Positions 1-6,984 of a DNA stretch of 6,984 nt are shown here, one piece after another. The translations under genes were made by a program, and so were the position numbers. Position 1 is the first letter of the stretch; every line of letters begins with the position of its first letter. The stretch comes from a virus (taxonomy: Duplodnaviria > Heunggongvirae > Uroviricota > Caudoviricetes): IMG/VR virus record IMGVR_UViG_2663763286_000013, positions 1 through 6,984 of that record, one strand, 5' to 3'. The notes beneath the pieces are model-generated. The model made no database searches, was not told where the DNA came from, and saw nothing but the letters and a program-made list of their open reading frames with translations.

Positions 1-63
1 AAGAACCGTTCTGACAGCTTCGGCTTTGAACTCTTTAGAGTAACGTTGGGTTTTTCTGCTCAT
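1..63 (-). CDS. IS3-family transposase OrfA, N-terminal fragment (gene continues beyond window start)
   Basis: Reverse complement of 1-63 translates MSRKTQRYSKEFKAEAVRTVL, a typical IS3-family OrfA helix-turn-helix N-terminus. ATG is the complement of 61-63. An AAGGAG Shine-Dalgarno (complement of 70-75) lies 6 nt upstream. Not in the ORF track because it runs off the window. Confidence 0.8.
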   Translation of the reverse strand, partial: MSRKTQRYSKEFKAEAVRTVL

Positions 64-127
64 TATTAGCTCCTTCTGATGCCATTCTATTTCAGGAAGG
101 AGTGTCCGTTAAACTCAGGCTACCTCA
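1..127 (-). mobile_element. Left-hand IS3-family insertion sequence, terminal part (IR and orfA leader); outer end near 127
   Basis: Read on the minus strand from 127, the sequence starts TGAGGTAGCCTGAGTTTAACGGACAC, i.e. the 5'-TG terminus typical of IS3-family ends, about 64 nt upstream of the orfA ATG. The exact boundary is inferred, not proven. Confidence 0.55.
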
Positions 128-372
128 CTCTGGTATCTCGCGGTCGCGTAACGGCCCTAGAGGCGAATGCACAGGGAACATCCGGGATTCAGCTGTATGA
201 GGCATACAACAATGGCTACCCTTCCACCTATGGCAATGTGCTTCACCTTAAAGGTGCCACCGCTGCTGGCGAAGGTGAGTTATTCATTGGCTGGAGTGGC
301 ACGAGCGGTGACCATGCGCCCGTACATATCCGTTCGCGGCGTGATACTGATTCTGCCAACTGGTCTGAATGG
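128..372 (+). pseudogene. Upstream (N-proximal) fragment of the tail-fibre gene, cut by the IS and out of frame with the downstream part
   Basis: Frame 1 is open from 70 and encodes protein-like sequence (…[53 protein letters not shown]) up to about 372, then becomes low-complexity. Frame 0 is closed by TGA at 309-311 and 366-368 and only becomes tail-fibre-like from 369. Its upstream end abuts the IS terminus. Confidence 0.4.
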
Positions 373-1418
373 CGCAGGTCTATACGTCAAAAGATTCAAT
401 TCCCGGCGTCAATGCCAAAGGGGATCAGGACACCTCTGGTAATGCGGCTACAGCGACCAAGTTGCAGACAGCATGTACTATCAATGGCGTCTCGTTTGAT
501 GGTTCTACTGATATCACTTTAACCGCTGCGCATGTTGCTGCTTTTGCCAGAAGAGCAACGGATACGTATGCCGATGCGGATGGTGGCGTTCCCTGGAATG
601 CCGAATCAGGCGCTTACAATGTCACCCGCTCTGGCGACAGCTATATTCTGGTTAACTTCTATACCGGAGTCGGAAGTTGCCAGACCTTGCAGATGAAGGC
701 GCATTACAGAAATGGTGGTCTGTTCTACCGTTCTTCAAGAGACGGTTATGGTTTTGAGGAAGACTGGGCAGAAGTTTATACCTCGAAAAATCTTCCACAA
801 GAAAGCTACCCAGTCGGCGCACCAATCCCGTGGCCATCAGATACCGTTCCGTCTGGTTATGCCCTGATGCAGGGGCAGACTTTTGACAAATCTGCCTACC
901 CGAAACTTGCAGCCGCTTATCCGTCAGGCGTGATCCCTGATATGCGTGGCTGGACGATTAAGGGCAAGCCCGCCAGCGGTCGAGCCGTATTGTCTCAGGA
1001 ACAGGACGGCATTAAATCGCACACCCACAGCGCCAGTGCATCCAGTACGGATTTGGGGACGAAAACCACATCGTCGTTTGATTACGGTACTAAAACGACC
1101 AGTTCATTTGATTACGGCACAAAAACCACGAATAGCGCTGGAAATCATTCACACAATATACCTGTTGGTCACACTGGCGCGGGGAATGGTGTATCAGCCG
1201 GTTATAACGCTGCGTTAGGTACTGGTACCACGTCGAGCGCAGGCGGGCATGCTCACAATGTATATATCGGTGCCCATAACCACACTATCGGCATTGGTGC
1301 TCATGCCCATTCTGTCATTATTGGTCCCCACGGACACACCATCACCGTTAACGCTACGGGTAACGAAGAAAACACCGTAAAAAACATCGCATTTAACTAT
1401 ATTGTGAGGCTTGCATAA
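369..1418 (+). CDS. Phage tail fibre protein, C-terminal (distal, receptor-binding) part; probably a fragment of a disrupted longer gene
   Basis: 349-aa ORF with tail-fibre hallmarks: [12 protein letters not shown]…[15 protein letters not shown], a Gly/Thr/Ser-rich region, His-x-His repeats ([33 protein letters not shown]) and the C-terminus [11 protein letters not shown]. Its stop overlaps the start of the next gene (TAATG at 1416-1420). Confidence 0.8.
1056..1130 (+). repeat. Imperfect 30-bp tandem repeat (about 2.5 copies) inside the tail-fibre gene, encoding [10 protein letters not shown] repeats
   Basis: Codons 1056-1085 and 1086-1115 both encode [10 protein letters not shown]; 1116-1130 encodes GTKTT. 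Read directly from the sequence. Confidence 0.8.
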
Positions 1419-1996
1419 TGACATTCAGAATGAGTGAACAATCACGGACCATAAAAATTTATAATCTACTGGCCGGAACCAATGAGTTTATTGGTAAAGG
1501 TGATGCATACATTCCACCTCATACAGGTCTGCCTGCAAACAGTACCGATATTGCCCCGCCAGATATTCCGGCTGGCTTCGTGGCCGTTTTCAACAGTGAT
1601 GAGGCATCGTGGAATCTCGTTGAAGACCATCGGGGAAAAACCGTCTATGACGTGGCTTCCGGCGACGCGTTATTTATTTCTGAACTTGGCCCATTACCGG
1701 AAAATGTCACCTGGTTATCCCCGGAAGGGGAGTTTCAGAAGTGGAACGGCACAGCCTGGGTGAAAGATGCAGAAGCAGAAAAACTGTTCCGGATCCGGAA
1801 GGCGGAAGAAACAAAAAACAGCCTGATGCAGATGGCCAGTGAGCATATTGCGCCACTTCAGGATGCCGTAGATTTGGATATTGCGACGGAGGAAGAGGCA
1901 TCGTTACTGACTGCATGGAAGACATATCGGGTATTGTTGAATCGTGTTGATACAGCAGTAGCAGCGGATGTTGAGTGGCCAGTCGCCCCGCAATAA
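1418..1996 (+). CDS. Tail fibre assembly protein (Tfa, chaperone, lambda Tfa / Mu U family)
   Basis: 192-aa ORF translationally coupled to the tail fibre (ATG overlaps its TAA), with GAGG about 9 nt upstream. The C-terminal domain …[50 protein letters not shown] is the conserved Tfa C-terminal motif. Confidence 0.9.
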
Positions 1997-2039
1997 AAAG
2001 ATAAAGCCATCGATAGAAATATTGATGGCTTTATGTACT
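1997..2039. terminator. Bidirectional intrinsic terminator between the convergent tfa and acetyltransferase genes
   Basis: Perfect 9-bp stem aaagccatc (2003-2011) / gatggcttt (2024-2032) with a 12-nt loop. On the minus strand the hairpin is followed by AUCUUUUUAUU; on the plus strand by a weaker U-rich stretch. Confidence 0.55.
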
Positions 2040-2612
2040 CTATTTATACAATACAACACCGCTCTTTTTAGTAATATATGTGCAGTTCGATGGTATATCT
2101 TTATTTATAAAAGACATTGCACCTATTTTTACATTATCCCCAATTTTACGTGATAATCCAATGATGCAACAATTAGCTCCGATATCAACGTTGCTACCAA
2201 TTTTTACTCTTGAACCAGGTATGTCACCATCTATCTGTCCAATGGTCGTATTCTGTCGTAACACCAGATTTTCACCAGCATCAACAGCAAAATGAACAAC
2301 AATTCCAGCATGATGGGGAATTGTTAACCCTTTTCCAATATTTGCGCCCAATCCAATTTCACAACCAAATTTGTTAATTATTTTACTGTTTAACTTTTTG
2401 GCTGCTTTCTTATGTAATTTATTACCATTAATATGCATTTCATTAGCCAATCTCCACCAGAAAAGGAAATTCCGATTGCGCTGCCTCTTCTCTCTTAATA
2501 GTCGCCAAACATCCATTTTTTCACGCCTGATGACTTCAGCCATCCAATAGCTCAATAGAGCTTTTGAATTCCCAAAGATGACAAAGTGAATAGCTATTAA
2601 GTAACATAACAT
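2040..2612 (-). CDS. Hexapeptide-repeat (left-handed beta-helix) O-acetyltransferase, serine acetyltransferase (CysE)/WcaB-like; start codon uncertain
   Basis: 190-aa ORF containing …GCEIGLGANIGKGLTIPHHAGIVVHFAVDAGENLVLRQNTTIGQ… followed by further [LIV]-G-x-x-x-x hexapeptide repeats. AT-rich codon usage unlike the flanking phage genes. Both candidate starts (2612 and the internal ATG at 2543) have weak SD sequences. Confidence 0.7.
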   Translation of the reverse strand: MLCYLIAIHFVIFGNSKALLSYWMAEVIRREKMDVWRLLREKRQRNRNFLFWWRLANEMHINGNKLHKKAAKKLNSKIINKFGCEIGLGANIGKGLTIPHHAGIVVHFAVDAGENLVLRQNTTIGQIDGDIPGSRVKIGSNVDIGANCCIIGLSRKIGDNVKIGAMSFINKDIPSNCTYITKKSGVVLYK

Positions 2613-3100
2613 ATTGCAACTGCCTATATTTTTGGTTTCTATGGTTATATATCGACATTATAATTAAAACAATAAGCATCAGTGTGTTACTGCGTTCCTG
2701 CTAAACTAAACCAACGCACAATGTAAACACAAATATTAATTTTAAACTGAGCACTAAAGGGATGTCAATATTGTATTGATAATAAGTTGCAAGATTGCCA
2801 CTACTTTCTGTATTTTGGGATGCAATAATTTATATTTTATCTATTCAGTGTTTCTTTGGGCTTATTAAGGATGTCATTATTAATTTATGGCTTGCCATTT
2901 CTATACATATCTGTTAAAAATTTTGATTTGTCTATTGAAAATAGATTTAATTGATTGATTTAATTTTTACATGACGCTCTTTAATATAACTTCAGGTATA
3001 TTAAAGCACATGCATTATATCCAGAGAAAATTAACAAAATTGTTAGCCCTTATTTGTTGGGATTATAGATATTAATTAAGGCCCGATCCCGGGCCTTTCC
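2613..3100. other. AT-rich non-coding spacer; presumably holds the acetyltransferase promoter
   Basis: No ORF of 60 aa or more on either strand. Very AT-rich with short direct repeats (e.g. gatttaatt twice around 2945-2970). Function not determinable from sequence alone. Confidence 0.3.
3078..3097. terminator. GC-rich hairpin just downstream of the minus-strand tfa-relic stop codon; possible terminator remnant
   Basis: aaggcccg (3078-3085) / cgggcctt (3090-3097) form an 8-bp stem with a 4-nt loop. No clean U-tract on either strand, so confidence is low. Confidence 0.3.
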
Positions 3101-3337
3101 TCATTCCGGCTTTTCGGGAAACGTTACTGGAAGGATGGAGGTATCCGTGGATTCGACTTTCTGCGCATAGAGAATCCACTCGGTTAATTTTTGTTTACCC
3201 TGAACGGAAATAATGCCTAGCCGTAACTGTGAGTCCCAGAGCTGAGTTTTATCCCTGACGAGTTGTAGCAGGCTTTGCTTTTCTTTTTCCGCTTGTTGTC
3301 TTTGCATGACCGGTTGAGAAGTTACTTTGCATACCAT
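3101..3337 (-). pseudogene. Relic of a second tail fibre assembly gene (C-terminal domain only; U-prime-like), opposite in orientation to the intact tfa
   Basis: The minus-strand ORF ends …MQRQQAEKEKQSLLQLVRDKTQLWDSQLRLGIISVQGKQKLTEWILYAQKVESTDTSILPVTFPEKPE, which aligns with the C-terminal domain of the plus-strand Tfa (K-SL-Q…L-D…W-Y…V-T…WP-P pattern). The upstream part of the track ORF 3101-3598 is antisense to the holin-like gene and is not credible coding. Confidence 0.6.
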
Positions 3338-3365
3338 TACCTCCTGACAACGTAGGAGGGAACTT

Positions 3366-3695
3366 GTGCTTGACACACAGGAATTAGCTCCAGTTGCTAT
3401 TGCGCTCCTGCTTTCAGTAATTGGTGGGATAGGCACGTTCCTGATGGATGTCCGAGACGGTCGCCAGTCTGGCAATTTGTTGGGATTGGTTACGGAGATC
3501 TTTGTTGCAGTGACAGCTGGCGCGGTGGCGTACCTATTGGGGCAACACGAGGGCTGGGAGTTATCAATTACGTACTTAATGGTAACGATAGCCAGCAATA
3601 ACGGTCATGAGGTGATTTCAGGGATGAAACGAGTGAATATCGATAGCATTCTGAATGTTCTTACAAGTTTGGTGAAAAAGGGAGGCGGGAAATGA
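3366..3695 (+). CDS. lydA: Holin-like small membrane protein (3 predicted TM segments, charged C-terminus); candidate LydA-type holin
   Basis: GTG start preceded by AGGAGG (3354-3359) with a 6-nt spacer. Hydrophobic stretches LAPVAIALLLSVIGGIGTFLM, LLGLVTEIFVAVTAGAVAYLL and LSITYLMVTIA, then a basic tail …LVKKGGGK. First gene of a coupled five-gene operon. The gene symbol is by inferred homology to the P1 darA operon, not by a search. Confidence 0.6.
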   Translation: MLDTQELAPVAIALLLSVIGGIGTFLMDVRDGRQSGNLLGLVTEIFVAVTAGAVAYLLGQHEGWELSITYLMVTIASNNGHEVISGMKRVNIDSILNVLTSLVKKGGGK

Positions 3696-4135
3696 TTGGC
3701 TGGGGTGTATGCGTTCTTGCGTTAGCCTTAGCCGATCGCTATTTGCTAAAACGCAAGGACATCACGCATTTAGAACTTGGTGATGTGGAAATTAAACCGG
3801 GTTTCATCCGGGTGCCGTTCAAATACCGGTCTAAATTCCCGTTTTTGCGCGGCGCAACGGTCAGATATTGGATCCGCGATGTTCAGAAGCCAACGACAGT
3901 GATTGAAGGCGAACAACGTTGTCTGACGTCGGCTGAACAGGGCGAAAACAGTGAATGGTTGTACATACCCACTGAATATATGGGTAAAGGAGAACGGCTG
4001 TGGCATTTCAACGTCATGGTTACGCATGGCGACTCGTTCATTAACCCGTTGTATCGGATTTTCCCTGTTACTCAGCAAATCCGCAGAAGTTACGTAATAA
4101 ATCTCGCACAGGATGTGTCAGATGACGAAAAATAA
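3692..4135 (+). CDS. lydB: Membrane-anchored protein, candidate LydB-type antiholin
   Basis: ATG overlaps the upstream stop (ATGA at 3692-3695), with GGAGG at 3681-3685. N-terminal hydrophobic segment MIGWGVCVLALALA, then a soluble domain. Named by position and size in the inferred darA-type operon. Confidence 0.5.
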   Translation: MIGWGVCVLALALADRYLLKRKDITHLELGDVEIKPGFIRVPFKYRSKFPFLRGATVRYWIRDVQKPTTVIEGEQRCLTSAEQGENSEWLYIPTEYMGKGERLWHFNVMVTHGDSFINPLYRIFPVTQQIRRSYVINLAQDVSDDEK

Positions 4136-4724
4136 GTATGCAACGGTCGATTTTGACCAGGTTAATGAAAAGGGGCTGAAATCCCTTATCGCGGCGATCA
4201 ATAAAACCGGTGTTACGGTAATTGAGGTTGACTCCAGCAACCGCGCAACAACGAAAGATGGCGTTAAAGTTAAAACCGCAAAGCTGGTTCTTAACGACGG
4301 ACAAATTCTTGCCATACAGGTAAACGATACTGGCGATATATCGTCTGTGAGGCTGAATGGAAAAGCTATTCCTAACGCTCAATCGCCGGATATCAAGACG
4401 CTTGGTACCGTCATGGGGCAGGCGGCCCGCAAAAACTCCGCAAAATTCCAGAAATCACTGATCGCCAAAGCGAAACGTGTTGCCAATCCGGTAGACAAGA
4501 AACCGGCAGTAAAATCCAACTTTCAGCGCCTGCAAGAGGCAAAACAGCGGAATGCTCAGGTGGTTGCCGCTTATAAATCAGCGCAGAACTCGGTGTCTTT
4601 CAATCAACAGCAGATCACTGATTTGCGGGCGAAGCTGGATAAGGAGACAGGCCGACTCAATAACGAAAAGGCCCGAAATGGCGAACTCAAACGCCGTCTT
4701 AAGCAACTGAAAGCAGGAAATTAA
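4122..4724 (+). CDS. hdf: Hdf-like protein (homologue of a fragment of the downstream large protein) with a C-terminal coiled coil
   Basis: Probable start at the ATG at 4122 (AGGA at 4109-4112); the track ORF starts at 4113. Shares a conserved block with the next gene (…DGQ-I-I…TLG/AQV-M…KNSAKFQ followed by a Lys-rich coiled coil). The KNSAKFQ-coding 21-mer at 4430-4450 matches 5329-5349 at 19/21 nt. Confidence 0.55.
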   Translation: MTKNKYATVDFDQVNEKGLKSLIAAINKTGVTVIEVDSSNRATTKDGVKVKTAKLVLNDGQILAIQVNDTGDISSVRLNGKAIPNAQSPDIKTLGTVMGQAARKNSAKFQKSLIAKAKRVANPVDKKPAVKSNFQRLQEAKQRNAQVVAAYKSAQNSVSFNQQQITDLRAKLDKETGRLNNEKARNGELKRRLKQLKAGN

Positions 4725-4725
4725 C

Positions 4726-6645
4726 ATGGAACAGTTCAATATCAATAAAGGGGTGACGATCAAGCCTGGGCTTGACGTGCTTCCCCCGCCAGTGACTGAT
4801 GATGAATATCGCGCATTAATGGCCGGTGAGGACCGCTATCTGATGACGGAATCCAACACCCTGGAGGAAATCGAGGCTACGTTCTTCTATGACACGCCGA
4901 TCCACTGGTGTGCTACGGATTTACTGGAGGCGATTAGTTCTACTCGTTTGCAGTTACACCGGACCATGCAGGCATTTGTCCGGGCATTGAACCAGAAGCT
5001 GAATGGTACCGGAATCTCTGCGGGGAGTGATAAAACGGGGGATGTGGCCCAGAGCGGCGCGCGCGCGATCGGCGGAGCTGAAATTGGTCGGGCACGTAAC
5101 GTTAACGGGCTGTCGGTCCTGCCAGCCATTATTCCGCTCAGTGATGGTCAGACTATCAGCATTTTGTTTCATAGCCCGACAGCGGAAAACCGGATCACCA
5201 ATAGCGATACGCTGGTTGCTTTCCAGTTCTTACTGAATAAAAAAGACGTTACTCACACCGTTGCTCCGATGAGTGGACGTGATATGACGCTGGCGCAGGT
5301 CACCATGAAACTTGCCAACCTTGCAGAGAAAAACTCGGCAAAATTTCAGCGTGCGCAGAAGAAGAAAAAAGCCCTTGTTGATGAAATAACCCAACTACAG
5401 GCTGACAGTGACCAGAAAGAGGATGCCATGAGCGACCTCGTGGATCAGGTGGCAGCGGTAGAAGGGCAGAAGGTAGATCTGGAGCAGAAAATTAACGCTG
5501 TTGCATCGGAAGCGGATTCTCTTTATGAAGAGAATGAGCGTTTGCAGACGGAGATTGATCAGCTCAATCGAACTGGTGGGCGCGAAACCATTGCTCCTGC
5601 GGGGATGACTGGTGGACACTCTCGCGCGATGACGGATCGCCTTGCAAGTATCAAAAATCGTATGCATATGAACGGGGAAGTGACGCTCAGTAATGGTGCA
5701 TCAATGAAGCAATTCATTGAGGACGGTGAAGGGTATATCCAGTTAACCGATTCGGATGGCAGCGTGTACATGATCAAGGCTAAATCCATACAGGGTGTGG
5801 ACATGGCAGATGCGATCGGCAAGCTGTTTAAAGCCTATAAAGCGGGTAATGTATCGGAATACCTAGTCCAACCAGAAGAACATAAACCGGAAAACGTCGA
5901 ACCTGAACCAGCGGAGGATACCGGTAGCTCTTCGCCTGAACCAGAAGTCTCTGTAGGTGCATATCGATATGCCCTGCAAATGCGTCCGGCGGCCCCTGGC
6001 GCAATACCTGAAGGTAACAAAGCAATTCTGCCGCGCCCTGATGAAGGTGACCCGTATTATGAATATGCACGCTACGGCATTGCTACTTACGATACCCCGC
6101 TTTCTGATCAGCAAATGAGTGAGTACGACCTGAAGTTATTGCCTCGCGAGGATTCTTTCGACTTCCTGGCGAAGACACTTACTAATGGTCCGTTTGGCAA
6201 ATATGCACAAAAAGCTCTGGAGCTGGCCACCAGCTCACCAGACGAGTTCCGCGTAATGCTGAAAACTCAGTTTCAAAAAACTTTCCCCAATATTGCGTAT
6301 CCGGGGGGCGCTGGCACCGAGAAAATGGTGCAGAGCATGATCAATGCATTGCAGGCCGAAGTCGGTGAGATTACTCAGCCAGAACCTGCCCCGGCACAGC
6401 CTGATGAAACGGTTAGCGAAGCAGATGCAGAGGCTAATAAAGCCATTGAATATCTCAATAACGTGATGGATATGCAAAGCACTGACATGGCGGAGATCCG
6501 TAACGCCCGGGGTAATGTCCGGGAAGCGATTGCAGCCCTTCAGGCTGCCGGGCGTTTTGAGGAAAACGAAGAGCTGGTTAATGGCGCTGCTCGCCACCTG
6601 GCTGATCTGCTGGTAGCAATCCAGAAAGCGGGGGTAGCGGCATGA
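4726..6645 (+). CDS. darA: Large DarA-like protein (639 aa): candidate capsid-packaged antirestriction protein
   Basis: ATG at 4726 with AGGA 7 nt upstream, immediately after the upstream stop. Has a central coiled coil (…ALVDEITQLQADSDQKEDAMSDLVDQVAAVEGQKVDLEQKINAVASEADSLYEENERLQTEIDQL…) and acidic Pro/Glu-rich linkers. Its N-proximal region is paralogous to the preceding gene. Assignment to DarA is an inference from operon architecture and size. Confidence 0.55.
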   Translation: MEQFNINKGVTIKPGLDVLPPPVTDDEYRALMAGEDRYLMTESNTLEEIEATFFYDTPIHWCATDLLEAISSTRLQLHRTMQAFVRALNQKLNGTGISAGSDKTGDVAQSGARAIGGAEIGRARNVNGLSVLPAIIPLSDGQTISILFHSPTAENRITNSDTLVAFQFLLNKKDVTHTVAPMSGRDMTLAQVTMKLANLAEKNSAKFQRAQKKKKALVDEITQLQADSDQKEDAMSDLVDQVAAVEGQKVDLEQKINAVASEADSLYEENERLQTEIDQLNRTGGRETIAPAGMTGGHSRAMTDRLASIKNRMHMNGEVTLSNGASMKQFIEDGEGYIQLTDSDGSVYMIKAKSIQGVDMADAIGKLFKAYKAGNVSEYLVQPEEHKPENVEPEPAEDTGSSSPEPEVSVGAYRYALQMRPAAPGAIPEGNKAILPRPDEGDPYYEYARYGIATYDTPLSDQQMSEYDLKLLPREDSFDFLAKTLTNGPFGKYAQKALELATSSPDEFRVMLKTQFQKTFPNIAYPGGAGTEKMVQSMINALQAEVGEITQPEPAPAQPDETVSEADAEANKAIEYLNNVMDMQSTDMAEIRNARGNVREAIAALQAAGRFEENEELVNGAARHLADLLVAIQKAGVAA

Positions 6646-6782
6646 CACTATCAGCTATTGAGTTAATGGATCTCAGCGATAAGTTGGATGCTCTGATGTC
6701 CAAAGCGGCTACCGCGAGTGGCATGGAGTTGCTGGATATCAGCGATGAAATTGACCAGATCATGCAACAGATGGGGTACTGA
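6642..6782 (+). CDS. Small ORF (46 aa) coupled to the DarA-like gene; possibly a 3'-truncated ddrA-like gene whose stop codon is supplied by the IS end
   Basis: ATG at 6642 overlaps the upstream TGA (ATGA). Encodes MTLSAIELMDLSDKLDALMSKAATASGMELLDISDEIDQIMQQMGY, with an internal 14-aa duplication. Its stop TGA (6780-6782) is the first three bases of the IS inverted repeat TGAACCGCC. Below the ORF-track length cutoff. Confidence 0.5.
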   Translation: MTLSAIELMDLSDKLDALMSKAATASGMELLDISDEIDQIMQQMGY

Positions 6783-6867
6783 ACCGCCCCGGGTTTCCTG
6801 GAGAGTATTTTATCTGTGAACTCTGAACCGCCCCGGGTTTCCTGGAGAGTATTTTATCTGTGAACTC
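6780..6867. repeat. Perfect 44-bp tandem duplication of the IS terminal inverted repeat
   Basis: 6780-6823 and 6824-6867 are both tgaaccgccccgggtttcctggagagtattttatctgtgaactc. The repeat starts with the IS3-group terminal motif TGAACCGCCCCGGG. Confidence 0.9.
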
Positions 6868-6984
6868 AGGCTGCCAGATCATTATTTCCGATGGAAGCAT
6901 AATAAGCTTTTTCTGCTTCTGCCGGAGGAATATGGCCCAGCCTTTCCAGCAATCGTCGATTGTTATACCAGTCCACCCACGTTA
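6824..6984 (-). mobile_element. Right-hand IS3-family insertion sequence (IS629/IS3411-like end), right inverted repeat plus orfB 3' end; continues beyond the window
   Basis: Terminal sequence TGAACCGCCCCGGGTTTCCTGGAGAG is an IS3-group-type inverted repeat, immediately followed by the stop of a minus-strand transposase orfB. Confidence 0.75.
6866..6984 (-). CDS. IS3-family transposase OrfB, C-terminal fragment (gene start beyond window end)
   Basis: Reverse complement of 6866-6984 translates …TWVDWYNNRRLLERLGHIPPAEAEKAYYASIGNNDLAA then stop (complement of tca at 6866-6868). This is the conserved C-terminal tail of IS3-family integrase-type transposases. Confidence 0.8.
   Translation of the reverse strand, partial: TWVDWYNNRRLLERLGHIPPAEAEKAYYASIGNNDLAA

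Follow-up and report, generated by a model that had tools for sequence, protein, structure and literature searches.

P1-like phage-plasmids carry lydC, cin, Sv', U', U and S as one of their variable regions (PMC9603915), and in the Punavirus phage JL22 tfa and an acetyltransferase gene replace U and part of S (PMC9603915). JL22 keeps an invertible C segment with cin beside it: the 602-nt inverted arms lie at 8792-9393 and 13654-14255 of the JL22 locus used here (L002), and the crossover sites stand at the outer arm ends (cixL, TTATCCAATACCTTGGTTTAAGAGAA, at 8790-8815; cixR, CAATCCTAAACCTTGGTTTAAGAGAA). The degenerate P1-like plasmids pSvP1, pTZ20_1P and pJIE250-3 show IS-mediated loss of the tail-fibre/C-segment module (PMC6906374).

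The HK630 record carries the remark 'missing C relative to Ur-lambda'. In laboratory lambda, stf is reportedly split by a single-nucleotide deletion into orf-401 and orf-314, a frameshift said to have been described by Hendrix and Duda in 1992. Lambda can do without its side tail fibre; P1-type phages need the fibre to adsorb.

We analysed a 6,984-nt stretch of DNA (the window), contig JXWD01000094.1 of assembly GCA_000948825.1. Alignment identifies its positions 129-1418 as the 3' 1290 nt (the 3' 45%) of the 2850-nt S/stf tail-fibre gene of a P1-like (Punavirus) phage-plasmid. The locus is best read as a real, inherited and multiply disrupted pseudogene in an IS-dismantled phage-plasmid, bearing an IS600 cut and a lost G, and we give this whole account a probability of roughly 0.93. 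The main references were the E. coli O157:H7 plasmid pF1273-3 (L001), which has the intact counterpart of 2850 nt and 949 aa, and L003, a 120-kb contig of GCA_046575645.1 that extends beyond the IS600 end of the window. The features of the locus are as follows.

1-128, minus strand: left end of IS600 (IS3 family), the terminal inverted repeat ending ...CTACCTCA at 128; from the sequence and comparison with L003
127-514, plus strand: homologue of the 0.6-kb C-segment inverted repeat, one copy left; matches JL22 8999-9387 direct and 14048-13667 inverted
129-131, no strand: right copy of the 3-bp target-site duplication CTC; from L003 against the intact gene
130-372, plus strand: S/stf codons 521-601, with neither start codon nor promoter of their own; from frame reading, alignment and restored translation
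369-1418, plus strand: 349-aa ORF, fibre residues 602-949, with gp37_C and Collar domains (receptor-binding end); from the ORF, domain search and restored translation
371-372, plus strand: site of the 1-nt deletion, GG against GGG of intact genes (TGG-GCG, W601/A602), a -1 frameshift; from alignment to L001 and comparison of loci and genomes
373-522, plus strand: out-of-frame tail (RRSIRQKIQ...) of the upstream fragment, to TAA 520-522; from the ORF list and frame reading
1418-1996, plus strand: tail-fibre assembly gene tfa, intact; from the ORF, annotation and a domain match to Caudo_TAP (E 3.5e-42)

Compared with P1 gene S and its R, U and Cin/cix C segment, as represented by JL22 and pF1273-3, the locus is alike in gene order (R-S-tfa, then lydA-lydB-hdf-darA-ddrA) and in the match of 127-514 to the C-segment inverted repeat of P1/JL22. 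Unlike P1-type S, the gene here is cut by IS600 and frameshifted, and the element has lost cin, Sv', part of U' and lydC; in place of P1 Sv/U, the gene has a distal lambda-stf-like module, with tfa and the acetyltransferase gene behind it. As in stf of laboratory lambda, a 1-nt deletion yields two ORFs, of which the second is the receptor-binding end and is followed by tfa. The lambda deletion, however, sits in a different, non-homologous part of the gene, and the gene here has also been hit by IS insertions. Because P1-type phages depend on the fibre, a virion made by this element could not simply dispense with it as lambda does. With pSvP1, pTZ20_1P and pJIE250-3 the locus shares IS-driven damage to the cin/C-segment/tail-fibre region and fusion with other plasmid DNA (compare L003), but the IS elements and breakpoints differ, being here IS600, a second IS3-family element and an element we take to be IS629, together with a point frameshift.

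Global alignment of 129-1418 to pF1273-3 gave two differences in 1290 nt (99.8% identity), a missing G and a substitution at 812 (CCA for CCG) that is synonymous as judged from the codon. When the G was put back in silico, the 429-aa translation was 100% identical to residues 521-949 of the 949-aa protein. About 48 E. coli records match 129-1418 over its full length, and all those listed are plasmids of 72-102 kb from O157:H7, O111, O26, O103 and related strains, on which the region is annotated as 'phage tail protein / tail fiber protein', then 'tail fiber assembly protein'. The fibre DNA is 98.7% identical to phage vB_EcoM-Ro157c2YLVW and 98% identical to JL22 over 77%. Hence, both identity to annotated fibre genes (98-99.8% at the DNA level) and position (R ... 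tfa, beside the lydA-lydB-darA operon) place the gene with P1-type S/stf, while its full-length ORF is broken by IS600 at codon 521 and by the -1 frameshift at codons 601/602.

The 3' part of the gene has relatives outside P1-type phages. Where window 494-1418 aligns to the lambdoid stf genes of PhiR34_1, 2H10, ev099 and mEp332 (57-61% of the query), identity is 93-95%; 816-1418 is 88% identical to lambda orf-314 (in the orf-314/orf-194 alignment), and 515-806 has no match in JL22. By these matches the fibre gene holds a mosaic joint between P1-type and lambda-type fibre modules.

Reading the frames located the break within the gene. The frame from 130 reads LVSRGRVT... (LVSRGRVTALEANAQ...) up to 372, beyond which it codes for unrelated residues until TAA 520-522 ends it. 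In the frame of 369, TGA 366-368 shuts off reading from upstream, and ATG 369-371 then opens an ORF of 349 aa that extends to 1418. An exact look-up of the chimeric 147-aa ORF at 79-522, which spans both the IS junction and the frameshift, found none on record because gene callers had not called that ORF. The intact gene has GGG at 7243-7245 of L001 (...GAATGGGCGCAGG...), and the window has GG at 371-372 (...GAATGGCGCAGG...). A reading of the same DNA from its letters (the sequence-only reading) had described a protein-like frame from the IS boundary to about 372 with nonsense beyond it, and fibre sequence resuming in the frame of 369 behind the TGA; both descriptions hold. It had also expected that a 1-nt change around tgg-cgc-agg would join the two parts. 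Alignment at the DNA level, the check it had proposed, pinned the indel to GG 371-372, where one G is lost from TGG-GCG, and both parts proved collinear with one gene. Separately from the IS600 insertion, a G was thus lost from the GGG run at codons 601/602, for which we propose replication slippage as the simplest cause. Programmed ribosomal frameshifting was considered and rejected, since homologues have one uninterrupted frame and no slippery heptamer is present at GAA-TGG-CGC.

The second lesion is the IS600 insertion. On the minus strand, 63 to 1 encodes the start of IS600 OrfA (MSRKTQRYSKEFKAEAVRTVL), which runs leftwards off the contig. L003 carries the complete element at 8498-9758, with termini TGAGG...CCTCA and HTH_Tnp_1 and rve ORFs, and reads AATACTC-IS600-CTCTGG where the uninterrupted gene reads AATACTCTGG. 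This copy is 99.9% identical to elements annotated as 'IS3-like element IS600 family transposase'. The assignment to IS600 is thus based on TG...CA ends, a 3-bp duplication, OrfA/OrfB and near-identity to named copies, with the full-element features taken from L003 and only the terminal 128 nt lying inside the window. Transposition of IS600 into codon 521 left the CTC duplication and severed the gene from its N-terminal 520 codons and its promoter. L003 alone shows a third lesion, beyond the window: a second IS3-family element of ~1.2 kb at ~nt 262 of S, near codon 88. Both IS insertions of S in L003 have 3-bp flanking duplications, the second being flanked by TTC. The gene had been called doubly disrupted; the IS and the frameshift both stand, and L003, which reaches further, raises the count to three.

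We then compared other occurrences of the damaged gene. At least 9 recorded contigs encode exactly the 349-aa product, and 8 of these loci (L003-L010) were fetched. From NCBI came GCA_046575645.1 (L003), the window itself (L004), GCA_045758245.1, GCA_005384205.1 (L007) and GCA_002457885.1; the Logan assemblies from raw runs were ERR433398, SRR36032853 and SRR36257441. All eight loci have an identical 42-nt IS600/fibre junction together with the GG allele, and GGG occurs in none of them (0/8); L001 and JL22 have GGG. The loci differ from the window by 0-2 SNPs plus structural differences: L003 has the presumed IS629 in lydB, and the window and L005 have the right-hand IS in ddrA. Given these SNPs and the differing IS insertions and deletions, the loci come from separate isolates. 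The IS600 junction is absent from all 5426 complete E. coli genomes.

From these lesions the locus is predicted to make no fibre. The sequence-only reading had offered a pseudogene, a sequencing error or an inversion scar as options, and the pseudogene is the right one of the three, given IS600 at codon 521 and a real -1 frameshift. The upstream 81-codon fragment has neither a start nor a promoter of its own, and IS600 is transcribed away from it. That 129-1418 as a whole shows a single synonymous change besides the deletion points to recent decay. Downstream, ATG 369 is in frame only through the deletion, and the 349-aa ORF is without the 600 N-terminal residues, among them the Phage_fiber_2 repeats of the intact protein. 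One could still suppose that the 349-aa ORF and tfa are kept, either to express a free fibre tip or to donate sequence by recombination to stf of lambdoid (Stx) prophages in the same cell. In 8/8 loci the ORF is intact and identical; it still has an ATG and codes for the gp37_C and Collar domains, tfa is intact, and 494-1418 resembles lambdoid stf to the extent given above. Against this, no promoter-like site was found on the plus strand upstream of 369, the sole nearby one being on the minus strand within the IS, and no Shine-Dalgarno-like motif precedes the ATG (gccaactggtctgaATG). The N-terminal part for baseplate attachment is gone, and with 99.97% identity over the whole 6.8 kb, the sameness of the ORF among loci carries no information. 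We therefore give retention of a functional fibre tip or donor only a slight chance, and favour the pseudogene.

A sequencing or assembly error in a short homopolymer, which would leave the IS as the sole disruption, is a very improbable explanation for the missing G. The site is indeed a homopolymer (GGG), and a public relative, pRM10386-1, has homopolymer indels in three consecutive genes that resemble sequencing errors. However, those indels sit elsewhere, and the argument from concordance among independent assemblies goes the other way: the same IS600 junction and the same missing G recur in 7 other independent assemblies or read sets, three of them Logan assemblies from raw runs, which makes an error at this site very unlikely. 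About 120 other E. coli genomes cover the stretch; apart from RM10386, the 24 listed, which are without the IS600 junction, span 335 nt per 334 query nt and so have GGG. A recurrent error at one GGG, confined to IS-carrying genomes, is not credible. The error option of the sequence-only reading is thus countered, and the GG deletion, like the IS600 insertion, is a real mutation passed on by descent in one clonal lineage. We had considered pRM10386-1 as a carrier of the same deletion on account of its equal match length, and dropped it because its indels lie at other homopolymers. In this record (L011, NZ_CP028125.1), single-base homopolymer deletions occur at 1444-5483 in the fibre, tfa and acetyltransferase genes, all annotated 'frameshifted'; they are probably sequencing errors of that record.

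The window also bears on the inversion switch. The inner 388 nt of the JL22 left arm have their counterpart in window 127-514, and because this stretch matches both JL22 arms the region looks 'conserved'. The cixL position lies ~185 nt upstream of the IS600 site. A search of the window at up to 3 mismatches found no cix-like site, and the Hin/Gin/Cin core AAACCNNGGTTT at 2 mismatches gave 6 matches in the window against 3.6 expected by chance, none of them near the deletion. Neither a long inverted repeat or second arm nor a recombinase ORF was found in the window. Relative to JL22, 2.9 kb is deleted (cin, Sv', the 5' part of U' and lydC), with the junction at window 3284-3305 and a U' remnant at 3101-3337 on the minus strand. 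This deletion also occurs in pF1273-3-type plasmids with an intact fibre gene and is thus older than the IS600 and G lesions. Hence, the element has neither cin nor the two cix sites and paired 0.6-kb repeats of a Cin/cix switch, and loss of cin, Sv', part of U' and lydC would have locked fibre switching. L003 has a single remaining cixL, upstream of IS600, which carries a G-to-A change. The same change beside the core is seen in the cixL of the cin-less plasmids (L001 6790-6815; L003 8283-8308), which reads ACCTTGATTT, compared with ACCTTGGTTT in JL22.

The last of the three options, a frame change left as a scar by Cin-type site-specific inversion at a junction in the fibre gene, has next to no chance of being right: although 127-514 is homologous to the 0.6-kb C-segment inverted repeat of relatives such as JL22, the cix sites belong at the outer repeat ends, outside the window and ~430 nt upstream of the deletion, no cix-like sequence was found in the window at up to 3 mismatches, the DNA on either side of the deletion is base-for-base collinear with intact genes, and cin, Sv' and the second repeat are deleted here.

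The rest of the element shows what surrounds the pseudogene. pF1273-3 has the order sit, pmgA, bplA, gp16, R, S, tfa, acetyltransferase (minus strand), U' remnant (minus strand), lydA, lydB, hdf, darA and ddrA. From S onward the window has the same gene content, with tfa, lydA, lydB, hdf, darA and ddrA downstream of the fibre gene, and R and gp16 lie upstream of S in L003 and L001. The Punavirus gene order and the plasmid relatives indicate a P1-like phage-plasmid, not an integrated prophage, and the earlier label 'prophage' gives way to this on the strength of the plasmid matches and the P1 gene order. In L003 (13722-21050), P1-like DNA ends inside lydB at the presumed IS629-type element, which is followed by vapBC, an IS66-family element and espP, a setting like that of EHEC virulence plasmids; such an arrangement suggests a cointegrate or a rearranged hybrid plasmid. 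These flanks point to an STEC/EHEC-type E. coli as host. A Shigella host, guessed from the presence of IS600, was dropped, since the flanks of L003 match espP-carrying E. coli plasmids and the plasmids that are its nearest intact relatives come from O157, O111, O26 and O103 E. coli.

The locus is an instance of ordinary pseudogene formation, of an already known kind, and its value lies mainly in annotation: it should be entered as a pseudogene with three lesions, not as the 349-aa 'tail fibre protein' called in at least 8 data sets. By its sequence, the P1-like element of this STEC lineage would be adsorption-defective, taken apart by IS600 and the presumed IS629. The IS600 junction and the missing G together make a handy clonal marker for the lineage.

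Some further features of the window were seen alongside the fibre gene. Window ~2000-3100 is a low-G+C island (27-37%, against about 50% elsewhere). It contains a hexapeptide-repeat acetyltransferase gene at 2040-2612 on the minus strand, annotated as serine O-acetyltransferase / sacF, and ~490 nt without an annotated gene, and looks like an acquired cargo gene in the former C segment. At the other end of the window, within 6642-6984, an IS3-family element that begins at 6780, presumably IS629, truncates ddrA to 46 codons (against 121 in pF1273-3). It is identical to the 1310-bp IS that breaks bplA in pF1273-3. In this contig only, the terminal sequence of this right-hand IS (CTGAACCGCCCCGGGTTTCCTGGAGAGTATTTTATCTGTGAACT) is repeated in tandem at 6779-6866 as a perfect 44-nt duplication. 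The sister contigs L005 and L007 have one copy of the 44-nt sequence, and the duplication probably arose in assembly, at a contig end bounded by a repeat. L007 (GCA_005384205.1) carries an IS of the right-hand type at 1-360 as well, where it sits 28 nt into the IS600 end, and has lost 576 nt of its acetyltransferase region at 2684/2760.

Follow-up and report, generated by a model that had tools for sequence, protein, structure and literature searches.

The window analysed here, a 6,984-nucleotide stretch of DNA from a virus of the Caudoviricetes (positions 1 to 6,984 of IMG/VR record IMGVR_UViG_2663763286_000013), is largely made up of a P1-like segment bracketed by IS DNA (Table 1). Phage vB_EcoM-Ro157c2YLVW matches this segment at 99.4% identity, and P1-like plasmids of O157:H7 match it at 99.7%. 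All matches to the window begin at position 127 and stop at position 6779, and its exact IS-bracketed layout had no match in any collection searched. At the left end lies the C-terminal part of the tail-fibre gene S, which is truncated by IS DNA at position 127 and whose frame is broken by a one-nucleotide deletion at position 370 (relative to NC_050153). It is followed by the gene for the tail-fibre assembly chaperone, tfa (also referred to as U), which differs from the tfa of an O104:H4 prophage at four nucleotides only. An Rfam scan of the whole window gave IS009, within tfa, as its sole match, and a tRNA scan of the window found none.

Table 1. Features of the window, with positions counted from its first nucleotide
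Feature	Position	Strand	Remarks
P1-like (Punavirus) segment, S-U-[island]-U' relic-lydA-lydB-hdf-darA	127..6779		IS DNA at both sides (1-126, 6780-6984)
Tail-fibre gene S, C-terminal part (Collar and gp37_C domains)	369..1418	+	Pfam PF07484, PF12604
Fibre-tip/tfa/terminator/acetyltransferase cassette	775..2604		Common to chromosomal P2-like prophages
Tail-fibre assembly chaperone gene tfa/U	1418..1996	+	PF02413 Caudo_TAP, E 3.5e-42
AT-rich island, 32% G+C	1997..3100		Between the stop codons of U and U'
Hairpin terminator, bidirectional, between tfa and acetyltransferase gene	2001..2034		Arms 15 nt, 93% complementary
SAT-fold LbH acetyltransferase, 190 aa, phrog_2154	2040..2612	-	ATG start; convergent with tfa/U (1418-1996)
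AT-rich non-coding leader, 27% G+C	2613..3077		Limited to P1-like plasmids
Candidate sigma-70 promoter, TTGACA-18 nt-TAAAAT	2739..2768	-	~130 nt upstream of the acetyltransferase ATG
G+C-rich hairpin, 8 bp, directly past the U' stop codon	3078..3097	-	Weak z-score, -1.4 to -1.8
U' relic (tail-fibre assembly gene), last 67 codons and stop	3101..3304	-	PF02413 over the C-terminal part only
Junction of 2.9-kb deletion	3304..3306		Lost: U' 5' part, Sv', cin, lydC
P1 late promoter LPdar, retained before lydA	3319..3337	+	-22 box AAGTTACTT, -10 TACCAT

P1 has a spacer of 28 bp between its convergent genes U and U', so that the approximately 1.1 kb found between them in the window is extra DNA. Its G+C content (0.323 over 1997-3100) is far below that of the flanks (0.505 in 127-1996 and 0.499 in 3366-6645), with values of 0.351 for the acetyltransferase ORF (GC3 0.30) and 0.273 for the non-coding DNA at 2613-3078. 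For the hairpin between the two convergent genes, the z-scores are -4.6 and -6.2 and the predicted free energy is -17 to -20 kcal/mol; on the acetyltransferase (minus-strand) transcript the hairpin stem is followed by AUCUUUUUAUU, a U-tract. These features bear out the original prediction of an AT-rich island (against ~0.50 on its flanks) with a convergent acetyltransferase gene, here a 190-aa minus-strand ORF, that has its own terminator (2001-2034) and lies beside AT-rich non-coding DNA, of which about 470 bp hold no credible ORF. Being an AT-rich single gene with its own terminator that is missing from the P1 site, the island appears to be a moron.

The non-coding leader (2613-3077) occurs in 65 of 5426 complete E. 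coli genomes, on plasmids only and on zero chromosomes, also when BLAST was run in a sensitive mode. A search for ORFs in 2613-3100 found none above 40 aa, and most of those present start with TTG. One of them, a hydrophobic ORF of 40 aa (2795-2917), was considered as a type I toxin and rejected, as it has a TTG start and no ATG and its segment has no matches. Tandem repeats, sought across 1900-3400 as a sign of phase variation, were not found. An Rfam scan of the island gave one sub-threshold match touching the leader (cyano_tmRNA, 12.8 bits, E 0.82). The putative promoter within the leader agrees with the consensus at 11 of 12 positions, and both hexamers are kept in four P1-like variants (divergence of up to 6%); the number of promoter-like sites in the AT-rich region is at chance level, so it is a candidate only. 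P2-like copies of the gene have a TTGAAT-17-TATAAT promoter-like motif of their own, recognised by its match to the consensus only. The small hairpin past the U' stop codon, which is kept in JL22 and in O26 and O103 plasmids, contains the single GATC (Dam) site of the island.

On the far side of the island lies the U' relic. A tfa relic had been proposed here, and it is real but shorter than the mechanically called ORF (3101-3598), since homology to the U' gene of phage JL22 covers 3101-3304 only. At its end, window positions 3304 and 3306 correspond to positions 6350 and 9228 of the JL22 locus, and this junction recurs in 49 of the 5426 complete genomes. JL22 carries the island together with complete U', Sv', cin and lydC, and so gives no support to the proposed replacement of tail-fibre DNA by the island. 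The loss of cin and Sv' is a separate event, with its junction 200 bp beyond the island. The LPdar elements just past the junction match the annotated P1 elements exactly.

The 190-aa protein is 100% identical to that of the isolated phage Ro157c2YLVW, and dN/dS across P1-like and P2-like copies is 0.04-0.23, values that show purifying selection on the gene. Shorter starts at M24 or M33 (the JL22 annotation gives 158 aa) were considered and dropped because the N-terminus is conserved in homologues and because in P2-like copies the long start, a GTG, is preceded by a canonical Shine-Dalgarno sequence (AAGGAG); the P1-like copy has a weak Shine-Dalgarno sequence only. The 190-aa frame is kept despite differing DNA upstream. 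Some public copies of the gene are annotated as frameshifted or partial.

Public records label the product ‘serine O-acetyltransferase’. An AlphaFold2 model (pLDDT 83, pTM 0.80) has five N-terminal helices (residues 2-82) followed by a beta-helix. The best 50 Foldseek matches in the PDB are all serine acetyltransferases (SATs; TM 0.52-0.70, mostly 0.6-0.7), and a family profile run against PDB chains likewise finds SAT chains (E 9e-24) before LacA, Maa, LpxD and GlmU. The Pfam Hexapep model scores 24 bits on the 190-aa protein, below its cut-off of 27, and a precomputed PF00132 (Hexapep) assignment is present on many of the listed homologues. The model and the profile matches, which agree with the hexapeptide-repeat, CysE/WcaB-like acyltransferase that had been read from the DNA, place the protein in the left-handed beta-helix (LbH) superfamily, in its CysE/WcaB-like clade. 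Its best match by sequence, profile and fold is CysE (PDB 6wye/7ra4, 4n69, 1t3d), in which a helical N-domain also precedes a left-handed beta-helix and which likewise pairs a catalytic His with an acidic partner: H100, the counterpart of the His in the ‘DH’ motif of CysE in the alignments, is conserved in at least 90% of 44 family members, and the catalytic partner Asp of CysE is Glu or Asp in the family. In contrast to CysE (~270 aa), the acetyltransferase has a much shorter N-domain and is phage-encoded, at 35% G+C.

The protein scores well below the cut-offs of the related NCBIfam models: 70 bits for EpsC (cut-off 150), 59.6 for CysE (TIGR01172; 210.65), 54 for WcaB (196) and 35.6 for the E. 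coli CysE equivalog (NF008349; 397), the last in line with the expectation that it is not an orthologue of the host CysE. The Asp of the CysE ‘DH’ motif aligns with Pro99, a variable position that is never acidic among the sequences displayed, and the Arg-His of ‘DRH’ aligns with positions that vary within the family. Three of five CysE serine-contact residues checked are thus absent or unconserved, counting Asp157, Arg192 and His193 of E. coli CysE, which we take, in numbering and role, to be serine- or cysteine-binding residues. CysE tails that bind CysK end in an isoleucine; the acetyltransferase ends in …VLYK and lacks it. As the residues presumed to position L-serine are mostly absent or unconserved, the protein is probably not an enzyme of the cysteine pathway, and the public label finds no support at the residue level. 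The alignment of the 44 sequences has 15 invariant columns and invariant motifs of its own, WWR and RQNTTIG. Closer in size are WcaB (colanic acid) and EpsC (146-168-aa models), which are among the best NCBIfam matches and have in common with the acetyltransferase a SAT-like core, the ‘HH/H-G’ catalytic motif and the ‘IRxxxTIG’ turn. The presumed acceptor of these two enzymes is a sugar, and they lie in wca and eps clusters, whereas the neighbours of the acetyltransferase are phage genes.

The gene is part of a larger unit. Positions 775-2604, from the fibre tip through tfa and the terminator into the acetyltransferase gene, form one unbroken alignment of 95.2% identity with a prophage of O104:H4 C227-11; identity is ~98-99% over 875-2474, 41 of the 87 differences fall in 2475-2604, and homology ends at codon 3 of the acetyltransferase. 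The same cassette occurs at ~95% in P2-like prophages of O157:H7 and others, where the acetyltransferase gene follows the tail operon. These alignments show that the fibre-tip/tfa/acetyltransferase cassette is mobile between P2-like and P1-like phages. They uphold the view of a horizontally mobile moron; insertion of the gene on its own finds no support, the gene being contiguous with fibre tip and tfa in the cassette of the P2-like prophages. A comparable case is the sopE cassette, which P2-like and lambdoid phages of Salmonella reportedly share and carry where their tail-fibre operons end (Mirold et al. 2001). There, as in the island, one cargo gene with an unusual base composition follows the tail-fibre genes and has passed between phage families that are not related; sopE, however, encodes a secreted effector rather than an enzyme, and in the case described here fibre tip and chaperone moved along with the cargo.

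The acetyltransferase gene is present in 530 of the 5426 complete E. coli genomes, including the outbreak lineages O157:H7, O26, O111 and O104:H4. Among 80 IMG/VR loci, 67 have a convergent tfa 19-90 bp downstream of the gene, and the arrangement holds in 10 of the 20 loci at or below 69% identity, down to 42%. Hafnia phage yong2, Citrobacter phiNP and EcoM-613R2 have this layout too, and other phage homologues are found at the prophage end near int. Homologues also occur on chromosomes. Of 77 species-level homologues on chromosomes, at least 13 (a count whose seed proteins were picked after seeing the data) have LPS-core-type genes no more than 4 kb away, namely GT9 heptosyltransferases, WaaP-like kinases, GT25 or pseudaminic-acid (pse) genes, and one lies directly behind an HldE-like gene. 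The lineages concerned are Orbaceae, Mixta, Pantoea, Halopseudomonas/Pseudomonas, Dechloromonas and Pelagadaptatus, and in a neighbour-joining tree (without support values) fibre-linked and LPS-linked members from Orbaceae are interleaved. About 58 of the 77 are neither fibre- nor LPS-linked, and many homologues are orphan islets. Some come directly after a transporter gene, such as one of the POT family (eight Rahnella species) or MFS_2 (Mixta, with overlapping stop and start codons); the order of transporter and then homologue resembles LacY-LacA.

With about as much doubt as confidence, we favour the reading that the moron encodes a lysogenic-conversion acetyltransferase, which would probably modify a surface glycan, possibly the LPS core. 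In the proposed model, the gene is self-contained: it has a terminator and probably also a promoter of its own, occupies the slot behind tfa in convergent orientation and would be expressed in the lysogen. Its product would be a cytoplasmic O-acetyltransferase that depends on acetyl-CoA, uses a His/acid dyad for catalysis and, like known LbH enzymes, presumably forms a trimer. It would add acetyl groups to a sugar of an envelope glycan while that glycan is being assembled at the cytoplasmic side of the membrane. The leading candidate for the acceptor is the LPS core. The host and other phages, including those with the linked fibre type, would then meet an altered surface, with a possible effect on adsorption. 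The synteny with tfa and the LPS-core neighbourhoods of chromosomal homologues lend some support to receptor modification or exclusion as the putative function.

The closest functional precedent is NeuO of prophage CUS-3, a soluble enzyme of the LbH type that O-acetylates the K1 capsule (polysialic acid) of the lysogen (PMC3046976). NeuO comes from another LbH subfamily and does not appear among the best 60 PDB-chain profile matches listed; it is phase-variable via 5' heptanucleotide repeats, whereas the locus described here has no tandem repeats. The role proposed for the acetyltransferase is also that of the O-antigen acetyltransferases of the Oac/GtrC/OafA type (Sf6, P22-like phages, BTP1), lysogenic-conversion cargo with which a temperate phage acetylates the glycan it uses as receptor and limits superinfection (PMC7067206, PMC3630932). 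These, however, are integral-membrane proteins of the AT3 family, some with an SGNH domain, of unrelated fold and usually encoded near int/att, in contrast to the soluble acetyltransferase, which would need cytoplasmic intermediates. [quoted passage not shown]

A more specific form of the favoured reading, which we regard as doubtful, is a ‘bind-and-mask’ unit, in which the enzyme would O-acetylate the very LPS-core sugar bound by the linked fibre, making lysogens that carry the cassette refractory to all phages using that fibre type. Such a cassette could be acquired with either a P1-like plasmid or a P2-like prophage. In intact P1-like elements it lies within the Cin-invertible segment, so that inversion by Cin would flip the gene between sense and antisense relative to late tail-fibre transcription.

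The element type itself is ordinary, a moron, and its enzyme is uncharacterised. The gene is carried by roughly one in ten complete E. coli genomes and annotated everywhere as ‘serine O-acetyltransferase’; if it acetylates an envelope glycan, be it the LPS core or another, it would amount to a lysogenic-conversion factor that is widespread yet overlooked, with a possible effect on phage susceptibility (of relevance to phage therapy and to STEC phage typing) and possibly on antigenicity. The locus also illustrates how host-range cassettes of tail-fibre genes, with their cargo, move among P2-like, P1-like and lambdoid phages.

Among the alternatives, cargo unrelated to adsorption, which would acetylate a small molecule (in a LacA/Maa-like detoxification of a non-metabolisable sugar, or in metabolism, serine included), is possible though on the unlikely side; the gene would then be routine phage cargo, adjacent to tfa through a permissive slot and the swapping of cassettes. 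Lambdoid phages with a fibre tip and tfa that are 92% identical have other cargo in the slot, namely a YbcY-like gene or an invertase, so the slot downstream of tfa may be merely a permissive site. The homologues behind transporters (MFS_2 and POT-family) and the many orphan islets fit the same explanation, as does the fact that SATs are the nearest solved structures. Against it speak the poor conservation of the CysE residues discussed above, the equivalog cut-offs missed by wide margins and the C-terminus without the final isoleucine. Linkage to tfa across 42-100% identity and several phage types, and LPS-core neighbourhoods in at least five lineages, argue against it as well.

We consider it improbable that the enzyme serves in anti-phage defence or counter-defence, acetylating a component of phage or host and thereby blocking a competitor inside the cell. 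The gene does occupy variable cargo positions of P2-like and P1-like temperate phages, which carry defence hotspots (PMC9122126, PMC13586616), and its copies in ESSI2_ev040 and phiNP adjoin an abortive-infection family gene and hicAB, respectively. However, neither of the two papers on P2 hotspots mentions an acetyltransferase (PMC9122126, PMC13586616), and none of the families in the PADLOC-DB 2.0 defence models matched the protein at E of 1 or below. The acetyltransferase is a lone small enzyme without a sensor or effector partner, and the chromosomal relatives lie in LPS-core loci rather than in defence islands.

Modification of the virion itself, with acetylation of tail fibre or chaperone at assembly tuning receptor binding, is very unlikely. 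The close adjacency to tfa in divergent phages would fit it, as would the position of the P2-like gene after the tail operon and in the same direction; yet the gene is convergent with the fibre operon and so not co-transcribed with it, lambdoid phages have the same fibre and tfa without the acetyltransferase, and many homologues reside in non-phage chromosomal loci. To our knowledge, no LbH enzyme acetylates proteins. Equally hard to credit is a decaying, non-functional passenger of a dead prophage fragment, a notion suggested by the degraded state of the element in the window (IS DNA at both ends, S truncated and frameshifted, cin deleted) and by the frameshifted or partial public copies, against which stand an intact ORF identical to that of an isolated phage, a dN/dS well below 1 and a conserved family with 15 invariant columns in 44 sequences.

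The AT-rich island between the stop codons of the tail fibre assembly gene tfa (U) and the relic of U' is genuine, belongs to an ordinary class of element, the phage moron, and carries an enzyme that is widespread, uncharacterised and apparently mis-annotated. Its G+C content is 0.323 (0.505 to the left, 0.499 to the right), and the original prediction described it correctly as DNA of low G+C with a 190-aa convergent acetyltransferase ORF, its own terminator and non-coding AT-rich sequence; the terminator is a hairpin followed by a U-tract. As convergent U and U' are separated by only 28 bp in P1, the island's 1.1 kb is truly extra DNA. No tandem repeats were found in its non-coding leader, and an Rfam scan of the leader gave only a sub-threshold match (E 0.82). 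A strongly hydrophobic 40-aa reading frame with a TTG start (2795-2917, plus strand) lies in this leader, antisense to the acetyltransferase promoter region, and is probably a mere ORF.

Features of the window and of the corresponding slot in two lambdoid phages
Feature	Position	Strand	Remark
Insertion-sequence DNA	1-126
Tail-fibre gene S, C-terminal part	369-1418	+	first in gene order
tfa/U	1418-1996	+	between S and island
AT-rich island	1997-3100		between U and U' relic
Strong hairpin	2001-2034		U-tract after stem on minus-strand transcript
Acetyltransferase ORF	2040-2612	-	190 aa, within island
Non-coding leader, ~470 bp			within island, no ORF >40 aa
U' relic (alternative chaperone)	3101-3304	-	between island and lydA
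lydA, lydB, hdf, darA			in that order after U' relic
Insertion-sequence DNA	6780-6984		last 205 bases
Slot cargo, PhiR30_1	L184 4186-4854		YbcY-like gene or DNA invertase
Slot cargo, Turner	L185 4149-4739		YbcY-like gene or DNA invertase

The stretch 127-6779 comes from a P1-like (Punavirus) phage-plasmid; it shares 99.4% identity with phage vB_EcoM-Ro157c2YLVW and 99.7% with plasmids of O157:H7 strains. The piece is bracketed by insertion sequences, which cut S and ddrA: the reverse strand of 1-66 is the start of an IS3-family OrfA (MSRKTQRYSKEFKAEAVRTVL), and 6780-6984 is an IS1203/IS629 end, the first 44 nt of which (TGAACCGCCCCGGG…GTGAACTC) are tandemly doubled. This exact arrangement has no record in the phage, plasmid and complete E. 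coli collections. A 1-nt deletion at 370 (relative to NC_050153) splits the S frame into ORFs 79-522 and 369-1418 and, together with the IS truncation, leaves the fibre gene defunct, whereas the acetyltransferase ORF is intact. A full-length match to Rfam RF02111 (‘IS009’) at 1761-1959 on the plus strand (192.7 bits, gathering score 117) falls wholly within the intact tfa/U coding sequence; this model appears to describe a tfa fragment and not an independent sRNA.

The proposal that the island replaced tail-fibre genes is wrong. In JL22 (locus L002), whose acetyltransferase protein is 98.4% identical to that of the window, the island is flanked by U and a complete U'-Sv'-cin-lydC and occupies the centre of the Cin-invertible tail-fibre (C) segment. 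Compared with JL22, 2877 bp are missing from the window: a deletion took Sv', cin, lydC and the 5' part of U'. Its junction (3304/3306) lies 200 bp beyond the right edge of the island, and it ends 13 nt short of the -22 box of the P1 late promoter LPdar, which is retained just downstream at 3319-3337. Of 5426 complete E. coli genomes, 49 share this junction (O157, O111 and O26 plasmids) and 65 have the leader, which is confined to P1-like plasmids; together with the arrangement in JL22, these counts make island and deletion separate events. Tail-fibre switching is lost in the lineage that bears the deletion. Only 3101-3304 is derived from U': a mechanical 165-aa ORF (3101-3598, minus strand) runs past the junction, antisense to the promoter and start of lydA (3366-3695, plus strand), and the 78-aa ‘tail fiber assembly protein’ of public records likewise overextends the relic. 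The S stretch 127-507 has two inverted copies in JL22 (L002 3001-3389 and 8050-7669), the C-segment inverted repeats common to Sv and Sv', of which the window keeps one.

The fibre-tip/tfa/acetyltransferase cassette (775-2604) can be aligned over its whole length, in one block that is 95.2% identical, to a P2-like prophage of O104:H4 strain C227-11, and comparable matches are found in O157:H7 Sakai prophage Sp13 (ECs_2638), strain 55989, O26 and O111. Identity is ~98-99% over 875-2474 and drops steeply within codons 1-45 of the acetyltransferase gene, where homology ends at codon 3. Judged from these alignments, the gene arrived together with the tail-fibre tip and its chaperone. An O103 P1-like plasmid and the O104:H4 prophage have identical tfa DNA and acetyltransferase genes that differ at 62 positions, which points to repeated recombination within the cassette. 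The gene is present, chiefly on chromosomes, in 530 of the 5426 genomes. DNA upstream of the ORF is unrelated between the two types of copy: P2-like copies carry TTGAAT-17-TATAAT and start at GTG behind an AAGGAG Shine-Dalgarno sequence; besides the 470-bp AT-rich leader, P1-like copies have a conserved TTGACA-18-TAAAAT (2768-2739) and a Shine-Dalgarno sequence that is weak.

The Pfam hexapeptide model falls just under threshold on the window's protein. The family alignment of 44 members is well conserved (15 invariant columns, including a WWR motif and RQNTTIG), a confident AlphaFold2 model (pLDDT 83) has five N-terminal helices followed by a beta-helix, the best 50 Foldseek matches in the PDB are all serine acetyltransferases (SATs), and the family profile matches SAT chains (E 9e-24) better than any other left-handed beta-helix class. 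The protein is thus clearly predicted to be a left-handed beta-helix acetyltransferase of SAT fold. H100, the catalytic His, is kept, as is the acidic residue paired with it (E86; Asp or Glu in all sequences shown), and in the alignments the CysE ‘DH’ Asp corresponds to Pro99 and the ‘DRH’ Arg-His to variable positions, residues that we take from published CysE structures to contact serine or cysteine. Curated cut-offs are all missed widely (EpsC 70 versus 150, cysE 60 versus 210, WcaB 54 versus 196, E. coli CysE 36 versus 397). On both counts, the public annotation ‘serine O-acetyltransferase’ is a label for the fold and does not assign a substrate. The family corresponds to PHROG 2154, which has no assigned function, and PADLOC gave no match for the acetyltransferase. 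Between copies of the gene dN/dS is 0.04-0.23, and an isolated phage has exactly the window's protein; the gene is therefore under purifying selection.

The evidence best fits a lysogenic-conversion moron that encodes a soluble O-acetyltransferase of SAT fold with an acceptor other than serine. The acceptor is most likely a sugar of an envelope glycan assembled at the cytoplasmic side of the membrane, with the LPS core as leading candidate. This fits the recurring tail-fibre linkage. It also fits the LPS-core binding that is common among P1-, P2- and Mu-type fibres. Precedents for phage-encoded surface acetyltransferases are NeuO (PMC3046976) and GtrC/Oac (PMC7067206, PMC3630932). The surface or receptor modification originally suggested is plausible and somewhat better supported now, if unproven. 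Among 77 chromosomal loci (one genome per species), at least 13 have LPS-core-type neighbours (GT9 heptosyltransferases, WaaP-family kinases, GT25, pseudaminic-acid genes and one HldE-like gene), in Orbaceae, Mixta, Pantoea, Halopseudomonas/Pseudomonas, Dechloromonas and Pelagadaptatus. In Candidatus Pelagadaptatus (L158 2577-6565), a 44%-identical homologue begins 3 nt inside the end of the HldE-like gene (ADP-heptose synthesis); an AT3-SGNH (OafA-like) membrane acyltransferase follows, placing two unrelated acetyltransferase types in one LPS-core neighbourhood. In a neighbour-joining tree without support values, the Orbaceae members linked to fibre genes and those linked to LPS genes are interleaved, and the window's clade adjoins the LPS-linked Mixta and Pantoea pair. 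Other homologues follow transporters or form orphan islets, and those next to transporters suggest the main rival, a LacA-like small-molecule acetyltransferase.

The tfa linkage itself could be hitch-hiking in a permissive slot. A convergent tfa lies 19-90 bp downstream of the acetyltransferase gene in 67 of 80 IMG/VR viral-contig loci, including 10 of the 20 at or below 69% identity (down to 42%, with tfa itself diverging to ~34-38%), and the layout recurs in Hafnia phage yong2, Citrobacter phage phiNP and E. coli phage 613R2. In the chromosomal survey, tfa is within 4 kb at only 6 of 77 loci, adjacent and convergent in all six. The site downstream of tfa serves as a general cargo slot: lambdoid phages whose fibre tip and tfa are ~92% identical have other genes in it, convergent with tfa, so the enzyme is not required for building the fibre. 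No experimental work on this acetyltransferase family was found in the literature; the JL22 paper gives the gene's presence as unexplained (PMC9603915), and a Citrobacter prophage paper lists it merely as ‘fitness’ cargo (PMC6456863). Further phage copies are located near int at one end of a prophage. In another E. coli prophage, a hok/gef-like 46-aa ORF (L006-L010 4662-4803) is found at the end beside copA, ~200 bp upstream of a 56%-identical homologue.

Follow-up and report, generated by a model that had tools for sequence, protein, structure and literature searches.

A 78-codon reading frame beside lydA in a P1-like phage-plasmid contig as the very probable scar of a deletion in the C segment

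The DNA analysed here, referred to as the window (6984 bp), makes up the whole of one draft-assembly contig (JXWD01000094.1, GCA_000948825.1). Positions 127-6779 are P1-like (Punavirus) phage-plasmid DNA, with 99.4% identity to phage vB_EcoM-Ro157c2YLVW, on which a literature search found no paper, and 99.7% to plasmids of E. coli O157:H7 strains. The gene order, as read off the annotation of close relatives, was the 3' part of the tail-fibre gene S, tfa, an acetyltransferase gene (minus strand), an open reading frame (ORF) of 78 codons (minus strand), lydA, lydB, hdf, darA, and a cut ddrA. The S gene (127-1418, plus strand) is cut at 127/128 by the left end of an IS600 (1-128, minus strand), whose sequence occurs with 100% identity at sites bearing the annotation IS3-like element IS600 family transposase, and the gene is one nucleotide short in a G run at about 368-369. 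Its stretch 127-514 (plus strand) matches both S and S' of the cin-positive P1-like phage-plasmid JL22 (ON018986), and is the surviving part of one arm of the approximately 0.6-kb inverted repeat of the C segment. Next come an intact tail-fibre assembly gene in the tfa/U position (1418-1996, plus strand; 192 aa), with DNA about 90% identical to phage lambda tfa, and a gene for a hexapeptide-repeat acetyltransferase (2040-2612, minus strand; 190 aa), which is annotated as a serine acetyltransferase.

The 78-aa ORF occupies 3101-3337 of the minus strand, stop codon included, and is of composite origin. The last 67 codons and the stop (3101-3304) are the relic proper of the second chaperone gene, U', corresponding to U' residues 111-177. 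A deletion junction lies at 3304/3305, where about 2.9 kb of the JL22 sequence is absent, and the first 11 codons (3305-3337, MVCKVTSQPVM) are the opposite strand of the lydC-lydA spacer. That spacer carries the P1 late promoter LPdar on the plus strand (3319-3337), a 19/19 match to the feature in P1 (NC_005856), and an AGGAGG lies on the minus strand at 3340-3345, 2 nt before the in-frame ATG. The holin gene lydA (3366-3695, plus strand; GTG start; LydA-type, PF16083) opens the lydA-lydB-hdf-darA-ddrA operon, in which darA spans 4726-6645, and which runs to 6779, where the end of an IS629/IS1203-type element (6780-6984, minus strand) cuts ddrA after codon 46.

The ORF product matched Pfam family PF02413 (Caudo_TAP) with an E value of 4.1e-18 and 66.2 bits (gathering cut-off 22.1), spanning only the C-terminal part of the profile (positions 55-131 of 131), and the plus-strand Tfa (1418-1996) matched the entire profile (E = 3.5e-42). 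A search of the relic against NCBIfam returned no family. The first-pass annotation, which had described a minus-strand remnant encoding only the C-terminal domain of a tail fibre assembly protein, about 1.1 kb downstream of the intact tfa and abutting the upstream region of a holin-like gene, was correct on all three counts: the interval is 1,104 bp, and the complement of the ATG (3335-3337) lies close to the lydA GTG at 3366. It had not seen the acetyltransferase gene between tfa and the relic, the loss of lydC, or that the first 11 codons of the ORF are not U'. When ORF residues 12-78 were aligned with U' residues 111-177, 62 of the 67 were identical to JL22 and 59 to P1, and the relic was far less similar to P1 U and to the Tfa of the window itself. 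By profile and alignment, U' residues 1-110 are absent, so that the full two-domain Tfa architecture is lacking. Nor does the relic lie directly downstream of a cognate fibre gene, Sv' being deleted and the upstream DNA on the minus strand being antisense to lydA.

At the nucleotide level, 29 of the 204 positions of the relic are not shared with JL22 U', and most of these differences are synonymous. Identity to JL22 is about 98-100% across the adjacent 1.1 kb (2000-3099); from the U' stop codon onwards, within the relic, it is about 82-90%. The dN/dS values were 0.04 against JL22 U' and 0.09 against P1 U', similar to the 0.03 found between intact alleles, which means that the divergence is allelic and was gained while the gene was whole, with no post-deletion decay. 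The allele in question carries VQGKQKLTEWILYAQ. In PLSDB, no full-length U' allele exceeded 88% DNA identity with the relic, the best full-length U or U' reaching at most 87.7%. An intact progenitor was sought within the 90% protein cluster of the relic but not found there, as every longer member sampled was the same locus, called with an extension into lydA antisense. The frame of the relic runs for 165 codons without a stop, on into the DNA antisense to lydA (3101-3598, minus strand), which accounts for proteins of 133-161 aa listed in databases as 'tail fiber assembly protein, partial', these being mostly lydA antisense. An apparent tblastn extension of U' homology to 3562 was likewise discarded; it added no score, the 132 bits coming from the 67 conserved residues alone, and reflects the same frame antisense to lydA.

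Just beyond the U' stop codon, a GC-rich hairpin (AAGGCCCG..CGGGCCTT, 3078-3097) is possibly a terminator. Its minimum free energy of -16.6 kcal/mol (51-nt context) and z score of -1.4 are weak evidence; the region containing it (3050-3099) is identical to JL22 at 49 of 50 positions and is common to cin-positive relatives.

The layout from which the locus would derive is seen intact in JL22, where the genes run R, S, tfa, acetyltransferase (minus strand), U' (minus strand, 177 aa), S' (minus strand), cin (minus strand), lydC (plus strand), and lydA (plus strand). The segment is bounded by inverted repeats of 602 nt with 99% complementarity, having 26-bp cix sites (TTATCCAATACCTTGGTTTAAGAGAA and CAATCCTAAACCTTGGTTTAAGAGAA) at their outer ends. 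The C segment of P1, with its S/U and S'/U' sets and the sites cixL and cixR, and its invertase Cin are of the same kind as the Mu G segment and Gin, the P segment of e14 and Pin, and Min of p15B. The P1 genome (NC_005856) follows the same logic as JL22, without the acetyltransferase gene. Window positions 807-3283 aligned to 8408-10884 of the JL22 locus (L002) at 97.9% identity, and 3306-6779 aligned to 13783-17256 at 98.7%. The U' reading frame stays in register, with scattered substitutions, up to 3304, and the right-hand homology in cin-positive relatives begins at 3305 or 3306. The absent sequence, about 2.9 kb (from about 10885/10906 to 13782 of L002), comprises codons 1-110 of U', Sv', cin together with the cix site nearer to it, and lydC. 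On the right, the deletion stops 7 bp beyond the place of the lydC stop codon. The P1 record (NC_005856) calls LydC a holin on grounds of homology, its identity to LydA being 30%.

Searches of the window agreed with this. With tblastn, JL22 Cin gave only noise (E = 0.28) and no resolvase or invertase sequence, S' matched only the part that it shares with S, leaving no Sv'-specific sequence, and LydC matched only its paralogue lydA, with no lydC sequence. A scan with both JL22 cix sequences, allowing up to 9 mismatches in 26, found no site in the window; the S-side cix is expected about 80 bp before window position 1, outside the contig. Phage vB_EcoM-Ro157c2YLVW keeps an orphan cix in S (6518-6543 of L001, NC_050153). 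This orphan site shows one substitution beside the core dinucleotide, CCTTGATTT as against CCTTGGTTT in JL22. In place of two opposed fibre-chaperone sets, the window holds one complete set (Sv-tfa) and a 67-codon stub of the second chaperone gene. Descent from an invertible segment of the Cin/Gin/Pin/Hin type is borne out by the collinearity with JL22 on both sides of the gap and by the partial repeat arm at 127-514. What the first-pass annotation proposed thus held in its main parts: the arrangement is the inner part of an invertible segment (JL22 and P1 carry the full S-U / U'-S'-cin layout), the alternative fibre gene and the Cin-type invertase are missing, mapping of endpoints against P1-family relatives gave the result it predicted, with collinearity to 3283-3304 and again from 3305/3306, and the search for a serine recombinase and a 26-bp crossover site yielded neither in the window. 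The gap also agrees with its proposal that a deletion fixed the module in one orientation; having lost cin and the cix site nearer to it, the segment is unable to invert, which would leave the lambda-Stf/Tfa-like set in the orientation that is expressed.

The 78-aa ORF is therefore very probably the scar of a deletion of about 2.9 kb in a P1-like C segment rather than an independent gene. The ancestor would have been a Punavirus with the order Sc | cix – Sv – tfa – acetyltransferase moron – U' – Sv' – cix | cin – lydC – LPdar – lydA, and one illegitimate deletion, or an equivalent recombination, would have fused U' codon 111 to the DNA lying 7 bp beyond the end of lydC. With the alleles available, the junction shows neither a repeat nor clear microhomology, and its left breakpoint is placed only approximately, the progenitor allele being unsampled at full length. 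That the junction is an assembly artefact was rejected because it occurs in 49 complete genomes.

Whether the invertase itself could have made the deletion, by acting at quasi-cix sites in direct orientation, was also considered. Cin of P1 reportedly recombines at such sites, according to work of Iida and Arber, and a weak half-site likeness (CCTCTTAAGC versus TCTCTTAAAC) is present a few bp from the right end in both JL22 and P1. However, a scan of JL22 at up to 9 mismatches in 26 returned the two true cix sites only, neither endpoint qualifies, the half-site likeness is offset from the junction by 6-7 bp, and the left endpoint shows nothing comparable. This origin was judged to be so improbable as to be practically negligible.

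An unlikely, though better founded, reading is that the junction arose by modular recombination among P1-like plasmids, with a recurrent boundary upstream of LPdar, and that the U' fragment arrived together with the acetyltransferase cassette. The drop in identity to JL22 at the edge of the relic fits such a mosaic history, since it indicates a different U' allele, and the stretch lydC-cin-Sv'-U'-U-S has been described as a hypervariable region (PMC9603915). Plasmid pCTX_B2_4 presents another layout without cin and lydC: at 3538-4501 of its sequence (L013, NZ_CP075059), S-tfa-acetyltransferase is followed by about 950 bp of unrelated DNA, without U', cin, or lydC. Its backbone homology resumes at the lydC stop codon, 7-8 bp from the junction, which suggests a recurrent recombination point just upstream of LPdar and counts against a simple deletion to the extent that the right end may be a recurrent module boundary. 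Against this, the junction cuts U' in the middle of a domain, unlike any functional module boundary, and a single junction is common to all carriers. Modular recombination would, moreover, give the same end state, a truncated U' without cin, cix, or lydC.

The DNA inserted between tfa and the relic (1997-3100, 1.1 kb) stands out by a GC content of 0.32, compared with 0.49-0.51 in its flanks. The best NCBIfam matches of the acetyltransferase were EpsC, CysE, and WcaB, all far below their cut-offs, and no function is assigned to it in PMC9603915. The gene has a sigma-70-like promoter of its own at 2768-2739 (11/12), predicted to be strong. In cin-positive relatives, this moron sits inside the invertible segment, in its middle, and would flip with it. 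In a sister contig (L007, 2684-2760), 576 bp corresponding to window 2437-3012 have been lost, comprising the 5' part of the acetyltransferase gene and the DNA upstream of it.

The expression signals around the ORF start bear on whether it could be a gene. LPdar, with its -22 box (AAGTTACTT) at 3319-3327 and its -10 box (TACCAT) at 3332-3337, is intact, lies 14 bp from the junction, and keeps the P1 spacing to the lydA start. The ATG of the ORF (3337-3335), 28 bp from the lydA GTG at 3366, is the reverse complement of part of the -10 box. The minus strand leading into the ORF reads cAGGAGGtaATGgtATGcaaagtaac..., where the AGGAGG precedes the in-frame ATG by 2 nt; the ATG at a good spacing, 7 nt from it, is out of frame and begins a frame of 27 codons. 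Judged by sequence, the start codon and the Shine-Dalgarno motif arise by accident, as the complementary strand of the LPdar -10 box and the lydA leader. A scan of the minus strand from 3338 to 3800 revealed no sigma-70-like promoter. The nearly palindromic -22 box of LPdar was considered as a promoter for the relic and dismissed, as the minus-strand hexamer in the -10 position, GGTCAT (3/6), falls downstream of the ATG. The P1 record (NC_005856) has no promoter feature between cixL and U', and places LPs upstream of R, as would be expected if transcription of U' comes from the S operon and requires inversion. The relic is most likely silent.

These observations, taken together, weigh on the idea that the ORF is a maintained mini-gene, encoding a Tfa C-terminal trimerisation domain that modulates the fibres of resident or superinfecting phages through mixed trimers. 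In its favour, all carriers examined keep the frame open, at least 1000 contigs encode the exact sequence, it is annotated as a protein both by PGAP and in the phage record, and AGGAGG lies just upstream. An open frame and a widespread protein are also what selection for a small protein would produce, and to that extent they count against a scar, but the low divergence of the carriers explains them equally well. Across all 20 PLSDB carriers, the relic is at least 99% identical over its 204 bp, with at most one nucleotide difference; the variants seen were rare amino-acid changes only, and carriers this similar say nothing about post-deletion selection. The start codon and Shine-Dalgarno motif are the reverse complement of elements conserved for the expression of lydA, with a spacing of 2 nt; no promoter was found, and U' in intact phages is without its own promoter, going by the P1 annotation. 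The fibre-binding N-terminal domain is also absent. In TFA proteins, the variable N-terminal domain binds the fibre while the conserved C-terminal helices trimerise, as stated in PMC9608196 with reference to the Mu TFA structure, and a product of the relic, if made, would most likely not be a chaperone, having only the C-terminal helices. A maintained mini-gene is, on balance, highly unlikely, and so, to the same degree, is its specific form, in which the stub would be translated from M1, or from M11 created by the junction, as a free trimerisation domain that co-assembles with full-length Tfa or U as a decoy, altering fibre assembly of resident or superinfecting P1- or Mu-type phages, with selection keeping the frame open. 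The suggestion in the first-pass annotation that the ORF could still express the Tfa domain on its own is accordingly weak, with a spacing of 2 nt, the well-spaced ATG out of frame, no promoter, and no N-terminal domain.

If the ORF is a deletion scar, the consequences for the phage can be sketched. Without an invertase, and with one cix left, the segment would be locked and only a fibre tip of the lambda-Stf/Tfa type made. The lysis and anti-restriction operon (lydA-lydB-hdf-darA) would still be driven by LPdar and expressed late, which would explain why the deletion was tolerated and spread in a P1-like plasmid lineage, and the cost to the phage would be limited to the switch and lydC. The presence of the deletion in an isolate deposited as a phage, vB_EcoM-Ro157c2YLVW, suggests compatibility with virion production.

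Of 464 complete E. coli genomes with any match to a 90-bp junction query, 49 carried the junction, as did 20 of 471 PLSDB plasmids, carriage being defined as at least 80% coverage of that query. The carriers listed included O157:H7, O111:H8, O111:H-, O26, and O103:H2, from cattle, beef, and patients, and the listed examples were mostly STEC. The first-pass annotation had reasoned that related phages naturally carrying this arrangement without an invertible segment would speak against a degenerate switch. Taken literally, relatives do carry it, with an identical junction in those complete genomes, but this is no refutation, because the truncated U' and the orphan cix in S of vB_EcoM-Ro157c2YLVW mark the arrangement as derived. 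It appears that a widespread P1-like lineage (O157:H7, O111, O26, O103) lost switching by one shared deletion, and it should be limited to one receptor specificity of the lambda-Stf type. The exact 78-aa protein, on its contigs, is named 'tail fiber assembly protein' (WP_000227029.1), and the gene is called U' in the record of vB_EcoM-Ro157c2YLVW (NC_050153 / MH160767). The entry WP_000227029.1 (78 aa) would then be a gene fragment, with the scar explaining why it recurs in databases. Loss of the switch bears on predictions of host range and transduction for P1-like phage-plasmids, and the scar is usable as a marker of a host-range-locked P1-like plasmid lineage, although it has little importance beyond annotation. 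It is a well-sampled and already annotated remnant of a known system, and loss of the switch has already been published (PMC6906374, PMC9603915).

Further damage is present in this particular contig. The IS600 cut at 127/128 lies 207 bp inside the inverted-repeat arm, and S is one G short (GGG to GG, about 368-369), a -1 frameshift relative to vB_EcoM-Ro157c2YLVW and p08_4347-1, so that the fibre module is non-functional here whatever the state of the switch. The IS600 in S, the frameshift, and the IS629-type element in ddrA would all be events later than the deletion. The two IS ends may be either simple insertions or the edges of a stranded fragment of 6.65 kb. The same G-run deletion was observed in contigs L006 and L007, the latter also having an IS629-type end inserted in the IS600 end. 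The terminal 44 bp of the IS629/IS1203-type element (TGAACCGCCCCGGGTTTCCTGGAGAGTATTTTATCTGTGAACTC) occurs twice in tandem in the window (6780-6823 and 6824-6867) and once in the otherwise identical L006; the second copy could be a real duplication or an assembler artefact. Contigs L008, L009, L011, and L012, which come from other samples, also end exactly after ddrA codon 46, with cin intact in L009 and L011, indicating that this IS insertion or assembly-breaking repeat occurs on backbones with different C-segment states.

Degenerate C segments are not confined to this type. In surveys of P1-like plasmids, cin and the C segment were found truncated or missing (PMC6906374), and in the present data a JL22-type cin was at least 80% present in only 219 of 464 matching PLSDB plasmids. 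In some PLSDB plasmids, sampled down the ranking, the match to cin was confined to its 5' 177-212 nt, with an identity of 86-89%, at a place for which the records annotate no gene, and contig L008 carries a 140-nt cin stub beside lydC (1272-1411). Plasmids of this sort, having the first 140-212 nt of cin beside lydC and being without U' or Sv', represent a different and apparently commoner decay of the switch.

Compared with known systems, the window resembles the C segment of P1 in its backbone and in having R-S-U with an inverted U', after which Sv'-cix-cin-lydC-LPdar-lydA follows in relatives; LPdar is identical. It differs in being without cin, one cix, Sv', lydC, and two thirds of U', which makes it a fixed remnant and not a switch, in a fibre tip and chaperone that are like lambda Stf and Tfa rather than P1 Sv and U, and in the 1.1-kb AT-rich acetyltransferase insert between U and U'. 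The closest relatives, vB_EcoM-Ro157c2YLVW and P1-like plasmids of E. coli O157:H7, O111, O26, and O103 such as NZ_CP038378 and NC_013370, are 99.4-99.8% identical over 127-6779 and have the identical junction and 78-aa ORF, but their ddrA is complete and so is their S, which contains an orphan cix and encodes 949 aa in the phage, whereas in the window both genes are cut by IS elements and S is frameshifted. JL22 shares the left part (S-tfa-acetyltransferase-U') and the right part (lydA-darA) with the window, but retains the full U', S', cin, lydC, both cix sites, and the 602-nt inverted repeats. Plasmids pSvP1, pTZ20_1P, and pJIE250-3 are likewise switch-less, with cin truncated or lost or the complete C segment lost, and are presumed not to switch fibres (Venturini et al. 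2019, PMC6906374). The breakpoints and mechanisms in such other switch-less plasmids are different, however, several being IS-mediated, and among the layouts compared in detail, a C-terminal stub of U' abutting LPdar is found in the window type only.

What the first reader, a model, noticed from the sequence alone, without database searches (positions are those of the whole stretch)
3366..6782. Five-gene coupled operon (holin-like, membrane protein, Hdf-like, 639-aa DarA-like, small ORF) resembling the phage P1 darA antirestriction operon
Five plus-strand genes are linked by overlapping or abutting start and stop codons (3692/3695, 4122/4135, 4724/4726, 6642/6645), and each has an SD sequence. 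The content is a 3-TM holin-like protein, a membrane-anchored protein, a 200-aa protein paralogous to part of the next gene, a 639-aa coiled-coil protein with acidic linkers, and a tiny ORF. This matches what is known of the P1 darA operon (lydA, lydB, hdf meaning homologue of DarA fragment, darA, ddrA), whose products are packaged into capsids and protect injected DNA from type I restriction. As in P1, the operon sits next to the tail-fibre region. If correct, this is a Dar-type counter-defence module in a rearranged, IS-flanked context. If not, it is an uncharacterised holin-associated operon and deserves attention in its own right.
Basis: partly seen in the sequence, partly recalled or inferred. 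Interest (0 to 1): 0.75.

Follow-up and report, generated by a model that had tools for sequence, protein, structure and literature searches.

The report
Phage P1 dar operon, IS-truncated copy
This is the well-studied phage P1 "defence against restriction" (dar) operon, about 98% identical to P1 itself, sitting on a P1-like prophage-plasmid fragment; its fifth gene has been cut short by an insertion sequence, so it is an ordinary, already known and partly damaged copy.

Summary
The five coupled plus-strand genes are real and sit at the stated coordinates. They are the promoter-proximal part of the phage P1 dar late operon itself, not just something like it. DNA 3306-6779 is 98.2% identical to P1 and 99.5% to phage vB_EcoM-Ro157c2YLVW. 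Identity to the P1 proteins is LydA 109/109, LydB 145/147, Hdf 200/203 and DarA 623/639. The LPdar late promoter (3319-3337) is base-for-base identical. Pfam, PHROG and NCBIfam (anti_RE_DarA equivalog, 1086 bits) agree. DarA and Hdf match the P1 cryo-EM chains 9ukm_I and 9ukm_H over their full length.

The "tiny ORF" is not a native small gene. It is ddrA cut after codon 46 of 121 by an IS629/IS1203 end, whose first three bases supply the stop codon. ddrB and the rest of the operon are therefore missing from the window.

The window is a complete 6,984-bp draft contig (JXWD01000094.1) that ends in IS600 on the left and IS629 on the right. The tail-fibre gene upstream is cut by IS600 and also frameshifted. 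Three other assemblies share the ddrA/IS629 junction, and two of them share the frameshift. The P1-like element is therefore probably defective.

The parts
3319..3337 (+). LPdar, the Lpa-dependent P1 late promoter (-22 box and -10). Homology with P1 starts at about 3306-3309.
   Evidence: The 19-nt sequence AAGTTACTTTGCATACCAT is identical to the annotated LPdar of NC_005856. The alignment shows where P1 homology begins.
3366..3695 (+). lydA, holin (109 aa, GTG start)
   Evidence: 109/109 identical to P1 LydA, with 0 nt differences. Matches PF16083 and phrog_1527 holin at 4e-49. Two hydrophobic segments, residues 9-27 and 38-56.
3692..4135 (+). lydB, antagonist (antiholin) of the LydA holin (147 aa)
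   Evidence: 145/147 identical to P1 LydB. Matches PF16084 LydB at 8e-104 over its full length and phrog_1898.
4122..4724 (+). hdf, 'homologue of DarA fragment' (200 aa; 203 aa if started at 4113 as in the P1 record). Head-internal partner of DarA.
   Evidence: 200/203 identical to P1 Hdf. Matches DarA_N at 1.5e-21 and phrog_1620 at 4e-80. Matches PDB 9ukm_H 'Hdf' at 9e-119, query residues 1-200 against chain residues 4-203. AGGA lies 8 nt upstream of 4122.
4726..6645 (+). darA, antirestriction phage head protein DarA (639 aa)
   Evidence: 623/639 identical to P1 DarA. Matches DarA_N at 3e-42 and DarA_C at 6e-17. NCBIfam NF052326 equivalog scores 1085.8 bits against a cut-off of 350. Matches PDB 9ukm_I over residues 1-639, E=0.
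6642..6782 (+). ddrA', a truncated ddrA. Codons 1-46 of 121 occupy 6642-6779; the stop codon TGA (6780-6782) comes from the IS end.
   Evidence: 46/46 identical to the N-terminus of P1 DdrA (121 aa). Covers positions 1-46 of the 114-position profile phrog_1855. In P1, Ro157c2YLVW and L003 the sequence continues GGC/GGT..., whereas here it continues with the IS repeat.
6780..6984 (-). Right end of an IS3-family IS629/IS1203 element (terminal inverted repeat plus the 3' end of the transposase gene). It interrupts ddrA and ends the contig. The 44-nt terminal repeat is present twice in tandem (6780-6823 and 6824-6867).
   Evidence: Sequence read directly. 100% identical to IS3-family transposase ends in O157:H7 and O26 genomes, but those matches span about 163 nt, i.e. 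without the duplication. The same junction occurs without the duplication in L005 and L006.

Best explanation
The region is the promoter-proximal part of the phage P1 dar (darA) late operon, carried on a fragment of a P1-like (Punavirus) prophage-plasmid. All its closest relatives are plasmids and phages of E. coli, many of them STEC.

Mechanism, taken from published work on P1 and not shown here. During lytic growth the late promoter LPdar drives lydA, lydB, hdf, darA, ddrA and ddrB. LydA is the main canonical holin and works with the SAR-endolysin Lyz. LydB delays it, acting as an antiholin. Hdf and DarA are built into the procapsid early. In the virion, 55 DarA-Hdf pairs sit on the inner capsid surface at the penton-hexon junctions and contact the DNA. 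[quoted passage not shown] The Dar proteins are ejected with the DNA and protect it, in cis, from type I restriction. The DarA/DdrA branch acts against EcoA and StySA. The DarB branch acts against EcoB and EcoK.

State of this copy. lydA, lydB, hdf and darA are intact. ddrA is cut after codon 46 by IS629/IS1203, which also separates ddrB from its promoter.

Inference. At best the copy could supply holin, antiholin and the Hdf/DarA scaffold, while the DdrA-dependent function is lost. The neighbouring tail-fibre gene is both IS-truncated and frameshifted, so the element is probably a decaying, non-infective prophage. I put that last step at about 0.6.
For: Identity:
- megablast finds 19 phage records covering at least 80% of 3300-6800 at 98.2-99.5% identity. 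They include P1 (NC_005856, AF234172), P7, RCS47, SJ46 and Ro157c2YLVW, annotated lydA/lydB/hdf/darA/ddrA (annotations).
- Per-gene identity to P1 is 97.5-100%, with synonymous changes outnumbering non-synonymous ones (lydB 4:2, hdf 11:3, darA 22:16) and ORF lengths conserved.
- LPdar is identical.
- Family models agree, and there are solved P1 structures of DarA and Hdf.

Truncation:
- Searches show it directly.
- The same ddrA/IS629 junction occurs in three other assemblies (L005, L006, L009), so it is not an assembly chimera.

Decay:
- The S tail-fibre gene is cut by IS600 at about 127.
- S also carries a 1-nt deletion at about 370, shared by L005 and L006 but absent from Ro157c2YLVW and L003.
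- L006 has a further IS629 insertion and a deletion, and L009 has an indel that splits darA.

Mechanism: PMC12810830, the PMC9024508 table, PMC12707154 and PMC9025707.
Against: Nothing argues against the identity.

The functional state is less certain:
- The window is only one 7-kb contig, so the rest of the P1-like element may exist intact on other contigs of the same assembly. That includes the 3' part of ddrA, ddrB, darB, ulx, lpa, pro and the capsid genes.
- ddrB could still be expressed from an outward IS promoter.
- The four intact genes show no lesion.
- No expression or phenotype data were available.
- The organism name of GCA_000948825.1 could not be retrieved. The E. coli assignment rests on nearest relatives.
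Confidence: 0.93

Rival explanations
1. Despite the IS insertion, the module belongs to a still active P1-like phage-plasmid and works as a (reduced) antirestriction and lysis module. Hdf and DarA are packaged, and ddrB, darB and ulx are expressed from elsewhere.
For: lydA, lydB, hdf, darA and LPdar are intact and under apparent purifying selection relative to P1. Closely related intact plasmids and phages exist at 99.5-99.7% identity. Only 7 kb of the element is visible.
Against: ddrA is cut at codon 46 of 121, and the operon is broken before ddrB. The tail-fibre gene S is truncated by IS600 and frameshifted in the same lineage. Sister assemblies carry further IS insertions, deletions and a darA indel. 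None of 5,426 complete E. coli genomes carries this junction.
Confidence: 0.25
2. An uncharacterised holin-associated operon, toxin or abortive-infection system that only superficially resembles the P1 dar operon.
For: None found.
Against: Near-identity to P1 at the DNA and protein level, with an identical promoter. Curated equivalog and Pfam hits are far above their cut-offs. Full-length matches to solved P1 DarA and Hdf chains.
Confidence: 0.01
3. The ddrA/IS junction, and hence the 46-aa ORF, is an assembly artefact of a short-read draft contig that collapsed onto a repeat; the real genome has an intact ddrA.
For: The window is a whole draft contig that ends in IS sequence at both ends. It carries an odd tandem duplication of the 44-nt IS end that no related assembly or complete genome shows.
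Against: Exactly the same junction (…ATGGGGTAC|TGAACCGCCCC…) is found in three independent assemblies (L005, L006, L009). The first two also share the S-gene frameshift.
Confidence: 0.03

Closest known systems
Phage P1 dar (darA) late operon: LPdar-lydA-lydB-hdf-darA-ddrA-ddrB (NC_005856.1 about 24.5-31.2 kb; also AJ000741)
   Same: Same genes in the same order, with the same overlapping start/stop junctions and an identical LPdar. Identity is 98.2% at the nucleotide level and 97.5-100% at the protein level. Same Pfam, PHROG and NCBIfam families. Matches the solved P1 DarA and Hdf chains.
   Different: ddrA is truncated after codon 46 by IS629/IS1203. ddrB, iddB and hxr are absent from the window. 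Upstream, P1 has lydC, cin and the invertible C segment, whereas homology here ends at about 3306 and a different, fixed tail-fibre module precedes the operon.
Escherichia phage vB_EcoM-Ro157c2YLVW (NC_050153) and P1-like plasmids of O157:H7, O111 and O26 E. coli (e.g. NZ_CP038378, NZ_CP169021)
   Same: Collinear over window 127-6779 at 99.5-99.7% identity: tail fibre, tfa, serine acetyltransferase, U' remnant, lydA, lydB, hdf, darA.
   Different: These relatives have full-length S and ddrA followed by ddrB. The window lineage has IS600 in S, a 1-nt deletion in S, and IS629 in ddrA.
Phage P7 dar region (AF503408; genes named odaE = hdf and odaC = ddrA)
   Same: 98.9% nucleotide identity over the operon.
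   Different: Only the naming differs. P7 carries a full-length ddrA homologue.

Membership tests
Phage P1 Dar antirestriction system (dar operon) | DarA protein: about 639 aa, with DarA_N and DarA_C domains, orthologous to P1 DarA | tested here: met
   623/639 identical to P1 DarA. Carries PF18788 and PF18789. NCBIfam equivalog NF052326 scores 1085.8 bits against a cut-off of 350. Full-length match to PDB 9ukm_I.
Phage P1 Dar antirestriction system (dar operon) | Hdf, a DarA_N-containing paralogue encoded immediately upstream of darA | tested here: met
   200/203 identical to P1 Hdf. Carries PF18788 and matches phrog_1620 and PDB 9ukm_H. Paralogy to DarA is shown by BLASTP, 31% over 90 aa.
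Phage P1 Dar antirestriction system (dar operon) | Gene order lydA-lydB-hdf-darA-ddrA-ddrB, transcribed from the Lpa-dependent late promoter LPdar | tested here: inconclusive
   The order lydA-lydB-hdf-darA-ddrA' and an identical LPdar are present. The operon is broken inside ddrA by IS629, and ddrB is not in the window.
Phage P1 Dar antirestriction system (dar operon) | Full-length DdrA (121 aa), the component listed as EcoA antagonist | tested here: not met
   Only codons 1-46 remain, followed by a stop codon from the IS end. The role of DdrA is taken from the table in PMC9024508.
Phage P1 Dar antirestriction system (dar operon) | Unlinked partners darB and ulx, plus the prohead protease and capsid into which the Dar proteins are packaged | not testable with these tools
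   The window is a single 6,984-bp contig of a draft assembly. The other contigs of GCA_000948825.1 could not be queried.
Phage P1 Dar antirestriction system (dar operon) | Dar proteins are packaged into the virion, co-ejected with the DNA, and protect it in cis from type I restriction | not testable with these tools
   This needs experiments. It is known for P1 itself (PMC12810830, PMC12707154).
P1 LydA/LydB holin-antiholin pair | LydA holin (PF16083, two TM helices) followed by an overlapping lydB (PF16084) | tested here: met
   LydA is 100% and LydB 98.6% identical to P1. Pfam hits. Two hydrophobic segments in LydA. ATGA overlap between the genes. Function as described in PMC9025707.

The most novel reading that the evidence does not exclude
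A lydA-lydB-hdf-darA remnant might be kept by the host in an otherwise decaying P1-like element because it still does something useful without a working phage. Examples would be holin/antiholin-mediated release of cell contents, or DarA/Hdf supplied in trans to superinfecting P1-like phages. These four genes stay intact while flanking genes accumulate IS insertions, frameshifts and deletions in several related strains. Separately, the tandem duplication of the 44-nt IS629 end could be a real, unusual transposition product rather than an assembly error.
Probability: 0.04. Interest if true: 0.3.

Novelty: already known. Interest (0 to 1): 0.07.

Why it matters
It matters little beyond correct annotation. 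The P1 dar operon has been studied genetically since the 1980s, dissected biochemically in 2017 (Piya et al., cited in PMC12810830) and solved by cryo-EM in 2026 (PMC12810830). Identical or near-identical copies are annotated in 19 phage records and in dozens of E. coli plasmids.

The useful outcomes here are:
- The 'tiny ORF' should be annotated as an IS629-truncated ddrA pseudogene, not as a gene.
- This copy belongs to an IS-riddled, probably defective P1-like element, and should not be counted as an intact counter-defence module in surveys.

Tried and rejected
- An exact-match scan of genome contigs for the ddrA/IS629 junction found nothing. That collection holds one genome per species, so the result says little.
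- A literature search for the assembly or WGS accession found nothing, so the strain name remains unknown.
- Piya et al. 2017 (PMC6011833) is not held in the library. Its conclusions are cited second-hand from PMC12810830 and PMC9024508.
- In the 46-aa protein look-up, four contigs (L007, L008, L010, L011) looked at first like extra cases of the truncation. Their sequence continues 'GG', as in intact ddrA, and the contigs simply end there. They were rejected as evidence.
- H46 (an O111:H8 plasmid) seemed to cover the IS end of the window, but its IS1203 lies in lydB, not ddrA.
- Consensus promoter and terminator scans gave no more hits than shuffled controls. They found no internal terminator in the operon apart from hairpins inside the IS repeat.
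- Minus-strand ORFs inside darA (e.g. 6235-6648, 137 aa) have no counterpart in any annotation and were treated as spurious.
- The expensive protein-database, structure-prediction and fold searches were not run. Near-identity to P1 made them unnecessary.
Full report
**Observation**

The six-frame ORF list shows five plus-strand ORFs:
- 3366-3695 (109 aa, GTG start)
- 3692-4135 (147 aa)
- 4113-4724 (203 aa; 200 aa from the ATG at 4122)
- 4726-6645 (639 aa)
- 6642-6782 (46 aa)

There are ATGA overlaps at 3692/3695 and 6642/6645. lydB and hdf overlap by 14 nt if hdf starts at 4122. There is a 1-nt gap between the hdf stop and the darA start.

Shine-Dalgarno motifs are obvious for genes 1 and 2, for gene 3 at 4122 and for gene 4. 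The motif is weak for gene 5. AGGA lies 8 nt upstream of 4122, whereas 4113 has no usable motif. It is also the start used in the Ro157c2YLVW annotation.

**Identity**

A megablast of 3300-6800 against GenBank phages found 20 records, and 19 of them cover at least 80% of the query at 98.2-99.5% identity. They include P1 (NC_005856, AF234172/3, AJ000741), P7, RCS47, SJ46, phi456 and vB_EcoM-Ro157c2YLVW. The features under the matches are annotated lydA, lydB, hdf, darA and ddrA.

The P1 record places these genes in the same order behind the late promoter LPdar, followed by ddrB, iddB and hxr.

| Gene | Identity to P1 protein | Note |
|---|---|---|
| lydA | 109/109 | 0 nt differences |
| lydB | 145/147 | |
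| hdf | 200/203 | |
| darA | 623/639 | |
| ddrA | 46/46 | only the part that is present |

Synonymous codon changes outnumber non-synonymous ones in each intact gene that differs from P1. The 19-nt LPdar sequence is identical at window 3319-3337. Homology to P1 starts at about 3306-3309.

Profile searches agree:
- Pfam: Phage_holin_3_3, LydB (8e-104), DarA_N in Hdf, DarA_N plus DarA_C in DarA.
- PHROGs: holin, lysis determining protein, Hdf-like antirestriction, the DarA family phrog_1926 and DdrA-like.
- NCBIfam: equivalog NF052326 'antirestriction phage head protein DarA', 1085.8 bits against a cut-off of 350.
- Solved structures: DarA and Hdf match chains 9ukm_I and 9ukm_H (also entry 9vz0) over their full length.

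P1 DdrA is 121 aa. Here the reading frame follows P1 exactly for 46 codons and then runs into TGAACCGCCCCGGGTTTCCTGGAGAG…, the terminal inverted repeat of an IS3-family IS629/IS1203 element. The first three bases of that repeat are the stop codon. The 'tiny ORF' is thus a truncated ddrA. The rest of the operon (the 3' part of ddrA, ddrB and beyond) is not in the window.

The window is the complete 6,984-bp contig JXWD01000094.1 of draft assembly GCA_000948825.1. Its left 126-127 bases are the end of an IS600-family element on the minus strand, which cuts the tail-fibre gene S. The 'IS-flanked' context is therefore real, and it also explains why the assembler stopped at both ends.

The ddrA/IS629 junction is not an assembly chimera. 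Exactly the same junction is present in three other assemblies, L005 (GCA_045758245.1), L006 (GCA_005384205.1) and L009 (SRR4176413). No complete E. coli genome or PLSDB plasmid carries it. The one apparent exception, H46, has its IS1203 in lydB instead.

**Signs of decay**

- Compared with Ro157c2YLVW, the window differs by 37 substitutions and one internal indel over 127-6779. The indel is a 1-nt deletion in a G-run at about 370 that frameshifts the tail-fibre gene. L005 and L006 share it, so it is a lineage feature and not a read error.
- L006 also has IS629 inserted into the IS600 end, and it lacks window 2437-3012. L009 has an indel that splits darA into 563 aa and 93 aa products.
- Together with the two IS insertions, this points to a P1-like element that is being eroded in an IS629-rich E. 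coli background.
- The nearest intact relatives, at 99.7%, include P1-like plasmids of O157:H7 strains.
- I rate 'defective relic' at about 0.6, because only 7 kb of the element is visible.

**Mechanism (from the literature on P1, not tested here)**

The dar operon is a late operon that encodes both lysis and antirestriction/capsid functions (PMC9025707).

Lysis functions:
- LydA is the main canonical holin. It has class II holin features, and two TM helices are predicted for it, and it cooperates with the SAR-endolysin Lyz.
- LydB delays LydA-dependent lysis and has no predicted TM domain.
- My hydropathy scan likewise finds two strong hydrophobic segments in LydA, and only a borderline N-terminal one in LydB.

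Antirestriction functions:
- Hdf and DarA are incorporated first and are needed for packaging of the others and for normal head size.
- The proteins are ejected with the DNA and protect it in cis from type I restriction (PMC12810830; PMC12707154).
- A proteomics table lists DdrA as 'antagonist of EcoA endonuclease', DdrB as aiding DarB addition, and DarB as the inhibitor of EcoK and EcoB (PMC9024508).
- Cryo-EM shows 55 DarA-Hdf pairs on the inner capsid surface at the penton-hexon junctions. They are held together by parallel helices and present a positively charged face to the DNA. DarA residues 1-69 were not visible, which the authors take to be consistent with cleavage by the prohead protease.

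Inference for this copy: holin, antiholin, Hdf and DarA could still be made if the late activator is present. DdrA is lost, and ddrB is uncoupled from LPdar by about 1.3 kb of IS.

**Comparison and verdict**

This is the P1 dar operon itself, in the variant context also seen in phage Ro157c2YLVW. In that context a fixed tail-fibre module, an acetyltransferase and a U' remnant replace P1's C segment, cin and lydC. It is already known and routinely annotated; for example, PGAP names 'antirestriction phage head protein DarA' in NZ_AP038984. The only additions are the ddrA truncation and the evidence of decay. Interest is low.

Noticed in passing
window 6780-6867: The 44-nt terminal inverted repeat of IS629/IS1203 (TGAACCGCCCCGGGTTTCCTGGAGAGTATTTTATCTGTGAACTC) is present twice in direct tandem. 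Sister assemblies with the same junction (L005, L006) have one copy, as do the best-matching IS copies in complete E. coli genomes (matches span about 163 nt). This is either an assembly artefact or an unusual IS end.
   Followed up: partly
window 1-127 (minus strand): End of an IS600-family IS3 element (the orfA start, MSRKTQRYSKEFKAEAVRTVL, reads on the minus strand). It truncates the tail-fibre gene S. In L006 this IS600 end has itself been hit by an IS629 insertion, at the position corresponding to window ~100.
   Followed up: partly
window ~370 (tail-fibre gene S, 128-1418): A 1-nt deletion in a G-run (GGG to GG) frameshifts the tail-fibre gene relative to Ro157c2YLVW and an O111:H8 plasmid. 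The same deletion is in L005 and L006, so it is a real lineage mutation. This is why the ORF list shows 79-522 and 369-1418 in different frames.
   Followed up: yes
window 2000-3100; CDS 2040-2612 (minus strand): A low-GC island (27-37% GC, against about 50% in the flanks) lies between tfa and the U' remnant. It carries a 190-aa hexapeptide-repeat acetyltransferase (phrog_2154; weak EpsC/CysE/WcaB-like NCBIfam hits below cut-off) followed by about 490 bp of AT-rich DNA containing only short ORFs (30-47 aa). It looks like a moron, possibly for polysaccharide or O-antigen acetylation. It is shared with Ro157c2YLVW and many P1-like plasmids and is partly deleted in L006.
   Followed up: partly
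window 1761-1959 (+): Rfam family IS009 (RF02111) matches at 192.7 bits (gathering score 117), entirely inside the tail-fibre assembly gene tfa (1418-1996). It most likely reflects sequence conservation of tfa-like genes rather than a separate RNA gene.
   Followed up: no
window 3101-3337 (minus strand): A 78-aa remnant of a U'-type tail-fibre assembly chaperone (Caudo_TAP C-terminus) lies directly upstream of, and divergent from, lydA. Its 5' end overlaps the LPdar region. It marks where the invertible C segment, cin and lydC of P1 have been replaced.
   Followed up: partly
L009 (SRR4176413), darA: A related sample with the same ddrA::IS629 junction has a 1-nt indel that splits darA into 563-aa and 93-aa ORFs. 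This is either further decay or a contig error.
   Followed up: no
L007, L008, L010, L011 (contig ends): Four unrelated short-read contigs end 2 nt after codon 46 of an intact ddrA, which is exactly where IS629 sits in the window. They probably break at a GGC/GGT polymorphism and were picked out only because the look-up was by the 46-aa sequence. The coincidence of position was not explained further.
   Followed up: partly

What the first reader, a model, noticed from the sequence alone, without database searches (positions are those of the whole stretch)
6642..6823. Last operon gene appears truncated by the IS insertion; the IS inverted repeat supplies its stop codon
The 46-aa ORF ends with a TGA that is simultaneously the first three nucleotides of the IS terminal repeat (TGAACCGCC…). 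An insertion immediately 3' of codon 46 would explain this, so the native gene was probably longer. Loss of its C-terminus may affect the function of the whole module.
Basis: inference. Interest (0 to 1): 0.5.

Follow-up and report, generated by a model that had tools for sequence, protein, structure and literature searches.

The report
IS629 insertion truncating phage ddrA
A common E. coli jumping gene (IS629 type) sits inside the small antirestriction gene ddrA of a P1-like phage-plasmid, cutting the protein from 121 to 46 residues and supplying the stop codon; this is an ordinary gene knockout in a prophage that is already decaying.

Summary
The ORF at 6642-6782 encodes 46 residues that are 100% identical to residues 1-46 of P1 DdrA (121 aa). 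DNA similarity to every P1-like relative stops exactly at 6779 (codon 46, TAC). Base 6780 is the first base of an IS629/IS1203-type IS3-family end, TGAACCGCC..., so its TGA is the stop codon.

Intact homologues continue with Gly47, a variable Gly/Ser/Pro/Glu linker and a conserved C-terminal segment. The refuting case, intact homologues that end here, is therefore not met.

Three points need correcting:
- ddrA is not natively the last gene. ddrB (995 aa) and hxr follow it in intact relatives.
- The window is a whole draft contig (JXWD01000094.1) that ends 117 nt beyond the repeat. The far IS end, the target duplication and the fate of the ddrA 3' part and ddrB cannot be seen. A simple insertion cannot be told apart from an IS-bounded deletion or rearrangement.
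- The 44-nt IS end is present twice in tandem in this contig only. Three near-identical assemblies with the same junction carry one copy, so it is probably an assembly artefact.

The contig's other end is an IS600 that cuts the tail-fibre gene, which is also frameshifted. This is ordinary and of low interest.

The parts
4726..6645 (+). darA (639 aa), intact. Its stop codon overlaps the ddrA start codon (ATGA).
   Evidence: PF18788 DarA_N, PF18789 DarA_C. Collinear with P1 darA.
6642..6779 (+). ddrA', codons 1-46 of the 121-codon ddrA gene (conserved N-terminal segment).
   Evidence: 46/46 identical to P1 and Ro157c2YLVW DdrA. phrog_1855 at E = 3.8e-19, profile positions 1-46 of 114. DNA homology to P1-like records ends at 6779.
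6780..6782 (+). TGA stop codon of the truncated ORF. These are the first three bases of the IS end.
6780..6823 (.). First copy of the 44-nt terminal segment of the IS629-type element (the IRR end, from the terminus to 2 nt into the orfB stop codon).
   Evidence: The same 44 nt are the orfB-proximal end of complete 1310-bp copies.
6824..6867 (.). Second, identical tandem copy of the 44-nt IS end, continuous with the body of the IS. The duplication is found only in this contig.
   Evidence: There is a single copy in L004, L005 and L008. The tandem junction is absent from 5,426 complete E. coli genomes, PLSDB, GTDB representatives and 119 IMG/VR loci.
6866..6984 (-). 3' end of the IS629-type transposase gene orfB (last 38 codons plus stop), running off the contig end.
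   Evidence: NF033516 IS3 family transposase, profile positions 347-369 of 369, E = 0.0017. 161/161 nt identical to the IS copy in pF1273-3. Annotated as IS629 OrfB or IS3 family transposase in matching records.
1..126 (-). Context: left end of an IS600 copy (orfA start on the minus strand) that bounds the contig on the other side and cuts the S tail-fibre gene.
   Evidence: 100% identical over positions 1-130 to copies annotated 'IS3-like element IS600 family transposase'. Homology to the S gene starts at 127.

Best explanation
An IS629/IS1203-type IS3-family element (1310 bp in complete copies) lies in ddrA of a P1-like (Punavirus) phage-plasmid. It sits between codons 46 and 47, in the opposite orientation to the lydA-lydB-hdf-darA-ddrA late operon.

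Shown:
- The break is exactly at 6779/6780.
- The IS end provides an in-frame TGA, so translation, still coupled to darA through the ATGA overlap, would give a 46-residue peptide.
- That peptide holds only the conserved N-terminal segment. It lacks the variable linker (residues 47-62) and the conserved C-terminal segment (63-121).
- The event is inherited, not recurrent. Four assemblies share the junction and differ by at most 2 substitutions (one further single-base gap in the Logan contig L008) in 4.9-6.8 kb.

Inferred:
- The event was a simple transposition with a 3-4 bp target duplication (TAC or GTAC).
- The allele is null or severely hypomorphic for DdrA, a virion-internal Dar protein listed as an antagonist of EcoA restriction and packaged after Hdf/DarA.
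- The 1.3-kb insert in antisense orientation is polar on ddrB.
- The loss has no consequence now, because the element already lacks an intact tail-fibre gene and behaves as a decaying plasmid prophage in an IS-rich E. coli lineage.
For: - Identity to DdrA: 46/46 residues match P1 and Ro157c2YLVW DdrA, both 121 aa.
- Break point: nucleotide alignment breaks after TAC at 6779. All P1-like phage and plasmid hits end at 6779, and the IS hits begin there.
- Intact gene order: relatives carry darA-ddrA(366 nt)-ddrB-hxr. The nearest is pF1273-3, 99.7% identical over window 127-6779 in a single piece.
- IS identity: 161/161 nt match the IS copy of pF1273-3. A complete copy is 1310 bp, with TGAACCGCCCCGGGTTTCC at the orfB end and TGAACCGCCCCGGGAATCC at the orfA end. 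The fragment matches the IS3 transposase C-terminus.
- Same junction elsewhere: GCA_045758245.1, GCA_005384205.1 and Logan SRR4176413 carry it, made with different assemblers, which excludes a chimeric contig.
- Domain layout of DdrA: invariant N-terminal segment up to M44-G45-Y46, variable linker, conserved C-terminus. A low-confidence model has helices at 5-24 and 28-43, a coil at 44-63, and three helices at 64-116.
- Literature: DdrA is a virion protein of the six-protein Dar system, packaged after Hdf/DarA (PMC12810830), and is listed as 'antagonist of EcoA endonuclease' (PMC9024508). It is non-essential for P1 plating (PMC10695390). IS629 is a known major cause of gene inactivation and adjacent deletions in EHEC (PMC9943667).
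Against: - The far end of the IS is not in the contig, and no collection yielded the expected second junction. A target duplication, the hallmark of simple insertion, is therefore unverified.
- No contig longer than 10 kb carries the 46-aa product, and no complete genome, plasmid or phage record carries the junction.
- Loss of function of the 46-aa fragment and polarity on ddrB are inferred, not tested.
- The structure model is low confidence (mean pLDDT 47.6).
Confidence: 0.68

Rival explanations
1. The junction is an IS-bounded deletion or rearrangement breakpoint rather than a simple insertion. An IS629 copy inserted elsewhere, and then an adjacent deletion (transposase/IEE-mediated) or recombination between two IS629 copies brought its orfB-proximal end next to ddrA codon 46. 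In that case the ddrA 3' part, and possibly ddrB and hxr, are lost or relocated.
For: - The contig stops inside the IS, so nothing beyond it is seen.
- Of 10 complete IS629-type copies examined, 2 (L018, L020) have unrelated flanks and no target duplication.
- IS629 with IEE is documented to produce adjacent deletions from a few nt to more than 40 kb (PMC9943667).
- No C-terminal DdrA fragment was found as a called protein. This is weak evidence, since such a fragment has no good start codon.
- In L005 the 6.3-kb segment is flanked by two inverted IS629 copies.
Against: - 8 of the 10 complete copies have clean 3-4 bp duplications, so simple insertion is the commoner outcome.
- Nothing in the data positively shows loss of downstream DNA.
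Confidence: 0.22
2. The tandem second copy of the 44-nt IS end is real biology. Either a second IS629 inserted 44 nt inside the first, in the same orientation (nested or tandem IS), or the end was duplicated locally. Under this reading the first copy next to ddrA is a solo end fragment. This concerns only the architecture of the IS, not the truncation.
For: - The two copies are identical, and the second continues normally into orfB.
- IS629 inserting into the terminal repeat region of another IS3-family element is seen in this very lineage: in L005, 27 nt inside the IS600 end.
Against: - Three assemblies with the same junction, differing by at most 2 substitutions (one also by a single-base gap), carry one copy.
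- The tandem junction occurs nowhere in 5,426 complete E. coli genomes holding more than 25,000 matching places, nor in PLSDB, GTDB representatives or 119 IMG/VR loci.
- A unit that starts exactly at the IS terminus and is 44 nt long (k-1 for k = 45) is what concatenating a unique de Bruijn contig with the collapsed repeat contig, without trimming the overlap, would produce.
- The apparent CTC target preference that seemed to favour a real insertion was a selection artefact of my own query: CTC flanks 1 of 115 unbiased sites.
Confidence: 0.3
3. The junction is an assembly chimera and ddrA is intact in the real genome.
For: The window is a short draft contig bounded by repeats at both ends, and it carries one probable assembly artefact, the tandem 44-mer.
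Against: The identical ddrA|IS junction appears in four assemblies from different projects and assemblers: two other NCBI drafts, and a Logan contig that ends 28 nt into the IS.
Confidence: 0.02

Closest known systems
P1 DdrA (P1_gp023, YP_006493.1; phrog_1855), part of the Dar antirestriction system (Hdf, DarA, DdrA, DdrB, Ulx, DarB)
   Same: Residues 1-46 are identical. The gene sits in the same position directly after darA with the same ATGA overlap, and the upstream operon lydA-lydB-hdf-darA is the same.
   Different: Residues 47-121 (linker plus conserved C-terminal segment) are missing, and ddrB and hxr do not follow within the contig.
IS629 / IS1203 (IS3 family, 1310 bp), the most abundant IS of EHEC O157 and known to inactivate genes and cause adjacent deletions
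   Same: The terminal sequence and the last 38 orfB codons are identical or nearly identical to annotated IS629/IS1203 copies. The 5'-TG terminus is present. Complete relatives are 1310 bp with 3-4 bp target duplications (PMC9943667).
   Different: Only 161 nt of the element is visible. It has A rather than G at position 28, a minority variant (13 of 117 ends sampled in IMG/VR). The 44-nt end is duplicated in this contig.
Classical darA-operon mutants of P1 caused by IS-associated events (Iida et al. 1987, cited as ref. 23 in PMC12810830; the content is from my own recollection, the paper was not read here)
   Same: A mobile element disrupts the dar operon of a P1-type phage, with expected loss of protection against type I restriction.
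   Different: Those were laboratory mutants near the resident IS1 of P1. This is a natural IS629 allele in ddrA of a wild P1-like plasmid.

Membership tests
DdrA (phrog_1855, P1 Dar system) | Sequence homology to DdrA | tested here: met
   46/46 identity to P1 DdrA residues 1-46. phrog_1855 at E = 3.8e-19.
DdrA (phrog_1855, P1 Dar system) | Full-length protein of about 118-121 aa with the conserved C-terminal segment | tested here: not met
   The ORF ends after residue 46. Only profile positions 1-46 of 114 are covered. It is a truncated allele (pseudogene) of the family, not an intact member.
DdrA (phrog_1855, P1 Dar system) | Genomic position: directly downstream of darA in the lydA-lydB-hdf-darA operon, followed by ddrB | tested here: inconclusive
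   The upstream context is met, with collinear genes and overlapping stop and start codons. The downstream ddrB is not in the contig.
DdrA (phrog_1855, P1 Dar system) | Packaged into the virion and contributes to antirestriction | not testable with these tools
   Known for P1 only from the literature (PMC9024508, PMC12810830).
IS629/IS1203 group, IS3 family | Terminal inverted repeat starting with 5'-TG and matching the IS629 end | tested here: met
   6780-6823 is identical to the orfB-proximal end of complete 1310-bp copies.
IS629/IS1203 group, IS3 family | OrfAB transposase with a DDE (rve) domain and programmed frameshift | tested here: inconclusive
   Only the last 38 codons are present. 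NF033516 matches at positions 347-369 of 369 with E = 0.0017, far below the cut-off because the fragment is short. At the nucleotide level it is 100% identical to copies annotated as IS3 family transposase with programmed frameshift.
IS629/IS1203 group, IS3 family | Second end (IRL) and a 3-4 bp target-site duplication flanking the element | not testable with these tools
   The contig ends at 6984, inside the IS. Pattern scans for the predicted second junction found nothing.
P1-like phage-plasmid (Punavirus) | Collinear nucleotide identity to P1-type genomes | tested here: met
   98.2% identity to P1 over window 3306-6779 and 99.6% to Ro157c2YLVW over window 2400-6779. 99.7% identity to plasmid pF1273-3 over window 127-6779.

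The most novel reading that the evidence does not exclude
The tandem IS end is real and records an unusual IS629 event: self-targeted insertion into its own terminal repeat, or a one-ended or aberrant transposition product. Alternatively, or in addition, the retained 46-residue N-terminal module of DdrA, cut exactly at the boundary between domain and linker, still works as a mini-protein in Dar assembly.
Probability: 0.1. Interest if true: 0.3.

Novelty: already known. Interest (0 to 1): 0.1.

Why it matters
It matters little. This is one more example of IS629-type elements eroding prophage and plasmid genes in IS-rich (STEC-like) E. coli. The ddrA::IS junction could serve as a lineage marker for the few strains that share it. 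It also predicts that, if the element could still make particles, they would lack DdrA-dependent protection against type I restriction. The practical lesson is about drafts: contigs bounded by IS copies can carry artefactual duplications of the IS end, and 46-aa 'ddrA, partial' calls at contig ends mimic this allele in databases.

Tried and rejected
1. I looked for the second junction, i.e. the IS629 orfA-proximal end, 0-6 nt, then ddrA codon 47 onward. Scans of metagenome, viral and GTDB-representative contigs found nothing. The first junction was also absent from viral and metagenome contigs.

2. I looked for a C-terminal DdrA fragment as a called protein, to reach the neighbouring contig. 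None turned up among 30 hits, only full-length and frameshifted forms.

3. I searched for a complete genome, plasmid or phage carrying the junction. There is none.

4. Most of the 86 index blocks listing the exact 46-aa product are not this allele. Among the ten contigs read, six simply end at G or GG of codon 47, just before its polymorphic third base, where P1-like variants diverge. Their gene calls are contig-end partials.

5. I tested the hypothesis that IS629 prefers CTC targets, which would have made the tandem junction ...AACTC|TGAACC look like a true insertion. Nine CTC-flanked ends turned up, but most were selected by my own query, which contained ...ACTC before the IS end. An unbiased IMG/VR sample gave CTC at 1 of 115 distinct flanks, and none among the 13 ends of the A variant. 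Rejected.

6. My first attempt to test the tandem junction, with a 68-nt query, was uninformative because the tool joins two overlapping pieces. I repeated it with a 44-nt query centred on the junction.

7. An Rfam scan of 6300-6984 found nothing. The promoter scan found nothing, and the only terminator-like sites are a weak 5-bp hairpin inside the IS end.

8. Piya et al. 2017 (PMC6011833) and Ooka et al. 2009 (PMC2765283) are not held. A search for the assembly accessions in papers found nothing.

9. The AlphaFold model of DdrA is low confidence (pLDDT 47.6), so I ran no fold search.

Full report
**What the window is.** The 6984-nt window is identical to a whole draft contig, JXWD01000094.1 of E. 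coli assembly GCA_000948825.1. It is a piece of a P1-like (Punavirus) phage-plasmid. It holds:
- the distal part of tail-fibre gene S and the U gene;
- an acetyltransferase-like gene on the minus strand and a U' remnant;
- the late operon lydA (3366-3695), lydB (3692-4135), hdf (4113/4122-4724) and darA (4726-6645);
- the ORF in question (6642-6782).

The nearest complete relative is plasmid pF1273-3 of E. coli O157:H7 F1273, 99.7% identical over window 127-6779 in one piece. P1 itself is 98.2% identical over 3306-6779.

**The observation.** The ATG at 6642 overlaps the darA stop (ATGA). The ORF has 46 codons and ends at the TGA at 6780-6782. From 6780 the sequence reads TGAACCGCCCCGGGTTTCCTGGAGAGTATTTTATCTGTGAACTC.

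In complete 1310-bp copies this is the end next to the stop codon of the transposase gene orfB, i.e. IRR. The other end reads TGAACCGCCCCGGGAATCC.... The last 38 codons of orfB lie on the minus strand at 6866-6984 and match the C-terminus of the NCBIfam IS3 transposase model. Matching records annotate the element as IS629 OrfB, as an IS1203-family transposase or as an IS3-family transposase.

**Is the gene truncated?** Yes.
- P1 ddrA encodes 121 aa, and so does the homologue of phage Ro157c2YLVW. The window product is 46/46 identical to their first 46 residues.
- At the DNA level, identity runs to TAC (codon 46, 6777-6779) and stops. The intact genes continue GGC/GGT (Gly47).
- Every P1-like hit in the phage and plasmid collections ends at window 6779, and the IS hits begin there.
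- Eleven full-length homologues at 73-98% identity share one layout: an almost invariant N-terminal segment ending in M44-G45-Y46, a variable Gly/Ser/Pro/Glu-rich linker (47-62), and a conserved C-terminal segment (63-121).
- A low-confidence AlphaFold model (pLDDT 47.6) places two helices in 5-43, a coil in 44-63 and three helices in 64-116.

The IS thus sits at the boundary between the N-terminal segment and the linker. It removes 62% of the protein, including 30 of its 63 invariant positions.

**Is the junction real?** The same junction occurs in contigs of GCA_045758245.1, of GCA_005384205.1 (E. coli BvCmsHHP054, protein GCQ84210.1) and of a Logan assembly of SRR4176413. These differ from the window by at most 2 substitutions (one single-base gap in L008) in 4.9-6.8 kb, against 19 differences in 4.4 kb for the closest intact phage. 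It is therefore one inherited event in one lineage and not an assembly chimera.

Most other database entries with the same 46-aa sequence are not this allele. Six of the ten contigs read stop at G or GG of codon 47, just before its polymorphic third base, so their gene calls are contig-end partials.

**What cannot be seen.** The contig ends 161 nt into the IS, or 205 nt if the duplicated end is counted. No contig longer than 10 kb carries the allele. No complete E. coli genome, PLSDB plasmid or phage record has the junction. Scans for the predicted second junction found nothing.

Simple insertion is therefore the likeliest reading but is not proven. Of 10 complete IS629-type copies I read, 8 have 3-4 bp target duplications (CTC, GTAC, GTAG) and 2 have unrelated flanks, i.e. 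rearrangement breakpoints. IS629 is known to produce adjacent deletions (PMC9943667). I put simple insertion at about 0.7 and an IS-bounded deletion or rearrangement at about 0.2. The truncation of ddrA holds in both cases.

ddrA is the last gene only on this contig. In P1, Ro157c2YLVW and pF1273-3 it is followed 13 nt later by ddrB (995 aa) and then hxr. The IS lies antisense to the operon, so a polar effect on ddrB is expected. This is an inference.

**The tandem IS end.** Positions 6780-6823 and 6824-6867 are identical. The three sister assemblies have one copy. A 44-nt probe centred on the copy-copy junction finds nothing in:
- 5,426 complete E. coli genomes, which hold more than 25,000 matching IS ends. 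The single partial hit is an IS629 copy next to a chance ...GGAACTC flank between clpS and clpA;
- PLSDB;
- GTDB representative genomes;
- 119 IMG/VR loci.

The unit starts exactly at the IS terminus and is 44 nt long. That is what results when a unique de Bruijn contig, which runs k-1 nt into a repeat, is joined to the collapsed repeat contig without trimming, for k = 45. I rate it a probable artefact (about 0.65-0.7). A private nested IS629-in-IS629 insertion cannot be excluded.

An apparent CTC target preference that would have favoured a real insertion turned out to be a bias of my own query. An unbiased sample gave CTC at 1 of 115 flanks.

**Function and consequence.** According to the literature, DdrA is one of six virion-internal Dar proteins. 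Hdf and DarA are packaged first, followed by DdrA, DdrB, DarB and Ulx (PMC12810830). DdrA is listed as an antagonist of EcoA restriction, and DdrB as aiding DarB incorporation (PMC9024508). ddrA is not essential for plating (PMC10695390).

The inferred consequence is a null or strongly reduced DdrA function, and possibly reduced ddrB expression.

The element looks defective anyway. Window 1-126 is the left end of an IS600 copy that cuts gene S, which is 949 aa and intact in pF1273-3. The S remnant also carries a 1-nt deletion shared by the sister assemblies. One sister strain has in addition a further IS629 inside the IS600 end and a 576-bp deletion.

**Verdict.** The finding is real and its main interpretation is right, but it is an ordinary IS629-type disruption of an accessory phage gene in a decaying P1-like plasmid prophage. 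Nothing about the mechanism or the components is new.

Noticed in passing
window 6780-6867: The 44-nt IS629-type end is present twice in exact tandem. Sister assemblies have one copy, and the tandem junction is found nowhere else that I searched. A length of 44 equals k-1 for k = 45, which suggests an untrimmed contig overlap at a repeat boundary.
   Followed up: yes
window 1-127: The contig's left end is the left end of an IS600 copy (orfA start MSRKTQRYSKEFKAEAVRTVL on the minus strand). It interrupts the S tail-fibre gene. Homology to the intact 949-aa S gene of pF1273-3 begins at 127.
   Followed up: partly
window ~370-372: A one-base deletion (GGG to GG) relative to pF1273-3 frameshifts the S remnant between the ORFs 79-522 and 369-1418. 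It is shared by L004 and L005, so it is not a private sequencing error.
   Followed up: partly
L005 1-347 and L005 2684/2760 (window 2437-3012): The sister assembly BvCmsHHP054 has a further IS629 copy inserted 27 nt inside the IS600 end, so its segment is flanked by two inverted IS629 copies. It also lacks 576 bp spanning the 5' part of the acetyltransferase-like gene.
   Followed up: partly
window 6657-6680 and 6723-6746: There is an internal repeat 22 codons apart within the retained ddrA part (IELMDLSDKLD / MELLDISDEID, 83% identical at the DNA level). It corresponds to the two predicted N-terminal helices.
   Followed up: no
proteins P0013-P0030: Many DdrA variants in public data are frameshifted at different points of the linker and C-terminal region, and about ten end in the same alternative frame at 91 aa. 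These are either frequent natural decay of ddrA or homopolymer sequencing errors.
   Followed up: no
window 2040-2612 (minus) and 3101-3337 (minus): In this lineage a hexapeptide-repeat 'serine O-acetyltransferase'-like gene (phrog_2154) and a short U' remnant occupy the place of P1's invertible-segment partner genes and cin. No cin gene is present in the window.
   Followed up: no
IMG/VR loci L023 onward: Among 97 distinct flanks of G-variant IS629 ends, the base 5 nt outside the terminus is C in 54. This may be a weak target-site bias. Neither the ddrA site nor the tandem junction has it.
   Followed up: no
L006, L007, L009-L012: Contigs from other samples end at G or GG of ddrA codon 47, just before its polymorphic third base. 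The resulting 46-aa 'ddrA, partial' calls have exactly the same sequence as the IS-truncated product and inflate its apparent frequency.
   Followed up: yes
window 6789-6810 and 6833-6854: There is a weak terminator-like hairpin (CCGGG-TTT-CCTGG followed by AGAGTATTTT) inside each copy of the IS end, on the strand read by the darA operon. The stem is only 5 bp, so it is probably not significant.
   Followed up: no

What the first reader, a model, noticed from the sequence alone, without database searches (positions are those of the whole stretch)
6780..6867. Perfect 44-bp tandem duplication of an IS3-family terminal inverted repeat
Two identical, directly abutted copies of the IS end sit at 6780-6823 and 6824-6867; only the second is contiguous with the transposase orfB. 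A duplicated end is not part of a canonical IS. It could be a solo IR left by an earlier insertion or deletion, the result of IR-targeted insertion (IS3-family elements are known to target sequences resembling their own ends), or an assembly artefact. The extra IR could act as an alternative transposase substrate.
Basis: seen in the sequence. Interest (0 to 1): 0.55.

Follow-up and report, generated by a model that had tools for sequence, protein, structure and literature searches.

The report
Extra IS629 end beside an IS629
A common E. coli jumping gene (IS629) sitting in a P1-like phage-plasmid has its last 44 bases written twice in this draft contig; this is most likely a small scar from one IS629 copy landing just inside another, or less likely an assembly error, and it is ordinary either way.

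Summary
In detail: 6780-6823 and 6824-6867 are identical, abutting 44-bp copies. The element is IS629 (1,310 bp, IS3 family), inserted in the ddrA anti-restriction gene of a P1-like phage-plasmid. The true terminal inverted repeat is only about 25 bp. The unit is that repeat plus 19 subterminal bases, and its inner edge falls inside the orfB stop codon.

The window is a whole draft contig (JXWD01000094.1, GCA_000948825.1), and the doublet lies 117 nt from its end. Two independent assemblies of the same insertion (one differs by 2 mismatches in 6.8 kb) have one copy. No doublet junction was found in 5,426 finished E. coli genomes or in three large public collections.

Ten other IS629 right ends in the same assembly are all single, so a systematic untrimmed-overlap artefact is ruled out. 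The contig ends fit a k=127 graph assembler, which produces a doublet only if reads contain it.

A sister contig shows an IS629 tip against a 28-nt IS600 end remnant, which is the same layout. The best explanation is a strain-specific scar of an IS629-into-IS629 insertion at nt 44|45. About a quarter of the probability stays with a one-off assembly error. IS911-style end-targeted insertion does not fit the geometry. Interest is low.

The parts
6642..6782 (+). 5' part of the P1-type ddrA gene, cut after codon 46. The ORF borrows its stop codon (TGA, 6780-6782) from the IS tip.
   Evidence: The intact 121-codon gene in NZ_CP023381 reads ...cagatggggtac|ggtgtgtcc. It is annotated DdrA or DdrA-like anti-restriction protein in P1-like phages. 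ORF list.
6780..6823 (-). Outer 44-bp copy: a solo IS629 right-end fragment (IS nt 1-44 counted from the right tip) that abuts the ddrA flank. The ~25-bp inverted repeat proper is 6780-6804.
   Evidence: Exact match to the inner copy. P1 homology ends at 6779. This copy is absent from sister contigs L003 and L004.
6824..6867 (-). Inner 44-bp copy: the genuine right end (IRR plus subterminal bases) of the IS629 copy, contiguous with orfB. The inverted repeat proper is 6824-6848.
   Evidence: 6824-6984 is 161/161 identical to complete 1,310-bp IS629 copies, including the one annotated in phage BP-4795.
6866..6984 (-). 3' end of IS629 orfB (last 38 codons plus the stop codon at 6866-6868), cut off by the contig end.
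   Evidence: Gene call. Translation TWVDWYNNRRLLERLGHIPPAEAEKAYYASIGNNDLAA*. The identical fragment sits at 10 other contig ends of the same assembly.
1..127 (-). Context: the left end of an IS600 copy forms the other contig end. It runs exactly 127 nt into the IS, which suggests a k=127 graph assembler.
   Evidence: IS600 hits cover 1-127 and P1-like hits start at 127.

Best explanation
The doublet is a real but trivial strain-specific scar. The ancestral P1-like plasmid carried one IS629 in ddrA with a normal single right end, and sister plasmids still show this state. In the JXWD strain, which has at least 11 IS629 right ends, a second IS629 circle integrated in the same orientation into the resident copy between nt 44 and 45 from its right tip, duplicating CTC (GAG in IS orientation). 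That leaves ddrA flank, resident nt 1-44, then the tip of the incoming IS629. Either the nested pair is still present beyond the contig end, or recombination between the two directly repeated copies collapsed it to one IS629 plus a 44-bp solo end. Shown: the structure, its absence from sister plasmids and elsewhere, its non-systematic nature, and the parallel IS629|IS600-remnant junction. Inferred: the insertion event, its 3-bp duplication, and any later recombination. The outer fragment keeps the TG tip and the whole IR, so it could serve as an alternative right end, but nothing indicates it has been used.
For: The structure is exact and starts at the insertion junction. Sister contigs with the same ddrA|IS629 junction have one copy. 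L003 differs by only 2 mismatches in 6,820 bp and has the same IS600 at the other end, so the single copy is the ancestral state. The artefact is not systematic: 10 of 10 other IS629 right ends in GCA_000948825.1 are single, and all stop at IS nt 161. The left contig end runs exactly 127 nt into IS600. For any k of 45 or more, all window k-mers starting at or before 6823 are unique, and sharing with the other contig ends begins at 6824. The tail of 44+127+34 = 205 nt is what a k=127 graph gives when reads contain the doublet. In L004, an IS629 right tip abuts a 28-nt IS600 end remnant, which in turn abuts the P1 flank. This is the same architecture in the same plasmid lineage, and it cannot be explained as a tandem duplication. 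IS629 makes 3-bp target duplications and has no strict target sequence (PMC3271280).
Against: No reads were available, so the doublet rests on one draft contig, 117 nt from its end, inside a multicopy repeat. The second junction of a nested insertion (IRL tip + CTC + IS nt 45 onward) was not seen and could not be searched for. The identity of the assembler is inferred from the 127-nt end only. No other example of this doublet exists in 5,426 finished E. coli genomes, 185,579 species-representative genomes, JGI metagenomes or IMG/VR, so if real it is a one-off.
Confidence: 0.55

Rival explanations
1. One-off assembly or finishing error. The DNA has a single IS629 end, as in the sister plasmids, and 44 bases were written twice when a flank piece ending in IS nt 1-44 was joined to a piece starting at the IS tip without trimming the overlap.
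For: The window is a complete short-read draft contig, and the doublet lies 117 nt from its end, in a repeat present at least 11 times in that genome. The unit starts exactly at the unique-to-repeat boundary. Its length of 44 would equal k-1 for k=45. Sister assemblies L003 and L004 have one copy. No doublet was found anywhere else.
Against: Ten of ten other IS629 right ends in the same assembly are single with identical sequence, so the join step does not normally do this. The other contig end points to k=127, not 45. A k-mer graph cannot create the copy1|copy2 junction without reads that contain it, and the 205-nt tail is what a real doublet predicts.
Confidence: 0.25
2. A real tandem duplication made at the IS end during transposition-linked DNA synthesis. 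Copy-out replication primed from the flank 3'-OH at the IS tip stalled after 44 nt, and the nascent end re-annealed at the tip through 1-nt microhomology (C at 6779 and 6823). This could involve the IS-excision enhancer PrimPol found in EHEC strains, or ordinary slippage.
For: The duplication starts exactly at the tip, where copy-out synthesis begins. A 1-nt microhomology is present. IEE is described as a PrimPol with primer-realignment and microhomology end-joining activities that acts on IS629 (bioRxiv 10.1101/2023.06.07.543989 and PMC9943667).
Against: One nucleotide of microhomology is expected by chance a quarter of the time. No such product is described in the papers read. Presence of iee in this strain was not tested. 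The parallel IS629|IS600-remnant junction in L004 cannot arise this way, and an insertion explains both structures.
Confidence: 0.08
3. IS911-style end-targeted insertion. An incoming IS629 was directed by transposase to a pre-existing solo IS629 end.
For: Targeted insertion next to IS ends is documented for the IS3-family member IS911 (cited in PMC7986276 and PMC2909936). Two IS629 events in this plasmid lineage lie within 28-44 nt of an IS3-family end, and both remnants begin GAGT next to the IS629 tip.
Against: The documented geometry is transfer to the flank outside the target tip. Here the incoming tip lies on the inner side, 44 nt from the target tip, with no spacer. A pre-existing solo 44-bp end is not seen in the sister plasmids, which carry a full IS629 at this junction as far as their contigs reach.
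Confidence: 0.05

Closest known systems
IS629 (IS1203/IS3411 isoforms), IS3 family, as found in EHEC genomes and phage BP-4795
   Same: 161/161 nt identity from the right tip inward. The TG tip, the orfB C-terminus and the ~25-bp imperfect IR all match. Reference copies are 1,310 bp with 3-bp target duplications.
   Different: Canonical copies have one right end. This one is preceded by a second identical 44-bp end fragment.
Nested IS-in-IS insertions and the solo-end remnants they leave, for example the IS629 tip | 28-nt IS600 end | P1 flank junction in sister contig L004
   Same: An IS629 right tip abuts the inner side of a short terminal fragment of an IS3-family element, and that fragment keeps its original junction with the phage flank.
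   Different: Here the remnant comes from the same element in the same orientation, so it reads as a perfect tandem repeat. The far junction is not visible.
IS911 targeted insertion next to an IS end, and IS3-family circle or (IS)2 junctions
   Same: Two IS3-family ends lie close together, and transposase recognition of a resident end is plausible.
   Different: Those junctions are tip-to-tip (IRR-3/4 bp-IRL, or transfer to the flank outside the tip). The window has IRR followed by IRR in direct order, tip against inner side, with no spacer. Both copies carry TTT at unit nt 14-16 where the left end (IRL) has AAA.
Untrimmed k-1 overlap joins in de Bruijn assemblies
   Same: A perfect tandem copy that begins exactly at a unique/repeat boundary near a contig end.
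   Different: Such artefacts should recur at equivalent boundaries. Here 0 of 10 do, and the inferred k is 127, not 45.

Membership tests
IS629 (IS3 family) | Near-identity to the reference element sequence | tested here: met
   Window 6824-6984 is 161/161 identical to the 1,310-bp copies in NZ_CP032792 and in phage BP-4795, where it is annotated IS629 OrfA/OrfB.
IS629 (IS3 family) | Terminal 5'-TG...CA-3' and imperfect terminal inverted repeats | tested here: met
   Both copies start with TGAACC. In the complete reference copy the two ends match at 22 of the first 25 positions. The left end of this particular copy lies outside the contig.
IS629 (IS3 family) | orfA/orfB with programmed -1 frameshift; about 1.3 kb long | not testable with these tools
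   Only the last 38 codons of orfB are in the window. Reference copies are 1,310 bp and annotated with a programmed frameshift.
IS629 (IS3 family) | 3-4 bp target-site duplication at this insertion | not testable with these tools
   The other junction is not in the window. The empty site and TAC/ACC duplications at reference copies predict a TAC duplication.
IS911-type end-targeted insertion product | Incoming IS end joined to the flank just outside the tip of the resident end (tip-to-tip, a few bp apart) | tested here: not met
   The tip of copy 2 (6824) abuts nt 44 on the inner side of copy 1, with no spacer. The geometry of the known reaction is taken from PMC7986276 and PMC2909936.
IS circle / tandem-dimer (IS)2 junction | Right end abutting a left end (IRR-3/4 bp-IRL) | tested here: not met
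   Both copies are right ends (TTT at unit nt 14-16, where the left end has AAA) and they lie in direct order.
Systematic untrimmed-overlap assembly artefact | The same duplication recurs at equivalent repeat boundaries in the same assembly | tested here: not met
   L012-L021, ten other IS629 right-end contig termini of GCA_000948825.1, each have one copy. There is no other tandem repeat in the window.
Nested IS-into-IS insertion scar | The remnant keeps the resident element's original junction, and relatives show the single-copy ancestral state | tested here: met
   Copy 1 starts at the ddrA junction shared with L003, L004 and L007. L003 and L004 have one copy.
Nested IS-into-IS insertion scar | Second junction (left tip + 3-bp duplication + resident nt 45 onward), or evidence that it was lost by recombination | not testable with these tools
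   The contig ends 161 nt into the inner copy, and other small contigs of the assembly could not be retrieved.
Nested IS-into-IS insertion scar | Read-level support for the copy1|copy2 junction | not testable with these tools
   No read access. The only indirect support comes from contig-end arithmetic.

The most novel reading that the evidence does not exclude
The doublet is a physical footprint of the replication step of copy-out-paste-in transposition. Synthesis primed from the flank at the IS629 tip aborted after 44 nt and was re-primed at the tip by a microhomology-seeking polymerase such as IEE. This would leave a tip-anchored tandem duplication, a kind of transposition scar that has not been described.
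Probability: 0.06. Interest if true: 0.5.

Novelty: new member of a known kind. Interest (0 to 1): 0.12.

Why it matters
It matters little. If real, it is one more example of IS629 activity reshaping EHEC-type mobile DNA. It would show that IS629 can land just inside the ends of resident IS3-family elements, leaving a spare and probably usable right end next to an intact copy. In practical terms it is a caution for IS-typing and annotation pipelines: a perfect repeat at a contig end in a draft assembly needs read-level confirmation. The biologically relevant event is the disruption of the ddrA anti-restriction gene of a P1-like plasmid, and that is shared with sister plasmids and does not depend on the doublet.

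Tried and rejected
1. BLAST of 6780-6900 against finished E. coli genomes seemed to give 671 full-coverage records. These were single IS ends hit twice and joined by the tool, since the record spans were about 80 nt. The result was discarded.

2. A junction-centred 53-mer gave only partial hits at 88-95% identity. Three of the best were fetched, and their upstream 44 nt match the unit at 14-17 positions, which is chance.

3. Exact scans for the junction CTGTGAACTCTGAACCGCCCCGGG found nothing in IMG/VR, species-representative genomes or JGI metagenomes.

4. I first favoured a k=45 untrimmed-overlap artefact, because 44 = k-1 and the unit starts at the repeat boundary. I rejected it as a systematic process after finding 10 of 10 single ends in the same assembly and a 127-nt IS600 end.

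5. A look-up of the 46-aa minus-strand ORF that spans the doublet (6760-6900) found no record.

6. A search for a paper citing JXWD00000000, to learn the assembler, found nothing. The primary IS911 targeting papers (PMC126149, PMC2546779) are not held, so the geometry was taken from reviews that cite them.

7. The promoter scan found nothing. The only terminator-like match is a weak 5-bp stem inside each IR copy.

8. Contigs L005, L006 and L008-L011 end 1-2 nt after the site with empty-site sequence. They appear only because the look-up is by exact 46-aa product, so this is ascertainment and not evidence of a hotspot.

Full report
**Observation.** The window contains one tandem repeat: 6779-6867, period 44, two copies, 100% identical, no indels. 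The 44-mer TGAACCGCCCCGGGTTTCCTGGAGAGTATTTTATCTGTGAACTC sits at 6780-6823 and 6824-6867 and nowhere else, even with three mismatches allowed. No shuffle of the window produces a match. The register is ambiguous by one base, because C occurs at 6779, 6823 and 6867.

**What the parts are.** The flank is a P1-like phage-plasmid. The window encodes tail-fibre and tail-fibre-assembly proteins, holin/LydB, a DarA_N protein and DarA (4726-6645). Identity to intact P1-like plasmids runs up to 6779 and stops there. In the uninterrupted plasmid NZ_CP023381 the site reads ...cagatggggtac|ggtgtgtcc, inside a 121-codon gene. That gene is annotated DdrA or DdrA-like anti-restriction protein in P1-like phages. 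The window ORF 6642-6782 is therefore ddrA cut after codon 46, and it takes its stop codon from the IS tip.

The inserted element is IS629. Window 6824-6984 is 161/161 identical to complete 1,310-bp copies, including the one annotated IS629 OrfA/OrfB in phage BP-4795. Those copies have 3-bp target duplications, TAC and ACC. In a complete copy the two ends match at 22 of the first 25 positions and diverge after that. The 44-bp unit is thus the ~25-bp inverted repeat plus 19 subterminal bases. The orfB stop codon is TCA at 6866-6868 (minus-strand TGA), so the inner edge of the unit falls inside the stop codon.

**Provenance.** An exact look-up of the 46-aa truncated DdrA shows that the window is an entire contig, JXWD01000094.1 (6,984 bp), of the draft assembly GCA_000948825.1. 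The doublet is therefore 117 nt from a contig end, inside a multicopy repeat. The other contig end runs exactly 127 nt into an IS600 copy.

**Is the doublet seen elsewhere?** The same ddrA|IS629 junction was assembled independently in GCA_045758245.1 (L003) and GCA_005384205.1 (L004). Both have one 44-bp copy followed directly by orfB. L003 differs from the window by 2 mismatches in 6,820 bp and has the same IS600 at its other end, so it is the same plasmid lineage. A Logan k=31 contig (L007) stops 28 nt into the IS and is uninformative.

The copy1|copy2 junction has no full-length match in 5,426 finished E. coli genomes. The best partial hits are chance extensions, with 14-17 of 44 upstream bases matching. 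The exact junction 24-mer is absent from IMG/VR, from 185,579 species-representative genomes and from JGI metagenomes. No plasmid or phage record spans the junction.

**Artefact or real?** My first idea was an untrimmed k-1 overlap join, since 44 = 45-1 and the unit starts exactly where unique sequence meets the repeat. That predicts the same duplication at other repeat boundaries of the assembly. A look-up of the 38-aa OrfB fragment cut by the contig end returned ten more contig termini of the same assembly, each with a different chromosomal or plasmid flank. All ten stop at the same IS position (nt 161 from the tip) and all ten have a single 44-bp end. A systematic artefact is therefore refuted, and the doublet is not a property of the strain's IS629 copies in general.

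The 127-nt IS600 end points to a k=127 graph assembler. For any k of 45 or more, every window k-mer starting at or before 6823 is unique relative to the other ten ends, and sharing starts exactly at 6824. The tail of 44 + 127 + 34 = 205 nt is what such an assembler outputs when reads really contain flank, copy 1, copy 2 and IS interior. A k-mer graph cannot invent the copy1|copy2 junction. This is indirect evidence. The assembler is inferred and no reads were seen, so I keep about 25% on a one-off joining or finishing error.

**Mechanism.** The geometry is informative: the tip of copy 2 abuts the inner side (nt 44) of copy 1, in direct order, with no spacer. This differs from the tip-to-tip IRR-3/4 bp-IRL arrangement of IS3-family circles and tandem dimers (PMC2909936). 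[quoted passage not shown] In addition, both copies carry the right-end signature, TTT at unit nt 14-16 where the left end has AAA.

The simplest route is integration of a second IS629, in the same orientation, into the resident copy between nt 44 and 45, duplicating CTC. This gives flank, resident nt 1-44, then the incoming tip, which is what is seen. The nested pair may persist beyond the contig end, or recombination between the two direct copies may have collapsed it to one IS629 plus a 44-bp solo end.

Direct support for this kind of event comes from sister contig L004. There an IS629 right tip abuts a 28-nt terminal remnant of IS600, and that remnant still abuts the P1 flank. This is the same architecture, it cannot be a tandem duplication, and it occurs in the same plasmid lineage. 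In both cases the remnant begins GAGT next to the IS629 tip. This may be coincidence, because the ten other flanks in the strain start with CAC, CAG, AGT, TAC or ATC. IS629 has no strict target sequence and duplicates 3-4 bp (PMC3271280).

A less likely real route is a stalled and re-primed copy-out synthesis at the tip, using the 1-nt microhomology. It might involve the IEE PrimPol described for IS629 excision. It explains the tip anchoring but not the L004 parallel, and nothing like it is reported in the papers I could read.

**Consequences.** The outer fragment keeps the TG tip and the full inverted repeat. For IS911, a 36-bp end fragment is enough for transposase binding (PMC2909936). By inference the outer fragment could therefore act as an alternative right end, giving a 1,354-bp element. 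The absence of the doublet everywhere else indicates that this has not spread. The disruption of ddrA is shared with the sister plasmids and does not depend on the doublet. No promoter-like site was found around the doublet. The only terminator-like match is a weak 5-bp stem within each IR copy.

**Verdict.** The most likely explanation is an ordinary, strain-specific IS629-in-IS629 insertion scar (about 55%). A one-off assembly error is the main rival (about 25%). This is a new instance of a well-known kind of structure and is of low interest. Read mapping or a single PCR would settle the question.

Noticed in passing
window 1-127: The contig begins inside an IS600 copy. The left end and the orfA start (MSRKTQRYSKEFKAEAVRTV...) lie on the minus strand, and the IS600 tip at 127 abuts P1 tail-fibre DNA. 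The 6.65-kb P1 segment is thus bracketed by two different IS3-family elements.
   Followed up: partly
L004 304-375 (GCA_005384205.1, BFKX01000046.1): A second IS629 has its right tip 28 nt inside the IS600 left end, leaving a 28-nt solo IS600 end against the P1 flank. Both this remnant and the window's 44-nt remnant begin GAGT next to the IS629 tip.
   Followed up: partly
window 2437-3012 vs L004 2685-2759: About 576 bp in the window are replaced by about 75 bp in L004, in the tail-fibre / tail-fibre-assembly region. The window also lacks the Resolvase (Cin-like) gene that other P1-like contigs (L005, L006, L008) carry just upstream of the holin genes. This suggests a rearranged or frozen invertible segment.
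   Followed up: no
L012-L021 (ten contig ends of GCA_000948825.1) and window 6984: Every IS629 right-end contig terminus in this assembly stops at IS nt 161, which implies a graph branch at nt 162 in that genome (a variant or interrupted IS629 copy). The L004 copy differs from a reference copy at nt 166 and 268.
   Followed up: no
L005, L006, L008-L011: Metagenome and Logan contigs of P1-like elements end 1-2 nt after the ddrA insertion site with empty-site sequence. They were retrieved only because their cut ddrA product is the same 46 aa, so this is probably ascertainment and not a true break hotspot.
   Followed up: partly
window 6789-6801 and 6833-6845: There is a terminator-like 5-bp stem (CCGGG/CCTGG) followed by a T-rich run inside each IR copy. 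This is a consensus match only.
   Followed up: no
L015 (JXWD01000056.1): Another contig of the same assembly carries P1-type replication and partition genes (Rep3_N, ParA/ParB-like) and also ends in an IS629 right end. The P1-like plasmid of this strain therefore appears to carry several IS629 insertions.
   Followed up: no
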